Virus record (IMG/VR): IMGVR_UViG_3300014204_000114
Span: 32,001-96,000 of that record
Origin: a virus
Lineage: Duplodnaviria > Caudoviricetes
Length of the DNA stretch: 64,000 nucleotides
Reading direction: 5' to 3' (one strand)
Shown here: positions 1-64,000 of the stretch, one piece after another
How positions within the stretch are numbered: the first letter of the stretch is position 1
Layout: every line of letters begins with the position of its first letter
Translations under genes and position numbers: made by a program
Notes under the pieces: model-generated
What the model was told of the DNA's origin: nothing
Database searches by the model: none
What the model saw: only the letters and a program-made list of their open reading frames with translations

Positions 1-362
1 ATTGCTGCCGCGCCAGCGCGAGCCCCAACACCCTTCATAAATGCCCTAGTCGGACTCATCCCAGATTTAGCGAAGTTGTTTGCCGCGTTTATAATCCCAG
101 GCGACGTCTTAAGACTAAAAGCTGCACCGGCTAGTCCTAAAGCCCCTAAGCCTACCGCGGTAGACCCCGGGTTATCAGAAAAACCAATTCCAGCTGCCGC
201 TCCGGCACCAAGAACTCCCCAGCCAGCCGCTTTTAAAGCAGTTGGGCCAAGACCAGATATAGCACTACCAATTGCAGCACCGACACCGATGCCAGCCGCG
301 CCCACCCCTACTACAGGAGCAGCTGCCCCTAATGCTAATTTGGCTAGAGTCCGTTCTATCAT
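1..362 (-). CDS. Gly/Ala-rich hydrophobic protein, partial (runs off window); virion/ejection-like
   Basis: ATG at 362 just after the stop of the 1097-aa gene; reads MIERTLAKLALGAAAPVVGVGAAGIG... with no stop to the window edge. Confidence 0.75.
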   Translation of the reverse strand, partial: MIERTLAKLALGAAAPVVGVGAAGIGVGAAIGSAISGLGPTALKAAGWGVLGAGAAAGIGFSDNPGSTAVGLGALGLAGAAFSLKTSPGIINAANNFAKSGMSPTRAFMKGVGARAGAAA

Positions 363-363
363 A

Positions 364-3300
364 CTATGCCTTTATATGCTTTCTCCCGCCATCTTTACCA
401 TTCATCCACATTACTACTGTGGCGTCTTTGGTAAGATCGGCAGAAAACTGCTTTCTTTCTCTGTTTTTAAGTCCATTAATAGCCATCTCTTTATCCGCAC
501 TCGAACTAGTCTTACTTTTTATTGTATCAAATTTCTTAGAAGTAGCAAAGTTGATCGTTCTCGAATACTCGGCCATGACTGCCGGGATCTTTGGTTCGGA
601 TGTAGTTTCGCTAACTAAAGCCGTGACTTTCTTATCAGTATTAACATTATAGACGTTTTGAGAAGCTGTAAACTCAGCTGAAGCTGAATTAGGTAAGTAA
701 ACTTCTGAAGGTCTCGCGGATTCGGTAGTGTAACCCGTCTTTATAGGATCGTTATATACCCCCTGCTGACGTTCTCCCCAACCACGAGAAGCTACTGAAG
801 TAGAAGCCAGTATTTGGGAGCTTACGTCGGCGCCTATTCTATAGCCGGATCCAAAGTCAGTCTGTTCCTTTCTGCTGTCTCCGGACATACCAGATTCGCC
901 AAGCCCTTCCATTATATTAACAGAATGACCTCTTCTTCTAGAAGCTCTTATTGCTCCCAGGTTTGAAGGCATGCCGCGCTTCGTTTTCTGAAAATCCTCT
1001 AAAGCCCACTTATATTGGGTCTCCGCGGATACTAAAAATTCCTTCCAACTTCTATGCTTCCAATAATTCTCTAAGGCTGATTCTTGCGGAAACTCATTCC
1101 AATCTATACCTCTTTCTTCCGCCATTACAGCCATAGCATCACGCTGCGCCATAAAGTTGCTTACTGCCTGTTTATAAAGAGTGTCGTCTGTTTTCCATCT
1201 AAAAGTTATCGGTTCTGCGTTAGGGTCTTCCATAGGATAATAGTTAATACTAGCATAAGGAAGATTCATCGTTTTAGCGTACCAGTTAGTCTGCAAGATA
1301 TGAGACATATAAGGCTTTTGGTTTTTCATCATGGTCTCATAACGGCCTTTCGTTAGAGACTTGATATCCATGACTTCATTTTCGAATACTACGTCGGCAT
1401 AACTCCTGACTCTTAAAATAGGATCTTCCACTAAGACTTCAGATTTTGCGCCTTTCTGTTCGAACCGTTTTTCTAATAGTCTATGATATGCAGTACCAAG
1501 CTCCATAGACGCTTTAGAATAAGGACTTTGCTCTTCTTCTTTCTCTCCTGTGATACCGGCTATTCTTCCGAAAGCGACTCCTTTCGCAGGATGCCCTACG
1601 GTAGAAGCACCTAACCATACGTTATATGGTCCCGGGTTATCATCCATTAGTATTTCTACAGAGTTGTATAATCCTCTATAACCAGAACCAAAGTCGGTCA
1701 TCTTTCTTCTTCTCTGAGAAGCGTAACCGTCATGCCTCAGAGCCTCTATAGTATTATAAGCATCATCTTTCGCGGAAATATATCCCGGCACAGTATTAGC
1801 TTGAGTGTTCCTTTGAATATCTTTTCTTGTATTGCCAGGGATCCCAGCGGCGTGGACATTTCTAGTTACTCTTTGTTTCCACGGAGTTCTAGAAGTAAAA
1901 ATGCGCCCGACTTTTCTTTCGGATTGGAATCTCTTGCCTTGAATGGTCCTCAGATCTTCTCCGCGCTGGACTTGGTTCAAAGCAGTACTTTGATAATAGT
2001 TCGACCTGAACGGATAACTTACATCTTTATACTTAGCCGATACATAAGAGAAGTTGTCGCCTTTTAGTATCCGGACATTCTCTCTATTAAAGCTCTGCCC
2101 GGATAAATTAGAGGGAAGATCGGTCGTTAATAGACCGGCATCTTCCGTCGTTCTTAAGCCGAGCTTGCCTTCTTCTCCGGCATACCCCATTTCTCTAAGT
2201 ATATGATCATTATTGGTTTCTATGCTAGGAGCACGATTAAAAATATTGTCGTATAGCGCAGTTACCGCAACAGCTCCAGCGACGCCAATAGCTAATCCCG
2301 ACGGCTTTATATACCCTTTGCTTAAAGTGGAAATATTTCCGGCAACACCACTAAAAAATCCAGAAACTGCAGATGTAGCTGTAGTTACTGTAGAAGAAGG
2401 AGATATTAAAGTCGGTGCTATATTTTTAGGAGCTGTTATAGCCGCCGCTGCTATTTTTTGCTTAGTAGCTGTATAAAAAGCCTGAGCGTCTGGAGGTAGT
2501 CCCGAAAAGTTCTTGTCGAAATACGATTCATATTGCCACGGGATTTTAGGTAATTCTTTTCTGGCTAGAACCTCATCTACTTTGGTCCCTGTTTTGTATA
2601 ATTCAGCTAAGAGCCATGCTCTTTTTTCGTCCTGAGAAAAACCTCCAGCCCGGGCGGTACTTAATAAGAATGGAAGAGCTTCCCTTGTATACCTAACGTC
2701 TATAGCCGGGTTATGAGCACCAGCTTCATATATAGCTCTTACGTCAGCAAGAGTTTTGATTTTAGAAGCGTTCGCTGCGGCGAGCATTGATTCGAGAGAC
2801 CACCCGCGCATTATTTTAGTATCGCCCTGTAGTAACTGAGCTATATGTAATTCTTCGTCTATTTGAGTCTTTAGGAATCCGAGCTCTTTAAGAGGAGAGA
2901 TTATGGACGCTTTTGCAAGTTTAGCAAGATCGAAGTATCTTTGTTGGGCTTTTGTTGTTGTTTTTTGATGGAACAGATTAATTATAGCAGGAAGAAGTTT
3001 AGCTCTTTCTTGGGATCTTGCCGCCTGAGATATTAAAGCGGGCTTATCGAACGACTCGATATTATGACCGACTATAACGGCATCCTGATCAAGCATTATC
3101 TTTGCCGCGTCGTCAGCAAACTCCAGCATCATCTTATCGATACTACTAAATGTCTTTAGAGCGCCGGTTTCTGCTTGATTCAACGCCAGACTAGCTTTTG
3201 AGCTTGCAGCTAGATACTTCCCCTGATCTATCTTATAAAATTTCCCTTTCCACTGTCTGTAGAACGGATTCTTTTGGTTTGTCTGTAGAATGCCCTCAGC

Positions 3301-3657
3301 TTCAGGGACCTCTTCGAGTCCTATAACATTTTTGATCGTAAATTCAGAAACATCCCCTTTTTCAACAAGATCCCAAGTAGCTTCCGGAGAGAGAGAATAA
3401 AGAGTTGTTTTGCCTTGATAGTGAAGACCTATCTGGATGACATCTACGTCTTTGGCGCCGGTTACGGCGTTTTTGCTGAATCTAGATGCGGACTTGAGGC
3501 TTTTTCTGCCTGTTGTGGAAGAGCCTAATTTTTCCTGATCCGGTAATCCCGTAGTTTCAACGTCAACAAATGCAACTTTACCCAGAGCTTGCTGAGAGTT
3601 AACAAGCTTGGATATAATGTCCGCGTCGGGCTTTCCGAATAAGTCTAAAAAGCTCAT
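364..3657 (-). CDS. Multidomain nuclease: N-terminal DEDDh 3'-5' exonuclease plus PD-(D/E)xK (RecB/Cas4-like) nuclease domain
   Basis: VAFVDVETTGL, VGHNIESFD and GAHNPAID (Exo I-III); LGTAYHRLLE, ADVV..MDIKS and LQTNWYA (PD-(D/E)xK with QxxxY). Confidence 0.8.
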   Translation of the reverse strand: MSFLDLFGKPDADIISKLVNSQQALGKVAFVDVETTGLPDQEKLGSSTTGRKSLKSASRFSKNAVTGAKDVDVIQIGLHYQGKTTLYSLSPEATWDLVEKGDVSEFTIKNVIGLEEVPEAEGILQTNQKNPFYRQWKGKFYKIDQGKYLAASSKASLALNQAETGALKTFSSIDKMMLEFADDAAKIMLDQDAVIVGHNIESFDKPALISQAARSQERAKLLPAIINLFHQKTTTKAQQRYFDLAKLAKASIISPLKELGFLKTQIDEELHIAQLLQGDTKIMRGWSLESMLAAANASKIKTLADVRAIYEAGAHNPAIDVRYTREALPFLLSTARAGGFSQDEKRAWLLAELYKTGTKVDEVLARKELPKIPWQYESYFDKNFSGLPPDAQAFYTATKQKIAAAAITAPKNIAPTLISPSSTVTTATSAVSGFFSGVAGNISTLSKGYIKPSGLAIGVAGAVAVTALYDNIFNRAPSIETNNDHILREMGYAGEEGKLGLRTTEDAGLLTTDLPSNLSGQSFNRENVRILKGDNFSYVSAKYKDVSYPFRSNYYQSTALNQVQRGEDLRTIQGKRFQSERKVGRIFTSRTPWKQRVTRNVHAAGIPGNTRKDIQRNTQANTVPGYISAKDDAYNTIEALRHDGYASQRRRKMTDFGSGYRGLYNSVEILMDDNPGPYNVWLGASTVGHPAKGVAFGRIAGITGEKEEEQSPYSKASMELGTAYHRLLEKRFEQKGAKSEVLVEDPILRVRSYADVVFENEVMDIKSLTKGRYETMMKNQKPYMSHILQTNWYAKTMNLPYASINYYPMEDPNAEPITFRWKTDDTLYKQAVSNFMAQRDAMAVMAEERGIDWNEFPQESALENYWKHRSWKEFLVSAETQYKWALEDFQKTKRGMPSNLGAIRASRRRGHSVNIMEGLGESGMSGDSRKEQTDFGSGYRIGADVSSQILASTSVASRGWGERQQGVYNDPIKTGYTTESARPSEVYLPNSASAEFTASQNVYNVNTDKKVTALVSETTSEPKIPAVMAEYSRTINFATSKKFDTIKSKTSSSADKEMAINGLKNRERKQFSADLTKDATVVMWMNGKDGGRKHIKA

Positions 3658-4403
3658 TTATCGAATGAGTCGACATCAATAACCGATTGGTCCGCAAGGT
3701 CCTTTACTTTAGCCGTAACGGCATTCACGTTAACTAAGAATTTAGCCATAGCTGTAGAAGCATCAGAGCCATCGGTCTTTTTAAGAGCCGCCTCCCTTTT
3801 ATACTTTTCTTGTCTGTCGCCAACCAGAAGTTTTATTATCCTAGACCTTCTGGCTTTAAGCCTTTCTTTTGCTTCCCAAAGAGGATTGACGCCGAGCATG
3901 GAAATCGGCTCTCCTTCTTTAGTCACTCCTACGACATTTTCGGTTACCATCTGCGCCATGTCCGGTTCAGCCATTGCCATAGTCGCCCTTAACTCCAAAA
4001 CATCAAGTTCGGCCAGCTCATTAGCCATACCGACTTCAGTAGGAGACATCGGATCGACTCCGTACTCATTTATATAACCTTCGCGCCAGACCATAAACAA
4101 AGAAACTTCCATAAAGCACTGTTTGCCCATTGGAGCTTTATTCATCTGCGCGAGAGGACAATTCTTTCTAAACACTTCAGGACATTTTGGACCGCCGCAC
4201 TTTAATGGCACCATAGCCTGAAGACCGGTCTTAAGATGAGCCAGATGGACCTTTAGCTTCTGCTTTTCTTCCGGAGTTAACTGTATTGACTCGTACGAAT
4301 CAATAGTAGTTTCGACGTTTTTTAAAAAAGCCTTCTTATCTAGCCCTTCATCTCTGACAAGGTTAGTATCTATGGAGACTAATGCTTTTACTTCGTCACT
4401 CAT
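3654..4403 (-). CDS. Hypothetical protein with Cys cluster (CGGPKC..NC..QC)
   Basis: 249-aa ORF, 4-nt overlaps with neighbours. Confidence 0.75.
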   Translation of the reverse strand: MSDEVKALVSIDTNLVRDEGLDKKAFLKNVETTIDSYESIQLTPEEKQKLKVHLAHLKTGLQAMVPLKCGGPKCPEVFRKNCPLAQMNKAPMGKQCFMEVSLFMVWREGYINEYGVDPMSPTEVGMANELAELDVLELRATMAMAEPDMAQMVTENVVGVTKEGEPISMLGVNPLWEAKERLKARRSRIIKLLVGDRQEKYKREAALKKTDGSDASTAMAKFLVNVNAVTAKVKDLADQSVIDVDSFDK

Positions 4404-4660
4404 CTGTAATTTATCGTCACAAAAACAGGGTTATCTTTCTTTGCCGCCTGTTCAGTTTTCATTCTCGCTTCCATTAAGTCAAACGTCTGAGCCGCAGCCG
4501 AATGATCTAAAGAAACGACTATGTCATCCTTATCGTAAAGAATGACAGAAGTGTCACTTAAGGACAATACCTTATATTCCTTCCCGGCCAGGAACCTAAA
4601 TTCCTTAGTTATATAATCGTAAACTGAGCTTTCCAAACATTTCACAAAAACGTCTTCCAA
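4400..4660 (-). CDS. Hypothetical protein
   Basis: ORF packed in the operon. Confidence 0.65.
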   Translation of the reverse strand: MEDVFVKCLESSVYDYITKEFRFLAGKEYKVLSLSDTSVILYDKDDIVVSLDHSAAAQTFDLMEARMKTEQAAKKDNPVFVTINYR

Positions 4661-4661
4661 G

Positions 4662-4898
4662 TTATATTCCTTTCTTTTCCAATTCTATTATATCATTAAA
4701 AATCTTCTTGATTCTATCTTTTAATTCCGGGAGGTCCTCTCTTAACAAAAGAGCATAAGCTTTAGCTGTATACGCGCAGTCTAGTTTCTTTTCTGACTTT
4801 GTAGCGAAATGAACGAATTGATTAATGTGAGATCTTTCGATCCTATCTTTTAGGTCATTGAGTTGTTGCGAAATTTGCAAGTACTCGTACAATTTCAC
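4662..4898 (-). CDS. Hypothetical protein
   Basis: GTG start with GGGGA SD. Confidence 0.65.
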   Translation of the reverse strand: MKLYEYLQISQQLNDLKDRIERSHINQFVHFATKSEKKLDCAYTAKAYALLLREDLPELKDRIKKIFNDIIELEKKGI

Positions 4899-5054
4899 TC
4901 CCCATTTGTGAACTTAGTAGTTAGCCTGGCTAATCCCTCTTTAGTATATATAGGAGAACGAACTAAACGTAGCAAGTCGGAATACTTCTTCATTCTATTG
5001 TATGATACTGCTTCTTGTTTAGAAGTGTCAGGCTTTTTAGGCTGATTTGTATTC

Positions 5055-5468
5055 CTAATCCTTCGTCTGCTCATATTTCTTTACTGAATTGACTTTCCAG
5101 TCGTTAATAATCTGATAAGCTCTTTCTCTTAAAAAGTCCGTTTTCTTAGTATCTGAAAAGACGTAATCCCCCAGTTTGTTTATCTTACTGGAGAGTTCGG
5201 AGCATATATCATCAAAAGCCTCTTCTACTTTATCGTCTTCCAAAAGAGCCCAAAATGAATTCGACTCTTTAGTCTCCGACATCCACTCTTTTAAAGTAGT
5301 GCTGACTTGTGACTTCACCGCGGAAATACTATTATTATCTTTAACTCCGGAAGCAACTAACCCAGCTGTAAATAAATCAAAAAGTTTAAATATCAAACTT
5401 GGAGTTTTAACTTCTTTAGTAGAAAATAGATCAATCTCAATAGTCTTTAGAATTTTAGCTTTGTCCAA
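5055..5468 (-). CDS. Hypothetical protein
   Basis: 137-aa ORF with AAGGA SD. Confidence 0.7.
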   Translation of the reverse strand: MDKAKILKTIEIDLFSTKEVKTPSLIFKLFDLFTAGLVASGVKDNNSISAVKSQVSTTLKEWMSETKESNSFWALLEDDKVEEAFDDICSELSSKINKLGDYVFSDTKKTDFLRERAYQIINDWKVNSVKKYEQTKD

Positions 5469-5491
5469 TTCCTTTTCCTTTAGAAAAATTA

Positions 5492-6193
5492 TCAGCCGTA
5501 AGGACGACCTGTAGAACGAATACGATTATATGGGCCCGACGTCACCGATTTGCTAGGAGACATTAAAGCCCCACCAACACCTGCAGCCCCTGTTAATGCC
5601 GCACTCGAAGCATAAGATCCCGCCATATTTGCATAAAGTTTAGCCCTGCCTCCACTATAACGGTTCAGAGCTCCATTGCTTTTCATAAAATTACCAACTT
5701 TAGCTCCCATTTTTCCCGAGAGCGCAATACCTTTATTTGAGGAAAGGCCATATCCGCCAGCCCCGCCAAGAGCAGCGCCAGCAGCAATACCTCCCAAAAC
5801 AGAGTTTCCACTCATAAGAGACATTAGGCCTCCGGCAGCGCCACCAGCAACGGCCATTCTGCCAGCGTATCCCAAATCTCCAAAACCTTTAGCCTTACCT
5901 ATTAATCCTGCTAGTCCTCCGCCACCAGAAGAAGCTCCAGAGGCCGCACTAATAGCGGCGTTGATTGCGCCTCCTCCTCCACCTCCACCTGCAGCGGCTG
6001 CAGCAGGAGTTATAGCAGGTGCTACTGTTTTTGCGCCGCCAGCACCAGCCCCACTTAAAAAGTCACCCATTGCCGCCAAAGCTCCCCTATTAGCAGCTAC
6101 GTCAGCTCTTATAGGAGCAACTGCGCCTTCGGCTGTGGCCATAAACCTCTGAGCCGCTCTAATAGTATTTCCTTTTGGCATCCGCGCAGGCAT
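5492..6193 (-). CDS. Gly/Ala-rich low-complexity protein, possible virion/membrane protein
   Basis: GAGGAG SD; poly-Gly/Ala tracts and glycine-zipper-like segments. Confidence 0.75.
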   Translation of the reverse strand: MPARMPKGNTIRAAQRFMATAEGAVAPIRADVAANRGALAAMGDFLSGAGAGGAKTVAPAITPAAAAAGGGGGGGAINAAISAASGASSGGGGLAGLIGKAKGFGDLGYAGRMAVAGGAAGGLMSLMSGNSVLGGIAAGAALGGAGGYGLSSNKGIALSGKMGAKVGNFMKSNGALNRYSGGRAKLYANMAGSYASSAALTGAAGVGGALMSPSKSVTSGPYNRIRSTGRPYG

Positions 6194-6245
6194 AATTATC
6201 TCCTCTTAACGGGTATAAAACCCTCTAACTCTACTATAAAGTATT

Positions 6246-6602
6246 TTAGAGATTAGTCAATCCCGTTTTCTTTAATTCTTCCAGAACCTTTTCGTCGGTA
6301 ATTTGCATTAGAGGTTTAGAGCAAGTACAAAGGACGTAGTTCTTTTTATTTACATCGTACCCCTGATATCCCCTGCCGAAACATCTAGGACAAGAAGTTT
6401 TTGGTTTTCTTTTGCAGAAATAATGAAAATCACCGTTTTCTAACTTAAGAGTTAATACATAACCCCTACGAATGAAGTTTACTATCTTCTCTACTTCTTC
6501 CCTTTGCTTCTGGATATCTGAAACTGCAGGAGCCGGGACTCCGTTAGGATCTAAAATTGTTACTGTATCTTCTAGAACTTGGTAATAGTTCGCGTTGTCC
6601 AT
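6246..6602 (-). CDS. Zn-finger protein (CxxCxGxG...CxC)
   Basis: SCPRCFGRGYQG...LCTC. Confidence 0.7.
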   Translation of the reverse strand: MDNANYYQVLEDTVTILDPNGVPAPAVSDIQKQREEVEKIVNFIRRGYVLTLKLENGDFHYFCKRKPKTSCPRCFGRGYQGYDVNKKNYVLCTCSKPLMQITDEKVLEELKKTGLTNL

Positions 6603-6603
6603 A

Positions 6604-7473
6604 TTATCCCTCTAAAAATAATAGGTTATTTGATATAAATCCGGCTGCACCTTTGTGCCCGCCGCCTCCATAGAGTTTGGCTATTTCGCCACAGTGAATT
6701 TCTAGCTTAGTTGAATATAACGAAACTGTCCACTTTTTATCTTTGTTCATCTGGAAAGCTATCATTATGTCATAATCGGTTTCATTATAAATACTATCAA
6801 AGAGTTGTGAACCTCCGCCGCCATTGAGACAAATAGCTTTTAGGTTATGAAAGGTTGTCGGAAACGCTCCATATTTACATCTATTAGCGTTTTGCGTATT
6901 CGTATACCTTTCGATTGTTTCACCACTTTTGACAATATCCGAAAAAGCACTCGTTCTGCCTTTTCCGTCGTTAAATAATAACTCCCATATTGGAGAGTTG
7001 TATTTTAACCCTAATTCTCGCATTCCCATTTGGAAAGATTTGCAATTTGGGATATCTTTCCATTTCCAAATGTCCCATCGACCCAAATAATAAATAGCCA
7101 TCGGCATTTCTGCGCCGCCGTGAATATATTCCCAAGTTAATTCACAGCCAGCCTTATCGTTATTTAAAACCATGGCAAGCGAAGTAAGGGGTATAGTGTT
7201 TTCTTTTGCCGCTTTGATTGCGGTGTCATGATGGTCAACCCATATCAAGTCGCACACATTCGCCAATTTAATCATGCCGTTTATTGGCAAACTGAAATCA
7301 ACCATATAGACAAGTTCTTTTTGACCAGATGGTAACGGTTTTATATCATCCCAAGGAAAAATATCGCCGTAATTTATCCCGTAAAAGTCGCACGGTTTAC
7401 CCTGATTGTTTTGGTAAATTATTGCCGCGCTACAAATTCCGTCAAGGTCTGCATTATGGTAAAATACTTTCAT
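6604..7473 (-). CDS. DHH/DHHA1 family phosphoesterase (NrnB-like)
   Basis: YHNADLDG, VDFS, WVDHH, GGGGHKGAAGF motifs. Confidence 0.92.
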   Translation of the reverse strand: MKVFYHNADLDGICSAAIIYQNNQGKPCDFYGINYGDIFPWDDIKPLPSGQKELVYMVDFSLPINGMIKLANVCDLIWVDHHDTAIKAAKENTIPLTSLAMVLNNDKAGCELTWEYIHGGAEMPMAIYYLGRWDIWKWKDIPNCKSFQMGMRELGLKYNSPIWELLFNDGKGRTSAFSDIVKSGETIERYTNTQNANRCKYGAFPTTFHNLKAICLNGGGGSQLFDSIYNETDYDIMIAFQMNKDKKWTVSLYSTKLEIHCGEIAKLYGGGGHKGAAGFISNNLLFLEG

Positions 7474-7474
7474 A

Positions 7475-8020
7475 CTATTCCTCTACGTAATTACGAATTT
7501 TTAGAGATTCGATGCACTCCTCGCGCCAGGTTTTAAATTCCTCACCTATGGGGGTACTCAACAAGTCTATACTCACAGTTATAGCCTGAGGTCCTTCAGC
7601 GCCCCAATCAACACTTACATTCGTGAAGCCTGAAGTCGGAGTTCCATCCTGGTTAAAGCAGAACGTCTTTCTCCTCTTATCAAAAGGATTAAACGAAACA
7701 GCTATAACAAAAGGCTCAATCGAAGGGAATTCGTACTGCGGGAGCGGAATATCCATCTGGTCTAAATCCTCTATCCCTTCTTTTCCTCTCGAAATAGCCT
7801 CCTTAATCTTTTCTAGATTAACCCCAAATATCCTTCTGGCGTCAACCCAATCCGGGGTATTAGTCGAGTCGAAACTAATTAAAAGCTCGTCCCCAAATAT
7901 CATAGCTTCAGCATCAACATAAGCTCCCTTAGAATCTCTTATAGTCGGATAAAGAATCCCGTACTTATCCATCTCAAATCTTATTTCCATAGCATTAAAC
8001 TTAAACCGTTTCGAAAACAT
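7475..8020 (-). CDS. Hypothetical protein
   Basis: AGGAG SD, 181 aa. Confidence 0.7.
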   Translation of the reverse strand: MFSKRFKFNAMEIRFEMDKYGILYPTIRDSKGAYVDAEAMIFGDELLISFDSTNTPDWVDARRIFGVNLEKIKEAISRGKEGIEDLDQMDIPLPQYEFPSIEPFVIAVSFNPFDKRRKTFCFNQDGTPTSGFTNVSVDWGAEGPQAITVSIDLLSTPIGEEFKTWREECIESLKIRNYVEE

Positions 8021-8031
8021 CTTTTTCTCCT

Positions 8032-8217
8032 TTATATAACTTCAACCCTAGCACCCTCAGTTTCCACACTTTTTCCGTTTTTGTCTAAACCATTGGAATT
8101 ATTAGGTTTTTCTTGCGCGCTTTCTCCTGAAACAACAACTTCATTTTCAATGATCCCGTATACTTTTCCTATTATAATAGCCCCGCAATGAGGGCATTTA
8201 ATTTCTACTTTCCTCAT
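8032..8217 (-). CDS. Small Zn-ribbon protein
   Basis: CPHCG motif, ATGA overlap. Confidence 0.55.
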   Translation of the reverse strand: MRKVEIKCPHCGAIIIGKVYGIIENEVVVSGESAQEKPNNSNGLDKNGKSVETEGARVEVI

Positions 8218-8870
8218 TTTTTACTATCGAATAATTCAATTAATCCTTTTGTACACGCGTCAAAATCCCCGCGCTCTATTATTTTATAGTCGAACTCTTC
8301 CTCGTCCAGCACTTCTTTAATGTAACTTTGGATTCGTGCGCGAGTCTGCTGTTTCTTTACGTGGTTTAGACTATCACCACTTAAATTACCTACTAAAATA
8401 TCATTTTGAGAGTTAGGTCCGAAAGCTTCGAGTTCTTTATCGTAATAAAGAATATACTCAACTTCCTCCGCCTTATTTGCTTCCTGAAGATCCCATATTC
8501 CGTAAGAGAAATCCATGGGTTCTTTTTCGAACGCGAATTTATTATCCTCTATAAACATCCTTGTATAGGCCAGGACGTCTATTATGCTTCTATCCGCGAT
8601 AAAGTTTTCGTTTTTAGCTAAACTGTGTTTTAAGGACCAGTTATAATAGTAGAATAAAGCCAGTTCGAAGTTTGTGTGGATCTCCGCGGAGTCTTCCCTT
8701 TCTACAGTTGAAGTTTCTACCCAGTTATAACCATAATAATCAATCCAATCCCTGGACTGTTCTAAGATGTAATTGACTTTTATGTTTCTGTTCGAACACT
8801 CTTTGACTACATTTTTAACTAACGTAGTCTTCCCAACTCCATGAGTTCCTGAAACTATAACTCCTGCCAT
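8214..8870 (-). CDS. P-loop nucleotide kinase-like protein (AAA_28/NadR-type)
   Basis: N-terminal GTHGVGKTT Walker A and IADRSIID. Confidence 0.8.
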   Translation of the reverse strand: MAGVIVSGTHGVGKTTLVKNVVKECSNRNIKVNYILEQSRDWIDYYGYNWVETSTVEREDSAEIHTNFELALFYYYNWSLKHSLAKNENFIADRSIIDVLAYTRMFIEDNKFAFEKEPMDFSYGIWDLQEANKAEEVEYILYYDKELEAFGPNSQNDILVGNLSGDSLNHVKKQQTRARIQSYIKEVLDEEEFDYKIIERGDFDACTKGLIELFDSKK

Positions 8871-8888
8871 TTCTATTCCCTTTCATTT

Positions 8889-9107
8889 TTAAGGCATTAT
8901 AAATAAGTTGCCGCCAATAAGCATAACCTGAGAGGTTCCCTGATGCTCCGCTCCCAATCCTATTAAAAGAAGTTGGCAACCGGTCAGTATCCCTAAAGCT
9001 AATACCAAAGAAACCATAAGATAACTTTCTGTTTCCTTATACGCGTATATGCTTAAGTAAATCGTTATAGCGGCGACAAAAAACGCTACTATCATACATA
9101 GTAACAT
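8889..9107 (-). CDS. Small membrane protein
   Basis: Two hydrophobic segments. Confidence 0.6.
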   Translation of the reverse strand: MLLCMIVAFFVAAITIYLSIYAYKETESYLMVSLVLALGILTGCQLLLIGLGAEHQGTSQVMLIGGNLFIMP

Positions 9108-9409
9108 TATTCACCCATCGAAGGTAAAACTGGGCCTAATTCGGAATCTATATTATCTTCAAATCTAGTCATACCGTTCCAACCTCTTATTTCAACTTTA
9201 GACCTGCCGTTTCCTTTCATCTCAAAGAGGTTCCCACCCGAGTCATATTTACGGATTACGCCAAAGTCAGCATGGATCTCGACGTTCTCCAGAATATATT
9301 CTACAGGCTTATATTCCTTACCAGCCTCTTCGAAAGCCTTACGCATAGAATCCGAGTCAATCGTAATCTTAACTTTATCGTAGCTACTTACCTTACCTAT
9401 TTTCTTCAA
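9107..9409 (-). CDS. Hypothetical protein
   Basis: ORF in the operon. Confidence 0.65.
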   Translation of the reverse strand: MKKIGKVSSYDKVKITIDSDSMRKAFEEAGKEYKPVEYILENVEIHADFGVIRKYDSGGNLFEMKGNGRSKVEIRGWNGMTRFEDNIDSELGPVLPSMGE

Positions 9410-9758
9410 CTTCCTCTCCTTTTACTAATAAATTAATACCGTCTCTTAATACTTCTTTTGTAGAATAAGGACCAAAGTCCCTAGCTAAATCGCAAACACC
9501 TAAAAAGAATTCATATTCGCAGACGGGGCATTTTACTACTTTTCCTACTATGTATTGCTCTCCCAAGAACCCCATTTGAAAGAAATCTTTGATTTCGTGG
9601 TCGCCGAAGTATTTACATTTGGGGCAATACGCATTTAACTTTGCGTTTACAACCGGCGTTACGAATAACTCTGTCCCTGGCCTCATTACTAGTACCCTCG
9701 AATTCTTTTGCTCTTCCGTTACTTTAACTATGGGAGGATATTCTCTTCTTTTACGCAA
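9393..9758 (-). CDS. Zn-ribbon protein
   Basis: CPKC...CPVC. Confidence 0.7.
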   Translation of the reverse strand: MRKRREYPPIVKVTEEQKNSRVLVMRPGTELFVTPVVNAKLNAYCPKCKYFGDHEIKDFFQMGFLGEQYIVGKVVKCPVCEYEFFLGVCDLARDFGPYSTKEVLRDGINLLVKGEEVEENR

Positions 9759-10185
9759 AAGCCGAAATTCCTTTATAGACGTTCTTAATTAAATTCTCAA
9801 TTACATCCTCGTTACACAAAATTCCAACAACTATCTTATTATCGAAACTTTTGAAATAATCAAGAGGGAGAACATGCTTATGCGAGATTTTTACGGGCTT
9901 TAAGGAATCGACATTAAATACGGTAAAGAATACTACGTCGTCAATTCCATCCCCGTCCTTGAAATTCACATTGATGTCTTCGAGCCAAAAATCAAAATTT
10001 CCGCAGATAGCATCATCCTTAAACGACATATTTAGATTAAAACAGTCTCCCTTATCTTCAATAATATAAGAGGTAATTGTCTTTCCATCTACGAAAATCC
10101 CATTCTTACATTTCTTCTCTACTAAAACTTTTTCCATTCCATCTCCTTGTTTTGTATTATAGCAAAATCGAACCCGTTCTGTCAA
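9751..10185 (-). CDS. Hypothetical protein (true start may be MEKVLV)
   Basis: ORF in the operon; AGGAG SD before the internal ATG. Confidence 0.65.
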   Translation of the reverse strand: MTERVRFCYNTKQGDGMEKVLVEKKCKNGIFVDGKTITSYIIEDKGDCFNLNMSFKDDAICGNFDFWLEDINVNFKDGDGIDDVVFFTVFNVDSLKPVKISHKHVLPLDYFKSFDNKIVVGILCNEDVIENLIKNVYKGISAFA

Positions 10186-10508
10186 TCATTTTTTATAAAC
10201 TCGAACAATTCTTTTAGTTCGCTTTTAGGTTTTGTTCCCACGGATACTTTTCGAATCTCCCCGCGTTTAAAGTAAATTAAGGTAGGGATTCCTTTAATTC
10301 CATATCTTCCAGTTATACTTCCTTCCTCATCATTGTCTATATTGAATTTTAGAACGTATGCGTCGGGGTAACTTTCTTTAATTAATTCTTCTAAAACTGC
10401 AGAAAGAGCCTTGCACGGCTGGCACCAATCGGCATAAAAGTCCACTAAGACTTTCTGCCCTTCCATAACGAACTCTTCCCAATTATGCGATTTAATTTCT
10501 ACCATCAT
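10182..10508 (-). CDS. trxA: Thioredoxin
   Basis: VLVDFYADWCQPCK and IKGIPTL. Confidence 0.93.
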   Translation of the reverse strand: MMVEIKSHNWEEFVMEGQKVLVDFYADWCQPCKALSAVLEELIKESYPDAYVLKFNIDNDEEGSITGRYGIKGIPTLIYFKRGEIRKVSVGTKPKSELKELFEFIKND

Positions 10509-10513
10509 TCTCC

Positions 10514-10942
10514 TTAAAACTCCATAAAAGGCGGAGTCTCGATTACTATTACTTTATCACAATGCATTGAGGCTAGCAATAGATCGATATCAGAGTTGTA
10601 GAAATCGCAGTCGTCAAAAATTATAGTATCATAGCTTCTGCCACGCAATACATCTTCTAAAAACGCCATCGAAGAAATGGAAGTTTGGCACACCTGCTTA
10701 AATCCCCATAACTTTTGACGTATAGCATCTATTTGTTTAGCTAAAAGATCTCTAGAGGACGAATTTCTCGTAATTACAAGAATGTTCTTTTGTTTTAATG
10801 CGTCGTCGAATAATAAGTTAACTATAGTATTTGTCTTCCCGCATCTTCGGGGGAGAGCATAATACTGAAAACGAGTGTTCGCTTTCATATTGGAAATTAG
10901 GCTTAATTGAAACTTACTCAAGCTCTTTACTATTTTCTTCAT
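10514..10942 (-). CDS. Stand-alone terminase-like P-loop ATPase domain
   Basis: PRRCGKT Walker A, LRGRSYDTIIFDD Walker B region; only 142 aa. Confidence 0.6.
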   Translation of the reverse strand: MKKIVKSLSKFQLSLISNMKANTRFQYYALPRRCGKTNTIVNLLFDDALKQKNILVITRNSSSRDLLAKQIDAIRQKLWGFKQVCQTSISSMAFLEDVLRGRSYDTIIFDDCDFYNSDIDLLLASMHCDKVIVIETPPFMEF

Positions 10943-11412
10943 TTTCCCTCCTTTATGCCTACTAGTATTTCTATAGAATCAGAAAGATAGTTACTAATAG
11001 AACCCGAATCAAGTATTTCTCCCCAAGGGCCTTCTGGATTTTTTAGCTCTGATATATTATTTCCTGACGCCATCCATTTAAAATTGTCCTTAGAACACCA
11101 TTCCAGAGAGTCTATAATCTTATTATCTCTATAAAGGTCCAACATCTCGTCGTATACTAAAATTTGAATAGAGGGGCAATGACACCATCTCCATACGTTC
11201 ATTGCCGAATTTCCTATCACAGGATGATCGTCCGGGTGATCTGTTTTCTTTCTTAAATGAGCTATGTCTCTTTGGACGTTGTACTTTCTCCCTTCGTTTG
11301 ATTCATGATCTATAGGATCATCCATCCACGAACACTCAAATTCGCCTCCGTATAATTGAGCGAACTTCTTACATAGTTTGTCTTTTAATTCTTCTCTTTG
11401 TTCGTTAGTCAT
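10939..11412 (-). CDS. Hypothetical protein
   Basis: GGAGG SD, ATGA overlap. Confidence 0.7.
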   Translation of the reverse strand: MTNEQREELKDKLCKKFAQLYGGEFECSWMDDPIDHESNEGRKYNVQRDIAHLRKKTDHPDDHPVIGNSAMNVWRWCHCPSIQILVYDEMLDLYRDNKIIDSLEWCSKDNFKWMASGNNISELKNPEGPWGEILDSGSISNYLSDSIEILVGIKEGK

Positions 11413-11681
11413 TTTTCCTCCTTTAAGGCTTTTAGTATTCTTTCAAGATCTTCTATACAGTCTTCTAAAGTATTCCCATATGCATTCAGAATGCTTATGT
11501 ATTTTGGCTCGACTGTTAATTTAAGATCTATGTTTTTTGTATTAAAGTAGTAATGTTCTTTAACTATTTGGATTTCATCCACTACTACTCCATGCTCTTT
11601 TTTTATGTAGGTGTTCCCGGGAATTGTTTCGCTCACGGAACGTGATAAGCCACTTTGTTTTAATTGGTGTACGTTAAGCAT
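11409..11681 (-). CDS. Hypothetical protein
   Basis: GGAG SD. Confidence 0.65.
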   Translation of the reverse strand: MLNVHQLKQSGLSRSVSETIPGNTYIKKEHGVVVDEIQIVKEHYYFNTKNIDLKLTVEPKYISILNAYGNTLEDCIEDLERILKALKEEK

Positions 11682-11682
11682 T

Positions 11683-12366
11683 TTATTCTCCTAATTTTAT
11701 GATATCGAAATACATTACTCTGAAATCTCCGAAATCTACATCGTCATGAAAGTGTCCACAATACCATTTTTTGAACTTGTAATTTAACCTTACATCTTCG
11801 AGCATTAGTTCTGTTTCGTCCTCTATTAAATGCATATTCATTTTATCACGGAACCTTTTAGAGAAGGATCTTGGGAGGGTATGAGTTAATATATAATCAA
11901 CGTTTTTGTCTTTTTGATCCAGCGCTTTTTTAAGTTCCTTTTTATTAGGTTTTTCCTGCGGCCACCAGCTTAAACCCTCTATCCTTGCGCTTCTGTCTAT
12001 TGATTGGGCGCCTCCGAAAGTTAGGATTTTATTACCATCTATATTGTAGACTTCTCCCCTTAGAAGGTGGTAGATCGAATCGTTGACCTTACCTACTTTT
12101 CCTCCAAACCTATCTTCCTTGGTTAATTTGGCTAACCTTGCGTGATTCTCATGGTTCCCATCCAGAAATAAAGTAGTGAAAGGACAGGCCCTATAAAACT
12201 CTCTTATTTCCATTTCGGCCTTATCCTGACTTCTTGACCAAATTAAACCAAAGTCCCCAAGGACTATTAAGTAATCGTACTTAGTTAAATGCTCATGGGA
12301 TTTAGCGAATTCGACAACTTTCTTAAGGTCAATCGTATAATGAGTATCACCTGTTAAATAGATCAC
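11683..12366 (-). CDS. Calcineurin-like metallophosphoesterase
   Basis: GDTH, LGDFG, GNHE, LTHT, CGHFH motifs. Confidence 0.93.
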   Translation of the reverse strand: MIYLTGDTHYTIDLKKVVEFAKSHEHLTKYDYLIVLGDFGLIWSRSQDKAEMEIREFYRACPFTTLFLDGNHENHARLAKLTKEDRFGGKVGKVNDSIYHLLRGEVYNIDGNKILTFGGAQSIDRSARIEGLSWWPQEKPNKKELKKALDQKDKNVDYILTHTLPRSFSKRFRDKMNMHLIEDETELMLEDVRLNYKFKKWYCGHFHDDVDFGDFRVMYFDIIKLGE

Positions 12367-12670
12367 TAAGCCATTCCTTTATTATTTGCCAAAAGGTTAA
12401 GTCTTCTTTTGAATCATACCAAAAACAGTCATGATTAGCATTAGCTATTAAGGGATTCAAGGGCTCCATGTCAACCCTTATATAATCACGTTTATCTTTT
12501 GAGATCTGCTCTGGCACTTCGAAATATTTTCTCTTCGAATAAACTCTATTTGCGTCGCATGGATAAGCCCAGCCGCCTTCTTTTTTAAAGTCCGCCGGCA
12601 TACTGTTATTAGCCCATATTTCCATAGCTTTCGAATCATGATGATTACAATTTATACAATACTTTTTCAT
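12347..12670 (-). CDS. Small Cys-rich protein (YCxNC family paralog)
   Basis: KYCINC...NANHDC.WY...WQIIKEW. Confidence 0.7.
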   Translation of the reverse strand: MKKYCINCNHHDSKAMEIWANNSMPADFKKEGGWAYPCDANRVYSKRKYFEVPEQISKDKRDYIRVDMEPLNPLIANANHDCFWYDSKEDLTFWQIIKEWLSDLFNR

Positions 12671-12966
12671 TCAAACCATCCTTTTATTTTTTGCCACAAA
12701 CTTCTGTCGTCATAATACTCACAATTATTATTTCTATTCTGCGTAAAAGGATCCAATGAGGCAAGACGCCCTTCTAACAACAAAGGTTTGTCGAGAATCT
12801 GCATAGGCACCGAAATCTCTTCCTCGTACCATATTAATTTTTTGCATAAGTGAGTAGGTGAGGAAAGTTTACCCCACGAACCCCTCAGAGATTGTTGATA
12901 TTCAAATATGGCATCCCGGAGATCTTTCTTGTTAAAGTGATTACAATTTATACAGTACCTTTTCAT
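12667..12966 (-). CDS. Small Cys-rich protein (YCxNC family paralog)
   Basis: RYCINC...NRNNNCEYY...WQKIKGW. Confidence 0.7.
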   Translation of the reverse strand: MKRYCINCNHFNKKDLRDAIFEYQQSLRGSWGKLSSPTHLCKKLIWYEEEISVPMQILDKPLLLEGRLASLDPFTQNRNNNCEYYDDRSLWQKIKGWFE

Positions 12967-13211
12967 TCTTCTCCCTCTAATTTAATCACCATTTTTTGAG
13001 AAATAAAACGGACCGGGGCAAATGTTTTCTCCAAGGTTATATTGACTAAGTCATTATCTTTCTCATCTACTTCGGCTTTAGTTATAACCCAGCCATCATT
13101 TACTTCGCGTCCTACTAATTTAGAAGCAAAACTCTTGCTATCTATCGATTCGGACAATGGACTTTCCGCTATTTTTCTTACTAATTCTTCTACTCTTTTT
13201 ACTGTTTCCAT
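12963..13211 (-). CDS. Hypothetical protein
   Basis: ORF in the operon. Confidence 0.65.
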   Translation of the reverse strand: METVKRVEELVRKIAESPLSESIDSKSFASKLVGREVNDGWVITKAEVDEKDNDLVNITLEKTFAPVRFISQKMVIKLEGEE

Positions 13212-13862
13212 TTACGTACCTAAAGCAAAGCTTAAATTAATCTTTCTAGTCCGGGTCTGTACGGCCAAATCAAGTTGATACTTATATGGATCAGTTTGAG
13301 AAAATCTTGCGTTTTGTACGACGGCATAATCTTCCGCACATTCAAACGGCTGTTGGAGAAGCGCGTTCACAAGTTCCATTTGATCAAAAGATTGATTTCT
13401 AAATCTCTCCAGGAAAATACGTATATTGTACTCTAATTCTCTGACGTCATAATCCCAGTTCTCCGCGACGTCATAGTCGTAATTACAACTGCCGATATAA
13501 GCCAAGTCTCTATTTCGTTCCTGTAAAAACTCTCTTCTCTGATATGCGGTAGAGTATGTGTTTGCGTAAACGCCCGGATGATAATTATAATTCGTAGGAG
13601 GAATGAACCTTAGAGCTTGTGTCATATCCGAATCTACTAATCTTTGAACTAGATCCAAAGGAATATTCAAATGTGATTCATTTAATACTACTTTCTTTTC
13701 ATGTTTGTCGCATAAGCCATTTTTGATAACGCGCTCATATTTTTTATGTTCCGCACATTTTGAATTGACAAACCACCTACAATTCCCACACTTCCTTGCT
13801 TTAGGACATTTGTTTTTGGTTATCCTAAACGAATTAATACCTACTCCTACATTACCTTCCAT
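13212..13862 (-). CDS. Hypothetical protein with N-terminal Cys-rich domain
   Basis: FRITKNKCPKARKCGNC...GLCD, shared with 15330-15656. Confidence 0.7.
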   Translation of the reverse strand: MEGNVGVGINSFRITKNKCPKARKCGNCRWFVNSKCAEHKKYERVIKNGLCDKHEKKVVLNESHLNIPLDLVQRLVDSDMTQALRFIPPTNYNYHPGVYANTYSTAYQRREFLQERNRDLAYIGSCNYDYDVAENWDYDVRELEYNIRIFLERFRNQSFDQMELVNALLQQPFECAEDYAVVQNARFSQTDPYKYQLDLAVQTRTRKINLSFALGT

Positions 13863-13864
13863 AC

Positions 13865-14524
13865 TTACCTCTTTCTATTATCAAGTAATATAGCCCAGCA
13901 CTCTTCCCTTCTATGATATAACTTACAACTCGTAAAAGGCTCACCTTCGGGTCTAAATTCGTTACATTTAAGGGTCTCATATACCACGTCGCCATAAAGC
14001 TTTTCCGAGAAATCGACATCTGCCTTCCGCATAAAAGACCTGGGGCACATATTAATTATCTCTTTAGGAGCTACTTTTTCCTTAAATTCAACCTTCCCTT
14101 CATAAAGGATTCTTGTCACTAAGACATTCTCGTCTATAGTACAGGCAAATACGAAAGCCAAAACACCCTCCTGCTTTTCCCCGTATTTATTATAGACGTC
14201 GACGTCCAGAGGGTTAGTACCCTTGAAAGGAATAGATAAGAATACTTCGGACTTGTCCTTAAACGCATCGATTGTAATTTTTAAGGCGTCAAGGTCTCCG
14301 GAACCCATAAGAATCGGAGGACCCAAATATTCAACGTAAACCTGGTCCGGGTTATCTCCAAAAACAGTCAACTCGTGGATATTCTCGACTTCTCTACCTT
14401 TCGAATCCAGAACTTTAGTAACGTAATCCGAATCCCCATCAATTATAATATTCCCATCTTCGTCCGGTTCGGGCCTCTCTCCTTCCCAACATACTGTAAA
14501 TAATGTTTTTGCTTCGTTTATCAT
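13865..14524 (-). CDS. Hypothetical protein
   Basis: 219-aa ORF with GGAG SD. Confidence 0.7.
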   Translation of the reverse strand: MINEAKTLFTVCWEGERPEPDEDGNIIIDGDSDYVTKVLDSKGREVENIHELTVFGDNPDQVYVEYLGPPILMGSGDLDALKITIDAFKDKSEVFLSIPFKGTNPLDVDVYNKYGEKQEGVLAFVFACTIDENVLVTRILYEGKVEFKEKVAPKEIINMCPRSFMRKADVDFSEKLYGDVVYETLKCNEFRPEGEPFTSCKLYHRREECWAILLDNRKR

Positions 14525-14525
14525 C

Positions 14526-15107
14526 TTATTCTCCTTTTTTAACTCGTTTTTTCTTTAGATAATCCGAAATAGGATCGTTCCCAAATATAGTATCTATACA
14601 GCCCTCTATCCTGCTAAGAGCAGCTATTTCATCCCATCCCGCTTCGGCTATTACGTTCCTTAACTTAATAAGAATACTTGAACATTCTCTTACTTGTCTA
14701 GGATCATCATAGTGAGAATATATTACCGCCGCGTATATTAGAGCACTCGCAATTTCGGCCCCTATACTACGAAACACATAATCCGCATACCTTTTAGGGT
14801 CTCCTTCAGGGACTATACAAAGAGGAGGAAGTTTTATTTTATTCGCGAACATTACTATGTCTTTGACTGTATCTTCGGAGATCGGGAGCTCGCGATGACA
14901 TTGGAACCTCAAAGACGAGTATAGATATTCAAGTTTCCCGAAGTCTTCCATTTTATAACACAAGGCCCAGAATGGTTCTATCGCGTCAAGATTAAATTTT
15001 AATGCGCGCTTGGCTAATAACCTCCCCTTTCCTTCTTTTACGTACCAATCAATATTAAAATTAGTAAAAACTCCAATCGCATCATCAAATATTTCGTTGT
15101 TGTCCAT
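14526..15107 (-). CDS. Hypothetical protein
   Basis: 193-aa ORF with GGAG SD. Confidence 0.7.
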   Translation of the reverse strand: MDNNEIFDDAIGVFTNFNIDWYVKEGKGRLLAKRALKFNLDAIEPFWALCYKMEDFGKLEYLYSSLRFQCHRELPISEDTVKDIVMFANKIKLPPLCIVPEGDPKRYADYVFRSIGAEIASALIYAAVIYSHYDDPRQVRECSSILIKLRNVIAEAGWDEIAALSRIEGCIDTIFGNDPISDYLKKKRVKKGE

Positions 15108-15109
15108 TT

Positions 15110-15343
15110 TTATTCTCCTTTAAATATATCTTTAATTTTTTGCCAAAGTGTTTTTATAGGTTCGTAATGCACGCAATTGTTAAGCATGTTATGTCTGTCG
15201 GGTTTTGCGTAAAGAGGTTTCTTCTCTCTAGGCGTGTCGTAGGATCCAAGAATAAAATCGCAGTGATCCGGTATATGGCCTAAAAACATATAAAGATTCT
15301 TTCCGTATTTACAGTTTTCGCAATAAACTTTATCTTCCATCAT
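15110..15343 (-). CDS. Small Cys-rich protein (YCxNC family paralog)
   Basis: VYCENC...NMLNNCVHY...LWQKIKD. Confidence 0.7.
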   Translation of the reverse strand: MMEDKVYCENCKYGKNLYMFLGHIPDHCDFILGSYDTPREKKPLYAKPDRHNMLNNCVHYEPIKTLWQKIKDIFKGE

Positions 15344-15656
15344 CCACCCTTAATGTTGTTGTATGTTCATGTCTGTCTTGGTTTATCCACGTTACTTGAA
15401 AAGTAGCCGGTGCCCCTATGAGCATTCCGTCGTTTACGAATTGATTCATTTGGGCTTTTAGAAGGTCCAGAGGTTGACTTCTTACCCATTCGTCGCACAA
15501 ACCATCCAGGCAGGTATACTCAAAACTAAACTTTCTGCATCTTGACCAAGACTCTATACGGTTCTCTATAAAATAACAGTTCGAACACTTTCTGGCCTTC
15601 TTGCACTTATTTTGGGTTATTCTAAAAGATGGATTTCCTTGCATTACTTCTCCCAT
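15330..15656 (-). CDS. Cys-rich protein, paralog of the 13212-13862 N-terminus
   Basis: FRITQNKCKKARKCSNC...GLCD. Confidence 0.7.
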   Translation of the reverse strand: MGEVMQGNPSFRITQNKCKKARKCSNCYFIENRIESWSRCRKFSFEYTCLDGLCDEWVRSQPLDLLKAQMNQFVNDGMLIGAPATFQVTWINQDRHEHTTTLRVDDGR

Positions 15657-15922
15657 TCGCAGTCTTCTGCCATAAATGTTATCTCTTCTCCGTTTGAGAA
15701 AATTATCACTACAGGAGTGTGTATATTCTGATAAATTTGAGGCTTATAATAGGTTATTTCTTTTCCATTTAATTTGCATACCGCCTTCTCGGGATTATAT
15801 ATCTTTACTACAGGATGCACGGATTCGCCTCTTATTCCAATTTTGGCGCCCATCGCATAAAGAGAGATTACGACGAAAGCAACGCAAAAAAGTATCAATA
15901 ATAAAGCTTTAGTATTGGTCAT
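15644..15922 (-). CDS. Membrane-anchored hypothetical protein
   Basis: N-terminal TM segment. Confidence 0.65.
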   Translation of the reverse strand: MTNTKALLLILFCVAFVVISLYAMGAKIGIRGESVHPVVKIYNPEKAVCKLNGKEITYYKPQIYQNIHTPVVIIFSNGEEITFMAEDCEWEK

Positions 15923-15931
15923 ATCCCACCA

Positions 15932-16165
15932 TTACTTTTCTCCTAATAATGCTAAATAGACAGATCCTGTCAGAGAGTAGACTAAGGTTGCAATCCCGGC
16001 GGTTATTCCTATACAGCTAACGAATTGAATATGATCAGCTCCCAAAACCTCCACAACATATAATTCGTGAATACTGTAGAAACCAATACTACCAGCAAGA
16101 AGGAAAATGAAGTAAATAATAACCCGCGCCCACCAGCTAAAATATCTCGCATCTTCTAATACCAT
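15932..16165 (-). CDS. Small two-TM membrane protein
   Basis: AAGGAG SD; hydrophobic helices. Confidence 0.7.
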   Translation of the reverse strand: MVLEDARYFSWWARVIIYFIFLLAGSIGFYSIHELYVVEVLGADHIQFVSCIGITAGIATLVYSLTGSVYLALLGEK

Positions 16166-16203
16166 TACGTTCTCCTTTTCTATTACATTTTCTAACTAAG
16201 CTT

Positions 16204-16232
16204 ATTATACAGATCTAAAATTAGGAAGTCAA
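16204..16232 (-). promoter_or_regulatory. Sigma70-type promoter driving the leftward operon
   Basis: TTGACT-17 nt-TATAAT on the minus strand, about 40 nt upstream of the first leftward gene. Confidence 0.8.
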
Positions 16233-16622
16233 CAGAAAAATGATCGCCAATACGAAAAATAGTTACTTTCTTCAAAAAACTGTTATAAAGGGCGATTTTG
16301 GTAAAAATTTTTATAAAAATTAGTAATATAAAAAGAGGATGGAAGATATTATAGAAAAGATGCAATCAAGAGGATTTATTAAATATATTTTATTTATAAA
16401 ACTTATAGAGGTGTTTTTAGAACATATTTCTAGATGCGAAGAATATTGAAGTAAAGATGCAATTTGAAAAGTAAATAAAAAATATTTATAAAACTTTAAG
16501 GGTGGAAAATAGGAAACATTTCTAGATGCCACCTAGTAGATATAAATAAAGTAAATTAAAAACGTTTCGAGCCCACGGGTAGTCTGTGAGTAAGAAAATG
16601 TTTAAATACAAGGAGATAGAAT

Positions 16623-16808
16623 ATGAAGACAATAGCTTTCCAAATCGTAAAGAAACAATCAAATGGTCAGATGATCGAGATGTCATGGTACAAATGTAAT
16701 CTAAACGAGAAAAGATGCAGTGCTGATGATGCTTCTATATTTGTAAGGAATATAGTTAGAGCATTCGAAGATGCAGGCTTCTATGCTAGAATAGACTGGA
16801 ACGCATAG
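16623..16808 (+). CDS. Hypothetical early protein
   Basis: AAGGAG SD; followed by a terminator. Confidence 0.75.
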   Translation: MKTIAFQIVKKQSNGQMIEMSWYKCNLNEKRCSADDASIFVRNIVRAFEDAGFYARIDWNA

Positions 16809-16822
16809 TAGTATGTACTGAT

Positions 16823-16862
16823 AGAGCATAGTGTAGAAATACACTGTGCTCTTTTTTTTATT
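16823..16862 (+). terminator. Intrinsic terminator
   Basis: AGAGCATAGTGTA-GAAA-TACACTGTGCTCT + T tract. Confidence 0.85.
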
Positions 16863-16937
16863 GATAAGTAATAGTATATGCATGCACTAATACGCAGTGT
16901 AAGTGTGCGTGTGTATACATAACTAGCATAGGAGGAA

Positions 16938-17156
16938 ATGATTATGCTAGTACTGCATGTGTTCTTAATGTTAATGGTGATATCTATCGATGCTATGTTT
17001 ATAGCAATAACGATAGATGAGTACTTAAATGATGTAGTAGATACGAATGTATTTGCTACTACATTCAATAAGCTAGTGGTAGTACATGGTACACATGGCT
17101 ACGTATTAAATAAACATGGCTTTAGAAAGAACTACAGATGGATAGATGATATCTAA
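16938..17156 (+). CDS. Hypothetical early membrane protein
   Basis: AGGAGG SD; hydrophobic N-terminus. Confidence 0.7.
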   Translation: MIMLVLHVFLMLMVISIDAMFIAITIDEYLNDVVDTNVFATTFNKLVVVHGTHGYVLNKHGFRKNYRWIDDI

Positions 17157-17179
17157 CATCTAGTAGTACATGTATGTAC

Positions 17180-17215
17180 AGGGTAGGCTAGTGATAGCCT
17201 GCCCTTTTTTTATTT
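17180..17215 (+). terminator. Intrinsic terminator
   Basis: AGGGTAGGCTA-GTGA-TAGCCTGCCCT + T tract. Confidence 0.85.
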
Positions 17216-17303
17216 ATGATGTATGCGATAGTGCATACACACATACAGTACGTGCATGTAGTACGTAGCATGTATGCATATAACAGCATAGCTATAGGAG
17301 GAA

Positions 17304-17537
17304 ATGATTATGGCATATGCAACACTGTTAGAAGAAGAGGTAGTAGTGGTAGCAGAGGCTACTGATCTACTAGATGAAGGGCCTAAGTTCAGGACCTTTA
17401 GAAAGGCAGTACAAGAGTACTGTCAAAACATGTGTATACTTACACATACATGCATGGAGATGCTGTATGAGAAGTATGCAGCAGAGGGGCTGAAGCCAGG
17501 ATTAATGGACATTCTGGTTGATCCTTTTGGTAAGTAG
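17304..17537 (+). CDS. Hypothetical early protein
   Basis: AGGAGG SD. Confidence 0.75.
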   Translation: MIMAYATLLEEEVVVVAEATDLLDEGPKFRTFRKAVQEYCQNMCILTHTCMEMLYEKYAAEGLKPGLMDILVDPFGK

Positions 17538-17549
17538 AGTCTAGTACTT

Positions 17550-17589
17550 AGGGGTATGCCTGTATAGGGGCATGCCCCTTTTTTTATTT
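17550..17589 (+). terminator. Intrinsic terminator
   Basis: AGGGGTATGCC...GGCATGCCCCT + T tract. Confidence 0.85.
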
Positions 17590-17603
17590 GATGATTACCA
17601 ATT

Positions 17604-17888
17604 ATGGTAGTTATTATGATGCGGGGAGACCCGCGGAAAGGACCGATTATGGAAAAGTATTACTTTACAGTTGGCCGTAACTACAAAGACCCCGAAAACG
17701 ACATGTACGTAGGGGAATTTGAGAGCTGGGATGCGGCGTTAAAAGGGCTAACAGAGATGTACGCCCCGAACGACCCTCCTATGAATGACGGAACTCTGTA
17801 TGCGTGGCTTCCTGAGCCGCCAGAAGAGATCTATATTCCTTGCAGTGAGGATTGCAACGAATGCCTACACCATGATTGTCGTAGGTAG
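17604..17888 (+). CDS. Hypothetical early protein with Cys-rich C-terminus (start may be MEKYYF)
   Basis: ORF between terminators. Confidence 0.7.
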   Translation: MVVIMMRGDPRKGPIMEKYYFTVGRNYKDPENDMYVGEFESWDAALKGLTEMYAPNDPPMNDGTLYAWLPEPPEEIYIPCSEDCNECLHHDCRR

Positions 17889-17898
17889 GCAGTTAATT

Positions 17899-17930
17899 AA
17901 AGAAGAGGGGCCGTCCCCTCTTTTTTTATT
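17899..17930 (+). terminator. Intrinsic terminator
   Basis: AAGAGGGG-CCGT-CCCCTCTT + T tract. Confidence 0.8.
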
Positions 17931-17947
17931 GAAAGGAGGTGATCATT

Positions 17948-18052
17948 ATGTTCGCCAAACTAAAGGATAGATTAGCGAATATAGCTGCCCGTAAGGCGGC
18001 TATATTAGTTGCTATGATTGCTATCCCTATTCTTCTTAAGATGGAGAAATAG
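17948..18052 (+). CDS. 34-aa basic/hydrophobic peptide (not in ORF track)
   Basis: AAAGGAGGTGAT SD; MFAKLKDRLANIAARKAAILVAMIAIPILLKMEK*; bracketed by terminators. Confidence 0.7.
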   Translation: MFAKLKDRLANIAARKAAILVAMIAIPILLKMEK

Positions 18053-18059
18053 GGATTTT

Positions 18060-18096
18060 AGAGGGTAGGCCTAAGGGTCTATCCTCTTTTTTATTT
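18060..18096 (+). terminator. Intrinsic terminator
   Basis: AGAGGGTAGGCC-TAAG-GGTCTATCCTCT + T tract. Confidence 0.85.
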
Positions 18097-18146
18097 AAAA
18101 ACAAACAGTTACCAATTAAGGCTAACTGTTAACTGCATAGGAGGAA

Positions 18147-18425
18147 ATGATTATGCAGAACTCTAAACAAGTGATGGTGCAGGTAGCAGTAGAAGCATTC
18201 GTTGAGACTTTGAAGGATGCCGCCGCAGTGAAAGCTAAAGGGGACAGCATAGATACACATAAGCCTGTAATGAAAGAGAAGGTCACCGCAGTAGGTGTAG
18301 CCCTGTCCTTTGTAGGAGCACAGGGTACACTACAGGCCTTTATAAAGGACTGCATCAACACCTACATGAAGGCAGTAACGTACGCCCATGAGCGTAAAGA
18401 GCTACTAGAGTACGTTCTTGGATAA
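18147..18425 (+). CDS. Hypothetical early protein
   Basis: AGGAGG SD. Confidence 0.75.
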   Translation: MIMQNSKQVMVQVAVEAFVETLKDAAAVKAKGDSIDTHKPVMKEKVTAVGVALSFVGAQGTLQAFIKDCINTYMKAVTYAHERKELLEYVLG

Positions 18426-18454
18426 ACCTTAATTTGCTTTAAAAGGAGATAGTT

Positions 18455-19354
18455 ATGGAGTTAGTCAAAATCGATCGGGATTACTATAATCCCTCTCAGA
18501 TAGAGGAAATACAATCCTCTGTTTGGGAAGTAGTAGCAGACTGGATAATACCGGTCTTAATAGGATTCTCCCCTGAAGCAGTATTAGCTGTTTACGAGGG
18601 TGAGAAAAAGCACGCCTTAGATCTCAGGACTAAGGTGTGGGAGAAGCTAACAAGTACGTATAAAGAGGTATCAAGGGCTCCTGAGTGCCCTTGGGCTAAT
18701 CTAATCTCTACATTGGACCTTAGAGATGTAAAAGTCTCTGAATTGGGTCTAAGCGTCGTATATGCTGTATATATGGCGCTAGGTAGAGACGGAAACAAGT
18801 TCGCAAACAGATTCCTAGTCCATTCCCTCTCTGGAATTAGGGCTAAGAGAGCTACACCTTCTAAGTCATATACTTGGGAGGAAGTGGAGTTCGCGGATTG
18901 GATTATGTCCGGGGATCGTTACAGGTTAGACAGGTGTATATGTGACGGCGAAAGGACATTCTGGGGTACTAAAATCAAAACCAGCATAGATAGATTTAAA
19001 TATCTATCTGAAGATGATAAGGCAGACCTTATTATCGAATGGTTTGGTACTGATATGCTTCAAGAAATCAAGGAGTTGAACTCTCCTGGAGATCTTGGAG
19101 CTATATCTGATAATGGCGCCTTGGATAATCTAGAACTACTCTCTGATGACTTAGGAGACGAGTTTGGCTATAGGGCTGAACTCTTAAGCGCCGAGATGCA
19201 TCTAGAGAAGTTAAAAGCTGGGATATGCCCGGCGAAATATCAACTAAGTCAAGAGCTTAGCTGGATCAGGAAAGCATTAACGGATATAGGCGACCCTAAA
19301 GAGGGTAGAGACGCCTATAAATCAGCATACTCATATCTTAAGATTAAGGTGTGA
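18455..19354 (+). CDS. Hypothetical protein
   Basis: 299 aa, AAGGAG SD. Confidence 0.8.
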   Translation: MELVKIDRDYYNPSQIEEIQSSVWEVVADWIIPVLIGFSPEAVLAVYEGEKKHALDLRTKVWEKLTSTYKEVSRAPECPWANLISTLDLRDVKVSELGLSVVYAVYMALGRDGNKFANRFLVHSLSGIRAKRATPSKSYTWEEVEFADWIMSGDRYRLDRCICDGERTFWGTKIKTSIDRFKYLSEDDKADLIIEWFGTDMLQEIKELNSPGDLGAISDNGALDNLELLSDDLGDEFGYRAELLSAEMHLEKLKAGICPAKYQLSQELSWIRKALTDIGDPKEGRDAYKSAYSYLKIKV

Positions 19355-19411
19355 GTCAATTTAGTATGGGGGTCGAAAGACCCCCTATAACCTTTTAAAG
19401 GAGATAAGAAA

Positions 19412-19771
19412 ATGGCTATTACTAGAAGAATAAATGAGTTAGAGATCCACGAATGGTTATTCTGGGTGTTCATTGCTATCCGCGTTATGAAAGGGGACAA
19501 GATGAGCGATATCAAAGAGATATCTGAAGCACCCAGCGGGGCAATATTTTACTCCTTAAATGAGCACGAGGAGGAAGGGACGTGCTTTATTGATGCAAGA
19601 GACGTCCATAATTTCATTCGTGGATACCAAGCTGGTTGGGACGAGGAATGGAGAATAAATAGTATTCAGAAAGCGTACGATGAAGGTAAGAAGTATGGCA
19701 AGAAATGCTGGGTGATAGCTAAGAAGGCATACGAGGACGATCTTGAACGCTTAGAGCATGAGATTGGATAA
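19412..19771 (+). CDS. Hypothetical protein
   Basis: AAGGAG SD. Confidence 0.7.
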   Translation: MAITRRINELEIHEWLFWVFIAIRVMKGDKMSDIKEISEAPSGAIFYSLNEHEEEGTCFIDARDVHNFIRGYQAGWDEEWRINSIQKAYDEGKKYGKKCWVIAKKAYEDDLERLEHEIG

Positions 19772-19802
19772 TTAAATCTATTTAACAATTAAAGGAGATA
19801 CT

Positions 19803-20096
19803 ATGAAAGAAGCTATCAAACACAATATCGAGACCGGACTTGAGATAGTGTGGGAGGCGATAGCCTGCAGGTTGGTTGAAAAATACTATGCTGACTGTCA
19901 GAGAGCATGCGTAGAAGATACGTGGTACTTTGGCGATTCGACAACAGAAGAGATCTTAAAGGCTTTTTCTAGCGATGGAACATGGGTAGGATGTAAGGAC
20001 AACAAACTGTTTATCGGAGATGGGTGTGGCGGATATGCCACCTATTACTATTTCGGCGAGACAGTAGATCTGTTAAAGGAGCGACTTAGCGCTTAA
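19803..20096 (+). CDS. Hypothetical protein
   Basis: AAGGAG SD. Confidence 0.75.
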   Translation: MKEAIKHNIETGLEIVWEAIACRLVEKYYADCQRACVEDTWYFGDSTTEEILKAFSSDGTWVGCKDNKLFIGDGCGGYATYYYFGETVDLLKERLSA

Positions 20097-20121
20097 CGTA
20101 ACTTATTGATTTAACTGCATT

Positions 20122-20148
20122 AGGGGCTTTTGCCCCTTTTTTCTTTTT
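20122..20148 (+). terminator. Intrinsic terminator
   Basis: AGGGGC-TTTT-GCCCCT + T tract. Confidence 0.8.
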
Positions 20149-20627
20149 ATGAGCTTGGGTATATATCCAGGCAGCCACTTATTCATTCATTCGCTCCGCA
20201 ACCCCCGCTCGCCCCCGATGCGGGGTCTCGCTTCCTTAGTCTCGAACTCTCTCTAGTCTTGTTCTACTACTATAAGCGCTGGTTACTTGTTGTTGCGCTC
20301 AATCGCCGCTTGGCTCTTTTGTGGGATGCCCACTCCCCGTTAAATACTTCGCGGAAGGCTCCGCTTCGCATTCGCTCTCGCTTCGCCAATTATACCGCTC
20401 ACTTCGGAACTTCGTTCAGAGGATTACTATAAAATCCTAAACCTCGCTCGCTCAATGTAGCTCGGGCTTCGCCCTCGTATTATATTATTTACAACTTGAC
20501 TTCCAAGTTTCAGGTTATATCTATATATATTCAATATTATTAACGTTTTTGTTAGAAAGGAGGTGCTCTGCGGGTATTTCCCTAATACTCGTATACTATT
20601 AATTTAAAAATTATTTAAGTGAATCTA

Positions 20628-20860
20628 TTACAGACAAGGTTCACCCAGGAATATCCTTGCCCATACCATGGTAACTAGGAGCCCGTAGGGAGTAAGCCTG
20701 GGGATGGCTAGACATCTTAAAACTAGCTTGTTTGATAGGACCGACCAAGACAATCCTATCAGAGACCTATGACTTGGGTAGTTTAGGCTTTCTACTAAAT
20801 AAAAGCCACTTGTTAGTTAATAAGGGCTGCGCGGAAATCTTTCCTCCCGTGTAGCCCTAA
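20628..20860 (+). ncRNA. Candidate structured non-coding RNA
   Basis: Nested helices CAGACAAG/CTTGTTTG and CCCAGG/CCTGGG, followed by GATAGGA/TCCTATC, GGCTTT/AAAGCC and AGGGCTGCGCGG/CCGTGTAGCCCT; no ORF. Confidence 0.45.
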
Positions 20861-20899
20861 ATCTAAAAACTATAAACTAAATCTATATAGGAGACTAAA

Positions 20900-21130
20900 A
20901 TGACAGAACTAAAACTCAATAACATCGACATGAACAAGTTCTACAAAAAACTCCTCTCGTCACCAGACATTAAGGAATACCTGGACGAAAAGACACTCGC
21001 CCTCTGCAAAGAGTTCTTCGAGAATATAGTATTCGAATTCACCGCCACCCTAAAACCAGGAGTTTCACCTGAATTCGAGAAAAAGTTCACAGAAAGCATC
21101 AATCAACTTCTCGAAACCATCAACAACTAA
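20900..21130 (+). CDS. Hypothetical protein
   Basis: GAGGAG SD. Confidence 0.75.
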   Translation: MTELKLNNIDMNKFYKKLLSSPDIKEYLDEKTLALCKEFFENIVFEFTATLKPGVSPEFEKKFTESINQLLETINN

Positions 21131-21186
21131 ATCTAAAAATAAATATGGTGTATATATAAACACCACTTAACTAGGAGGTTAAGACT

Positions 21187-21429
21187 ATGGATTTCAACAC
21201 AACTGGTAGAGTAACATGGTTAATCGTGGCTATAATAGCCTTGGCGTTAATTGTTATCCTTTTCGTAATTAAGCCTGAATGGGCTCAGGCAGTTCGCGAT
21301 TTCGTATTCCGCAACGGGAAAAAAGCTACTGAGGCAGCTAGAGACCGCGCGCAAAAAGCCAAAGCATTCACAAGTGAGACTATCGACATGGCTAAGGAGA
21401 AAATCGACGAGATTAAAGCAAAAGCCTAA
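21187..21429 (+). CDS. Single-TM protein with amphipathic tail
   Basis: AGGAGG SD; N-terminal TM helix. Confidence 0.75.
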   Translation: MDFNTTGRVTWLIVAIIALALIVILFVIKPEWAQAVRDFVFRNGKKATEAARDRAQKAKAFTSETIDMAKEKIDEIKAKA

Positions 21430-21443
21430 TCTCTCCAACAACT

Positions 21444-21480
21444 TAGGCCTTCCGGGGTTGAGCCTAGACAAATCAACCCC
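21444..21480 (+). promoter_or_regulatory. H-type RNA pseudoknot in the ssb leader
   Basis: S1 TAGGC/GCCTA, S2 GGGGTTGA/TCAACCCC (8 bp). Confidence 0.6.
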
Positions 21481-21548
21481 ACTAAATTTAAAAATTATAA
21501 ACTGAGCATTTCGCTCAAATATTAACTCTAAGAAAAGGAGACTTAAGA

Positions 21549-21941
21549 ATGGAAAAGACGAACATCACTGGTAATGCTGGAGACATGAGCAAAACGGTTG
21601 TCAGGTACACGAAATCCGGACGCCCCGTCACAAACTTCAGCATAGCGAGTCACAGAGGCAAGGACGAAGAGCAAACCACAACATGGCGTCGCGTAGTATG
21701 CTTCGGAAGACTCGCTGAGGTGGCCGCTAAGGGCATTCAGAAGGGATATTACCTCACGGCTGAGGGACGCTTGCAGACCCGCAAATGGGTCGATAAAGAA
21801 GGCGAAGAGCATACCGAAAAGGAGCTCTTAGCTGACAGCATCACGATTCATAACGACCGCGCGCCTAAGACAGACGAAAAAGCACCGGAAGAAGCCCCCG
21901 AAGCAAAAGCACCAGAAGCCGAAGAGAATCTCGACATCTAA
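21549..21941 (+). CDS. ssb: Single-stranded DNA-binding protein
   Basis: ITGNAG, VRYTKSG, TTWRRVVCFGRLAE, EGRLQTRKWVDKEG; acidic tail. Confidence 0.93.
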   Translation: MEKTNITGNAGDMSKTVVRYTKSGRPVTNFSIASHRGKDEEQTTTWRRVVCFGRLAEVAAKGIQKGYYLTAEGRLQTRKWVDKEGEEHTEKELLADSITIHNDRAPKTDEKAPEEAPEAKAPEAEENLDI

Positions 21942-21949
21942 CATATTAA

Positions 21950-22172
21950 AGTCGGACGCGGATAACCGACTATAAATAAACCGCACGCAATTATATTAAC
22001 CTCCCTAAACGTTTACGAACGTTATATGGGCGTAGCGTAGGTGAATCGCTACGGCATCAGGTTGGTGAAACAATCCGTAAAACCTACATGTTTCCTGATG
22101 CTCACGCACTCATAAATATCTCCCTTCGGAATAAGATTAGGACCCCAAAATCCTGGTCTTATTCCATTTTTT
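21950..22172 (+). ncRNA. Structured RNA downstream of ssb (pseudoknot, hairpins, terminator)
   Basis: AGTCGG/CCGACT with GCGG/CCGC pseudoknot; CGTAGCG/CGCTACG; GCATCAGG/CCTGATGC; terminator at 22128-22172. Confidence 0.5.
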
Positions 22173-22204
22173 ATGAATAATAACACATAACTATAGGAGC
22201 AAAC

Positions 22205-22441
22205 ATGAAAACTATAATACTAATACTTATGACAATGATGTTAATAGGATGCAGAGGCATGATAGTTATAGAAATGGAACCTAACAATTATTCCATCGAA
22301 ATAACCTCCCCAACTGAAACTGGATACGGATTCGGCGTCTATTCTGCAGAAGAAACCACACCAACAGAAGTAACAAAAACTACAGAAAATTCCTCTGACT
22401 GCACACCACCATACTCTAGCCATACATGTACAGAACTATAA
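22205..22441 (+). CDS. Small Thr-rich lipoprotein-like protein
   Basis: MKTIILILMTMMLIG-C lipobox-like; GGAG SD. Confidence 0.65.
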   Translation: MKTIILILMTMMLIGCRGMIVIEMEPNNYSIEITSPTETGYGFGVYSAEETTPTEVTKTTENSSDCTPPYSSHTCTEL

Positions 22442-23018
22442 CACTATAATGTTTAATGATATCAAATGCTTTCCCGAAGGATAGATATTAATGGCCATAG
22501 GGTATTAATATCCTCCGAAGGATAGTATAATAATAGTTACTAGTTATGATAATAACTTAAAGTAGCTATTTCTGAAATACAGTAAAAATGGGTTACTTAC
22601 CCCTTATATACCCTTTAATAAGAAAAATTATACCTTAACCTAGCCGATTTCAGTAAAATCAATAACTTATAAATAAGCAGGATTTATTAATAAAAATCAA
22701 TAATTCTTGACTCATATGAAATAACAGAATCTCGTTTACTAGAGGTTCTGATAATAACATATTAATATAATTAAACTTCCGAAGGATACTAAAAATAGCC
22801 CTCCAAAGGATTAATAAAAGGCTATTCAAAATAAACTAAAAAACGCCCGCAGAATTACTTCCAAATACACATATAGTATATAAGAGTAAGAATAGGTTTA
22901 GAGGAATAATAAGCGGGTAAATAGAACTTAAAGAAATAAATAAAATTAATATATTCAATAATAAGGACTGGGTAAGTATTGGAAATAATTAGGAAAATAT
23001 TTTCCACGACCTAGTTTA

Positions 23019-23135
23019 TTAGCCTTAGTAGGCAAATATAAGTTAGCCTTAGTAGGCAAAATCCTTAGTATTGAAAATCCTTAGTATTAAAGACATTTGT
23101 CTTTAGTATTAAAACAAATCCTCTTATCCTAGTAT
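23019..23135. repeat. Iteron-like CCTTAGTA direct repeats in a long AT-rich intergenic region
   Basis: TTAGCCTTAGTAGGCAAA x2, ATCCTTAGTATT x2, plus degenerate copies. Confidence 0.7.
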
Positions 23136-23198
23136 ATGTATATATATAAAGGTTTAGAGGGTTAGATTAGGTAATGCCGCGGATTTAAAATAATTAAC

Positions 23199-23477
23199 AT
23201 GGAGGAATGATATGTTAAGAAAGATAAGTGGCCAAATCATGATTACATACATATTGTTCCTTTTCAAGAGGCAACGCCGAAAAAAGAATATGTAATAAAA
23301 GCAGTTTATAAAGACGATCCTAACGGAACGCCAATATATTTCATAGAAGAAAACAAAACATGGATTATATATAAAGATAACGCGGCAAAATTTAAGTGCC
23401 GCAAAATAGCAGAAGGGATGATTGAAAAGCATCCTAGCTGGAAAGACTATCATAACATTACTGCGGAAGAAGCTTAA
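23199..23477 (+). pseudogene. ORF interrupted by an in-frame TGA at codon 4
   Basis: ATG GAG GAA TGA TAT GTT AAG... then open to TAA at 23477, abutting the SD of the next gene. Confidence 0.4.
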
Positions 23478-23488
23478 GGAGGAATAAA

Positions 23489-23755
23489 ATGCATCCGGAC
23501 TATTTCTATTACACAATAAAAGAAACAGGAGAAGACGATTTTATTTATCGTTCTGCAGCGTTTGAAGACAGAGAGGTAATGATCGCGGATATAATCCCGC
23601 GGCTTAAAAAAGATTATTCTAACGATTCGTATACTATAACATTTATGGTAGAAACATATCGGGGTAATCTGAGAACTCATCTTCCTCTCTCTACTATTCA
23701 TGCCAATAGCTTCTTAAGTAAAGTCAGAGGACTCGTTTTCAAGTTCGACCATTAA
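23489..23755 (+). CDS. Hypothetical protein
   Basis: AAGGAGG SD. Confidence 0.75.
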   Translation: MHPDYFYYTIKETGEDDFIYRSAAFEDREVMIADIIPRLKKDYSNDSYTITFMVETYRGNLRTHLPLSTIHANSFLSKVRGLVFKFDH

Positions 23756-23814
23756 TAAAACTTAACCTGTTAATTTAAAAATTAATAAATTGAATTTATT
23801 TAAGGAGATAAAAT

Positions 23815-24156
23815 ATGATAGAAATAATGAAAGCTGGATATAAGGTAAAGCCGCCGATTATATATATTGGCAGGCCAAGCCCATATGGGAATCCGTATCC
23901 AATCGTTGCTTCTAAATACTCAGATAAAATCTATACTCTGGAAAAGAGTTTAGAGTTATACGAACTAGATATAAGAAGCGGCAAAATAAATATACAGGAT
24001 TTGTACGAACAGTATAAGGCCAAAGGATATCTAAAGTTAAGCTGCTTCTGCACAAATAAGAAATTACATAATTGGCAGCAGGCTATAGATAAGCCTGTAT
24101 GCCATGGAGAAATAATAGCTTATTGGATATTCAAGATGGAGGAGAGAGACAGATGA
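23815..24156 (+). CDS. DUF4326-family protein
   Basis: IYIGRPSPYGNPY...LSCFC...CHGEII. Confidence 0.8.
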   Translation: MIEIMKAGYKVKPPIIYIGRPSPYGNPYPIVASKYSDKIYTLEKSLELYELDIRSGKINIQDLYEQYKAKGYLKLSCFCTNKKLHNWQQAIDKPVCHGEIIAYWIFKMEERDR

Positions 24157-24332
24157 GTCAATACGAAATCGATTATTACTTCCTGTGCAAAGAAGTATAT
24201 ATAAAAAACTGGAAGACAAAGCTTATGGCTTTTCAGACAGCAGGTACGATTGCGTATCTAAATGAATCAGCACGACTAAAGAAATTCGAAAAGAAAGTCT
24301 ATGAAACTGTATGGGAAAGACTCCATATTTAA
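24153..24332 (+). CDS. Hypothetical protein (start MSQYEI)
   Basis: ATGA overlap with the upstream gene. Confidence 0.55.
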   Translation: MSQYEIDYYFLCKEVYIKNWKTKLMAFQTAGTIAYLNESARLKKFEKKVYETVWERLHI

Positions 24333-24631
24333 CAAATAAAAAGGAGAATTGGAAAATGAAAAAGATTCTATCAGACATTCTAAAACAAACCGGGGTACCA
24401 ATAGTAATGATACTCGTCACCGTAGCGATGATATTAGTGCTATGCCTCGGACTAGGTTGCGGAATTCGCTATTTAATGAAAAACGCCGATAACAAAGTCG
24501 ACGGTTCAATTAACTGCATCTATATCCCCGAAGGAAAACAGGAATGTACTTTTAATGGTTATCCATTAAATAATGTGCAAGCAATCAAAATCGAAGGCGG
24601 ATACATGATATTCGCAGAGGAGGCCAAGTGA
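24311..24631 (+). CDS. Membrane-anchored protein (start probably MKKILS)
   Basis: TM segment. Confidence 0.65.
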   Translation: MGKTPYLTNKKENWKMKKILSDILKQTGVPIVMILVTVAMILVLCLGLGCGIRYLMKNADNKVDGSINCIYIPEGKQECTFNGYPLNNVQAIKIEGGYMIFAEEAK

Positions 24632-24798
24632 AAAATATAGCGATAGTCATATGGCTCATAGGGTTTCCTCTGATGGTTGACTTCTCATCATACGTACATC
24701 AATATCTATTGAAAAAGCCTGACCCATCAAGCATGGGCAGCGACACAATAATATTTGTAATGTATGTATGGATAGCATACCTGGTATATGAGAAATAA
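24628..24798 (+). CDS. 56-aa two-TM protein (not in ORF track)
   Basis: GAGGAGG SD, GTGA overlap; MKNIAIVIWLIGFPLMVD... Confidence 0.6.
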   Translation: MKNIAIVIWLIGFPLMVDFSSYVHQYLLKKPDPSSMGSDTIIFVMYVWIAYLVYEK

Positions 24799-24860
24799 AT
24801 AAACAAATAAATAAAATTTGCTTAAACAATAACCTGGAATAAAATGAAAGGGAATTAATC

Positions 24861-25055
24861 ATGGAAAAGACTTACAAAATCTTCAGCAGAATCAATACTA
24901 AAACTCAGGAAACAATTCAATACAAGTGCCGTTTTGATAACGGTAAATTAGCTAGCGTTGTAAACCTGGCGACTGGACTTGTGATACCTGAGGGTACTCG
25001 AACATTTAAAAAGATTCATAACGGACATAAACAGTTCGTTATTTCTGAATCTTAA
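24861..25055 (+). CDS. Hypothetical protein
   Basis: ORF with SD. Confidence 0.65.
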   Translation: MEKTYKIFSRINTKTQETIQYKCRFDNGKLASVVNLATGLVIPEGTRTFKKIHNGHKQFVISES

Positions 25056-25079
25056 AAATCAATAAATAAATAATATTTA

Positions 25080-25688
25080 ATGGAGGTGCTAATGAAGGAA
25101 TACATATGTCATTCCGGAGGGGCCCAAGGCGCTGATTCATATTTCGCGTACATGTGCGCGGAATTAAAAACAGCAAGATGTATAGCTCATACATTTAAAG
25201 GACATCGAGTTAATGAAATTAACGGATGGACTGTGGATGAGCTGTATAATCCGGAGGATATCATCGTCCACTCTCAAGAAGAATTAGCTATCGCAGACTC
25301 ATATCTAAAGATAGCTAACAAACACATCAACAGACAGTTTCCAACTAAGAGCGAGTTTGTAAATAATTTGCTCAGAAGAAACTACTATCAAGTCAAAGAC
25401 ACCCAAGGGATCTTTGCTATATCATCGTTCGATGAGAAGGGCAAAGTTAAAGGCGGCACAGCATGGGCAGTCTATATGGCTATAGACATGGGTAAACTTG
25501 TCTATGTTTTCGATCAAGTACAAAATCAATGGTTCATTGTTTGTTACGAGAAAAAGAAATGGATCAAAACAGAGGCTCCAATATTAACAGAAGTATTTAC
25601 GGGTATAGGTACCCGGGAAATAAATGAGAAAGGTCGAATGGCTGTAGACAGACTATTCGAAACCATATTCGAATCTACCGACATATAA
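25080..25688 (+). CDS. SLOG-superfamily nucleotide-binding protein
   Basis: HSGGAQGAD, LLRRNYYQV, GGTAWAV, FTGIGTR. Confidence 0.75.
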   Translation: MEVLMKEYICHSGGAQGADSYFAYMCAELKTARCIAHTFKGHRVNEINGWTVDELYNPEDIIVHSQEELAIADSYLKIANKHINRQFPTKSEFVNNLLRRNYYQVKDTQGIFAISSFDEKGKVKGGTAWAVYMAIDMGKLVYVFDQVQNQWFIVCYEKKKWIKTEAPILTEVFTGIGTREINEKGRMAVDRLFETIFESTDI

Positions 25689-25710
25689 ACATGTAACTAA
25701 GGAGAAATAT

Positions 25711-26409
25711 ATGATAGGAATAACCGAAGGTTATGACCCTGGATATGACCCCAAACCACTTAAAGACTGGCTGCCAAAGCCAGCCATAATAATCACAAAG
25801 AGATTGGACCTACTCCTAAAGAACTTCGATTTCACTAACGAGAATGTTATCATTCACGCTACAATAACAGGCATGGGCGGTTCTAAAATAGAACCAAATG
25901 TCCCTAAGCCTGAAGTAGAAATCGAGGCATTAAGAGAACTTAATAAGTCTATCTCTCAGAATAGAATCGTACTTAGAGTAGACCCAATCATACCTGAAGA
26001 ACCATACTTCTCAAAAGCATTGGAAGTCATAAGGAATTCCGAAGGATTATACTCCAGACTAAGAATCTCATTCCTTGATATGTATCCACATGTCAAGGAG
26101 AGATTCAACAAAGCCGGAGTTAAAATTCCTTACGAAACATTCCATGCTCCACTTATCGCAAGACAAGGGGTTGTGAAGTATATCAAACAGGTAAAAGAAA
26201 TAGAGCCTGAGATATGCGGCGAGCCAGACTTTACTTGTAAAGGATGCGTGTCGGAAGACGACCTTAAGACTTTAGGTTTAACAACCGAGGTGACTCGTAA
26301 GGGAGCCCAAAGATATTCATGCGCATGCCTTGCGATAAAGCATGAAATCTATTCAGGCTATAAAAGACAATGTCCTTCGAAATGCTTATTCTGTTATTGG
26401 AGGAAATAA
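25711..26409 (+). CDS. DUF1848-like (radical SAM-related, SPL-like) protein
   Basis: IITK, LRVDPIIP, RISFLDMY, CAC and C-terminal CPSKCLFCYW. Confidence 0.7.
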   Translation: MIGITEGYDPGYDPKPLKDWLPKPAIIITKRLDLLLKNFDFTNENVIIHATITGMGGSKIEPNVPKPEVEIEALRELNKSISQNRIVLRVDPIIPEEPYFSKALEVIRNSEGLYSRLRISFLDMYPHVKERFNKAGVKIPYETFHAPLIARQGVVKYIKQVKEIEPEICGEPDFTCKGCVSEDDLKTLGLTTEVTRKGAQRYSCACLAIKHEIYSGYKRQCPSKCLFCYWRK

Positions 26410-26410
26410 A

Positions 26411-26695
26411 ATGAGCGCATCATTGTTATGGATGATATCTGTAGCCTTAAGCACCGACATAGGAATCGGTGCGATAGGCTATGCGATTGGCAGATTCCGC
26501 CATAAGCGTGAATTAACAAAACTACAAAATCAATTGTCCGATACATATAAGTTGCGTAATGCGACTTTAAAAGGACAAGAGGAAATTATCAATATGCTTA
26601 GTCAAGCAGAAGATAATGACTCATTAGCCCTTGGGCTCAATGAGAACCTCGAAAGAATATTAACTCTTAAGGACGACCAAGGGTCGTCAATCTAA
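26411..26695 (+). CDS. Membrane-anchored coiled-coil protein
   Basis: GGAGG SD before MSASLL. Confidence 0.65.
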   Translation: MSASLLWMISVALSTDIGIGAIGYAIGRFRHKRELTKLQNQLSDTYKLRNATLKGQEEIINMLSQAEDNDSLALGLNENLERILTLKDDQGSSI

Positions 26696-26708
26696 AGAAG
26701 GAGGAAAT

Positions 26709-26939
26709 ATGAAATACGTAATAGTAGCAATAGCCTGCGTAGCAGGTTATCACATAGGCAAGAGAATTGGCGAATGGTATAGTTACAGAAAAACTTCGAA
26801 GGAGTTTTCCAAGTATATCAATGAGTCAATATGGCAAATGCACGAGAGGAACGTATCGGCTATGCAGAGGGTCAACGACACTCTCAATTCACCGGCACTG
26901 CATGGAGTGGATGCAATTCATTCACAATATAAAAACTAA
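26709..26939 (+). CDS. Membrane-anchored hypothetical protein
   Basis: GGAGG SD. Confidence 0.7.
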   Translation: MKYVIVAIACVAGYHIGKRIGEWYSYRKTSKEFSKYINESIWQMHERNVSAMQRVNDTLNSPALHGVDAIHSQYKN

Positions 26940-26952
26940 ATAAATAAAATTT

Positions 26953-27396
26953 ATGAAAGGAGACAGCATGTGTCCTAGACTAACAGAGATAAATATATAT
27001 AGTCAAAGCGAATCTGCCTTAGGAAAGTGGATGAGCAATTGGACATTAGAGCCAATCGTGACTGAAGATGGACGCTTTGCGTCTATCGAAGGTTACTGGT
27101 ATTGGCTAGGCTGCAAAAACGATAAGCTTCGCGAGCTACATGGCTTTGAGGCTAAACGTTTTGGTAGACTACAGCAAAGAGTCCGTAGTCTAAGCGAAGA
27201 AGAATTTCGTAAGAAAATATTCATGGCTATCGATATTAAAATCGAAGCCAACCCAGCTATGAAAGAGGCGTTAATAAAATCCGAATTACCATTTAAACAT
27301 TATTATGTATACAGTGGTAATAAGGTAAACGCTGGCTTTCAGTGGCTGGTGGACTACTGGACTAATAAACGCAAACAACTTAAGGAAATAACATGA
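26953..27396 (+). CDS. NADAR-family protein (phage type)
   Basis: INIYSQSESALGKWMSNW...FASIEGYWYWL...GFEAKRFGR...KIEANPAMKEAL. Confidence 0.7.
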   Translation: MKGDSMCPRLTEINIYSQSESALGKWMSNWTLEPIVTEDGRFASIEGYWYWLGCKNDKLRELHGFEAKRFGRLQQRVRSLSEEEFRKKIFMAIDIKIEANPAMKEALIKSELPFKHYYVYSGNKVNAGFQWLVDYWTNKRKQLKEIT

Positions 27397-27629
27397 GCCT
27401 TAAGAAATTGGAAAGAGGAATCTACTACACAGTAGGAAAAATGGACGATGGAAACATTGTCCAGGGATGCTCTAAGGACTGCAAATACTGTCATAAGTAT
27501 TATGGGCCTCACAATATAGAAAGTCGCTGCGAGAATCCAGAAATAACTAAGCATTTTGGCAGGGTTCTGGTCGAACACCCTATAGCAATAACTAGCTGTA
27601 TGTTAATTTACGATTCGAGGATTTTATGA
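27393..27629 (+). CDS. Small Cys-rich protein
   Basis: CSKDCKYC. Confidence 0.6.
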   Translation: MSLKKLERGIYYTVGKMDDGNIVQGCSKDCKYCHKYYGPHNIESRCENPEITKHFGRVLVEHPIAITSCMLIYDSRIL

Positions 27630-27898
27630 CTCTAAAAGAAAAATTAAAAATAAGCAAAAACATCAACGCACTACCAAAGGATGTGCGTAAGCAATTAGAG
27701 AAAGAGTACATGGACAGATTAGAAGCTCACTGGCCTGGTATTCAGGCCGAGTTCGATACTGTCCTTGGCTCAAGCGTAAAAGCCGGCCTTGGCTGGCTGG
27801 CACGGTTTAAATGCGGCATAGTATTCGGAAGAAAACTGGCCGCAACACATGCTCTAGTTCTAAAGCAACTTCACAGTAAATACTGTAAGGAGGATTAA
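27626..27898 (+). CDS. Hypothetical protein
   Basis: ATGA overlap. Confidence 0.65.
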   Translation: MTLKEKLKISKNINALPKDVRKQLEKEYMDRLEAHWPGIQAEFDTVLGSSVKAGLGWLARFKCGIVFGRKLAATHALVLKQLHSKYCKED

Positions 27899-28270
27899 AT
27901 GGCATTCGATATTATGACAACATTAGCATTAGTGCTAGTGATATGGAAAATTATCTACGATATAGCTACAAGTCGATGGACTCACAAAGATGAGCTGGAA
28001 GCGGAGCTTGACGATGTTATCGACGAGCGAATAGAAATGCTTAATCAAAGCATCCTAATCCATGAGCTTCTAGCTATAGAAGCAAGAATGGTAGGAATGC
28101 TTGCGGTATTAAAGCCTACTCAAGGCTTAGAAGAAGAAGCCAAAAATATAATGGATTCTCTTAATAAGAATATCGCAAGTAGAGATAAACTTAGCGATGA
28201 AATCGAGAATCGATTAATAAGCTTACGATTAAGAGAAGCCGAAATCGAAAAAGAATTACTGAACATCTAA
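27899..28270 (+). CDS. Membrane-anchored coiled-coil protein
   Basis: GGAGG SD; N-terminal TM. Confidence 0.7.
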   Translation: MAFDIMTTLALVLVIWKIIYDIATSRWTHKDELEAELDDVIDERIEMLNQSILIHELLAIEARMVGMLAVLKPTQGLEEEAKNIMDSLNKNIASRDKLSDEIENRLISLRLREAEIEKELLNI

Positions 28271-28290
28271 TAAAAACTAAGGAGGTCTTC

Positions 28291-28311
28291 GTGGCAAGAG
28301 CTCCGCCCTAA
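28291..28311 (+). CDS. Minigene MARAPP* (arrest-peptide-like RAPP motif)
   Basis: TAAGGAGG SD 6 nt before GTG GCA AGA GCT CCG CCC TAA. Confidence 0.5.
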   Translation: MARAPP

Positions 28312-28411
28312 ATATACCATGGACAATATAAAATACACTCCATTCGTTTGGCGGTACCGTAAACCGCCACTGCAATTATAAATTATTTGAAAAATAAAAT
28401 ATAAATATAGT

Positions 28412-28489
28412 CGGGGTGTAGTTTAATAATGCAGAATACCGCCTCTGAGGGGCGGAGACTTGCCGGTTCAAATCCGGCTCCCCCGACCA
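28412..28489 (+). tRNA. Atypical tRNA: Pro-like acceptor (C1:G72, A73) with anticodon loop TC-TGA-GG
   Basis: Cloverleaf: D stem GTTT/GAAT, AC stem CCGCC/GGCGG, T arm GCCGG-TTCAAAT-CCGGC, encoded CCA; one acceptor mismatch and C33. Confidence 0.75.
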
Positions 28490-28499
28490 GCAATAATAA

Positions 28500-28678
28500 T
28501 ATTCCGGTAGGGCGACGCATGCCGAACGAATTTTAAGCCGTTAAAGATTACGAAAGGTATTACAAGGCCACGTAATCAGCGTCGTATTGCAATAATATCC
28601 TCACGGTCTCACTAAAGACTGTGAAACGGGGTTCGTAGGGTTGCCGTAAAGGTTCTTTGGCTCTGCGAGCCCCAAGCA
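28500..28678 (+). ncRNA. Candidate structured RNA downstream of the tRNA
   Basis: GCGACGC/GCGTCGT, GATTACG/CGTAATC, TCACGGTCT/AGACTGTGA, GGGGTTCGTAG/CTGCGAGCCCC helices. Confidence 0.5.
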
Positions 28679-28700
28679 ATTATAATATTAAGGAAATAAT

Positions 28701-28892
28701 ATGACAGTTAAAGTACAAACTAAAGTAGATATAGTTTGGGAAGACAATGGCGAATGTTCCCGCGAGTGTCCATTTTATGGATACGAATATGTGCAATACG
28801 AGGGAAACATCAAGACATGTCAACACCCAAAATATAAAATAAAATGTCAAATGAAAGAATCTAACAAATTATGCCATAAGGACAACTCATGA
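28701..28892 (+). CDS. Small Cys-rich protein
   Basis: CSRECPFY. Confidence 0.6.
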   Translation: MTVKVQTKVDIVWEDNGECSRECPFYGYEYVQYEGNIKTCQHPKYKIKCQMKESNKLCHKDNS

Positions 28893-29389
28893 TTACGTAT
28901 CACGTAGGAGACATGTTAGAGTCAGACGCAACTATACTGGTCAATCCGGTTAATTGCGTTGGCGTAATGGGTAAGGGGCTTGCCTTACAATTTAAAAAGA
29001 AATTCCCGCAGAATTTCGCAGATTATAAATATCACTGTGACGCTAGCAAAATCGCTCCTGGCGATAGATTGTTACGCCCAGGTTTTACACAAATGTGTGT
29101 TACCGATAATAAAATAATAATCAACGCTGCAACTAAAGACCATTGGAGAGATCCGTCACAAATAGAATGGATAAAAGAAATAGTATACACACTATGCACA
29201 ATGACGATTATTATATCTAAGAATGGATACCATCCTAGTCCATTACAAATAGCGATCCCACCTTTAGGCTGCGGCCTTGGCGGATTAAACAAACAGGACG
29301 TACTGGCAATAATTCTAAAAGGATTCGATAGTTTAAAGAATGATAAAACTATCGATATTCAATTATGGAATTTCAAAGAAAAGGAATAA
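28889..29389 (+). CDS. Macrodomain ADP-ribosylhydrolase (DarG-like)
   Basis: GDMLES, VNPVNCVGVMGKGLALQFK, TKDHWR, IAIPPLGCGLGGL. Confidence 0.9.
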   Translation: MITYHVGDMLESDATILVNPVNCVGVMGKGLALQFKKKFPQNFADYKYHCDASKIAPGDRLLRPGFTQMCVTDNKIIINAATKDHWRDPSQIEWIKEIVYTLCTMTIIISKNGYHPSPLQIAIPPLGCGLGGLNKQDVLAIILKGFDSLKNDKTIDIQLWNFKEKE

Positions 29390-29392
29390 ACT

Positions 29393-29647
29393 ATGATACT
29401 AAATGGCGAAATAGTAAATCCTCACAAAATAGGAGACAAAGTAACCTATTACAGATTGTATAACAAGAAGACCAAGAAATATTGGTGCGGATACAACGGC
29501 AAAGAATGGATGGGAGATAAAGAGTACGCAAATGGATACTACCGCACAGACGATGCCGTAGAAGCATTAGCTCTATTCGACAGCCCAAGTATAAAAATAC
29601 AAAAATTCATCACCGTTCTAACAGAAAAAGGATGGATAGAAAAGTAA
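29393..29647 (+). CDS. Hypothetical protein
   Basis: AAGGA SD. Confidence 0.65.
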   Translation: MILNGEIVNPHKIGDKVTYYRLYNKKTKKYWCGYNGKEWMGDKEYANGYYRTDDAVEALALFDSPSIKIQKFITVLTEKGWIEK

Positions 29648-29880
29648 TGGAAAATCTATCCGCAGAACAAATCGAAGGAGTATTCTGGATGGAAGAAAAA
29701 TGTGAGATTGACGATATATTAGCTCAGTACAGCTCTCCGGGTATGCCGGAGGATTGGAATCCATCTGAAGAAGAACTCGACCAGATGGCTGAATATTACA
29801 GAAACCTCAATTGGGGTAAAGGCGATGTTAAAGAAAGAAAAGAAGAAACGCTCAGCTTATGCGGTAGCGGCGCATTTTAG
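29632..29880 (+). CDS. Acidic hypothetical protein
   Basis: ORF in the operon. Confidence 0.6.
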   Translation: MDRKVMENLSAEQIEGVFWMEEKCEIDDILAQYSSPGMPEDWNPSEEELDQMAEYYRNLNWGKGDVKERKEETLSLCGSGAF

Positions 29881-29971
29881 AAACTCAAGCGGTCCTGAGA
29901 AACAAGGCAAAACTAAAAAGAGTTATAAAAGAAAAAAAGTAAAAGATTACTATGAGATGTCCTGGCAATAA
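29825..29971 (+). CDS. 48-aa basic protein, ArfA-like (not in ORF track)
   Basis: KRSAYAVAAHFRNSSGPEKQGKTKKSYKRKK resembles ArfA's FR..EK..K..SYxRK. Confidence 0.45.
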   Translation: MLKKEKKKRSAYAVAAHFRNSSGPEKQGKTKKSYKRKKVKDYYEMSWQ

Positions 29972-30233
29972 ATGCAAGAATAAAAGAGACCAACAAAACT
30001 GTGATAACAGGAATTGCTCGCATTATTACGACCCAAACGACAATAGTAATAATACAAAATGTTTATGGGTGGAAGGCCTAGAGCCTTTATCTTTCGAAGA
30101 GTTGATACTCAAGAAATTAGTGATGCGAAACATCGTGATAACTTATCCTCAGGCGGAAGAAAAAATGGGACTTTCGCAAAGAGAGTTAATAATGTTAGCC
30201 GGCTCTATAAGAAGTAAAGGATACCATTTATAA
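29952..30233 (+). CDS. Cys-rich/HTH-like protein, paralog of 31475-31753
   Basis: MRCPGNKC...YYDPND...IRSKGYHL. Confidence 0.7.
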   Translation: MRCPGNKCKNKRDQQNCDNRNCSHYYDPNDNSNNTKCLWVEGLEPLSFEELILKKLVMRNIVITYPQAEEKMGLSQRELIMLAGSIRSKGYHL

Positions 30234-31474
30234 ACTACCCCACTACAAGTAGCGGGGCTTGCGGTTCCGGAAGGAGAAAGTTAGAGATGAGAGATTGGAC
30301 CACAATAGGCATGTTTATAGATGCCCTTCGGGCTATGTTAATAGCACCATTAAAATCAGCATTTGAAGTATAACTACATATTTCGCAAGAAAATAAGGAT
30401 TGAGACTTTCGATTATGCTTAGAAATGTTACCACATTTAGGACAAGTTCTGGAAGTATTAACAGGAGAGACTGCAATAACAGGAACTCCGAAGAGCTTGG
30501 CCTTATATTCAATAAAACTTCTAAGCTGATAGAAAGCCCACTTTCCAAACTTATCTCTTTGGGCTTTGCTAACCGTTTTACTGAAACCTTTAAGGTTCTC
30601 AAGAGCGATAGCTCTTTGAGTGTCTTTAGCTTTGGAGACAATTTTCTTGGAAATTACATGATTTATATTACGTTTAAAGTTAGACTCTTTTTTAGAGATC
30701 TTCTTAAGATGCTTTTTAGCAGATGTAGTTCCACAGGATTGAAGGTTCTTTCTAAGTTTAGAGTATCTGACTCTGGTATTTTCAACTTCTTGTCCGGAAA
30801 AGAATTCTCCGTCGGAGGTAACGGCTAAATTAACGATACCCATATCAATTCCAAGAATACCTTTGGAACTGATTGGAGTACCATCAGGAACCTCAATGCA
30901 CAAACACAAATAGAGTTCGTTATTATAAAGGATCATGTCTGCTTGACCCTTGATTATTCTTCTATGTAGATTAGCATACTCATAGCAAACAAGAGGAATT
31001 TTAAACCTCCCATCAAGGCTAAGGATACTGACCGTATCCATCCCTTTAAAAGAGAGAATACGTCCATCGTAAACAATAGCAGAATGGGGTTTAAAAACAT
31101 GCAAAGCGGCTCTGCTAGATTTAGCTCTATAAGATTCAGAAACTTTACCAATGGCTCTAACTGTAAGTTGAGCAGAAAGTTTAAAGTTTTCTCTAACATA
31201 TCTATAACAAAGATGATGTAAGTCAACATGTCCAAATTTCTTAACTTCGAAAGCTATCTTAGACACAAAATTACAAGCTTCGTTAAAGACTTCCATAGTC
31301 TTTATAAGAGAAGCTTTCTGCTCTTCGGTAGTGAGAAGCTTAACTTTCAATGTAAGTTTCATAATTTTAGTATAGCATAAAATAAGCTTATAGCAATACT
31401 TTGAAAAATAAATTGAATACTCTAACCGCGCTCCTCCCCGCCCCAAGGGGTGGGGTGTCCGCGCTGAGGTCTTT
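30230..31474 (-). mobile_element. IS200/IS605-family (IS1341-type, tnpB-only) element
   Basis: Right-end hairpin ending ...GGGGTAGTTTAT, left-end hairpin at 31428-31466, flanking TAM TTCAT on the minus strand. Confidence 0.8.
30235..31362 (-). CDS. tnpB: TnpB RNA-guided nuclease
   Basis: MKLTLKVKL start; RuvC GIDMG / ALENL / NADFNGA; CPKC..CEIC Zn finger. Confidence 0.93.
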   Translation of the reverse strand: MKLTLKVKLLTTEEQKASLIKTMEVFNEACNFVSKIAFEVKKFGHVDLHHLCYRYVRENFKLSAQLTVRAIGKVSESYRAKSSRAALHVFKPHSAIVYDGRILSFKGMDTVSILSLDGRFKIPLVCYEYANLHRRIIKGQADMILYNNELYLCLCIEVPDGTPISSKGILGIDMGIVNLAVTSDGEFFSGQEVENTRVRYSKLRKNLQSCGTTSAKKHLKKISKKESNFKRNINHVISKKIVSKAKDTQRAIALENLKGFSKTVSKAQRDKFGKWAFYQLRSFIEYKAKLFGVPVIAVSPVNTSRTCPKCGNISKHNRKSQSLFSCEICSYTSNADFNGAINIARRASINMPIVVQSLISNFLLPEPQAPLLVVG

Positions 31475-31753
31475 ATGAAATGCCCAAAAGGCAAATGCCT
31501 TAACAGATTATCAAAAGGGTTAGCTAAATGCGATCCTAAATACGATTACTATTATCCAGAGGATGCGAGTAATTGCATATTAGAGCCCGGAAAAGAATTT
31601 TTGACTCCCGAAGAAGCAAGAGTACTGAAAGTATTAAGAAAAGATGGCGTTCGTTCGTACTCTATAGCTTCTGACATACTAAAAATACCTTATGAAAAAG
31701 TAATAGAAATACATAATCGGATAAGATGCAAAGACTATTATTTAGTTGACTAA
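31475..31753 (+). CDS. Cys-rich/HTH-like protein, paralog of 29952-30233
   Basis: MKCPKGKC...YYYPED...IRCKDYYL. Confidence 0.7.
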   Translation: MKCPKGKCLNRLSKGLAKCDPKYDYYYPEDASNCILEPGKEFLTPEEARVLKVLRKDGVRSYSIASDILKIPYEKVIEIHNRIRCKDYYLVD

Positions 31754-31754
31754 C

Positions 31755-32485
31755 AAGAACTGAATCCAATTCATTATTCACTGACATAAAGTCATTGAAC
31801 TTAGTTCAATTAATGAAAAACATAGGCCAAAAAAAACTTTTTACTCCCTTTATCCTTATTATAAAAACAAAACCTTAATACTAAATACAATGTATTCTAT
31901 AATTATGTATTATATACTTAAGGCTAAAGTATAAATTTTATGCGAGTATATTTAAGTTATAATATATTCCGAGTATAAAATTTATAACAATGATTCAACA
32001 CTTTTTAAAAATGCTAAAAACCAAAATGAATTGCATTCAGCTATGAAAAAACATAAATCGAATTACAAAAAGTAATAAAAGCTCAAAATCACTAGCCTCT
32101 AAAAAGAGCCTTAAAAAATGAATGAGCGTTCATTCAGTTTTAGGAGGTTAACGCTCAAGTGGCGCTGGCCTTTTTCGCGGGTGATGCCCCGCTAACCCCC
32201 GTTAAAAGTACAAAACATTCGGATTCTTAAAAAAGAGTCCGAAGTATGTAGTAACAATACCCCTAATTTCGACCTTATTACCCTCTAGAATCGATTTTTA
32301 AATCAATACTAAGGGTAAGGTGGCTTCGCGCTCTTAATCGTCGCTTAAAACCGTTATTAACTCGAAGGGATATTCCGCGAGTAAATAAATAATATTGACT
32401 TAAAACTCATTTCTTAAATAAATTTAACTTAATTAATTTAAAAATTATAAAAATGAATCTTATTCATTTCTATTAAAAGGAGAAC
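31755..32485. other. Long AT-rich non-coding region with palindromes and short repeats (origin- or regulatory-like)
   Basis: No ORF; AGTATA(A)ATTT x3, TGAATGAGCGTTCATTCA palindrome, inverted copy of CCTTAGTATTGA. Confidence 0.5.
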
Positions 32486-32488
32486 CTA

Positions 32489-32686
32489 ATGAAAAATCCC
32501 CTGAATAGTATCTTCAAATTCAAGCCCAAAACAGAAATGGGCTGGATAATAGCAGGGACATTCGGATTGGTCATGCTGTTTATAATGGTTCTCAATCTAT
32601 GGCAAGTAATTAAAGTATTTATACTTGGCCTTGTAATAGGCTATATAGTTAGAATATTTAACAAAGATGTTAGAGACGAAAAATAG
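32489..32686 (+). CDS. Small two-TM protein
   Basis: AAGGAG SD. Confidence 0.7.
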   Translation: MKNPLNSIFKFKPKTEMGWIIAGTFGLVMLFIMVLNLWQVIKVFILGLVIGYIVRIFNKDVRDEK

Positions 32687-32693
32687 GGGCTAA

Positions 32694-32903
32694 GTGATGA
32701 AAAACGCTAAATTCAAAATTGACAAACATTATTATAATACGCCTTTCGCGTCGAAGCTACTACATGACTTCAAGTTGATAGAGCAGGCTGAAAAGCGCGC
32801 AAATAAAATTATTAGAAATTCGGAAGTTAAATTATCTAAAAAAGAAAAAAGGATAATGAAAAAGAAATTAGTAGAAGGCTTCTTAAAAAAACTCCGAGAT
32901 TAA
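32694..32903 (+). CDS. Basic hypothetical protein
   Basis: ORF in the operon. Confidence 0.6.
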   Translation: MMKNAKFKIDKHYYNTPFASKLLHDFKLIEQAEKRANKIIRNSEVKLSKKEKRIMKKKLVEGFLKKLRD

Positions 32904-32915
32904 ATAGGAGGAATC

Positions 32916-33299
32916 ATGACTACGAAATTTAATTCGAAAGAATTCAATAAATTAATCGCACAAACGGAACGAGAATACGACGACATGATGACTACGTTCC
33001 GGAGAACATTATTCAAGCCATTAATGAGAATCTATGGCTTAGGTAATACATTCATATGGGCGATAGATAATAAAGACAGAAACTGGAAAGTTATAAAAAA
33101 TGAGGACGGAGACCTTGTTCTAATGAGGATGATATCAATCGAACTTTGGCACGAAGTATTACCTCCCGAAATAGAACAAGTATTCTTAAGCGAAGTATCG
33201 CTTCAGTACTTGTATGAACAAGTCTACGGAGTGAACGAGTCGCTGAATAAAATTAATGAAGAACTTCGTTTGAAATTCTTCAAACCGGAAGGAGAATGA
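32916..33299 (+). CDS. Hypothetical protein
   Basis: AGGAGG SD. Confidence 0.75.
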   Translation: MTTKFNSKEFNKLIAQTEREYDDMMTTFRRTLFKPLMRIYGLGNTFIWAIDNKDRNWKVIKNEDGDLVLMRMISIELWHEVLPPEIEQVFLSEVSLQYLYEQVYGVNESLNKINEELRLKFFKPEGE

Positions 33300-33300
33300 T

Positions 33301-33624
33301 ATGCTCCTTGTAAGTTTAATTATGGGCTTAGCCACGTTCCTGGCATTTATGCTGGCGTGGATTAAGTTACCGTACGGATTAAGAAAGTTCTTAGTGAGGC
33401 ATTCCACGCTTACGGATTTAACAGCTACAGTCCTGAGTTATTTACTTCACGGACAGACCGCAACTGCGATATTAGCAGCAGGCATAGTGGCTGTAAGCGT
33501 GAGCGTATGTCTTAAAATCTCTGAGAAATCAGAAGAATATGAGTGGGTTTATAGCCTGGTTAGATTAACCCCGCCTAAATATTTTATTAAGGAGATAGTA
33601 GATGAAAGTGAGAAGGGTTTATAG
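33301..33624 (+). CDS. Membrane protein
   Basis: Multiple hydrophobic segments. Confidence 0.7.
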   Translation: MLLVSLIMGLATFLAFMLAWIKLPYGLRKFLVRHSTLTDLTATVLSYLLHGQTATAILAAGIVAVSVSVCLKISEKSEEYEWVYSLVRLTPPKYFIKEIVDESEKGL

Positions 33625-34885
33625 CTCTGTCGAACTGGAAAAAGCCGCGGCTTTAAGAGCCGCAATCGTATCACAAATAACCATTGACGAGAAAGATTCT
33701 CTGAAGATGTTTCGTCAGGGGGAGGACGAGACAAGTTATTATGAGGGAGTAACGAAGTATCTGGATGAGTATTACTACATAGTAGACGAGAAAGACGAGT
33801 TCGATACGGAAGAGTTCTTTGCGTTCGCGTGGAAGACATTTCCATGGCAGACTCGTAAAATAGTCGAGGCAAATCCAAATCCCAGAGCACAGTGCAGAGA
33901 GTTCATGAAATTCCTAACGTCAGTGGGACGAAAGGTTTCGGAGTGCAAGGGCACTAAAGACAATCCTGCAGTCAGAACTACTCCGTATTCCGAAATAATG
34001 TTCGGAAGACAATTGGATTTACTCTCTTACTTACATTCAATATTCCCCGAGTATATGGACAACTCGGATTACTACGTGGAATTCAATATGGAATTAGAAC
34101 CGATTCGGATAATCAAGAAAAGGCATCCGTATTTCCATACTCCGATTTTAGACAATTCTCAGCGAGAACCGGATGAAGTAGAACTGAATCCAATAGAGAA
34201 GGAGCTTAAGAAATTAGAGACTCCGGAAGAGGATGCTCTTAATTTCGTAGACGATTCTATAGATGTAGGATACGTCAAAAAACAATCCAAGGATATATTC
34301 ACAGACGGATTCGAAGAGCCGGATGATGACGATATTCTGGATGACTCCGAAGAAGTAGAGGATGGAGAATTCCAGCCTTACGAAAAAGGATTCGTCCACG
34401 ACCACTACGACCTGCAAATGGATATAACAGGCAGCATGATTACTGCCGTGGAGGAATTCGATGATAATGGCAATGGTATTGTGGAAGAAAAGGACGTTAT
34501 TGTCAGCGATTTACGCGAGGCTAAGTGGGCTCGTGCGAATGTTGGCAAGAAGTGGAATAAGAAATATTTCCTCAAAGATGACGTGCTGTACAAACACGTA
34601 ATCCAACCTAAAGTAAAGTACGAAGAAGTCCCGGGCTATGAAGCTGCAGTATGGCCTCAAGCTGTAGCTCAGGCGGGACATGGTCCCAAGTTCAGAGAGA
34701 TATATCAGATGATGAAAAAGAGAAATCGCGACGGCGAATACCGTCTCGATAAAAGATCCCTCTACGGGATCATAAAAGCAGAGGAAGGTAAAAGAACTCT
34801 GACCAAGTCCGACATAGGAAGGCTTTGGGACCTGATCAAGATTAGGGACTTTATAGTTGAAAGGAGAAAAGAATGCATGAGATAA
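33602..34885 (+). CDS. Hypothetical protein with acidic central tract
   Basis: 427-aa ORF, AAGGAG SD. Confidence 0.8.
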   Translation: MKVRRVYSSVELEKAAALRAAIVSQITIDEKDSLKMFRQGEDETSYYEGVTKYLDEYYYIVDEKDEFDTEEFFAFAWKTFPWQTRKIVEANPNPRAQCREFMKFLTSVGRKVSECKGTKDNPAVRTTPYSEIMFGRQLDLLSYLHSIFPEYMDNSDYYVEFNMELEPIRIIKKRHPYFHTPILDNSQREPDEVELNPIEKELKKLETPEEDALNFVDDSIDVGYVKKQSKDIFTDGFEEPDDDDILDDSEEVEDGEFQPYEKGFVHDHYDLQMDITGSMITAVEEFDDNGNGIVEEKDVIVSDLREAKWARANVGKKWNKKYFLKDDVLYKHVIQPKVKYEEVPGYEAAVWPQAVAQAGHGPKFREIYQMMKKRNRDGEYRLDKRSLYGIIKAEEGKRTLTKSDIGRLWDLIKIRDFIVERRKECMR

Positions 34886-34922
34886 AAGCTAAATATAATA
34901 AAGCCCTCATCGTGAACTACTG

Positions 34923-36074
34923 TCAGCTAAAGCAGACAGCTTCTGGCGCAACGCCCCGGATGGGCGTTAACGCACCTGGGCTCGTTCCGAACCCTAAAAG
35001 GAGAATATTTTGAGCAGCATTAACATCACGATCAATAGTATATCCGCAATGCGGACAACTATGAGTACGCTCGCTCAAAGATTTTTTAACCATATTATTG
35101 CACTTACTGCATATTTGGGATGTGTTTTTGGGGTTTACAAGAATAACTTTAGAACCAGCTTCTTCCGCTTTGTACTTCAGCATACTCCTGAACTCACCAA
35201 TAGCAACATCAGAAACATGTTTAGCAAGGTGTTTATTTTTAAGCATAAAATCGAGAGGCATATCTTCCATAAAGATATCGCCGTATTTATTAGAGATTTC
35301 TCTAGTGGTTTTATGAAGGAAATCCTTCCTTTGATTTTTAATATGCTCATGAAAGTTAATAAGTTTTTTAACAGTCTTTTTACGACTGTTACTGCCCTTA
35401 ACTTTTCGGGATACACTTCTCTGGATAACTCTAAGTTCTTTCAAAGAGTTGTTGAGATATTTAGGGCTGTCATAAACAGTACCATCAGAAAGGGTAGCCA
35501 AATGAGAGATACCTACATCGATACCTACTGGAGGTTTATCAGATACAGTTTCAATAGTATTATAAATCTCTATAGAAAAATTAGCGTACCATTTATCATT
35601 GACACGTTTTATAACTACGTGTTTTATCTTACTGTTTTGTGGAATATCCCTATGAAGTTTTACAGAAATTTCACCAACATGTTGAATTCTTACTTTCTTA
35701 TTATTAAGAAGTTTACATCCATCATTGTAAGTGAATTCTATACTATTGAATCTACTAGCATTTTTAAATCTAGGAAAACCTGGCTTATCACCAGCTTTAA
35801 CTCTTCTAAAGAAAGCTTTGAAGGCCTTATCGAGCCTTCTAAGCATTTGTTGCATAGAACTAGAATTAACATTGGGACACTTAAGTTTTCTAATCTTATT
35901 AAAGAGTGCAGCTTGTTGGACATAAGGGATATATTCTCCCCGTCTTTTATAGGCTTTAATACGTTGCTCAAGGGCTTTATTATAGATAAAACGCTGCTGA
36001 TTAAGGATCTTACAAAGAAGATCTTTTTGAGTCTTATTAGGGCGCAATCTATAGTTGTAAGTTTTTACGACCAC
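34923..36074 (-). CDS. tnpB: TnpB RNA-guided nuclease
   Basis: YNYRLRPN, GIDVG / MEDM / DRDVNAA, CSKC..CPHC. Confidence 0.95.
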   Translation of the reverse strand: MVVKTYNYRLRPNKTQKDLLCKILNQQRFIYNKALEQRIKAYKRRGEYIPYVQQAALFNKIRKLKCPNVNSSSMQQMLRRLDKAFKAFFRRVKAGDKPGFPRFKNASRFNSIEFTYNDGCKLLNNKKVRIQHVGEISVKLHRDIPQNSKIKHVVIKRVNDKWYANFSIEIYNTIETVSDKPPVGIDVGISHLATLSDGTVYDSPKYLNNSLKELRVIQRSVSRKVKGSNSRKKTVKKLINFHEHIKNQRKDFLHKTTREISNKYGDIFMEDMPLDFMLKNKHLAKHVSDVAIGEFRSMLKYKAEEAGSKVILVNPKNTSQICSKCNNMVKKSLSERTHSCPHCGYTIDRDVNAAQNILLLGFGTSPGALTPIRGVAPEAVCFS

Positions 36075-36473
36075 TTATCTGCCTTTTTGAGCCTCAATAT
36101 AATGCTCTATAGCTTTAGAGCTAACAGAACCGACAGTATTGATAAAATAACTTCTGCTCCACAAAGTTGGAAGCTTTTTTCTGATACTAGGGAACTCTTG
36201 CATAAGCCTTCTGGAGGTATAGCCTTTAAGCTGATTAGCAATGTATTGAGGCGCATCCATTGGAGTAGCGCTAATAAAGACGTGAACATGATCGGGCATA
36301 ACAGCAATGCTCTCTACAGCCCATTCATGCTGTTGAGCTTTGTCACATATAAGCTCAGAGCATCTTTGTGCTATTTCATCAAGAAGTATACTCTTTCTGT
36401 ATTTTGGGCACCAAACAATGTGATACTTCGTAGAGTATACACAACCGACATGTTTTGTATATCTTTTATCCAT
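36075..36473 (-). CDS. tnpA: IS200-like Y1 HUH transposase
   Basis: YHIVWCPKYR, PDHVH, LWSRSYF, YIEAQ. Confidence 0.95.
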   Translation of the reverse strand: MDKRYTKHVGCVYSTKYHIVWCPKYRKSILLDEIAQRCSELICDKAQQHEWAVESIAVMPDHVHVFISATPMDAPQYIANQLKGYTSRRLMQEFPSIRKKLPTLWSRSYFINTVGSVSSKAIEHYIEAQKGR

Positions 36474-36696
36474 GATTTAAGCATAGCATAAGTAATATGC
36501 TTGTCAATAGTATACAATGAATAATATGAAAAATAATATAAAAAAAAGAAAGGAGGAAGGCGCGATTCCTCAGTCGCCTAAAGACGACTGTCCCCTCGTG
36601 CCGTAACTTCATGGTATACGCCAAAGCAACGCAAACAAGCATTAAAACGGATTGAGAAAGTACTAAAAGAAATATCTCAAAAAAGAGGAGAGCGAA

Positions 36697-37140
36697 ATGC
36701 TAGATAAAATCAATAAATTGTCTAACGAATATTCAATAAAAGGTGACCTTTTGCATTTGTTTTTAGAGAACAAAAATCTCGACGATTCCGATGCGGATTT
36801 AGCAACTATTTTAAGTTACATAAAATGGAAGCAGAGCGAATATAATAACAAAAGTAAGATGCTCTCTGTATATGGGAATTGGAGTCTGGGTTCCGGAACC
36901 AGCTACTGCCCATTATGTAATGTGTTCTTTGATAACGAGTGTTACGGGTGCCCTTTAGTATTAAAAGGCGGCAATGGCTGCGCTGACGGTCAAAAGCATC
37001 CGTATGACGAGGCGCTAATAGGAAGCAAAGAAAGCCTGCTTAAGCTGCTCGAATCGAAAGTCAAAAAGATAGAATTCGATAAAGGACTTCTAAAGAGAGT
37101 CGAGACTTCTCTTAAGAAAATTTCAAAAAAGAAGAGGTAA
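36697..37140 (+). CDS. Cys-cluster hypothetical protein
   Basis: CPLC...CYGCPL. Confidence 0.7.
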   Translation: MLDKINKLSNEYSIKGDLLHLFLENKNLDDSDADLATILSYIKWKQSEYNNKSKMLSVYGNWSLGSGTSYCPLCNVFFDNECYGCPLVLKGGNGCADGQKHPYDEALIGSKESLLKLLESKVKKIEFDKGLLKRVETSLKKISKKKR

Positions 37141-37142
37141 AT

Positions 37143-37814
37143 ATGATAAAGAAAGGCTCGGAAGAAAACTACCTCAAATTACAGCCTCACGATATCGATT
37201 GGGGCGCATGCAAATTACTTCTGACAAGATCTGAAACTATCCATCTTAAGCATATATTCACAAAGATATTCGTCAAACAAAACAATTGGGCGAAATATAA
37301 CGAGATCTTCGGACATTTAGACATGACTGCTTATGACTATATGCAGATAATGACCAATCACTTGAGGAGAATATATAAGATCCCGCGGGGATTTCAGGCA
37401 AGCATTAGTCTGCTTAGACCCGGAAGAAATGATTTCTTCCCGACATTACAAAATTTGGACGGACTTAAGACTTTAGTTGTCCTTGATTTCGACGGGGTAA
37501 TTACGGATAAGAGATTTACGGAGATGTATGATTTGTGCTATTCGAGAGCCAGAAAGCTATTTATAGTCTCGGCTAATCCCGAAGTTTCCAAAGAATTCAT
37601 GTACAAAAAAGGGTTATTCTCAAACCGCGTGGATAAGATATTCGCATGCAAGGGCAAGTGGCAGAAACTAAAGAAAATAATTGAATTGAAAAAAATATAC
37701 GATTTCGTATTCTATATCGACGATGAAGATATGTATCTTGACGTCGCGTGGATGTTTGGAATTAAAACTTATAAATGGAACGGCAAGGCGGTTAAGCCTT
37801 ATAGTCCGAAATAA
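37143..37814 (+). CDS. HAD-superfamily hydrolase domain protein
   Basis: VVLDFDGVIT, IVSAN, FYIDD. Confidence 0.75.
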   Translation: MIKKGSEENYLKLQPHDIDWGACKLLLTRSETIHLKHIFTKIFVKQNNWAKYNEIFGHLDMTAYDYMQIMTNHLRRIYKIPRGFQASISLLRPGRNDFFPTLQNLDGLKTLVVLDFDGVITDKRFTEMYDLCYSRARKLFIVSANPEVSKEFMYKKGLFSNRVDKIFACKGKWQKLKKIIELKKIYDFVFYIDDEDMYLDVAWMFGIKTYKWNGKAVKPYSPK

Positions 37815-37823
37815 GGAGCGGAT

Positions 37824-38261
37824 ATGAATAAAAAGTATTATCGCTATTTAATATATAAAAATGGCATATTGGCGTCTACTTCAGATGAAGATAGAGATAC
37901 ATTCCACGAAATTATATCCAATGCCATAAAGACGATATTTTGTTATTATAACGACACTCCGTCAGGAAGAACTTGCCATATCCAATTTCAAACTACAGAA
38001 AATAAAGACGGGGAGATAACATCAGAAATGATATCGCCCTTAATCCAAGCAGATGATTTTATAGAAAGAGTCACTAAGATTTTGGATCCTACTCCGAAAT
38101 ATCAAGTCCCTGACGATAAGAAAGATTATATATTAGGGACACTAAAAGGCACGCGCTTGTTTCTATTACAACTGTCGTCCGAAAAACCCACATTAACACT
38201 CTATAACAGGGATGCTGTAGATGAGGGTCTAAATAAAGTTATTGAAATTATAGAGGGATAA
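37824..38261 (+). CDS. Hypothetical protein
   Basis: AAGGAG SD. Confidence 0.7.
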   Translation: MNKKYYRYLIYKNGILASTSDEDRDTFHEIISNAIKTIFCYYNDTPSGRTCHIQFQTTENKDGEITSEMISPLIQADDFIERVTKILDPTPKYQVPDDKKDYILGTLKGTRLFLLQLSSEKPTLTLYNRDAVDEGLNKVIEIIEG

Positions 38262-38265
38262 GAAT

Positions 38266-38688
38266 ATGTTCGTAACAGTAATACCAAGATATCAAGTTCC
38301 AATGATGGAGAAAGTAAATTACGATACTGCGGTTATAGCCATACGCTCTTTAGGAGATGACGCAGAAATTGAATATCCAAAGACGAGTAAAATCAAGGGA
38401 ATACTCCAGCTTCAGTTTGACGATATTACAAGAGATATTCCATGCTATTGCGCTTTTGAAAAAGAGCAAGCAGAACAAGTAGTAGATTTCGTATTGGAAT
38501 ATCAGGACAAAGTGGAGATGTTCGTATGTCAATGCGATGCTGGGATTTCAAGAAGCGCCGGAGTAGCATTAGTATTGGATGAGATGTTTCAGGGAAACGG
38601 AGTCCCGATAAAAGACGATCCAAGATTTTCCCCGAATCCATTAGTAGTAAAACTTTTAAGAGAAGCCTTTAAGGCTAGGGAGAAATAG
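38266..38688 (+). CDS. Protein tyrosine/dual-specificity phosphatase-like protein
   Basis: LQFDD and CDAGISRSAG (CX5R), PNP. Confidence 0.85.
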   Translation: MFVTVIPRYQVPMMEKVNYDTAVIAIRSLGDDAEIEYPKTSKIKGILQLQFDDITRDIPCYCAFEKEQAEQVVDFVLEYQDKVEMFVCQCDAGISRSAGVALVLDEMFQGNGVPIKDDPRFSPNPLVVKLLREAFKAREK

Positions 38689-39111
38689 ATGAGAGTTACA
38701 GTAACTTTTCCTGCTCAGAGTGGCGTCTTAGATACTTTTGGACGTAGTTTTGGTCTTATAGAAACAAAAGTAAACTGGGACGAATTCCAGCTTTACTATA
38801 TTTGCAAAGAATGTGGAGCGTTATATAGAGACACCCCTGATGATTTCTTTTGTAAAAGATGCGGATGCGAGATATTGGATTTCGATATCAATCTGCCTAC
38901 TGAAAAATTAGCAAGAGTACTAGGCAGAGTTATAGAAAGAAGGGTGACTCCGTTCAAATGGTACGACCCTTTTACCTGGGGGAAAATTAAAAATACTCAG
39001 CAAGTATTTCAAGTACGGGAAGGAGACGAGATAGTGGAAATAGTAAATCCATGGAATACTAAAATACTTATTAAGAATCTCATTGAATACGCTAATAAAA
39101 AGGAGAAATAA
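38689..39111 (+). CDS. Zn-ribbon protein
   Basis: CKECG...CKRCG. Confidence 0.7.
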   Translation: MRVTVTFPAQSGVLDTFGRSFGLIETKVNWDEFQLYYICKECGALYRDTPDDFFCKRCGCEILDFDINLPTEKLARVLGRVIERRVTPFKWYDPFTWGKIKNTQQVFQVREGDEIVEIVNPWNTKILIKNLIEYANKKEK

Positions 39112-39574
39112 AATGTTAAATACAGCGTTACTTGTAATTATTCTTTTGATATTAATGGCTTTATTCCTCAGATCTATGGAAGAGCATGTCTTTTTAAAAG
39201 ATTTGCTTAAAATGCTTAGAACCATGCAAGCTAACCAAGGAGAAATATTAAGAGAATTAAGGGATCATAAAGCTACATATAAGAGAAACACGGAATCAAA
39301 TCACGAAGAAACTGCGACCAGAATAAGAAATATGGGCTATGAGCTTAAAGAGTATGCTAGTAAGTATATCTATGAAGAAATCAGGGATTTCAGAACGACA
39401 TCGAAAGTAAACTTACAGGGAATTGCAAATACGCTGAACGGAGCGAATCTGAATTTAATAGCGCTTAATAATCGTTTAGTTAAGCCTAAGTCTAAGTCTA
39501 AGCCTGCCTCTAATAAATCTTCTAAAAAATCCACTTCGAAACCTAATCAAACTATTCAAAAAAGGAAGAAATAA
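39083..39574 (+). CDS. TM + coiled-coil + Lys/Ser-rich tail (start probably MLNTAL)
   Basis: Hydrophobic N-terminus; basic tail. Confidence 0.7.
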   Translation: MNTLIKRRNKMLNTALLVIILLILMALFLRSMEEHVFLKDLLKMLRTMQANQGEILRELRDHKATYKRNTESNHEETATRIRNMGYELKEYASKYIYEEIRDFRTTSKVNLQGIANTLNGANLNLIALNNRLVKPKSKSKPASNKSSKKSTSKPNQTIQKRKK

Positions 39575-39982
39575 ATGCAGATACTAATATTAATACTAGT
39601 TATAGCTATACTTGTGATTGTGGGTCTTGGAGTCTTCCCAAAAGTCGCGGGATGGCACGATGAAGCAGTTCGCCAAAATGAACTTATCATATTACTAAGA
39701 GATGACCTCAAAGAAGACTTTGCTCATTTAAAGCGAATAGAAAGTGAAGAAGCCACTATTCTACGAGACAGGATAAAAGAACTCCAAAGAAAAATAGATA
39801 GCAAAGATAACTATAATGAGATCCATTACTCGATGGCAGAAGCGAAAGAAGACATTCAAACTACAATTCGAGCCCTTTCTAATTTAACAAGGACTGAGTT
39901 TGACAAGCTTCCGAAGAAACAAATAAAGAAACCTGCGAAGAAGCCTACCGAAAAAACAAGAAAGACGACAAAAAAGAGATAG
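39575..39982 (+). CDS. TM + coiled-coil + Lys-rich tail
   Basis: Same architecture as the upstream gene. Confidence 0.7.
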   Translation: MQILILILVIAILVIVGLGVFPKVAGWHDEAVRQNELIILLRDDLKEDFAHLKRIESEEATILRDRIKELQRKIDSKDNYNEIHYSMAEAKEDIQTTIRALSNLTRTEFDKLPKKQIKKPAKKPTEKTRKTTKKR

Positions 39983-39983
39983 T

Positions 39984-40754
39984 ATGAGGCGTGATATGAA
40001 AGAAAAGTTCAGAAATCATTGGGATTTTTATGGCAGTGGCGAGGAGGCTTGGATATCCAAGAAGTTTCTTCTTAAAATGTTAATTGCTGACAAGAAGCAA
40101 TGGAACAAGTTAAAGAAGGAAGGTAAGTGGGAGAATGTTGACCTGTCTTGGATAAGCATGTTCAGCTATATGAACACTCCGTTTTTATACTATGACAAAC
40201 TCTTCAAGATTGACTGTTGGGCAGATTTATCAGGGGCAGATTTAGAAAACGTTAGCTTTGAAGGATTAGACTTATATGGAGTTGACTTCAGAAAATGTAA
40301 AATCAGAAACACTAACTTTTCTGCCGCTAACTTAAGTGCTTGCAGGTTTTCCAATGAAAAGGGGCTTCTAACTAAAGAAGAATTTCTCAGCCAATTTGAA
40401 AAATTAAAGAACGGTTGGCTTGTTTACAAAGTCATAAAAGACGATGAGCGAGACGATAGAGACAGGGGCTGGAGAGAAGATCACAAGGAATATAAAAAAC
40501 ATTACAAGTGGGAAATTAAACAGAATTCAATTATTACTGGAAAGGTTGATCACAATAGATTTGCATATAAAGATAATGGTATTAATTTCGGCACGCTTAA
40601 ATATTGCAATGAATACTATAGACATTACTCTAAAGAAGATAAAGGAAACCTTTGGGCCTGCGAGCTTCCATTTGATGCCGATATATGTGTACCATATGCC
40701 TCCAGCGGAAACGCAAGAACAGACAAATTGAAGCTAATTACAGCCTTATCATAG
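39984..40754 (+). CDS. Pentapeptide-repeat protein
   Basis: ADLSG ADLEN VSFEG LDLYG VDFRK...ANLSA. Confidence 0.8.
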   Translation: MRRDMKEKFRNHWDFYGSGEEAWISKKFLLKMLIADKKQWNKLKKEGKWENVDLSWISMFSYMNTPFLYYDKLFKIDCWADLSGADLENVSFEGLDLYGVDFRKCKIRNTNFSAANLSACRFSNEKGLLTKEEFLSQFEKLKNGWLVYKVIKDDERDDRDRGWREDHKEYKKHYKWEIKQNSIITGKVDHNRFAYKDNGINFGTLKYCNEYYRHYSKEDKGNLWACELPFDADICVPYASSGNARTDKLKLITALS

Positions 40755-40772
40755 AAAGGACCAAAACGACTA

Positions 40773-41039
40773 ATGAGTAAAATCTCAAATTACGAATGGT
40801 CATACTTTGTGATAATGAAACAAATGGCTGATCGGGAGATGAAGAAGCCAGAGTGTTATTGCAATACCAGCCTGCTAAATTATCTATTTCCGCGGATCTC
40901 GCTTTGTACGTTTAGAGCGGAAAGACACGTATCTGGATCTCTATTCAGTACGATGAGAATGTACCTAGACCAACTAAGAGGTCATATAAGAAAAATAGAT
41001 GGAGAGCGAGAAAGAAGAATCGATTTATATTATGATTAA
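40773..41039 (+). CDS. Hypothetical protein
   Basis: ORF. Confidence 0.6.
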   Translation: MSKISNYEWSYFVIMKQMADREMKKPECYCNTSLLNYLFPRISLCTFRAERHVSGSLFSTMRMYLDQLRGHIRKIDGERERRIDLYYD

Positions 41040-41082
41040 AAATCTAAAACATTAAATAAGAATCTTATAAACAGGAGAAAAT

Positions 41083-41565
41083 ATGAAAAGAATAATTAAA
41101 TCAGAAACAAATCCAGAAAAAATCGAAGACAATCTTGATGTACCTCTTACGAGAGAAGAGAAAGAGGCATTGATAAGGAAGCTTCAGAAGTCACTGGAAT
41201 TAAAGGAAACGACAGAAACAGAATCGGCTGACGTGAAAGAGCAGAGGCTTGTTCAATTCTGCGAGAAAGTAAAAGAGCTGTTAAAGAGCGAACAGTATAG
41301 CGGTAATGCGCGTACCGCATTTGATTTCCTCGGGGCCTTAAGTTCAAGAATTGATTTGATACTCTCTTCGATTTTAGGAGACAGTTCATTAAATAATGAG
41401 AATAAGCGGACATTTAGGCTCCATTTTTTACCTCGTATGAAACTATTTGGTATTGAATTCTCATACGAGGTTCGCGAATTTTTCGGATTGGATCCGGAAG
41501 ATAACGAAAATTTCGTCGAATTCTACTTCGAGAGCGATAATATCACATACGCGTACGCGGAATAA
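41083..41565 (+). CDS. Hypothetical protein
   Basis: AGGAG SD. Confidence 0.75.
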   Translation: MKRIIKSETNPEKIEDNLDVPLTREEKEALIRKLQKSLELKETTETESADVKEQRLVQFCEKVKELLKSEQYSGNARTAFDFLGALSSRIDLILSSILGDSSLNNENKRTFRLHFLPRMKLFGIEFSYEVREFFGLDPEDNENFVEFYFESDNITYAYAE

Positions 41566-41577
41566 AGGAGAATAAAA

Positions 41578-41832
41578 ATGAAAACGGAAAAGGAGTTAAG
41601 AAAAGAGATAAGAGAGTATAAGAAACAGCATAAAGCCGATATGGCAAACTACGAGGAAATAGCTTCGAAGGTAAGAGTTATCAAAGATTTCGTAGATGCT
41701 CATGTTAGTAACGACGAAATAGTCAGAAAGACTATGTTAGGTACTGGCGGAGACGTAGATAGGACGCTGAGCAATCTAAATCTGATCTATAAGAAGATTC
41801 AAAAACTAGCCGAAAAGGCAAAAGGAGAATAA
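41578..41832 (+). CDS. Hypothetical protein
   Basis: AAGGAG SD. Confidence 0.7.
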   Translation: MKTEKELRKEIREYKKQHKADMANYEEIASKVRVIKDFVDAHVSNDEIVRKTMLGTGGDVDRTLSNLNLIYKKIQKLAEKAKGE

Positions 41833-41833
41833 A

Positions 41834-42475
41834 ATGAAGAAAATAATGTTTATACTTATAATTACTTTAATGACTGCGTGTATCGAAATCGAGGGAATCA
41901 CTCCTGAAGACGAAGATACAAAAAGAATTACTTCCGTTATCGATATCAGCGACGATGTAACTGATACTACAGACCCAGCTACAGATACAGTCTGGTTAGA
42001 CCCTGCGACGAATCTCATGTGGCAAAAATCGGGAAACAAATTTCCGGTATTATGGGAAGAAGCGATGACATATTGCGACGATGCAACTGACGGAGGTTTT
42101 AATAATTGGTACTTGCCTACAATAGACGAGTTAAGGACAACGATAATTGGACGCTCGGAAATAACGATAGGTGGCGAATGCCCTTATACAGATGGTCTTT
42201 CCGAATTCGATGTTTTCGATGATGATGGGATTTGTGATTTCAGACATGATGACCCGAATAGTTACCAGCCCAGTTATCTAAATTCTAAATTAGAGAAACC
42301 TGAACATGTTGCCGAAGATTATATTAGTTGGTCTTCGACAGTAATTATGAGGCATGGCGTAATAGCGGAACCGGATCCTGGGAAAATTGCTGTAGAATAT
42401 ATAACCGGTTCACTTCTTTTTATTCCGGCCATTGAGGATATGGCCTACGCACGATGCGTAAGGGAGGAAGAATGA
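41834..42475 (+). CDS. DUF1566 (Lcl/CLec-like) lipoprotein
   Basis: Lipobox LMTA-C; DPATNLMWQK, WEEAMTYC, WYLPTIDELRT, YISWSST, ARCVR. Confidence 0.85.
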   Translation: MKKIMFILIITLMTACIEIEGITPEDEDTKRITSVIDISDDVTDTTDPATDTVWLDPATNLMWQKSGNKFPVLWEEAMTYCDDATDGGFNNWYLPTIDELRTTIIGRSEITIGGECPYTDGLSEFDVFDDDGICDFRHDDPNSYQPSYLNSKLEKPEHVAEDYISWSSTVIMRHGVIAEPDPGKIAVEYITGSLLFIPAIEDMAYARCVREEE

Positions 42476-42813
42476 AACTATTTATCCTGGAAGGTAATAG
42501 TTTCGACGTAATTGAAAATAGCACATGCCAGAACGAATGCTCCTTTTCGTGCCCTAAGCTTATAGTAACTGGCGAAGGAATGACTCAGAAAGCCAGATGC
42601 GAAAAGTTCAGCGGGGACTTTCTTACTGGGGACATTCTTGAAAGAAATCCAACTCTAGGATCAAACGCATTCTTCCGGCACGATGAATGTATGAGAAAAG
42701 CTCATACGGCAACTGAGACTGTCTATCTCTTAGGGAATTTGATAATGCAAATTACAAAACCAACGGAAGGCAATGAATTATTACATCTTCGACAAATAGT
42801 AGAAGGAGAATAA
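42454..42813 (+). CDS. Cys-containing hypothetical protein (start probably MKLFIL)
   Basis: ORF in the operon. Confidence 0.65.
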   Translation: MRKGGRMKLFILEGNSFDVIENSTCQNECSFSCPKLIVTGEGMTQKARCEKFSGDFLTGDILERNPTLGSNAFFRHDECMRKAHTATETVYLLGNLIMQITKPTEGNELLHLRQIVEGE

Positions 42814-42814
42814 T

Positions 42815-43195
42815 ATGTGCGGAAGTTTAAAACACGAAGGTACACTTCAGAAGATAGGCCAGGATATATTCTTTATCGATAAAAACACTGAGAAAAAAGG
42901 AATATGGGCCGGGCATGCAAGATCAGAGACTCTAAAAGAAAAATGGCTGGATAGGGGATGTATTCCAATAACTATAAAAGCCGATTCCTTTACAGAAAAG
43001 GATAAGGCTAAAAAGGATCACTTCTTTAAAGTCCCTGAAGGCTGGGCTATAGAAGGAGTATTAGTTACAAGACCTATAGACTTAGGTTCGTATATTCATG
43101 GCCCTGGCGAGGTATTAATCGTTACAAGGCCCGCGAAAGGAAAAGAGGCTAAAGTTCATGACAGATTTCCCAAATTTGTGAGGAGAGAAAAATGA
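42815..43195 (+). CDS. Miniature SRAP (YedK/HMCES-like) domain protein
   Basis: N-terminal MCG, HARSETL, IVTRPA, VHDRFP. Confidence 0.7.
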   Translation: MCGSLKHEGTLQKIGQDIFFIDKNTEKKGIWAGHARSETLKEKWLDRGCIPITIKADSFTEKDKAKKDHFFKVPEGWAIEGVLVTRPIDLGSYIHGPGEVLIVTRPAKGKEAKVHDRFPKFVRREK

Positions 43196-43461
43196 CAAAA
43201 GAACAATTTGAAGCTATTTTTAAAGAACATTGCCCATATGATTCTTTTGAAAGTAAAAGTCAGATATTAAAAGGACTGAATATCATTGCCAAATATTTGC
43301 CTAATGTGGATATTGGAGCTGCGGAACATGACCAAGTATGGGCAAGTTGTGAGATAGACGAGCTTATAGCCGCGGGAATTATAGAGGAAGACGCTCAACG
43401 ATTATGGAAGTTAGGTTGGCTAATAAGCGAAGATGATGGCGGATTAACTCATTTCGCGTAA
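43192..43461 (+). CDS. Hypothetical protein
   Basis: AAEHDQVW; ATGA overlap. Confidence 0.7.
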   Translation: MTKEQFEAIFKEHCPYDSFESKSQILKGLNIIAKYLPNVDIGAAEHDQVWASCEIDELIAAGIIEEDAQRLWKLGWLISEDDGGLTHFA

Positions 43462-43471
43462 GGAGAATAAA

Positions 43472-43690
43472 TTGAAAGAGCAGATCATTTGTGGGATTCT
43501 AATAGTAATCGCTTTTTTCATAGGAGCAGGAGTCTCTTCCAAGAAAGAAAAGATAGACGCAATAGAAGCTTCAGCCAAAAAAGTAGAATATTGCGCGAGC
43601 GTTAATCTCGATGCGTACAAATGCGCGGAATGGATCAGATCGGGTAAAAGCGCAGAAGAATTCTTCGGCAAGAATACCCTAAACCCCTGA
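43472..43690 (+). CDS. Small membrane-anchored protein
   Basis: AAGGAG SD, TM segment. Confidence 0.65.
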   Translation: MKEQIICGILIVIAFFIGAGVSSKKEKIDAIEASAKKVEYCASVNLDAYKCAEWIRSGKSAEEFFGKNTLNP

Positions 43691-43789
43691 TTTAGAATAT
43701 ATAGAATCTATTTATAGAATTATTTATTTATCAACTTACTCATATTCCTATAGTCATAAGTTCGAGAATTAATTAATAAAAAATTCCAT

Positions 43790-43818
43790 TTGATTATTTT
43801 CTTAATTACGTATACAAT
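43790..43818 (+). promoter_or_regulatory. Sigma70-type promoter
   Basis: TTGATT-17 nt-TACAAT after an AT-rich UP-like tract. Confidence 0.55.
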
Positions 43819-43852
43819 ATTCGAAACAGAAAGGGCAAATAAAGGCGGGATT

Positions 43853-44539
43853 ATGAAAAAGATAACTAAAACTGGCAGAACTATAATTATATATACTTTC
43901 CATCGGGATACCACAGAGACATTATGGGTAGGTGCTGAAAGTCTCGAAGAAGCCATAAGATTCAGAAAAGGCGACGCTCCCCATGGATATTGGGGGCATA
44001 CACTACGAGAAGTCCGATCCGAAAAAGAGGAAGTCAGGGCGTCTGATCCCTATTGGATTATTAAATGTCCAGATAAAAGCTGCTTCGGTAAAGGTAAGGA
44101 CTGTACTAAGTGCGATATAGCAGAAGTTAAGAAAGTAGAAATAACCGAAAAACAAAAACGATATGCTACTCGAGGATCGGTGATTCAAGAGGAAAGAGCT
44201 AAAGCCAGAGTCAAACATAATACTTTTATAAACTATCAGGAAAGACAGGATAAATTCAGAGAATATCTTGAAGAAAAATTAGCGAATCCCTTACACCATC
44301 GTCCGTATGAATATACGATGCCTAAGACAATGGCAGGTTGGCTGAGAGATATAATAAAGCAGACTTTAAGAGATTTTATCTCTGTCGAGGAAAGGTTTGA
44401 TGCTATTCCTGAGGATTTGCTGTTCGCCTATGAAATATTCTTTGATGATTGCATCGAAATACATTTCAACGAGGACGAATGGCTTCAGGAATGGTTCGGA
44501 ACCACGTTTCTACAGACAATAAAATTAGGATGCAAATAG
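43853..44539 (+). CDS. Hypothetical protein with Cys cluster (start MKKITK)
   Basis: CPDKSC...CTKC; C-terminus similar to 50781-51086. Confidence 0.7.
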   Translation: MKKITKTGRTIIIYTFHRDTTETLWVGAESLEEAIRFRKGDAPHGYWGHTLREVRSEKEEVRASDPYWIIKCPDKSCFGKGKDCTKCDIAEVKKVEITEKQKRYATRGSVIQEERAKARVKHNTFINYQERQDKFREYLEEKLANPLHHRPYEYTMPKTMAGWLRDIIKQTLRDFISVEERFDAIPEDLLFAYEIFFDDCIEIHFNEDEWLQEWFGTTFLQTIKLGCK

Positions 44540-44561
44540 ATCCAAGGAGCAAAGCAAAATA

Positions 44562-45539
44562 ATGGAAAGGTTTAAGACATATATTGGATTAGATAAGCTG
44601 GGATACCCGTCTGGATATAAATCAATATTCGACAGGGAAACAGGCATTCATATAAGAGAAGTTGGAGAAGACGGGTTATGCCCCGCGCCTGAAATTGCGG
44701 ATATTGAAATTTCGACTATCTGCTCCAGAGGATGCAAATTCTGTTATAAGGACAATAAATCCAAAGGCGAGAATATGTCTCTCGAAACATTTAAAGATGT
44801 TTTGAGGAAATTCAATCTTGATATCCTAACTCAAATTGCATTTGGAATTGGAGATATAAACGCAAATCCGGATATATGGAAAATCCTGGCTTATACAAGG
44901 TCTAAAGGAATCATTCCGAATATAACGGTTAATCCGGATATAACTCAAAGTGACGCAAATAAATTAGCCAGCCTATGCGGGGCTGTAGCAGTATCTTATT
45001 ACGGCTTAGCAGAGACATTAGAAGCTGTATGTAAGTTGCACGACTCGGGATTGAAACAGGTAAATATCCACGCTTTAGTATCGGAAGAAACTAAAAGTGA
45101 CGTTGAGCTTTTATTCGAAAGGTCTAAATATGTACCGGAGTTAAACGCAATTGTATTACTTGCTTTAAAGCCTAAAGGTCGCGGCGTAGCATTCACCCCT
45201 CTAAAAGGATTCGGATGGTATAAAAGAAACTTCGAAGGAGCTAAAAAGTATAATATGGGTCTTGGGATGGATACATGCTCGGCATGCAGATTTAAAGCTG
45301 AAGTAGACGACCCTTCATTGGATAGCATAATCGAAACATGCGAAAGCACTTTAGCTTCTATTTATATAGATGTTAAAGGAGTAGCTTATCCATGCTCATT
45401 TAGCGTAGGAAAAATACAAGGGCAGAATCTTCTAAATGAACGGACTGATGTAAGCGATATCTGGAGATCCGATATCTTCAAAGCGTTCAGGAGAGAATTG
45501 AGACTAACAAGAGGCAAATGCCCTATTTACGATATATAA
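44562..45539 (+). CDS. Radical SAM protein with SPASM/Twitch-like C-terminus
   Basis: CSRGCKFCY (CX3CX2C), QIAFGIGD, TCES...YPCSF...CPIY. Confidence 0.92.
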   Translation: MERFKTYIGLDKLGYPSGYKSIFDRETGIHIREVGEDGLCPAPEIADIEISTICSRGCKFCYKDNKSKGENMSLETFKDVLRKFNLDILTQIAFGIGDINANPDIWKILAYTRSKGIIPNITVNPDITQSDANKLASLCGAVAVSYYGLAETLEAVCKLHDSGLKQVNIHALVSEETKSDVELLFERSKYVPELNAIVLLALKPKGRGVAFTPLKGFGWYKRNFEGAKKYNMGLGMDTCSACRFKAEVDDPSLDSIIETCESTLASIYIDVKGVAYPCSFSVGKIQGQNLLNERTDVSDIWRSDIFKAFRRELRLTRGKCPIYDI

Positions 45540-45548
45540 GGAATTAAA

Positions 45549-45884
45549 GTGAAAAAGATAATCAAAAAGACAGAAGACACCGCAACGGGAGCTATTTATT
45601 TAGATCCTATTGATTTGAGTCATTTAGATAATGACGGAGATTTTGATAATTACGACGACGCATACGACAGAGGGTTAAGGGCAGGGGAGCATTACCATAA
45701 AAAATTCATAAAAGAAGAGGTCGTACCTTTACTTAAAGAGACTAGAGACAGGCTTGAATCCATCCAGAAAGACTCAGGATTGGCTTCTTTAGAAAACAGT
45801 TACTGCGGGGAGTATGAATCAGAAGAACTTATAAAGAAAATAACTGATTTTATTGATAAGCTCGAAGCTCAAACTAAGGGATAA
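45549..45884 (+). CDS. Hypothetical protein
   Basis: ORF with SD. Confidence 0.7.
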   Translation: MKKIIKKTEDTATGAIYLDPIDLSHLDNDGDFDNYDDAYDRGLRAGEHYHKKFIKEEVVPLLKETRDRLESIQKDSGLASLENSYCGEYESEELIKKITDFIDKLEAQTKG

Positions 45885-45886
45885 GT

Positions 45887-46087
45887 ATGAGAACATCTAT
45901 TCAATGCTTACATTATTGTGATTTAAAAGAAGGCGACAGATTTATCTGCGTAGCTGAAGCTGAGGATCCTGCCCAGATATATTATACTTGGAAAGACGAT
46001 AGGTGGAATTTGCATGCACGATCATTACTAACAGGCCAAAACCATGATTTTAAACCTGATAGAAAAGTAGTAAAGGTGAGGATATGA
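45887..46087 (+). CDS. Hypothetical protein
   Basis: ORF in the operon. Confidence 0.6.
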   Translation: MRTSIQCLHYCDLKEGDRFICVAEAEDPAQIYYTWKDDRWNLHARSLLTGQNHDFKPDRKVVKVRI

Positions 46088-46980
46088 ATAAGATTAAAAT
46101 ACTAGATCCATTGGCAATGTGGCTGGATATGGGATTTGCCACGAAAATGACAGAAAGCTCATTAAGGCATTATGTTTTAAAAGGGGTGATGCGGCCTAAC
46201 GATCTTGTCATATTAGAAATTCCCTATCTTCGATCTGACGAAAGAACAGGAACCGCAAAAGCATATAATAAAACCGATTTAGAAAACACGCGGTATTATT
46301 CCATAACGGAGCAAATAGAAAGAAGCAAAAAATACCCTTCGATATACTTGTGCGTAGTAATAAGAGAAAAGAAAGGTATTTGGGAATTCATGCTGGTAGA
46401 CAACCAAGGACGTGATTCTTGTGGGAAACTATGTATTATTACTGCAGACGAAGAATGTTTTGATTATGTATGTAATGTTGGGGCAAAAGAACACAAACTC
46501 GAAATGGAACCTGGTCAAATTGTGGACTTAGCCAACACATATTATGGCTGCATAGATACAGTTTGGCTGACAGGTTATGGTTATTCTAGTGAACATAACG
46601 AAAGAGGGTGGAAGGGAATTTTATTAAAGCGCGATGGAGAGTACAGAGATACTAGCATACAGATAGAATGGGAGAAATATAAACGCCTTGGCCGTTCGGG
46701 CGGCGAGTGCGATTACAGAGAAAATACTCAATTACTTAGGACAATATGCGAAAAAGATTTCTTAGGAAACTTAACTCAGGATATTATTAACAGACTTAAA
46801 AAGCACAATGACAAAATTGTTCAGCTTTATGTCGATACCGTCGTCAAGAAAGTGATAAAAAAGCCGGAAATCTATTGCCCGGGACCATACATAAGCGATG
46901 AAGAGAAACGATGGAATAGATTTATGGCAAATAATCCAGATGCATTTGCGTGGGATAATATTAAGGGATGCCAACCATGA
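46084..46980 (+). CDS. Hypothetical protein
   Basis: 298 aa, ATGA overlap. Confidence 0.75.
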   Translation: MNKIKILDPLAMWLDMGFATKMTESSLRHYVLKGVMRPNDLVILEIPYLRSDERTGTAKAYNKTDLENTRYYSITEQIERSKKYPSIYLCVVIREKKGIWEFMLVDNQGRDSCGKLCIITADEECFDYVCNVGAKEHKLEMEPGQIVDLANTYYGCIDTVWLTGYGYSSEHNERGWKGILLKRDGEYRDTSIQIEWEKYKRLGRSGGECDYRENTQLLRTICEKDFLGNLTQDIINRLKKHNDKIVQLYVDTVVKKVIKKPEIYCPGPYISDEEKRWNRFMANNPDAFAWDNIKGCQP

Positions 46981-47387
46981 AAAAGATAAACAATAACATA
47001 TCTACAAAAGAACCCTCTCCTGAAGTTTTAACTAAGGAAAGCAGGCAAGAAAGAGAAGCACGTTTTAATGCCAGAATGAAGAAATTCGACAAAGCTCTTA
47101 AAACAAGAATTGCTAAAGACTCGCATCAGAAGAAATATACCACATTTAGGAATAGATCATTATCTGAATTAACATATGAAATAAATTCAGAAATGATCTG
47201 GCGAATGAAACAAGATGGATATCAATGCGACGGTAGTCAATTCGTGACGGAAATTAATTTTTGTCCATATACGTCACATCTACTGTATATATTTTTTGAT
47301 ATAGACTCTTGTCGGTATCTCGGCATGAGTCAGACGTGCCGACAAGCATATGTGCTTGAAGAGGAAATTAATGAAAAAAATAATTAA
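46968..47387 (+). CDS. Hypothetical protein
   Basis: ORF in the operon. Confidence 0.7.
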   Translation: MPTMKKINNNISTKEPSPEVLTKESRQEREARFNARMKKFDKALKTRIAKDSHQKKYTTFRNRSLSELTYEINSEMIWRMKQDGYQCDGSQFVTEINFCPYTSHLLYIFFDIDSCRYLGMSQTCRQAYVLEEEINEKNN

Positions 47388-47685
47388 AAAACGCATCTAT
47401 AAATTTATCACTACGCAGCCTATAGATAGAACTTATATAGCTTTGGCAGAAAGCGAAGATGATCTTAAGGGCAAGTATAATAACGGAGAGTTTGACGAGA
47501 CTGAAGAGACCGAAGGAGATCCTACGGAGATGCTTTTGGTTGATGTGGACGATTCTGAACCGGAAGAAATGATGCAAATCACTGCATATATAGATTGTCC
47601 TGTAGATCCTTTAAAATGCTCGCATCGTTTAGAAGGTGAAGGCTGCGGTAAATGTCCTAAAGGAGCAAAGTGGGTTGAAATATGA
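47371..47685 (+). CDS. Hypothetical protein with C-terminal Cys cluster
   Basis: GAGGA SD before MKKIIKK; CPVDPLKC...CGKC. Confidence 0.7.
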   Translation: MKKIIKKRIYKFITTQPIDRTYIALAESEDDLKGKYNNGEFDETEETEGDPTEMLLVDVDDSEPEEMMQITAYIDCPVDPLKCSHRLEGEGCGKCPKGAKWVEI

Positions 47686-47966
47686 TGAAGAAAGATAAAA
47701 AATTAAAAAAGAAATTTCTTGAAATAGTGCAAACATATGCCGAGTATGGTATAGACGGGCTTAGAATAAGAATAACGCAAAAGGATTTTGATTACATAGA
47801 CAAGCATATATCCAAGCTTATTAAAATTTTCAATCTAGACCATGACGAAATCCAATCATTCTTCACTGCCCATAATAACTATAAGCACGTTATGGAATTT
47901 ATTGAAGCTATGGAGGATTTATTAGCGACGACAGATCTTTCAGGAGAAGAAAATGATAAAAATTAG
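47682..47966 (+). CDS. Hypothetical protein
   Basis: ATGA overlap. Confidence 0.65.
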   Translation: MMKKDKKLKKKFLEIVQTYAEYGIDGLRIRITQKDFDYIDKHISKLIKIFNLDHDEIQSFFTAHNNYKHVMEFIEAMEDLLATTDLSGEENDKN

Positions 47967-48480
47967 AATGGGTTTTGTTAGTAATAGCTCAAGCTCATCA
48001 TTTTTAATCGCTCTACCAAAAGAGCCGAAGGATACAGCGGAGCTTAAAGAGATGCTGGGATACGGAACAGTCCCAGAGGAATGGCTTCAGTGCATTCTTC
48101 ATAAGATTAAAATGGGAGGGGATGGCTTTTACGAAGAACGTAGAAAGCTTACTAGGGAAGAACTTCTCGCGGAGTGGTTAGAAAACTCAAGTGACACAAA
48201 ATTTTACCATGAATTATTGGGTAAGTTACGGGGACCAAAGCAAAGAAAGATTTCTAAGACAAACTACGCTCTAGCGGCAGCAGTGGCAGACGCTATATAT
48301 GAAAGAATAATAAAAGATTTTGACGAGGATACAAAAGACATGTTCCTGTGTGCCTTAAGATTCGGCTATCAAGGGGATGGCTCCCCTGCTGTCGAGGGAG
48401 AGATAGAAAAAAGTGTCGTCCTCGGAGGAATAAAACGCTTAACGACTAAACTCAATCCTCCCGGAGGAAATCATGGTTAA
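47953..48480 (+). CDS. SNSSSSS-motif family protein 1
   Basis: MIKIRMGFVSNSSSSSFLI. Confidence 0.8.
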   Translation: MIKIRMGFVSNSSSSSFLIALPKEPKDTAELKEMLGYGTVPEEWLQCILHKIKMGGDGFYEERRKLTREELLAEWLENSSDTKFYHELLGKLRGPKQRKISKTNYALAAAVADAIYERIIKDFDEDTKDMFLCALRFGYQGDGSPAVEGEIEKSVVLGGIKRLTTKLNPPGGNHG

Positions 48481-49039
48481 AATAAGAACAGGGTTTGTAT
48501 CAAATAGTTCGTCGAGTTCGTTCCTGGTATTTTTTCCAAGAAAGCCTAATAATGTAATCCAGCTTAGGGATATGTTGTTTTCCAGATATGATATAGACCA
48601 TGACTTCAGATTTAAAACAGGATTCGATGATGACCTTTCGATGTCTCTAATGGATGTCGCTGAGATAGTGTTTGATGATATGGAAAACCAAAAGCCGAAT
48701 TCTGCAAAAGTGAAGAAAGATTGGATCAAAAACAAGACATGGGATCTAGACAAGAAAGTACTCGGAGCGGCAGTCCATTGGAAGAGACTTCAAACAGAAG
48801 AGGATGGATCTGTATCCGCAAAAGAATTAGGAAGGCTTGAACGAGAATCAGAGAAAGAGGCCGAATATGATATGAAGCATACTATAGAATACTACCGCAA
48901 GGAGACAATAAAAGAAGAGGGACATTGTTTTATTTACGAATTTGAGTATGCGGATGATGATGGTACGTGGCAGGATGGCATATTAAGACATGGGAATATA
49001 TTCAGGAACTTAAGACATATTAAGGATTACAACCAATAA
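48473..49039 (+). CDS. SNSSSSS-motif family protein 2
   Basis: MVKIRTGFVSNSSSSSFLV. Confidence 0.8.
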   Translation: MVKIRTGFVSNSSSSSFLVFFPRKPNNVIQLRDMLFSRYDIDHDFRFKTGFDDDLSMSLMDVAEIVFDDMENQKPNSAKVKKDWIKNKTWDLDKKVLGAAVHWKRLQTEEDGSVSAKELGRLERESEKEAEYDMKHTIEYYRKETIKEEGHCFIYEFEYADDDGTWQDGILRHGNIFRNLRHIKDYNQ

Positions 49040-49061
49040 GAAAATCCTTCAGGAGGCAAAA

Positions 49062-49424
49062 ATGGTTAAGATAAGAATGGGACTTGTAAGTAATTCCTCA
49101 AGTTCAAGCTTTATAGTCACGTTCCCTCATGATCCTAAGAATGAGGAAGACGTATTCGATATGATGTTCCCCGGAAAAGATAGGGAGGATCATTACACTA
49201 TATATGATTACGTGACTCATCTTGGAGTAATTTCTCAGCAAGTATGGCAAGATATTCAGGAACATCGTATAAAAAATCGTAAGCCTAATTTTAAATATAA
49301 ACTTGCAGAAGGAGAGACCAAGTACTATTTCCATTATTCAGACAATGATGGAGAATTAGGAACAATTATGGAGCATGGAGATATATTCTCTAATCTAAAA
49401 CATGAACGAGAGAATCATCATTAG
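49062..49424 (+). CDS. SNSSSSS-motif family protein 3
   Basis: MVKIRMGLVSNSSSSSFIV. Confidence 0.8.
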   Translation: MVKIRMGLVSNSSSSSFIVTFPHDPKNEEDVFDMMFPGKDREDHYTIYDYVTHLGVISQQVWQDIQEHRIKNRKPNFKYKLAEGETKYYFHYSDNDGELGTIMEHGDIFSNLKHERENHH

Positions 49425-49432
49425 GAGAAAAT

Positions 49433-49729
49433 ATGAAAATTGGTAAATATATAATGTATTCGAAGGTGGACTTTGCAAGAGTCAAAGGCGAATACATCAA
49501 TAAATATCTAGGAATCGAGGAATTCACTTCAATGACGGATATGTTTGCTTTTATATCCGAATTGCTATCTGAATATACTAAACAAGCTCCATGTGATAGC
49601 GGGGCGGTTAAAAATATCGAAAAGCTAAAAAATAAATTAACGGACCTTACAAATATGGACGACGAATTCTATGTCACCAATAGTTCGTTATATGAAATAT
49701 TTATTAAGCGGATTAAAGTTGGAGAATAA
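49433..49729 (+). CDS. Hypothetical protein
   Basis: AGGAG SD. Confidence 0.65.
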   Translation: MKIGKYIMYSKVDFARVKGEYINKYLGIEEFTSMTDMFAFISELLSEYTKQAPCDSGAVKNIEKLKNKLTDLTNMDDEFYVTNSSLYEIFIKRIKVGE

Positions 49730-49900
49730 GTATGGGAATAGATAAAGAAGAGTGGATTTATTATTTAAATGAGATTCGTCTTTCGGCAGAAACAGTCAGA
49801 GCAAATTGGAACCATATGAGCGCCGGAGACATTAACGACGAGATGGAAAATATAAAAACAAAAACTGAAATATTATTAGGCGATATTAAAGAGGACTAAA

Positions 49901-50470
49901 ATGGTTAAAATAAGATTAGGATTTGTATCAAATAGCTCATCGTCATCATTTTTAGTGGCTTTCCCGAAAAAGCCTAATAATGCAGACGAATTAAAAGCCA
50001 TGTTATTTACTAAATATCAATGTGATATCGAAAATAGCCAGAGAATGGATGATGTTTCCAGTTATTTATTCGATAAGATCTGTGAATTTCTAGATATAAA
50101 TAGAAAGAAAAAAGACTTAAGAAAATTTGTTATAAATGAATGGGAAAAACATCCGGATCCTGATATCTGGTGCGAGAAGAAAAAAGAAGTGGATCAGGAG
50201 TGGGAGCACGAACACGGTAAAAGATTCGTATGTGATTGTAATGATCCAGAATCGCGAAAAGAATTAGATAAAATACACAAAGAGACCGATAGGCGCGCTA
50301 AGATCTGGTCGGATTGCGATGTGGAAGAATTTGAAGAAAATACCAGAGGATGGTTCGTGTGTACATTTGAGTTAGGAAATGCCACTTTTGATACTGCTTC
50401 ATTGTGTGAAGAATTAGAACATAGCGGAGTGTTCAATCACTTGCCACATATAATCCATAATAATCATTAG
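49901..50470 (+). CDS. SNSSSSS-motif family protein 4
   Basis: MVKIRLGFVSNSSSSSFLV. Confidence 0.8.
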   Translation: MVKIRLGFVSNSSSSSFLVAFPKKPNNADELKAMLFTKYQCDIENSQRMDDVSSYLFDKICEFLDINRKKKDLRKFVINEWEKHPDPDIWCEKKKEVDQEWEHEHGKRFVCDCNDPESRKELDKIHKETDRRAKIWSDCDVEEFEENTRGWFVCTFELGNATFDTASLCEELEHSGVFNHLPHIIHNNH

Positions 50471-50479
50471 AGGTAAAAA

Positions 50480-50779
50480 ATGATCAAAGTAAAATGGGCA
50501 CGACATCATTATCTACACTTATTCTTTATATGGATTTATGTCTTAGTAATTCGTTCATTCTCTCATTTTGCCTTTTGGTGCCAGATAAAATTTGCAGCCT
50601 TTATAAGTACTAAAGGAATCTATTATGGCTATTTTAACCCTGGAGAATTACGTATTGAAGGTAAGAATGTCGATAAATGGAGACTTATAAAAGATGAAGT
50701 AATTTATACTGGTAAATGGGGGAGAGAATTGGGACGTCTGAATGTAAAAGAATTTGATCAAAAGAATAAGGTAGAATAA
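50480..50779 (+). CDS. Hypothetical membrane-associated protein
   Basis: GAGG SD. Confidence 0.6.
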   Translation: MIKVKWARHHYLHLFFIWIYVLVIRSFSHFAFWCQIKFAAFISTKGIYYGYFNPGELRIEGKNVDKWRLIKDEVIYTGKWGRELGRLNVKEFDQKNKVE

Positions 50780-50780
50780 A

Positions 50781-51086
50781 ATGAAAAAGATAACTGTTTC
50801 AAGATCTGACCGTTTTATAAAAGAGTTTAAGGATATCATTAATTGTCAGTATCCAAGTAGTCAAAGCCCTAGTATGCCTTTGACTTTTAAAGAACATATC
50901 CGACATATACAAAGTCTCATAACAGAAGCTTTCCTGAAAACTATCGACGAACCTATTCTGGACGACGATATGGACGATCTAATTTATTTCTCATTTAAGA
51001 TATTTGATGATAATTTGTGCATCACATTCGATAGCGACTATTTGCAGGGCTATTTTGATGTTGAAAATATAACTATAAGATTATAG
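50781..51086 (+). CDS. Hypothetical protein (shares a domain with 43853-44539)
   Basis: MPLTF...F.IF.D...I.F..D.LQ.YF. Confidence 0.7.
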   Translation: MKKITVSRSDRFIKEFKDIINCQYPSSQSPSMPLTFKEHIRHIQSLITEAFLKTIDEPILDDDMDDLIYFSFKIFDDNLCITFDSDYLQGYFDVENITIRL

Positions 51087-51094
51087 GAGAAATT

Positions 51095-51642
51095 ATGAAA
51101 ATTATAGAAGCATTGGAATACTTAGCTGAGAATTGCCATGACTATGAATCAGGTTCTAACTATTTAAAATCAATGTCCAAATACTGTTTAGCCAGTATTA
51201 TATACAAAAACTACAGTATAAACTGTTTTATCAAAAAATAGATAACAAGTTTTTTATTATAGGGCAGTATCATCCGGGACGAAGTATGGAAATAGATCCT
51301 CAGTTTGTATCTAATGTAGCTTGGATTAATAGCCACCATGAGTGTCATAACCTCTCAATTAGCACAGAAGTTACTAAAGCATATCCGCCTCCTTACAGTT
51401 ATAAAGTAATAGGCCAGTCAGGACATTTAGAAAACGTTATACTCTCAGAATATTATTACGTTTACGAGTTCGTAAAGAAGCTAGATCTCCCGCACGAACT
51501 TAACGATTTTAACTGGGATGGTAAGATATTAACCTTCTCTTCCGGAAGAGAACCTATCACTAGACAAACTCTGGAAAAGAAAGGGATCTTTAGCGAAAGA
51601 GACGGAGAGATTAAAGAGAATTACTGCGCTGAGGCATTATGA
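51095..51642 (+). pseudogene. Single gene split by a -1 frameshift in an A6 run (51233-51238)
   Basis: SD-led MKIIEALEY...CFIKK* joins ...IDNKFFIIGQYHPGRSMEIDPQ (51286 ORF) in the -1 frame. Confidence 0.55.
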
Positions 51643-51836
51643 AAATTATGGAAATAATTGGACACGAAGAAATACCTGAATTAGGCGAAGAGCCTACTAT
51701 AAAACAAGTCGTTAAATACTTACTTGATATTCTTGAAAAATATCAAAAAAGAGGATACGAGGACATCACTTTAAGAGATGATAACGGTGCTGGATTTATA
51801 GTATCGGGGAAAGAAATTGAAAACAAAGATATTTAA
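51639..51836 (+). CDS. Hypothetical protein
   Basis: ATGA overlap. Confidence 0.6.
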   Translation: MKIMEIIGHEEIPELGEEPTIKQVVKYLLDILEKYQKRGYEDITLRDDNGAGFIVSGKEIENKDI

Positions 51837-52035
51837 ATCGTTCGAAGAATTCTTAAAATCTTATTATCCCAAACATCACTGCGACGGATGCAGGTTTTAT
51901 AAAACCAATCCTAACGCGGAGCCATGTACAATCTTAAGCGACAGCCGGCATTATAGGATAATGGGAAACTCCAAAGAAGTAACTGACAAAATGATAGAAC
52001 GCTGCAAAGAGATGAGGTATAAAGAGAAAATATGA
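51817..52035 (+). CDS. Small Cys-containing protein
   Basis: CDGCRFY. Confidence 0.55.
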   Translation: MKTKIFKSFEEFLKSYYPKHHCDGCRFYKTNPNAEPCTILSDSRHYRIMGNSKEVTDKMIERCKEMRYKEKI

Positions 52036-52050
52036 CAATTACATTAAAAT

Positions 52051-52302
52051 ATGTCGTTAGCTGAGGTCCTTATGACAAATAAAATATTTGAAAAAGAAAT
52101 AACAGTAAAAATAAAAATGACCCGTTCTCAGACGAACGTACTTCGTTGCGACGAATGCCCTTTTTATAACGACTTCTTTAACGAGGGTACCTGGAGAACA
52201 GATGAAGAATGCAAATGTCCCGAGAACTACGATTTAGAATTAGAATTTCACGAAGCTCAAAAGAGATGCTTCGAAAGACATTTTAAAAATACCAATAAGT
52301 AA
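52051..52302 (+). CDS. Small Cys-containing protein
   Basis: CDECPFY. Confidence 0.6.
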   Translation: MSLAEVLMTNKIFEKEITVKIKMTRSQTNVLRCDECPFYNDFFNEGTWRTDEECKCPENYDLELEFHEAQKRCFERHFKNTNK

Positions 52303-52311
52303 GGAGAGAAT

Positions 52312-52695
52312 ATGCCAATTGTACTAAAAGGGAAAACGGTTCTGTTAGGAGTTATTGGGGTAGATTCGGGCCAGGTATTAATTTGCGATCCGTGCTATAT
52401 TGATTCAAGTTGGAAAAAAACGGAATACAGAGACGAAGACCCGGACGCAGTTGGAGAATTTTCATATAACGGGTGCTGTAATACTAATGATCCTTTTATA
52501 CGAACTGCCGGCTCGCATCCAGTTGAAAATATAGGACAGCTCGGATTCGACAAGACTTTGGACGGCGCAGGAGTTACCTCTAAAACTATGGTCGGAGACG
52601 GAGTCTATAACGTATATGGAATACTGAATGAGAAGGGTGAAGTAAAAGGCATCTATATAGATTTTGAGGAGCCGGCAGATGTATCAGAGGAATAA
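52312..52695 (+). CDS. DUF4241-like protein
   Basis: GVIGVDSGQVLICDPCY...GDGVYNVYG. Confidence 0.65.
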   Translation: MPIVLKGKTVLLGVIGVDSGQVLICDPCYIDSSWKKTEYRDEDPDAVGEFSYNGCCNTNDPFIRTAGSHPVENIGQLGFDKTLDGAGVTSKTMVGDGVYNVYGILNEKGEVKGIYIDFEEPADVSEE

Positions 52696-53128
52696 TCTGA
52701 TTACTAAAGAAGATATACTTTCGGCAAAGTGCAAATATAAGAAGTTAAAACTTATAGAACAAGCCGAATGCGTGAAGTACGGAGGGACTATTGACTGGAT
52801 ACATATATCCTGGAAAGACGAGATAACGTCAATGAAAATAAATAAACATCTTAAAGTTGTTGGGACTCTTCCTCTCGGAGATGTATATAAAGTATACATA
52901 TATCCTTCTATTGATTATAAAGATAGGGGTACTTATTTTTTCTTAGAAGAAAGACTAGATTCAAATAGAGAATCCTGTCAGGGGATTAGAAAAGAGCAGA
53001 TATCATTCGCGGCTTATTATAATATGGATTTTAGAATTATTAACTCTAGATCAAATGTATTAAATAATATCCCTGATATGCCATGGCTTGCCGCGGAGAA
53101 GTATCTTAAAGAGATGTATAACGACTAA
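52664..53128 (+). CDS. Hypothetical protein
   Basis: ORF in the operon. Confidence 0.6.
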   Translation: MRSRQMYQRNNLITKEDILSAKCKYKKLKLIEQAECVKYGGTIDWIHISWKDEITSMKINKHLKVVGTLPLGDVYKVYIYPSIDYKDRGTYFFLEERLDSNRESCQGIRKEQISFAAYYNMDFRIINSRSNVLNNIPDMPWLAAEKYLKEMYND

Positions 53129-53522
53129 GGAGGAGCAAATGTTACTAGTTATTTATACAATTATTTTTATAATAATAACCCTATGTGTAGTTTTCGCGGG
53201 ATTCTTATTTATTATGGGGATAATGTTTGGGATAACAAAGAGAGGGATCGTTTTAACTATTATTAAAGACAATACTTTGGATCCTAAATATTACTCCGAA
53301 TTACTGGCAATCCTAAACAGAGAACTCAAAAATAGTCAGATAATGGAATTTACTAAAAAGATCCCGAGAAAGAGTAAAAATAAACTAGAACAGATAGTTC
53401 CATTAGTTATGGAGCAATGCAAAGATTTAAGGGCGCATATCTATTATTATAAGATTCAGCCTTTGCTGAAATCAATTGAAGTAAAATACGAATCAATTGA
53501 AAAACCAAATAAGTTAAATTAA
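53088..53522 (+). CDS. Membrane-anchored protein (start probably MLLVIY)
   Basis: GGAGG SD; TM segment. Confidence 0.7.
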   Translation: MPRRSILKRCITTKEEQMLLVIYTIIFIIITLCVVFAGFLFIMGIMFGITKRGIVLTIIKDNTLDPKYYSELLAILNRELKNSQIMEFTKKIPRKSKNKLEQIVPLVMEQCKDLRAHIYYYKIQPLLKSIEVKYESIEKPNKLN

Positions 53523-53534
53523 TCGGAGGCAAAA

Positions 53535-55562
53535 ATGTCGATGTATCCTTTTACGTTATTCTTTGAGAAAACATTAAGCGATGAAGATTTCGCAAGCATT
53601 AGTTCACATTTAGAAAGTCTTGACCTTCCTGTTATGCCGTTGATGCTAGAAGAGGGATTAAGCGGTTATGTCATTAATATAACTGACGCCGCGAAAGAAG
53701 AAAAATTAAAAAGAATACTTACTAGTATGGGAGGCTTTGCTAAGTTGTCAGGGATGGCTTACGATGGCCTAATGAGGCTACCTTATGCTTTTGACGCGTT
53801 GATTAAAAGTCAGCTTACGACTCCTGCAGTTCCTGCTATGGAAGACGCGTCCGAAACAAGAAGAAGTTCAGAAGGATGTAACGATGCTCCATGCAGAGGA
53901 TGCGACGCAGAAGAGTGCGAGAATAGAGACGAAGATTACGATGAATATTATGATAATGATAGAGAAAACGAAACCCATAATCACGACGATGATTGCATAT
54001 GTAGATTCTGTGACGAGCCGAATTGCGAAGATAGAGATGAAGAGTTTTTGTGTGGGGGGACTTTAGAAGAATGTGGAGAATGTGATAAAGATTGCCAGTA
54101 CAGGCAAAATGTATTGGCGACTCCTGCCCATCTAACTCCCGAAACCAGAGCTGAAGTAATAGAAGCATTACAAATAGAAATCCCAATAGACGATACTACG
54201 AGAACAGTAAGGGATGGATATTCCGATTTTGCGACAAAGAGCTATAAAAGATATTATAATCCATCCTTAGAATGCGTGAGCCCCACAGGTAATATAGGAT
54301 TATTGCCTTATAGGATGGCTTCCAGATCTCATACGAAAGACGGGCTTAATTTATATTCGAAAGCTATAGCTAAATTGTCCGACGGTGACGGGCCAATGCT
54401 CGTATTTCTTACGAAGTATAGCGATAACGGAGAGGCTCATTGGGAACAGTTGAAGATTATAACAGAAGCTGTCTTAGATGTTATAGAGCCTGCAAAATTA
54501 AACAGATTTAAAACAATATATATATCGGAAACTCATAATTCTGCTCCTATCACTCCGATGGCTATAGACGATAATCTGTATATATGGCTGTGGGCCGATA
54601 TAAAATCCTGTTCCAGCGCAGAGAGGCTAAAATCTCCCGTATATGGGATGACATTAAGAGATTGCGGGATGACAGACCACTTGTCGATATACGATCATAA
54701 TTTGTATGATTATGTGAATTATAGCGACCGATCCGAGGCAATTGCAGGCGTGTCCGGGAATAACATTTATACATTTTTTGACTTGATGCATCCGGACCCC
54801 GAAGGGATTAAAAAGCTTGAATGGAGAAAATCGTATTACGAATTATGGAAAAAGCTTATTCTTGATATGTCCAGCAATATGATGTTAACTCCGGAAGAGA
54901 TATCAAATAAAGCCCAAAAGCAGTTTATCTCTTCTTATAAGAAGTCTATGATCGATTCTATAAACAATTTGAAGAGTGAGATAAGCAGCATATCGCAAAT
55001 AGTCCAGTCTTATGAACGGGATTTTAAAGAGAAGTATTCCGAGATGAAGCAAAAAGAGGATATGCTTTATACTATCGAGGCTAATAAAGACGAAGACAAA
55101 CTGGATTTGAGAGCCCTTGAAATTATAGATATGATAAAAAAGTCTAAGCTTACCAAAAGTGTAGAGTTTGATAAAAGTCAATATCTAATAGTAAATACGA
55201 AAAACATTTTCTGCACCGATCCAAGACAAGGCAACGTCTATGAGCTTGGCGAATTTAAGATTAAGATTCCGTTCAACGGAAAAACTTCAAGCGATATAAG
55301 AATACTGAATCAAACAAGGACGGTGGATGGTTATTGGCACAATCATAATGCCCCGCATGTTGATAATAACGGGAAGCCTTGTTGGGGTTCCGTTGCTATA
55401 GATATGACTAAGGTTTTAACAGAAAAGAAATTCTACGAAGTTTATATGATGTGCCTGGCCTTTTTAGAGACTGTAAACCCGGCTGATTCGGCTGGAGCAT
55501 ACATAGAAAGATGGCCTAAAGTCGAAAGTAAAACTGAAGAAAAAACAGCTGAAGTCGCTTAA
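53535..55562 (+). CDS. Multidomain protein: Cys/acidic repeats, coiled coil, C-terminal prokaryotic E2 (UBC-like) domain
   Basis: APHVDNNGKPCWGS...FLETVNPADSAG; context next to E1/JAB/Ubl. Confidence 0.72.
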   Translation: MSMYPFTLFFEKTLSDEDFASISSHLESLDLPVMPLMLEEGLSGYVINITDAAKEEKLKRILTSMGGFAKLSGMAYDGLMRLPYAFDALIKSQLTTPAVPAMEDASETRRSSEGCNDAPCRGCDAEECENRDEDYDEYYDNDRENETHNHDDDCICRFCDEPNCEDRDEEFLCGGTLEECGECDKDCQYRQNVLATPAHLTPETRAEVIEALQIEIPIDDTTRTVRDGYSDFATKSYKRYYNPSLECVSPTGNIGLLPYRMASRSHTKDGLNLYSKAIAKLSDGDGPMLVFLTKYSDNGEAHWEQLKIITEAVLDVIEPAKLNRFKTIYISETHNSAPITPMAIDDNLYIWLWADIKSCSSAERLKSPVYGMTLRDCGMTDHLSIYDHNLYDYVNYSDRSEAIAGVSGNNIYTFFDLMHPDPEGIKKLEWRKSYYELWKKLILDMSSNMMLTPEEISNKAQKQFISSYKKSMIDSINNLKSEISSISQIVQSYERDFKEKYSEMKQKEDMLYTIEANKDEDKLDLRALEIIDMIKKSKLTKSVEFDKSQYLIVNTKNIFCTDPRQGNVYELGEFKIKIPFNGKTSSDIRILNQTRTVDGYWHNHNAPHVDNNGKPCWGSVAIDMTKVLTEKKFYEVYMMCLAFLETVNPADSAGAYIERWPKVESKTEEKTAEVA

Positions 55563-55576
55563 GAAAGGAGTTTAAA

Positions 55577-56233
55577 TTGGACACAATCAGACCAGCAGAG
55601 TGCAGGAATAGGGTTATATTCAAAGGAGAGATCCCTAAAGTCACTATCTCTCCTGAAGTCATAGACGATTTGTCAATTCTGAAACACCAGGTTGACGGAG
55701 AATTTATGTTCGGAATAATGGCGGAATATGTCGATAACGAATTTAAGATCCAGGGGGTGTATATGTTCCCCCAGACGGTTAATTACGCCGGAGTCAAACC
55801 TAAGACCGAAACTACGATAGAGGAACTATTCTTAAGCATGCCTAATGTCCTTGGAATAGGAATCTGCGAAGAAAAAATGGAAGAATGCGAAAAGGATCTT
55901 AAGGATCATATTGAAAAATTAACCGAAAATATCCCGGTCCCATTCGTTTCAATTTATCTGAATTTTAAAGGCGAATGTCAGGTAAACGCTCATAACTTCG
56001 ACATGTGGGAATTTAAGGATCTTAAGTGGAAATTCCCGACAGTTGTAGATGCTGAAGAAAGAAGAGCTTACTGGGAAAATCAAATTAAAGAGCATGTAGG
56101 GTCCTTCGCTTATCACTATAGCTCGAATCCAATTGGAGGACCAGCATCATGCGGGGCGTCTGCGGAAGCGTATAAAAATGCATTCCCCGGAGCTGCAGAT
56201 GATGAATGTCCTACAGGATTTTATGGGATTTAA
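55577..56233 (+). CDS. JAB/MPN-fold protein lacking the catalytic HxH (pseudo-JAB)
   Basis: Aligns with 62382-63503 (YMFPQ, LNFKG, DLKW, YWENQI), but HSH...D is replaced. Confidence 0.65.
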   Translation: MDTIRPAECRNRVIFKGEIPKVTISPEVIDDLSILKHQVDGEFMFGIMAEYVDNEFKIQGVYMFPQTVNYAGVKPKTETTIEELFLSMPNVLGIGICEEKMEECEKDLKDHIEKLTENIPVPFVSIYLNFKGECQVNAHNFDMWEFKDLKWKFPTVVDAEERRAYWENQIKEHVGSFAYHYSSNPIGGPASCGASAEAYKNAFPGAADDECPTGFYGI

Positions 56234-56242
56234 GGAGAGAAA

Positions 56243-56926
56243 ATGATTGAGACTATGAGACATGTCGCCGTAATTGATCTTGAGCACTCTACAGCCAAAG
56301 ACACAGCTATACATGTGATAGGCTGCGGAGCTTTAGGGTCAAGAGTAGCTTTGGGATTAGCCAAATTAGGCGTTAGTAATATGCATTTATGGGACTTCGA
56401 CAAGATCGAGAGTCATAATATAGCGAATCAGGCATACGGGATTTTGGATGTAGGAAGATATAAAGTAGAAGCTCTCGCAGGGCTGATAGCGAGACAGACC
56501 GGCTTAAAGACCGTGCCTCACCCGGAAAAAGTCGTGAATCAACATTTGTTTGGTTTTATTTTTCTTTTACCTGACTCTATGGAGTCAAGAAGGGAGATTT
56601 GGGATGAGAGCATTAAGTGGAAAGCTGTCGCCTTATTTGAAGGCAGGATGGGCGTATCTGAAGGAAGGGTTTATTACGTTAATCCAAAGGATCCTGTTCA
56701 CATTAGTAAATGGGAGTCTACCCTTTGTCTTGACTCCGAAGCTGAAGATTCTGTTTGCGGTTCTCACATTGCTGTTGGACCTACAGCGGAATTTATCTCC
56801 GCGCTTATGCAATGGCAGTTCATTAAGTATATAAACTCTTTGGAGAAGCCTAGAAAAGTGGAAAATGAGATTATAGCGTATGTAGATCCGCCGCTATATC
56901 TGATGAATTGCTGGAATAATCAATAG
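56243..56926 (+). CDS. ThiF/MoeB-family E1-like adenylyltransferase
   Basis: VIGCGALGS, WDFDKIESHNIANQAY, KVEAL, PDSMESRR, GRMG, SVCG. Confidence 0.93.
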   Translation: MIETMRHVAVIDLEHSTAKDTAIHVIGCGALGSRVALGLAKLGVSNMHLWDFDKIESHNIANQAYGILDVGRYKVEALAGLIARQTGLKTVPHPEKVVNQHLFGFIFLLPDSMESRREIWDESIKWKAVALFEGRMGVSEGRVYYVNPKDPVHISKWESTLCLDSEAEDSVCGSHIAVGPTAEFISALMQWQFIKYINSLEKPRKVENEIIAYVDPPLYLMNCWNNQ

Positions 56927-56958
56927 TAAACTAATAACCAATATAAAGGAGAATTAGA

Positions 56959-57384
56959 ATGGTAACAGTAAAAATGGCAAAGCTTCCTGGTGAGTCGAAG
57001 GAATATCTTTTCGAAGACGGTACCACGTTAGCTAAGGCGCTTGCTACGGCAGGTCTTGATTCCACTGGATATCAGGTCCGCGTATCCGGCACGCTCGTTG
57101 AAGGCGCTTTCGATGAGTTGGAAGTTGAGGATGGCGACAGCGTAATGCTTGTCAAGCCGATCAAGGGCGCTCAGGACTACATCGAAGTCAAGATTGCCAA
57201 GCTTCCTGGCGAACTTAAAGCGTTTTGCCTCAACGGTGACCGCAAGGTTCGGACTCTTATCGCTACCGCAGGATTGACCCTCGGTACCTGCAAAATCCGC
57301 ATCAACGGATTGGAAGGTGATATTGACGATGAGCTGGAAGACGGGGATACGGTAGTCCTCGTAAGTAATATCAAGGGTGCGTAA
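56959..57384 (+). CDS. Tandem di-ubiquitin-like (beta-grasp, ThiS/MoaD-like) protein
   Basis: Two ~70-aa repeats VK(M/I)AKLPGE...EDGD(S/T)V.LV..IKGA. Confidence 0.88.
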   Translation: MVTVKMAKLPGESKEYLFEDGTTLAKALATAGLDSTGYQVRVSGTLVEGAFDELEVEDGDSVMLVKPIKGAQDYIEVKIAKLPGELKAFCLNGDRKVRTLIATAGLTLGTCKIRINGLEGDIDDELEDGDTVVLVSNIKGA

Positions 57385-57433
57385 TTCCCGACTGTTTTGT
57401 TTTGTTTTGTTTTTTACTGAATTAAAATATAAG

Positions 57434-57459
57434 TACAGGGGAAGTTCGCTTCCCCTGTA
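57434..57459. terminator. Hairpin terminator after the Ubl gene
   Basis: TACAGGGGAAG-TTCG-CTTCCCCTGTA. Confidence 0.7.
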
Positions 57460-57482
57460 TCTTAAATATAAAAGGAGGATCC

Positions 57483-57755
57483 GTGGAGGCAAACGAGACA
57501 GTCTTGGAAGAATGTAAGGACTTAAAGATAGTAGAGGAGCTCAAGGCGCGTGTGGAAGCTAATGAGAAGACATTAAAGATAATAAATGAGGGGATGAAAA
57601 ACCTCATGGTTATTTGCATGAAAGTATCAGCTTCTACAGGAGCCTTGGTGAGTGTACTGAGCGAGGAAGAGTTGGAAATTTTCAAAAAGACATACGACAA
57701 AATAATAGAATCTTCCGCGAGCAGTTTAAGTTCGGAAAAGCGCGATAACGCGTGA
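57483..57755 (+). CDS. Coiled-coil hypothetical protein
   Basis: AAGGAGG SD; stop codon supplied by the IS right end. Confidence 0.7.
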   Translation: MEANETVLEECKDLKIVEELKARVEANEKTLKIINEGMKNLMVICMKVSASTGALVSVLSEEELEIFKKTYDKIIESSASSLSSEKRDNA

Positions 57756-58963
57756 TTATTCTATTACGAAAAGTAATAGTTTTTAGGCTGAAGCCAAAGA
57801 CTGTAACCCCAGTCTTAAAATATTTATCGCTGCGTTGTGGTCTCTATCAAGAGATAATCCGCAGCAAGGACAATTATGAGTTCGATCAGAAAGTTTTTTA
57901 AGGACTTTATGACCACAAGAAGAACAAATTTGGGATGTATAAGCGGGGTTGACCAGGATCAATCGTTTATCGGCGCATTCTGCCTTATAAGCAATGAGTC
58001 TGGTAAATTGTCCCCAAGCTACATCAGAAATACTTTTGTTAATGCAAGTATGAGTATGGACCATTTCGTTAATAGACAAATCCTCCATACAGATCGTGTC
58101 GAAAGACTTTACTATACTATTACTCTGTTGATGGGCAAAGTTATTGCGTTTATTAGAGATTCTTTCATGGATCTTAGCTACAACTTTCCTGGCTTTAGCT
58201 CTCTCAGGAGTGCCTTTATTAAGCTTAGAAAATTTTCTTTGAGCTTTAGCCAAAGATTTTTCTTCGTGTTTAAAGAATCTGGGGTTATCAATCTTGACAC
58301 CGTCAGAGAGCGTAGCGAAAGATTCAAGACCCACATCTATACCGACAGATCTGCCGGTTTTAAGAAGTGGATTTTTCTCGACAATACAAGAAAAAGTGAC
58401 ATACCACTTACCAGTAGTAGACTTTTTTATACAGCAAGTCTTAATTTGACCTGTGATATTCCTATGGAGTTTGATTTTGATAGTGCCGATTTTAGAGAGT
58501 TTGAGCCCCTGTTCAGTAATCTTAAAACCGAACTGAGGGAAAGAGAAAGAGTGGTACCTGTTAAACCCTTTAAATCTTGGATAACCCGGTTTATCTCCAG
58601 CCTTAATCCTTCTAAAGAATGCTTTGAAAGAAAGATCGAGCCTAACAAGAACATCCTGAAGGACTTGAGAATGAATATTTTTAAGACTACTTCTCAGCTC
58701 TTTAGTCTCTACAAGAAAAGAGTTTTGGGCATAATAACTCAAACTTTTATTTTCGATTTCCCAACATTTTTTACGCTGTTCAAGAAAGTAATTATACAGC
58801 CAGCGGCATTCTTCAAGCCACATATTCATAATGTGAGTTTGTTTGCTCGTTGGATATATACGGAATTTATATGCTTTAAGCATAGTTATAGTATGCGCTT
58901 AAAAAACAAGATGTCAATAGTTAGTACGATACAGAAATACAAAAATAGTACCAGAGCTGACAT
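57752..58963 (-). mobile_element. tnpB-only IS200/IS605-family element with an eroded left end
   Basis: Right end CTATTAC/GTAATAG hairpin + AATAATCAC; left boundary uncertain (candidate TCAT TAM at 58964-58967). Confidence 0.6.
57783..58883 (-). CDS. tnpB: TnpB RNA-guided nuclease
   Basis: MLKAYKFRIYP, GIDVG / MEDL / DRDHNAA, CSSC..CPCC. Confidence 0.95.
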   Translation of the reverse strand: MLKAYKFRIYPTSKQTHIMNMWLEECRWLYNYFLEQRKKCWEIENKSLSYYAQNSFLVETKELRSSLKNIHSQVLQDVLVRLDLSFKAFFRRIKAGDKPGYPRFKGFNRYHSFSFPQFGFKITEQGLKLSKIGTIKIKLHRNITGQIKTCCIKKSTTGKWYVTFSCIVEKNPLLKTGRSVGIDVGLESFATLSDGVKIDNPRFFKHEEKSLAKAQRKFSKLNKGTPERAKARKVVAKIHERISNKRNNFAHQQSNSIVKSFDTICMEDLSINEMVHTHTCINKSISDVAWGQFTRLIAYKAECADKRLILVNPAYTSQICSSCGHKVLKKLSDRTHNCPCCGLSLDRDHNAAINILRLGLQSLASA

Positions 58964-59178
58964 ATGATCTATAAAGGTTTTATCACGCCTAAAAGCCTAT
59001 TTAAGTTAGTAAACTCGTCTGTATGAGAGTCTCTAACGGGATGCAAGTTGTCCATTTGCCTATGGCAGTATGTACACATTCCCGGCGTTTATAATGTAAG
59101 TAACGAGTCTCCTCCACAAAAAGCCGAGGTCTGGATTCGCTCCTCCGCCGGACCTCGGCCCACCTTTATCATTAATTA

Positions 59179-59877
59179 TTGGAAGAAATAACTATGTTAA
59201 AATATATACCTGATGAAATTTTTGATTTAGAACATATCCCTGCTAATATGAATATTAGTATTGAAGACAAAGGAGAATCTCTTTTAGCTGTAAATGATAA
59301 TCCTAATCAAGGCTTTCCGTCCAGAGTTCTTATTTACACATGTGTACCTTATGATTTTTCTCATAAGTATATAAGTGCGGCGGGAATAAGTTATTCTAAG
59401 AAAGGGAAGTTTCATAGAGAAAACGGTCCGTCTTGTATATTAATGAAAAGGGTTTTATTCCTTACTCCTGATATGGTACCTGCTGAAATTCATAATAAAA
59501 TATCAATTAAAGTCCCTAGAATAGGAGCGTTTATCGAATGCTCAAAATCGTTATACGCTAGTAATAATTGTGTTTACGTTAATTATAATAATTATTCGCA
59601 GAAAGTTCAAGACTGGTGGCTGGATCCAAAATATGGGCTTTTGGGAAAATCAAAATTAGTTGTAACGGAAATGGGATGGTATTCAAACGGAAGACTGAAT
59701 AATGCGAATGGCCCTGCGAAAATAACTATGAATTTCAACCCTGACGATACTTTCAGCCCATACTATCTTTCGGCTAATCCTCCATCCCCGCCAAGAGCCG
59801 ACAAGGTTTATTATTTAAACAACAGATATTTAGGTTCGGGAGAATCAGGAGAAATAAATTGGAAAAGCAAAATATAG
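59179..59877 (+). CDS. Hypothetical protein with HRxNGP(A) repeats
   Basis: GKFHRENGPS and GRLNNANGPA. Confidence 0.7.
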   Translation: MEEITMLKYIPDEIFDLEHIPANMNISIEDKGESLLAVNDNPNQGFPSRVLIYTCVPYDFSHKYISAAGISYSKKGKFHRENGPSCILMKRVLFLTPDMVPAEIHNKISIKVPRIGAFIECSKSLYASNNCVYVNYNNYSQKVQDWWLDPKYGLLGKSKLVVTEMGWYSNGRLNNANGPAKITMNFNPDDTFSPYYLSANPPSPPRADKVYYLNNRYLGSGESGEINWKSKI

Positions 59878-60164
59878 TTATTAAAATAGATACCGACGAA
59901 TTAAAGAACATAATATTCAATAGAATTACCGCGAATCCAAAATTCATGGCGGCAATATTAGGTATTAAAGAAGAAGAAATAATACTGCACGACGAGATCT
60001 ATCTCAAAATATCTCCTGAAAAACTAACTGACATTTTTAATTCTGAAGAAATCGACCCATTATTAGAATGGGCGGCTATAGCATTTCTGGAAGAAGATGA
60101 GAACGGATTAAAAATTGACGAATCGAATATAACAGTAGAAGAGTATTTGTTTGGGAATCTATGA
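59859..60164 (+). CDS. Acidic hypothetical protein
   Basis: AGGAG SD. Confidence 0.65.
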   Translation: MEKQNIVIKIDTDELKNIIFNRITANPKFMAAILGIKEEEIILHDEIYLKISPEKLTDIFNSEEIDPLLEWAAIAFLEEDENGLKIDESNITVEEYLFGNL

Positions 60165-60751
60165 AAACAGTAAAATTACCATATTCGTTTTTAAATAGCT
60201 GTATTGATATACAGAATTATCCCGGCAGACCTACTAAAGGACTTCTAATTCCATGCCCAGAATGCGGCAGACTAGTAGTCATAGAAATGCATTTTTCGGA
60301 TTATAGTTTCACCGATTTTGCTAACGATATATCTTTGGATGGCAGTCGCGTATCTGACATAATGTGGGAACATAATATAGGAATACCGTCCGATGTCGCA
60401 AAATTATTGGATATTGACGAGGATTCTTTTAACGATCTCGCGCTTAAAAAACCTTATTATGAAATAGTAGACGGAACAATATATTTCAAAATCAGATGTC
60501 ATAATGCTCTATTTAACGGTTCCGGGAAAAGACTTATAACTTTGGATCGCGAAGATGACAATTATAGGGATAGAGGCACGTTAGAAGAATTATGGAGAGA
60601 CCACGATTTAGGAAGATATTATTCGTGTAATCAAATGTTTAAAGTGGAATTTGCTTTAGGCCCAGACGAAATGATATTCCCGGATTTGATTAAACAACTA
60701 AATAATCTAAATGATGAATTAGACAATTTTATAAATTTGACGGAATTATAA
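60161..60751 (+). CDS. Hypothetical Zn-binding protein
   Basis: CPECG plus dispersed Cys. Confidence 0.7.
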   Translation: MKTVKLPYSFLNSCIDIQNYPGRPTKGLLIPCPECGRLVVIEMHFSDYSFTDFANDISLDGSRVSDIMWEHNIGIPSDVAKLLDIDEDSFNDLALKKPYYEIVDGTIYFKIRCHNALFNGSGKRLITLDREDDNYRDRGTLEELWRDHDLGRYYSCNQMFKVEFALGPDEMIFPDLIKQLNNLNDELDNFINLTEL

Positions 60752-60760
60752 GGAGGAGAA

Positions 60761-62359
60761 ATGTATCTTAATCTTGAAACTCTCGTAAACGAACTAGGAA
60801 GAACGTGGGGATTTTACGTAAAAATATCAAGTGAAAGTTTCGGCACTACTATCAAAACTAGAAATAAACTTCATGACAAAGGTATCATATCAACTGATTT
60901 CTATCATAGCGAAGGAGATTACGGGCTTTTGATGGACGCCGAGAATTTGATTAAGCTTGAGACTCTTTATGGAAGAGCGGAAGTGACAGGACTCGTATGT
61001 CCTCATTATGAGAATATGATAGAAGTCACTTTAAGCTCTCCTGTCCTTGATGCTATATTGCCCGAACAAACAGAATTAATAGTAGATTTACTAACGGCAG
61101 ATATCCTACCTAAAAAGAAAAAGCCTAAGAAGAAAACCGAAGATGATATAACAGGAACTGCCTCTTCAGAGTTAGAGTTTTTACTAAAAGATGAAGAAGT
61201 TGTGTCTCTCCTAAAGAATATAACGAAATCGCTAAAGCTTAATGAGTTTTTAGTAAGCAGAACTATCATAGACTGTTCTATCGAAGACAGATTTACAGTC
61301 CTCATAGGATCTTATCAGGATGATTCCCCAATGGGTTATAATAAATTCTCGTGCGGATCTTTTGATAAGATAAAAAGCCCTTCCAGTATGTATCTGTATC
61401 TTGATACGGGATACGATAGAATTTACGATGTTGTATTCAAGGACTACGCGGGAGTTCCATTCGCAGGTTCTCATAGAGAAATCCACGCGTTATACCTGTT
61501 TTGGAACATATTTGATCAGGTAGAGCGTATTGATAGTAGAAACGAAGCTAAGCTGAATGATTTTAGAAAGAAATACATCACTGAAATACTTAAAAGATTC
61601 GATTTATACTTGACTGACCAAAAAGAGTATGCTAAGAAATATGAGAATAATGGTAAGTCTCTGAAGATGTCAGAATCGGCAGTAAAAGATATTTATAATA
61701 AGGCGGGGAAGACCGAACTTAAGAAAGCTGAATTAATAGTTAAATATGGAACTCAGATTATAGATAAAATTTATTTACAGTTACACAAATACGAACAAAT
61801 GGTGATAGCCGCAGGCGAAAAGGTAAAAATGTTCAGAGAAAATGATAGTGAAGAAAAATTTACACAGAGATATAGGAAAGAATTAGAATTAGTTAATAAG
61901 AATTCAAAAGTACTCAATGCTGCTATTTCTGAAAATCAATTAATAATTCATACGGATATGTTATATTGTGAAAATCCGCAGACTCATAAAGTTCACGAAA
62001 TAGGCAAATTTATCATAATGTTCGAGTTATCGTTAATGACCGGAGGAGATAACGAAGGTCTAGTAAAGTGGATTAATGTAACTCATAAAATAAAGGGATT
62101 TAGCAATCAGTTTATGAACGCTCCTCATATATTTAATGATGGACATGCATGTCTCGGATCAATAGCGGGAACATTTTCTAAATTATTAAATAATCATGAG
62201 ATAGCATCTGCTGTTGATTTAGCAATCCAATTTGTGGAAAGCGTAAATCCGGTGGATGCGGCAGGATCATTTATAGGGAATTGGCCGATAGTAGAAACGG
62301 AGAAGAAGAATGAAGAAACTAGGGAAGAGACGGAAGCAGAACTCGCAGAAACAGCGTAA
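60761..62359 (+). CDS. Coiled-coil protein with C-terminal prokaryotic E2-like domain (paralog of 53535-55562)
   Basis: APHIFNDGHACLGS...FVESVNPVDAAG. Confidence 0.72.
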   Translation: MYLNLETLVNELGRTWGFYVKISSESFGTTIKTRNKLHDKGIISTDFYHSEGDYGLLMDAENLIKLETLYGRAEVTGLVCPHYENMIEVTLSSPVLDAILPEQTELIVDLLTADILPKKKKPKKKTEDDITGTASSELEFLLKDEEVVSLLKNITKSLKLNEFLVSRTIIDCSIEDRFTVLIGSYQDDSPMGYNKFSCGSFDKIKSPSSMYLYLDTGYDRIYDVVFKDYAGVPFAGSHREIHALYLFWNIFDQVERIDSRNEAKLNDFRKKYITEILKRFDLYLTDQKEYAKKYENNGKSLKMSESAVKDIYNKAGKTELKKAELIVKYGTQIIDKIYLQLHKYEQMVIAAGEKVKMFRENDSEEKFTQRYRKELELVNKNSKVLNAAISENQLIIHTDMLYCENPQTHKVHEIGKFIIMFELSLMTGGDNEGLVKWINVTHKIKGFSNQFMNAPHIFNDGHACLGSIAGTFSKLLNNHEIASAVDLAIQFVESVNPVDAAGSFIGNWPIVETEKKNEETREETEAELAETA

Positions 62360-62381
62360 GCCAAGAAAAAGGAGGACAAAA

Positions 62382-63503
62382 ATGGTAGATCATGCGCCGC
62401 ACAATTTCGAACCCAAGTTTAAATACGATCAGGTATTTAAAATTTTTATAACTCCGCAGGCTATGGCGGACATGTCTTTAATAGTCGATATATGTACTGA
62501 AGAAGTAGGATGGATGGGATATGTAGAAAGAAGAGGAAACGATTTTATAGTATATGATGTTTTCGTCCCTAAACAGAAAGCTTCATCCGTATTATGCGAA
62601 TTAGACTTTACTGCACTGGCTGAAGTAGGAGAAGCTTTAATACAAACTCCGGACGGAATAGCGAAATATAACCAAATGAGATTCTGGGGCCATTCCCATC
62701 ATACGATGGGGACAAGTCCTTCAGGTCAGGACGATATCCAATTAAGAGAATTCGACGCGTGCGAATGGTTTATCAGAGGAATCCTGAATAAGCATGGAAG
62801 AATGGAGTTGACTTTATACTTCTTTAAGTTAGGGTTAGAGATAAGAGACGTCCCGTGGCAAATATATTATGAGCCCAATCCGTCCAAAGTCGAATATTGG
62901 GAAAGCGAAATAGAGAAGAATGTCGAAGTGACTAAGTACGTGGCTGAGACAAGATGGAACGGGACCGAATGGCATAAGGAATGGAATCAGAACTGGAGAA
63001 CAAATTACAAAAAAGACAAAATCGACCAAAGAGATATAGGATTCAGAGCGCCTAATAAGACCGCACGAAACATTCACGAATACTTCAAAGAGAAAGTTCG
63101 GGAAGATAATAAGGATGTACTTAGCGATATAGAAAAGAATACGGAAGAGGCTTTAAGAGCAGCCGCGGATATAGCCATGGGCAGAAAGGCAAAAAGCAGT
63201 AGTATATCCTGTAAAGTCGAAGTTATGGATGCGTCCGTAGGTAAAATTTTGCACAAAACCGATTGTAGTGTCCCGGATGATGGATGGGACATAGAGATGC
63301 TGGTTGACACTTTCTATAGTCATTTGTCTCAAGCGATGTACAATGACGGATTATCTTTTATAAGAAAGATACAAGGTATAGGATGGGAACCGGTTAAGGG
63401 CGGATATAAGATTGAAGATAAGGACGTGCTTGTAATAATCATAGAGGATTTATTAATGAATGCAAAATTAATCGAGGATATTAAAACCGAGGCTGCCTTA
63501 TGA
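62382..63503 (+). CDS. JAB/MPN+ metalloprotease (Ubl processing/deconjugation)
   Basis: EVGWMG, RFWGHSHHTMGTSPSGQDD; GGAGG SD before MVDHAP. Confidence 0.88.
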   Translation: MVDHAPHNFEPKFKYDQVFKIFITPQAMADMSLIVDICTEEVGWMGYVERRGNDFIVYDVFVPKQKASSVLCELDFTALAEVGEALIQTPDGIAKYNQMRFWGHSHHTMGTSPSGQDDIQLREFDACEWFIRGILNKHGRMELTLYFFKLGLEIRDVPWQIYYEPNPSKVEYWESEIEKNVEVTKYVAETRWNGTEWHKEWNQNWRTNYKKDKIDQRDIGFRAPNKTARNIHEYFKEKVREDNKDVLSDIEKNTEEALRAAADIAMGRKAKSSSISCKVEVMDASVGKILHKTDCSVPDDGWDIEMLVDTFYSHLSQAMYNDGLSFIRKIQGIGWEPVKGGYKIEDKDVLVIIIEDLLMNAKLIEDIKTEAAL

Positions 63504-64000
63504 TAGAAATCCTGAGACATATGGAAGTATTCAATCCTGATAATTTTACGGACAACGTACATATTATCGGCTGCGGATCCATAGGCTCTAATATAGCTTT
63601 GAGTATGGCTAAATTAGGTATCCCGGGGGATCAGATAACAGCATATGATTTCGATAAGGTAGAGGAGCATAATATTGCGAATCAGGCATACGCCCTAAAA
63701 CACATAGGCTGGTCTAAAGTAGATGCTTTATTCGATCAAATCAAATATTATACAGGAGAGGAAATAGACATTCGGGAAGAGAGAGTAGAAGATAAAGTAA
63801 GGCTAAATGGAATAGTCTTTCTGGTTACAGATACGATGAAATCCCGGCGGGAAATATTTAATTCCTGTATCAAGATGAAAATGGCTGTTAAATTGATGAT
63901 CGAAGTCAGAATGGATGCGGCTGAAGGGAGAGTCTACACTATTAACCCGATGTCTTATTCCGAAACGAAGTTCTGGGAAGACGTCTCGCAGTACACTGAC
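63500..64000 (+). CDS. Second ThiF/E1-like enzyme, partial (runs off window)
   Basis: MIEILRHMEVF...HIIGCGSIGS...DFDKVEEHNIANQAY...TDTMKSRR. Confidence 0.9.
   Translation, partial: MIEILRHMEVFNPDNFTDNVHIIGCGSIGSNIALSMAKLGIPGDQITAYDFDKVEEHNIANQAYALKHIGWSKVDALFDQIKYYTGEEIDIREERVEDKVRLNGIVFLVTDTMKSRREIFNSCIKMKMAVKLMIEVRMDAAEGRVYTINPMSYSETKFWEDVSQYTD

Follow-up and report, generated by a model that had tools for sequence, protein, structure and literature searches.

In a phage genome of 187,794 bp that is 99% complete (CheckV), a radical SAM gene lies 2.4 kb upstream of the first of four genes, on the same strand, whose predicted products begin with nearly the same residues. What ties an enzyme of this kind to a short N-terminal sequence carried by several proteins? 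An earlier, sequence-only reading of the locus had proposed a maturase and a family of substrate proteins. Here the question is pursued in the 64,000-nucleotide stretch that was analysed (the window), in the remainder of the genome, and in related loci of other phages and bacteria.

An N-terminal tag on proteins with variable bodies

All four ORFs were confirmed to start with M-x-K-I-R-x-G-(F/L)-V-S-N-S-S-S-S-S-F (the tag), and the serine codons do differ between copies, AGY and TCN being mixed, as had been noted. A degenerate DNA pattern for G-(F/L)-V-S-N-S-S-S-S-S-F matches the window four times, each time on the + strand at the 5′ end of a tagged ORF, and matches none of 100 shuffled versions of the window. 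The whole genome contains four tags in total and a single copy of the enzyme gene. Within the locus (Table 1), the start of tagged gene 2 overlaps tagged gene 1 by 8 nt. The six ORFs that precede tagged protein 1 carry no tag, match no Pfam or PHROG family significantly, and are not conserved partners, as no cluster besides enzyme and tag is shared with the window among the compared loci. There is no terminator-like site on the + strand between 43.0 and 51.5 kb, and the scan for promoters and terminators returned no more sites than shuffled sequence does.

Table 1. Features of the enzyme-tag locus (window coordinates)
Feature	Position	Strand	Basis and remarks
Radical SAM enzyme, 325 aa	44562..45539	+	Pfam, PHROG (phrog_7293), invariant columns, profile matches
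Six small ORFs, closely packed or overlapping, between enzyme and tagged protein 1	45549..47966	+	ORF list
Tagged protein 1, 175 aa	47953..48480	+	Tag is codons 1-17, 47953-48003; C-terminal motif degenerate; phrog_7397 E 2.2e-9, residues 2-37 only
Tagged protein 2, 188 aa	48473..49039	+	Tag 48473-48523; phrog_7397 E 1.5e-17
Tagged protein 3, 120 aa	49062..49424	+	Tag 49062-49112; phrog_7397 E 1e-18; minimal body without helical insert; Leu instead of Phe at tag position 8
Two untagged small ORFs of 98 aa and 55 aa that separate tagged gene 3 from tagged gene 4	49433..49899	+	ORF list
Tagged protein 4, 189 aa	49901..50470	+	Tag 49901-49951; phrog_7397 E 2.1e-10

Conservation of the tag extends well beyond this genome. 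Across 390 unique tagged proteins it begins at residue 2 (381 proteins) or residue 3 (nine); the residues K, R, G, F, V, S, N, S and S are at least 98% conserved, and S-N-S-S is present in 389-390 of the 390. Both AGY and TCN codons are in use at every serine position across the family. Certain genomes have variants of their own (K-K-R; S-R-N-F/Y-F; Q-S-F-V-A-N), and in one phage lineage Ala replaces the first Ser (F-V-A). All tags of a genome share its variant, even where the sequences that immediately follow look different; at the DNA level such tags are identical at just 32-45 of 51 nt, and the variants are evidently held at the level of the protein. Agreement within loci at the variable tag positions 1 and 3 likewise exceeds that of shuffled sets (0 of 500 shuffles reach the observed value), a comparison confounded by common descent.

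The bodies that follow the tag are strikingly heterogeneous. Tagged proteins range from 72 to 390 aa (median 132 aa), are mostly acidic in their bodies, and fall into 108 groups unlinked by BLAST; a Pfam search of 117 body representatives yielded one match (DUF4325), and the window's body type alone comprises 2,608 clusters at 50% identity. The C-terminal motif that had been reported, here written (E/x)H(G/S)..F..L.H....(H/Q), is indeed present in three of the four window proteins, and in 80 sequences of the window's body subfamily its Y, D, E, H, F and H are nearly invariant. Self-processing of the tag, an option that had been left standing in the sequence-only reading, is improbable, given that the tag is all that over 100 unrelated bodies have in common.

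AlphaFold models of tagged proteins 2 and 3 (pLDDT 83.7 and 85.5) present tag residues 1-13 as a free arm of low confidence, in protein 2 a coil, with residues 14-21 of protein 2 forming the first strand. Since the C-terminal half of the tag (S14-F17 together with the hydrophobic residues) is modelled with high confidence in strand 1 of the body, part of its conservation could be structural. Conceivably, then, the tag is an intrinsic functional motif, a Ser/Asn-rich ligand- or phosphate-binding loop leading into strand 1, and the enzyme acts in the same pathway, for example by making the ligand, while leaving the proteins untouched. The Asp/Glu/His-rich C-terminal motif of the window's subfamily could contribute to such a site. 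This explanation is nonetheless rather improbable, as the many bodies have nothing else in common, a catalytic loop lacking conserved partner residues is unlikely, and the bacterial proteins described below align with those of phages over the tag alone. Nor do the tagged proteins match any enzyme by fold or family: Pfam and NCBIfam returned nothing for the four, Foldseek against the PDB gave E values above 0.3 for both models, VIA-align reached Z 6.6 on the helical insert only (Z at most 3.0 for the 120-aa core), and a fold search of the ESM Atlas retrieved viral hypothetical proteins only. A weak likeness of Y-S-D-N-D-G to motif C of family B DNA polymerases (Y-x-D-T-D-G; E 1.9) was dismissed as chance.

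The radical SAM enzyme

The enzyme belongs to the radical SAM superfamily, scoring 41.5 bits against Pfam Radical_SAM (PF04055; cut-off 29.5), and its CX3CX2C motif (C54, C58, C61) is invariant in 27 of 27 sequences. Its earlier description as a SPASM protein is borne out by a score of 25.1 bits against Pfam SPASM (PF13186; cut-off 21.5) and by retention of the CX9-15GX4C signature as C260-x12-G273-x4-C278. However, the complete SPASM set of seven cysteines, which includes CX2CX5CX3C and serves two auxiliary clusters, is not conserved across the 27 aligned enzymes: their C-terminal domain contains four invariant cysteines (C239, C260, C278 and C320), and a fifth, found in 18 of the 27, is missing from the window's protein. 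Because only four cysteines are invariant beyond CX3CX2C, the enzyme probably holds one auxiliary cluster and is better regarded as twitch-like than as a full SPASM protein.

The enzyme is a member of phrog_7293 (E 1.7e-49), which, like the phrog_7397 family of the tagged proteins, is annotated as being of "unknown function". In profile comparisons, its C-terminal domain best matches, among solved (PDB) structures, the twitch domain of BtrN (E 1e-4), and a weak match to SkfB is also seen (E 9e-4). The closest curated and solved relatives are maturases of peptides or proteins and twitch enzymes. No curated radical SAM model in NCBIfam comes anywhere near its own cut-off, so homology does not indicate the chemistry. 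An N-terminal domain of RRE size is lacking, there being just ~45 residues ahead of the cluster motif.

Linkage of enzyme and tag in phages and bacteria

Co-occurrence of the motif family and the enzyme family across phage genomes, the check that had been proposed for a maturase and its substrates, is observed in both directions. Among 58 loci fetched by the tag, 37 have, within 10 kb, a full-length homologue of the window's enzyme at 30-43% identity, mostly directly upstream of the tags on the same strand. For nine tag records with no enzyme at this distance, four hold one elsewhere in the record and the other five are fragments, 3-20% complete. From the opposite direction, 69 of 80 loci fetched by the enzyme hold 1-13 tagged ORFs, all on the strand of the enzyme and none opposite. 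Ten of the 11 remaining enzyme records were checked, and canonical or variant tags were found in seven, six by a record-wide pattern and one (L136) solely by reading the locus; a complete 357-kb genome with an enzyme homologue has no recognisable tag. When genes at 59 loci were clustered, the enzyme appeared at 38 and every other cluster at 13 or fewer, and no conserved protease or exporter gene accompanies the pair among the compared loci. Given this two-way co-occurrence, there is good support for a functional link of this enzyme to the tag family.

Among complete Straboviridae genomes, T4, RB69, RB49 and KVP40 have neither enzyme nor tag, and KP15 encodes the enzyme together with two tagged genes at a distance of 20 kb; Vibrio phage D479 combines the enzyme with five tagged genes. 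Co-occurrence extends to complete genomes in which the two kinds of gene are this far apart. The 20-kb separation seen in some phages counts against the maturase reading, as does the 357-kb genome with no recognisable tag. A tblastn search of phages with a tagged protein was empty because the low-complexity filter masks the tag, and a class-level genome search around one MAG with a tagged gene, whose class consists of small genomes, yielded nothing beyond weak, generic radical SAM matches.

The pair is also found on capsid-free bacterial chromosomes and plasmids. Three-part operons in Agrobacterium, Rhodobacter, Klebsiella aerogenes and Proteus consist of a STAND NTPase (SMEK_N-STAND) that is Avs2-like (PADLOC Avs2, E 8e-27), a small protein of 131-133 aa with a variant of the tag, and a homologous enzyme. 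The small protein starts with M-K-I-K-L-D-F-V-S-N-S-S-S-T-S-F (tag variant MKIKLDFVSNSSSTSF). Homology of the bacterial enzyme to that of the window spans the full length (hhalign probability 100, E 8e-55), and the small proteins of bacteria and phages align over 19 tag residues only; C-terminal body motifs that had looked alike by eye do not align. The bacterial operon is a sister of the phage system, and hundreds of large phages have the pair in common with bacterial immune operons.

These observations bear on whether the tag might be a signal unrelated to the enzyme, serving in capsid targeting, export, degradation, amyloid-like assembly or autoproteolysis, with a gene linkage that is merely historical. 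The internal proteins of T4, unrelated bodies with a common short N-terminal targeting peptide, set a precedent for capsid targeting, and the tag, rich in G, N and S and flanked by hydrophobic residues, looks prone to aggregation. Yet the linkage persists between phages whose enzymes are only 30-45% identical and in bacterial replicons without capsids; the bacterial STAND protein lacks the motif, unlike amyloid-signalling pairs; and self-cleavage would require conserved body residues, of which there are none. An unrelated signal is therefore highly improbable.

A published relative may be the KpAvs2 operon of Klebsiella pneumoniae, which contains Avs2, the radical SAM protein Avap1 and the small protein Avap2 (Bechon et al., 2024; PMC11564622). 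There, the small accessory protein physically binds the STAND sensor, and Avap1 is dispensable against one phage (PMC11564622); if the operon is homologous to the pair described here, the partner protein can act without the enzyme. Avap2 was matched to DUF6375 (PF19902) by HHpred (PMC11564622), and HMMER with DUF6375 found nothing at E≤10 in the window's genome, KP15, D479 or two plasmids. Binding of the STAND sensor by the small protein suits another possibility, in which the tag is only a docking handle that tethers varied adaptors or regulators to the enzyme and stays chemically unchanged, the true substrate (a host protein, nucleic acid or small molecule) being brought by the variable bodies. 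The data on co-occurrence, strand and covariation would look no different under docking, and the varied bodies resemble an array of adaptors. On the other hand, known conserved-peptide partners of SPASM/twitch maturases are substrates, the tag is most invariant in its small, polar residues (S-N-S-S), a composition that suits a reaction site better than an epitope for binding, and the loci have no third conserved component. Docking alone is accordingly considered unlikely, although less so than the other alternatives.

A proposed modification of the tag and its relation to known systems

The most economical reading remains that of a maturase with its substrates; coupling of the two is supported by co-occurrence, and the modification itself is what we infer. 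With moderate confidence, the enzyme is proposed to recognise the tag and modify it. In this two-part system, the enzyme would bind the N-terminal tag of the four downstream proteins, and its 5′-deoxyadenosyl radical would alter one of the tag residues, most probably in the F-V-S-N-S-S core. The tag would serve as a portable handle by which a single maturase acts on early phage proteins that are mostly acidic and otherwise unrelated. Candidate chemistries are an aromatic-to-C-beta cyclophane crosslink on F-V-S, as made by triceptide synthases on aromatic-X-X, and a reaction at a Ser (hydrogen abstraction or oxidation), for which anSME and BtrN dehydrogenases set the precedent.

No description of this phage enzyme-tag system emerged from literature searches, and it is probably an undescribed means of chemically modifying whole proteins, and its role in phages is probably host takeover or counter-defence. 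A bolder and doubtful extension is that one radical SAM enzyme arms fast-evolving, small acidic effectors for these purposes by covalent modification of the N-terminal arm (a strained cyclophane or reactive carbonyl), with the Avs2-like operons as captured bait or regulator, or as evolutionary source; a protein-level "RiPP-like" maturation pathway would then be central to the phage-host arms race. Should the tag prove to be modified by the enzyme, radical SAM maturation would extend from short peptides to families of folded phage proteins, in a system with thousands of members, and function could be assigned to unannotated genes of well-known culturable phages, among them KP15, RB16 and Lw1. 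Given the same pair in STAND/Avs2-like immune operons, the chemistry, once solved, could explain both the phage system and a bacterial defence accessory, and a tag this short and portable, recognised by one enzyme, might find use in protein engineering.

Several known systems resemble parts of this one. The tag's R-x-G-F recalls the glycyl-radical motif R-V-x-G-(Y/F), but is one residue shorter and N-terminal rather than C-terminal, and glycyl-radical activases lack the SPASM/twitch domain seen here. The enzymes anSME/AtsB and BtrN also combine radical SAM and auxiliary clusters, acting on Ser/Cys of a whole protein or oxidising an alcohol. However, the present enzyme has four rather than seven auxiliary cysteines, no anSME model is among its NCBIfam matches, the bodies have no sulfatase family or fold, and the tag lacks the sulfatase motif (C/S)-x-P/A-x-R, which the formylglycine precedent offered earlier would require; one lineage also has Ala at the first tag Ser. 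FxsB systems share a radical SAM-SPASM enzyme, a conserved F-x-S-x-x peptide, to which the tag core F-V-S-N-S conforms, and STAND or TIR immune-type neighbourhoods (PMC7159879; 10.64898/2026.10.19.760177). The Fxs motif is the C-terminal end of a peptide, whereas the tag is the N-terminus of whole proteins, and no FxsB model appears among the NCBIfam matches at E≤0.01, so that membership was rejected.

As published, the KpAvs2 operon matches the bacterial operons found here in its three kinds of parts; the phage version differs in lacking a STAND protein and in having arrays of tagged proteins. Further parallels are RiPP maturases with several precursors (SkfB, SuiB/StrB and CteB, and the triceptide synthases XncB and HtkB; PMC11499958), which likewise pair one radical SAM enzyme bearing an auxiliary Fe-S domain with one to many adjacent genes whose products have a short conserved peptide and vary elsewhere. 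F-V-S, invariant but for F-V-A in one lineage, conforms to aromatic-X-X, the motif that triceptide synthases crosslink from the aromatic ring to C-beta. The tagged proteins were nevertheless rejected as RiPP precursors, given their median and maximum lengths, the confident modelling of bodies as folded and the lack of a conserved protease nearby. In contrast to the short peptides of RiPP pathways, the partners here are whole proteins with predicted folded bodies, and their conserved part is probably the reaction site rather than a leader that is cleaved off.

The tagged genes and the enzyme of the window

Between 44.5 and 50.5 kb, the + strand of the window is densely packed with genes, many of them overlapping, including a radical SAM gene with a SPASM/twitch-type end (the enzyme) and, downstream of it, four genes whose products share the Ser-rich start M-(I/V)-K-I-R-x-G-(F/L)-V-S-N-S-S-S-S-S-F (the tag). 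The sequence-only reading had described four tag copies with differing Ser codons behind a radical SAM/SPASM gene, and this description holds: at the DNA level, a degenerate pattern encoding the tag's final eleven residues has exactly four matches in the window and none in 100 shuffles, codon choice varies freely among the copies, and the upstream gene is recovered by Pfam. The C-terminal motif attributed to three of the proteins was likewise found, as E/x-H-G/S..F..L.H, and is lost from the first copy. The phage genome containing the window (187,794 bp, rated 99% complete) has these four tags only and this one enzyme only.

Features of the window and, in the last four rows, of the bacterial operons (L161 and L162 are two such loci)
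Feature	Position	Strand	Remarks
Enzyme gene	44562-45539	+	Pfam Radical_SAM and SPASM, both above cut-offs
Tagged gene 1	47953-48480	+	begins with tag
Tagged gene 2	48473-49039	+	begins with tag
Tagged gene 3	49062-49424	+	begins with tag
Tagged gene 4	49901-50470	+	begins with tag
1,097-aa protein	364-3657	-	no Pfam family
DHH phosphoesterase	6604-7473	-	phrog_4771, E 1e-42
tRNA-Ser gene	28412-28489	+	anticodon TGA
TnpB-type protein, 419 aa	30235-31494	-	Pfam OrfB_IS605 and Cas12f1-like TNB domain; phrog_506 transposase
Pentapeptide-repeat protein, 256 aa	39984-40754	+	Pfam Pentapeptide, E 1.9e-9
Large ORF	53535-55562		no Pfam or PHROG family
Large ORF	60761-62359		no Pfam or PHROG family
STAND NTPase, 883 aa			SMEK_N plus NACHT; matches PADLOC Avs2 models, E 8e-27
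Small acidic protein, 121-125 aa	L162:7231-7605; L161:7213-7578		conserved; no tag, no family
Tagged protein, 131 aa			starts M-K-I-K-L-D-F-V-S-N-S-S-S-T-S-F
Enzyme homologue			

The enzyme matches phrog_7293 and the four tagged proteins match phrog_7397, both annotated 'unknown function'. Seven Cys residues are invariant in the enzyme, three in CX3CX2C and four others that include a C-x12-G-x4-C signature, a pattern that fits a single predicted auxiliary cluster. Its best solved matches, the BtrN twitch domain and SkfB, are both weak, and the curated NCBIfam maturase models all score far below their cut-offs.

Elsewhere in the window, coding strand and GC skew switch together at about position 16000, with genes on the - strand before and on the + strand after. 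The TnpB-type gene marks an IS200/IS605-family element that sits in the phage genome in antisense orientation to its + strand neighbours. Because the pentapeptide-repeat fold is known for DNA mimicry, the pentapeptide-repeat protein is a possible candidate for an anti-restriction or gyrase-protecting protein of the phage early region. Residues 706-840 of the 1,097-aa protein, encoded near the DHH phosphoesterase, match phrog_1706 ('CRISPR/Cas system associated'). Pfam and PHROG assign no family to the majority of the window's large ORFs.

Co-occurrence of tag and enzyme

A profile built from the four tagged proteins, searched against 1.8 billion representatives, retrieved 2,608 clusters (50% identity level) with E no higher than 1e-3. 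The sequence-only reading had proposed a radical SAM maturase with a family of substrates, a pairing expected to recur across phage genomes, and it does so in both directions. A full-length enzyme homologue was found by tblastn in 37 of 58 tag-fetched loci, typically encoded on the same strand with an upstream distance of 0.5-6 kb, and when all ORFs of the loci were clustered the enzyme emerged as the only shared neighbour (38/59 loci; next cluster, 13/59). Among nine records without the enzyme within 10 kb, four carry it elsewhere and the other five are fragments, 3-20% complete. Conversely, when IMG/VR loci were fetched by the enzyme alone, 69 of 80 contained tagged ORFs, 1-13 per locus and all on the enzyme's strand. 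Records were searched for ten of the remaining 11 loci: six carry F-V-S-N-S-S-S tags, farther off or with variant upstream residues that the strict pattern had missed, a seventh (L136) has a variant tag, F-V-A-N, and two are small fragments. The tenth, the IMG/VR record behind L109 (356,681 bp, completeness 100%), has no recognisable F-V-S-N-S-S-S tag anywhere; it does have an enzyme homologue (36% identity) and may use another tag or another substrate.

Of the complete Straboviridae genomes compared, T4, RB69, RB49 and KVP40 lack both components, and KP15 carries the enzyme (KP15_135) with two tagged genes (KP15_102 and a copy at 66.5-67.0 kb) about 20 kb distant; in Vibrio phage D479 the enzyme is accompanied by five tagged genes. 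Set beside these distributions, the possibility that the tag is an unrelated targeting or assembly signal appears very remote.

A scan of 185,579 prokaryotic species genomes yielded just 111 occurrences of the tag pattern. The ten confirmed loci, of which most lie on contigs of MAGs and one on a 178-kb contig from an isolate assembly, bear tag arrays, often alongside the enzyme, and look phage-derived. One contig (L146; 178,077 bp, Flagellimonas marina assembly) carries the enzyme and two tagged genes, spaced as in KP15/RB16-type T4-like phages, and is probably a phage genome within a bacterial assembly.

A conserved tag on divergent bodies

Among 390 unique tagged proteins, 18 to 390 aa long, residue 2 is the first of the motif in 381 and residue 3 in the other nine, and S-N-S-S is kept in 389-390. 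What follows the tag (the body) is highly varied: 376 bodies, taken without the first 20 residues, fall into 108 BLAST-unlinked groups, and only one of 117 body representatives has a Pfam match. The bodies are acidic (median pI 4.6, versus 6.8 for neighbouring ORFs). The window is somewhat atypical, since its four bodies are true paralogs, members of the largest body group.

Across 80 members of this family the invariant positions are K3, R5, N11, S12, S13 and S15, and conservation extends to a C-terminal block, Y.F.YSDNDG...LEHG.IF..L.H....H. AlphaFold modelled the 188-aa and 120-aa paralogs with confidence (pLDDT 83.7 and 85.5), in both cases as a small alpha/beta body, for which no solved-fold match was found, with the first strand beginning at residue 14 and residues 1-13 forming a free arm of low confidence. 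The tag could be an intrinsic functional loop and the enzyme serve another step of the pathway, which we regard as improbable.

AGY and TCN codons are both used at each Ser position in comparable numbers, and thus selection acts on the tag peptide; TCA, which pairs with the TGA anticodon of the window's tRNA-Ser gene, ranks with the Ser codons that the tags use most often. Three genomes have tag variants of their own (M-K-K-R-x-G; M-K-S-R-N-F/Y-F; M-K-x-R-Q-S-F-V-A-N), each common to all tags of its genome, including those on a Cys-rich body type that bears the standard tag in other genomes. Since the DNA of these variant tags is identical at only 32-45 of 51 nt, concerted evolution of the tag within a genome takes place at the protein level, which is what recognition by a single genome-specific reader would predict. 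Such a reader might do no more than dock on the tag, which we consider unlikely.

The simplest account, and to us a fairly probable one, is a maturase with tagged substrates. On this account the enzyme would take in the free N-terminal arm, with the invariant F-V-S-N-S-S core as the likely reaction site and K-I-R-x-G as a part that varies with enzyme lineage. One candidate chemistry is crosslinking of the aromatic-to-C-beta type within an aromatic-X-X triplet, for which triceptides provide a precedent (PMC11499958) and which the F-V-A variant would also fit. Another candidate, with anSME and BtrN as precedents, is abstraction of a hydrogen from a Ser or its oxidation; the F-V-A variant makes the first Ser a less likely site for this, though not a later one. 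Literature searches found no published description of the phage enzyme-tag system.

A bacterial sister system

A tblastn search of plasmids with the enzyme identified homologues in Agrobacterium, Rhizobium and Rhodobacter, within an operon that also encodes a STAND NTPase and a tagged protein; Klebsiella aerogenes and Proteus mirabilis carry the same operon on mobile islands. With a second small acidic protein, encoded in the interval that separates the tagged protein from the STAND NTPase, the operon comprises four genes. By hhalign, bacterial and phage enzymes align from end to end (probability 100, E 8e-55), whereas the alignment of the small proteins is restricted to 19 tag residues; the tag motif is absent from the STAND protein. 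The Pfam model DUF6375, the family assigned via HHpred to Avap2 of the KpAvs2 operon, has no HMMER match to the tagged proteins. Compared by description of gene content, these bacterial operons resemble the KpAvs2 operon in architecture; in the latter, defence against phage T2 depends on the radical SAM protein Avap1, that against SECphi18 does not, and the sensor has a binding partner in the small protein Avap2 (PMC11564622).

Follow-up and report, generated by a model that had tools for sequence, protein, structure and literature searches.

A two-unit ubiquitin-like gene beside E1-, E2- and JAB-like genes in a phage genome, a possible polyubiquitin-like precursor

The 64,000-nucleotide stretch of phage DNA analyzed here (the window) carries a gene whose product consists of two ubiquitin-like (Ubl) units in head-to-tail arrangement, both of which end in a lysine and a glycine followed by a single alanine. 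With modest confidence, and judging from sequence comparisons and structure models, we favor the reading that this di-Ubl is a polyubiquitin-like precursor belonging to a phage-type ubiquitin-like tagging system. The window is part of a 187.8-kb record of an uncultured, 99% complete virus in which the di-Ubl gene is the sole open reading frame of the Ubl family. The phage has two enzyme cassettes, with one Ubl gene, one JAB peptidase gene with an intact active site and one pseudo-JAB without the zinc site between them. The relevant features of the window are the following.

53535–55562, + strand: cassette 1 E2-like protein, 675 aa, with an invariant P-H...G..C.G...N..D..G....W motif in its C-terminal ~130 aa
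55577–56233, + strand: cassette 1 pseudo-JAB, 218 aa, MPN-minus; a member of the JAB fold family that lacks the H-S-H, Ser and Asp
56243–56926, + strand: cassette 1 E1, ThiF-type, 227 aa (Pfam ThiF, 3.8e-18), directly 5′ of the di-Ubl gene
56946–56951, + strand: Shine-Dalgarno sequence AAGGAG, read from the sequence, 7 nt before the di-Ubl ATG
56959–57384, + strand: di-Ubl gene, 141 aa plus stop, ATG start, TAA stop
56959–57168, + strand: unit A ("E-D-G-T-T" type), residues 1–70, ending K69-G70 (Pfam ThiS, 8.5e-6)
57169–57171, + strand: Ala71, after the internal tail Gly; proposed P1′ residue of an internal cleavage site
57172–57378, + strand: unit B ("L-N-G-D-R" type), residues 72–140, ending K139-G140
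57379–57381, + strand: Ala141, a one-residue C-terminal cap after G140
57434–57459, no strand assigned: GC-rich hairpin with a UUCG loop and an 11-bp stem, 50 nt past the di-Ubl stop
60761–62359, + strand: cassette 2 E2-like protein, 532 aa
62382–63503, + strand: cassette 2 JAB/MPN+ peptidase, with its E and H-S-H-x7-S-x2-D site intact
63500–64000, + strand: cassette 2 E1, 219 aa, extending 159 nt beyond the end of the window; no Ubl gene follows it

Read directly from the DNA, the first unit ends ...LVKPIKG(70)A(71), with the glycine encoded by GGC (57166–57168) and the alanine by GCT (57169–57171), and the second ends ...LVSNIKG(140)A(141), encoded by GGT (57376–57378) and GCG (57379–57381) and followed by TAA. 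The C-terminal Gly-Gly of the ThiS/MoaD/SAMP class is absent from both tails. The two units (residues 1–71 and 72–141) align over their full lengths with 44% identity (E 9e-17), and the initial annotation was correct in describing them as two diverged repeats that both end in IKGA. The nearest kin of unit A are stand-alone A-type monomers and the first units of other di-Ubls; unit B is nearest to the second units of L002/P0009 and to B-type monomers encoded on their own, P0087 and P0108 among them.

The β-grasp fold (β-β-α-β-β plus a C-terminal tail) that had been proposed for the repeats is borne out by several approaches. Pfam ThiS (PF02597) matches unit 1 at 26.7 bits (gathering score 22.5), and a profile search of the PDB finds SAMP2 at 2.5e-6; among 51 relatives, ThiS is matched by 25 and SAMP2 by 22. 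A single-sequence AlphaFold2 run on the di-Ubl was poor (pLDDT 46), and the model used here was instead built with the alignment of 51 relatives; it has a pLDDT of 92.3 and consists of two β-grasp domains connected by a short linker with a pLDDT of 85–87. In Foldseek the top matches of the full-length model are linear di-ubiquitin, ISG15, and FAT10, and VIA comparison of a single unit gave Z scores of 9.8 for MoaD, 9.5 for both SAMP1 and ThiS, and 8.2 for BubA. None of PHROGs, PADLOC, and NCBIfam matched the Ubl, either E2-like protein or the pseudo-JAB, and blastn of positions 53500–57500 found no match among GenBank phages.

A word-index homologue search returned only the di-Ubl itself; an exhaustive search gave 294 relatives with one, two, three or four units each, most of them on contigs under 10 kb. 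Three other candidates of about 1000–1900 aa (P0078, P0106, and P0139) proved to be unrelated repeat-rich proteins (a Fn3-type array and other repeat arrays) and were dropped. When 51 di-Ubls are aligned, no columns other than G70 and G140 are invariant, and K69 and K139 are at least 90% conserved. This alignment contains no conserved stretch of 7–10 columns. The tail consensus of the family is [KR]-G-[N/A/G]: of 147 internal units, 124 have N after the Gly, 11 have G and 8 have A (143 of 147 for the three together), and N, A or G also follows the Gly in 124 of 131 terminal units (about 95% of units overall), with Asn present in 85% of units. Only three of the 131 terminal units end on the Gly itself. 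The sequence past the terminal Gly is 1 to 161 residues long (N alone in 42 of 131 proteins, NK in 11, A alone in six, and 84–161 aa in about ten), and the linkers between units range from 1 to 39 residues, some of them long acidic spacers. Eight of nine heterotypic A-B di-Ubls retain K-G-[N/A] at the internal junction, with units that are only about 40% identical. The repeats of the tetra-Ubl L043 are 82–92% identical in protein sequence, with saturated synonymous change (pS 0.67–0.76) and a dN/dS of 0.03–0.06.

A processed precursor is favored because both Gly residues are invariant, the number of units varies from one to four, Gly is almost never C-terminal, and the repeats are under strong purifying selection. 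The initial proposal of a polyubiquitin-like precursor stands with respect to the head-to-tail di-Ubl, the capped Gly on both units and the E2-like/JAB/E1 context, and its processing step is favored by the comparative data. In E. aridi the JAB protein BilC cuts BilA between Gly97 and Ala98, exposing the reactive Gly (PMC10557695), which offers a direct experimental precedent for JAB removal of a single Ala after a reactive Gly. In the phage, the JAB encoded at 62382–63503 would cut after Gly70 and Gly140 to remove the caps, yielding two differing Ubl monomers, each about 70 residues long. Naming this JAB as the peptidase, as the initial annotation did, is a sensible choice, since no other JAB in the phage genome has an intact E/HxH/S/D site. 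A ThiF-type E1 would then adenylate each free C-terminal Gly, with C172 as the candidate thioester cysteine, and the Ubl would pass to the conserved Cys of the E2-like C-terminal domain of the 675-aa or 532-aa protein, from which it would be attached to targets of phage or host origin, probably selected by the long variable N-terminal regions of these E2-like proteins.

Some observations bear on this reading from the other side. The E1-adjacent mono-Ubls of L008 and L010 end in K-I-K-S-N, with Ser replacing the Gly, and the JAB with an intact site lies in the other cassette, 5 kb from the di-Ubl gene; both are counted as points against the precursor. The internal K-G-[N/A/G] could in principle also be conserved for a different reason, for instance as a hinge between the domains or as a contact with E1 or E2. 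A complex prediction of the JAB with the di-Ubl, run without controls, gave an ipSAE of 0.23 (mark, 0.32), which speaks neither for nor against binding.

The enzymes of the cassettes look active from their conserved motifs. The E1 proteins have invariant GCGxxGS, DFD, D111...R116, and S-x-C172-G motifs, and the cassette 1 E1 shares 41–48% identity with E1s encoded just before poly-Ubl genes at other loci. The JAB open reading frame is open from 62310, and its homologues begin at about 62382; E41, H104-S-H106, S114, and D117 are invariant in 11 sequences, and the family profile matches Rpn11 (1.2e-5) and also CSN5 and BRCC36. The pseudo-JAB is related to this family by profile comparison (hhalign 93.9%, E 1.6e-7 over 162 columns) and by HMM (E 1.2e-8). 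The 675-aa and 532-aa proteins appear to be E2-like on the basis of a P-H-x4-5-G-x2-C-x-G motif that is invariant in nine sequences, a faint match to UBE2W over the HPN-Cys region (E about 1.3) and an ESM Atlas structural match of the cassette 2 paralogue to a Prok-E2_D cluster (TM 0.54), which is a lead only. In UBC-fold E2s the catalytic Cys lies about eight residues beyond an HPN-like motif. The E2-like domain profile has only matches with E > 0.2 in the PDB, and the proteins have none among Pfam, NCBIfam, and PADLOC models. The JAB likewise has no match among Pfam and NCBIfam models. In PADLOC, the E1 matches CBASS E1-E2 models only and the Ubl, E2-like and JAB proteins are unmatched, and NCBIfam gives generic ThiF and 6A-MBL cap2_3 matches only, below cut-off; either library may not contain Bil models.

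The phage cassettes form a large family, and the E2-like/JAB-like/E1/Ubl arrangement recurs in many phage contigs; the loci nearest to that of the window lie on IMG/VR contigs of 40–180 kb. Searches for loci with a single Ubl or a single E1 sequence yielded no confirmed relatives; with an E1 alignment as the query, the JAB-E1 core was found in 36 IMG/VR loci and 30 MAG loci, many of which add an E2-like gene and a Ubl. A short ThiF-type E1 gene precedes the Ubl gene in six of the seven loci with flanking sequence; it lies directly 5′ in L003, L004, L042, L044, and the window, and one HD_4 gene intervenes in L002. The JAB and E2-like genes are upstream of the Ubl and E1 genes wherever the contig reaches far enough. 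Among contigs under 1.5 kb, L004 includes the E1 and L045 and L046 have no enzyme genes.

Three other readings of the di-Ubl deserve attention. One that we hold to be unlikely, although it carries real weight, is that cleavage takes off Ala141 alone and the 140-residue di-Ubl is activated and conjugated in one piece in the manner of ISG15 or FAT10, the internal K-G-A being an uncut linker or recognition element. Type I BilA and the eukaryotic ISG15 and FAT10 proteins are two-β-grasp modifiers that are used intact (bioRxiv 10.1101/2023.09.04.556158), and the fold matches given above agree; AlphaFold2 is confident across the short linker, and the A-then-B order of units that is common to L001, L002, and L004 is expected of a fixed two-domain protein. 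However, although the phage protein likewise has two β-grasp domains in one chain, the N-terminal domain of ISG15-like proteins has no reactive-Gly tail, the conjugation tail being present on the C-terminal domain only, whereas K-G-A ends both units here and the internal Gly is no less invariant than the terminal Gly. The variable unit number and linker length of the family, the stand-alone A-type and B-type genes that lie beside an E1, and the near-identity of homotypic repeats despite saturated synonymous change also argue against a fixed two-domain modifier. Very improbable, in our estimate, is a role of the units as sulfur carriers of the ThiS/MoaD/TtuB type, in which the E1 would adenylate them for thiocarboxylate formation, for example in tRNA or cofactor thiolation, with no protein conjugation and with JAB only trimming. 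JAB trimming of sulfur-carrier precursors is familiar from QbsD/QbsE and Mec+/CysO, the best single-unit matches in fold and sequence are ThiS, MoaD, SAMP, and TtuB, and the E1 is of minimal ThiF size. But the 99% complete genome contains no gene for a rhodanese, TtuA/ATP_bind_3, or cysteine desulfurase; the cassette is accompanied by a conserved E2-like gene whose Cys is invariant; the tail reads K-G and not G-G; and it is hard to see what a catalytic carrier would gain from being made in tandem copies.

Asn is strongly preferred after the Gly, so the mature tag may end in a residue other than Gly; on this view the residue after the Gly (K-G-N, or K-G-A in this phage) would itself be the C-terminus, any cleavage would occur after it, and the ThiF-type enzyme would adenylate Asn or Ala. 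MccB-type E1-like enzymes act on a C-terminal Asn; the frequency of Asn is above expectation for a mere cap, and the 42 and six proteins that end exactly in G-N and G-A, respectively, would then need no processing. We nevertheless judge this improbable: the residue at this position can be N, A, or G, in contrast to the invariant Gly, and the one tested G-A ending is cut between G and A by a JAB (PMC10557695). The Ala at both sites of the di-Ubl in any case excludes an Asn-specific chemistry in this phage.

In the eukaryotic polyubiquitin genes (UBI4/UBB/UBC), the units are arranged head to tail and end in the Gly used for conjugation, an extra residue caps the final one, and a peptidase releases the monomers. 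The phage di-Ubl resembles these in its head-to-tail units, in the tail Gly on each and in the Ala141 cap, and its homotypic relatives resemble them in keeping the repeat protein near-identical while synonymous sites diverge. It differs in that its units are ThiS/SAMP-like with a K-G rather than an R-G-G tail, and in that the family conserves the post-Gly residue (N/A/G) at internal junctions as well. Polyubiquitin repeats moreover encode a single product, whereas the di-Ubl units differ from one another; L043, with its homotypic repeats, does match the eukaryotic pattern in this respect. The comparison with polyubiquitin was drawn in 2006 for the operon type 6e "polyUbl" (Iyer, Burroughs, and Aravind 2006, PMC1779556), and both 6e polyUbl and Bub loci encode bacterial proteins that carry two or three Ub-like domains in tandem and are linked to genes for E1, JAB, and E2-fold proteins (PMC1779556; PMC11601603). 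In 6e and Bub, JAB and E1 are fused, the E2 is either inactive and RWD-like or joined to a Ubl, DUF6527 is used as well, and the Ubl3 proteins act as intact filaments (PMC1779556; PMC11601603); the phage cassettes, in contrast, have separate JAB and E1 genes and E2-like domains that retain an invariant Cys. Pfam Multiubiquitin (PF14452) is unmatched by the di-Ubl (E ≤ 1) and by the 51 relatives (E ≤ 0.01).

The co-location of Ubl, E2, JAB, and E1 genes is also a feature of the Type I and II BilABCD (bacterial ISG15-like) systems (Hör et al., bioRxiv 10.1101/2023.09.04.556158; Chambers et al., PMC10557695). The Bil order is Ubl-E2-JAB-E1, of which the phage cassette is a circular permutation, and L048, L055, and L063 have exactly the Bil order. 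The E. aridi Ubl ends in Gly-Ala, its Ala being the residue that the JAB removes, and the phage di-Ubl is capped by Ala as well. Bil, however, is a bacterial defense island, whereas the system described here is encoded by a virus; the phage E1 is a minimal ThiF-type protein of 220–235 aa and the E2-like domain terminates a protein of 500–700 aa, both unlike Bil, and BilA has the reactive Gly on its last domain only while the di-Ubl has it on every unit. By sequence profile the nearest known system is that of the archaeal SAMPs (UbaA and HvJAMM1; PfJAMM1-SAMP2, PDB 5LDA), with SAMP2 the best such match and SAMP1 close by fold. The two share a ThiS-like modifier, a ThiF-type E1, and a JAMM peptidase; SAMPs differ in being cellular single units that end in G-G and work without an E2.

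Since the units are only 44% identical, the products of cleavage would be two different tags, and it is tempting to speculate, as the initial annotation did, that each unit serves one E1/E2 cassette. In its fullest form, which we consider doubtful, this would be a viral hetero-polyubiquitin: a highly expressed precursor yielding tags A and B, each for one of two anciently diverged E1/E2-like cascades, with an Rpn11/Rpn8-like pair of JAB and pseudo-JAB that matures both and so ties the cassettes together. If this were true, the phage would run two parallel ubiquitin-like codes during infection. Comparative hints lend this indirect support: other genomes with two cassettes (L067, L050, and L006–L010) have two Ubl genes, units of the A and B types are elsewhere encoded by separate genes, and in the phylogeny E1b falls outside a well-supported clade that contains E1a. 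A recent duplication of the cassette within this genome was considered and rejected, as E1a is nearer to the E1s of other phages (45–48%) than to E1b (41%), and E1b lies outside the E1a clade. Two observations count against one unit per cassette: A-then-B di-Ubls also lie beside a single E1 on short contigs, and A-type and B-type monomers are both found beside E1a-clade enzymes. Because of the latter, an attempt to assign units A and B to E1 types by phylogeny gave no inferable pairing.

A literature search on phage-encoded ubiquitin-like systems found no paper describing this cassette family. Bacterial ubiquitin-like conjugation has so far been studied as anti-phage defense (CBASS Cap2/Cap3 and Bil) or as a stress system (Bub); in the present case it is a virus that has the complete set, putative polyubiquitin-style precursor included. 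An invariant reactive Gly on each unit, a variable unit number and purifying selection on the repeats have been thought typical of eukaryotic polyubiquitin genes, and the presence of this trio in ThiS/SAMP-like phage tags points either to convergence or to a far earlier origin of the "tandem precursor plus DUB" design. The phage is a favorable test case, with one Ubl gene of two distinguishable units, two E1/E2-like pairs, one JAB with an intact site and one dead JAB.

The signals for expression of the di-Ubl gene are largely as first described. The AAGGAG sequence 7 nt 5′ of the ATG agrees with the strong Shine-Dalgarno site that had been noted, and the GC-richer, ssb-like codon style is confirmed: the gene has a GC content of 0.507 and a GC3 of 0.535 (genome mean GC3 0.362, z about 3.0), ranking second of 197 open reading frames of at least 100 aa, just behind an SSB-like one, with the probable major capsid gene adjoining it in the ranking. 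We infer high expression from these two features, and such a Shine-Dalgarno site with SSB- and capsid-like codon bias would suit a protein that is consumed stoichiometrically. An Rfam search around the gene found nothing relevant. The claim that the gene has its own terminator holds only in part. A stable hairpin is indeed present 50 nt 3′ of the stop codon, and the 96-nt stretch that contains it (57385–57480) folds at −27.5 kcal/mol (z −4.25 versus shuffles), but no T run follows it on the + strand; it is terminator-like on both strands and scores better for the minus strand.

The di-Ubl protein, from an IMG/VR virus record of 187,794 bp that is judged 99% complete (the window is genome 32001–96000), consists of two repeats as initially annotated: residues 1–71 and 72–141 align end to end with 44% identity (E 9e-17), and the tails read as had been given, L-V-K-P-I-K-G70-A71 in unit 1 and L-V-S-N-I-K-G140-A141-stop in unit 2. 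Three features in and near cassette 1 are

55577–56233, + strand: 218-aa protein occupying the JAB slot of cassette 1 (putative pseudo-JAB)
56959–57384, + strand: di-Ubl gene, 141 residues
57434–57459: hairpin with an 11-bp stem and a UUCG loop, 50 nt 3′ of the di-Ubl stop codon

The strong Shine-Dalgarno sequence reported for the gene is a canonical AAGGAG 7 nt 5′ of the ATG, and the GC-rich codon style likened to that of ssb is also real. The gene has a GC fraction of 0.507 (genome about 0.39) and a GC3 of 0.535 (mean 0.362, z about 3), which ranks it second of 197 ORFs, right behind the SSB-like ORF (window 21549–21941, +) and near the probable major capsid gene (genome 17991–19217, −); the three share unusually high GC3 (0.52–0.57). 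This seems to be a separate codon style reserved for a few abundant phage proteins, and the antisense ORF at 57028–57492 (154 aa) is a by-product of the GC-rich di-Ubl stretch. The claim that the gene has its own terminator holds only in part, since the hairpin past its stop (the 96-nt stretch that holds it has a folding energy of −27.5 kcal/mol, with z −4.25 relative to shuffled sequences) lacks a + strand T run and has a better terminator score on the minus strand. It looks like a better terminator for the minus-strand TnpB side, where a TnpB/IS605 OrfB-type gene (window 57783–58883, −; HTH_OrfB, OrfB_IS605 and Cas12f1-like TNB domains) sits between the two Ubl cassettes.

Pfam ThiS matches unit 1 above the gathering cut-off. 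The AF2 model from the single sequence was poor, and an alignment of 51 two-unit relatives was used instead; in the resulting predicted structure (pLDDT 92.3) a short linker connects two beta-grasp domains. The best Foldseek matches of the full-length model are linear di-ubiquitin, ISG15 and FAT10. Domain by domain, VIA gives MoaD (Z 9.8), SAMP1 (9.5) and ThiS in the ThiS-ThiF complex (9.5), with Urm1, TtuB and Citrobacter BubA (8.2) among the further best matches, and by sequence profile the closest solved proteins are SAMP2 (2.5e-6) and PF1061.

A word-index homologue search with di-Ubl returned no relative besides itself; when 1.84 billion cluster representatives were searched exhaustively with HMMER, 294 relatives came up at E ≤ 1e-3, and three matches were dropped as unrelated repeat proteins. 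By unit profile, the best 147 relatives carry one (31), two (84), three (26) or four (6) units. The only invariant columns in the 51-member two-unit alignment are the two tail glycines, and the lysines before them are at least 90% conserved. Among units with a locatable tail Gly (23 lack one), 137 of the 147 internal and 117 of the 131 terminal ones have a [K/R]-G tail. The tail Gly is followed by Asn in 124, Gly in 11 and Ala in 8 of the internal units, and by Asn in 101, Ala in 13 and Gly in 10 of the terminal ones; Gly is the very last residue of the protein in just three of the 131. Extensions past the last Gly run from a single residue (N 42, A 6) or two (NK, NR, NA and others) to extra domains of 84–161 residues, and the spacers between units are 1–39 residues long, with long acidic runs among them. 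Such variable sequence after a conserved Gly, from one residue to a whole domain, fits a site where cleavage would expose a reactive C-terminus, and would not be expected of a structural linker. In two loci (L008 10702–10908 and L010 10702–10908) a mono-Ubl directly 3′ of the E1 ends K-I-K-S-N, with Ser at the otherwise invariant Gly position. Another variant is a fusion of an A-type or B-type unit that ends K-G-N, a tail-less degenerate beta-grasp and a further 80–250 residues, in that order (P0059, P0064, P0070, P0079, P0096, P0117, P0131; L049 8746–9360, L054 3642–4691, L065 8971–9954), a layout that recalls ubiquitin-ribosomal-protein fusions.

Upstream of the di-Ubl gene, cassette 1 encodes a 675-aa protein (53535–55562), the 218-aa protein and a 227-aa ThiF-type E1 (E1a, 56243–56926). 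Cassette 2 lies 3.4 kb downstream, beyond the opposite-strand TnpB insertion, and encodes a 532-aa paralogue of the 675-aa protein (60761–62359), a JAB protein (62382–63503) and a second E1 (E1b, from 63500) that extends past the window end. No Ubl gene follows this second E1; the 113-aa ORF behind it (genome 96187–96528, +), just outside the window, is not a Ubl of the di-Ubl family. A profile scan of every ORF of the genome found a single Ubl gene and two members each of the E1, E2-like and JAB families.

The JAB family profile, with its invariant Glu, H-S-H, Ser and Asp, matches Rpn11 (1.2e-5), CSN5 and BRCC36. The 218-aa protein is homologous to this family across 162 columns (hhalign 93.9%, E 1.6e-7), but G-H-S-H-H-T-M-G is replaced by G-I-G-I-C-E-E-K and the Ser and Asp are absent too; by its sequence it is an MPN-minus pseudo-enzyme, and it has no homologue in any related locus retrieved. 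Since it lacks the zinc-site residues, the cassette 2 JAB, also the initial annotation's choice, is the only candidate protease for precursor maturation. The pair recalls the eukaryotic MPN+/MPN− pairs Rpn11/Rpn8 and CSN5/CSN6. The E1s retain GCGxxGS, DFD, D...R and an invariant S-x-C-G, whose Cys could be the thioester site. In the last ~130 residues of the large proteins there is an invariant P-H-x(4-5)-G-x2-C-x-G ... N-x2-D-x2-G-x5-W, which resembles the HPN...Cys core of E2 enzymes. Independent evidence is weak, namely a UBE2W match at E about 1.3 limited to the HPN-Cys motif and a structural neighbour in the ESM Atlas annotated Prok-E2_D (TM 0.54); the large proteins are putative E2 enzymes, a likely assignment. 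Residues about 105–190 of the 675-aa protein, which its paralogue lacks, are very acidic and Cys-rich with several C-x2-C-like pairs, and may form a metal-binding or target-recognition module.

In the proposed pathway the cassette 2 JAB would cut di-Ubl after Gly70 and Gly140, the E1s would adenylate both released monomers, and these would be handed to the Cys of the E2-like proteins and end up attached to targets. E. aridi BilABCD offers a direct precedent for the Gly|Ala cut: its Ubl ends Gly97-Ala98, cannot be adenylated while Ala98 is present, and is cut precisely at Gly97|Ala98 by the JAB BilC (PMC10557695). The main rival reading is use of the intact di-domain in the manner of ISG15. It would account for the conserved A-then-B order of units, in which type A (E-[ED]-G-x-T behind the second strand) precedes type B (L-N-G-D-R-x-V) in nine proteins, but it leaves unexplained the invariance of the internal Gly (internal K-G-[N/A] is kept in eight of these nine), the variable unit number, and the occurrence of both A and B units as stand-alone genes of ~70 aa. 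Two things together argue against a pure sulfur-carrier role: the conserved E2-like partner, and the absence of any rhodanese, TtuA-type or cysteine desulfurase gene from the phage. The strong Asn preference after the tail Gly suggests a second rival, in which this residue belongs to the mature tag, but it is weakened because the position varies where the Gly does not, and because the source phage has Ala there.

Related loci have a similar organization. The same short E1 (41–48% identical) lies directly 5′ of the poly-Ubl gene in L003, L004, L042 and L044, one HD-domain gene intervenes in L002, and an adjoining E1 is missing solely in L043; JAB and large-protein genes lie 5′ of the E1 wherever the contig reaches that far. 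A search with the E1 alignment retrieved 36 IMG/VR loci (contigs up to 180 kb) and 30 loci in MAG assemblies with very diverse phylum labels, many with E2-like, JAB and E1 genes and the Ubl on either side. L048 (4074–6649), L051 (13–2147) and L055 (4211–6879) have two tandem E2-like genes (about 600 and about 285 aa) ahead of the JAB and E1.

That each di-Ubl unit serves one of the two cassettes is doubtful. In its favor, cassette 2 lacks its own Ubl, and a pair of Ubl genes is found in other two-cassette genomes. In L067 the E2-JAB-E1-Ubl set occurs twice in tandem, and in L050 and L006–L010 a further set, more divergent, comes with a beta-grasp protein of its own. E1b is no recent copy of E1a: in a quick tree it falls outside a 21-member clade (SH-aLRT 96) of E1a and other phages' E1s. 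Against it, or neutral, A-B di-Ubls adjoin a single E1 in L002 and L004 (both short contigs), and A-type and B-type monomers both adjoin E1a-clade enzymes, so phylogeny gives no unit-E1 pairing. Both cassettes are complete in L067 (2213–8883 of an 84-kb MAG contig labelled Gammaproteobacteria), where the E1s are mutual closest relatives and both Ubls end R-G-G with Gly last; this is a lineage-specific duplication with one Ubl retained per cassette. In L006 (13416–14153; also L007, L008 and L010) a divergent three-beta-grasp protein ending N-V-K-G-A (or V-Q-G-A / V-E-G-A) lies with an SbcC-like ATPase gene on one side and, on the other, a second module (650-aa JAB fusion and classical ThiF); thus these roughly 180-kb phages have two unlike Ubl systems.

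Operon type 6e, reported in 2006, already comprised bacterial tandem ubiquitin-like domains linked to E1/E2/JAB genes, and a comparison with polyubiquitin was drawn at the time (PMC1779556); the multi-domain Ubls encoded by Bil and Bub operons have since been studied (PMC11601603). They belong to different families from di-Ubl (PF14452 matches neither di-Ubl nor any of 51 relatives), with the enzymes arranged otherwise, and the Ubl3 proteins of the known systems act as intact filaments. Literature searches on phage-encoded ubiquitin-like systems brought up no description of the phage cassette family. Distinctive here are the viral setting, the predicted cleavage/conjugation tail on every unit and, in the source phage, a heterotypic precursor with duplicated cascades and, judging by active-site residues, one live and one dead JAB; the hetero-di-Ubl and the paired cassettes set this case apart. 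The source-phage units are diverged (pN 0.37), forming two recognizable types. The units of the four-unit relative L043 are 82–92% identical in protein with saturated synonymous sites (pS 0.67–0.76; dN/dS 0.03–0.06), and hence are old repeats each kept to one sequence by selection, the pattern known of eukaryotic polyubiquitin genes.
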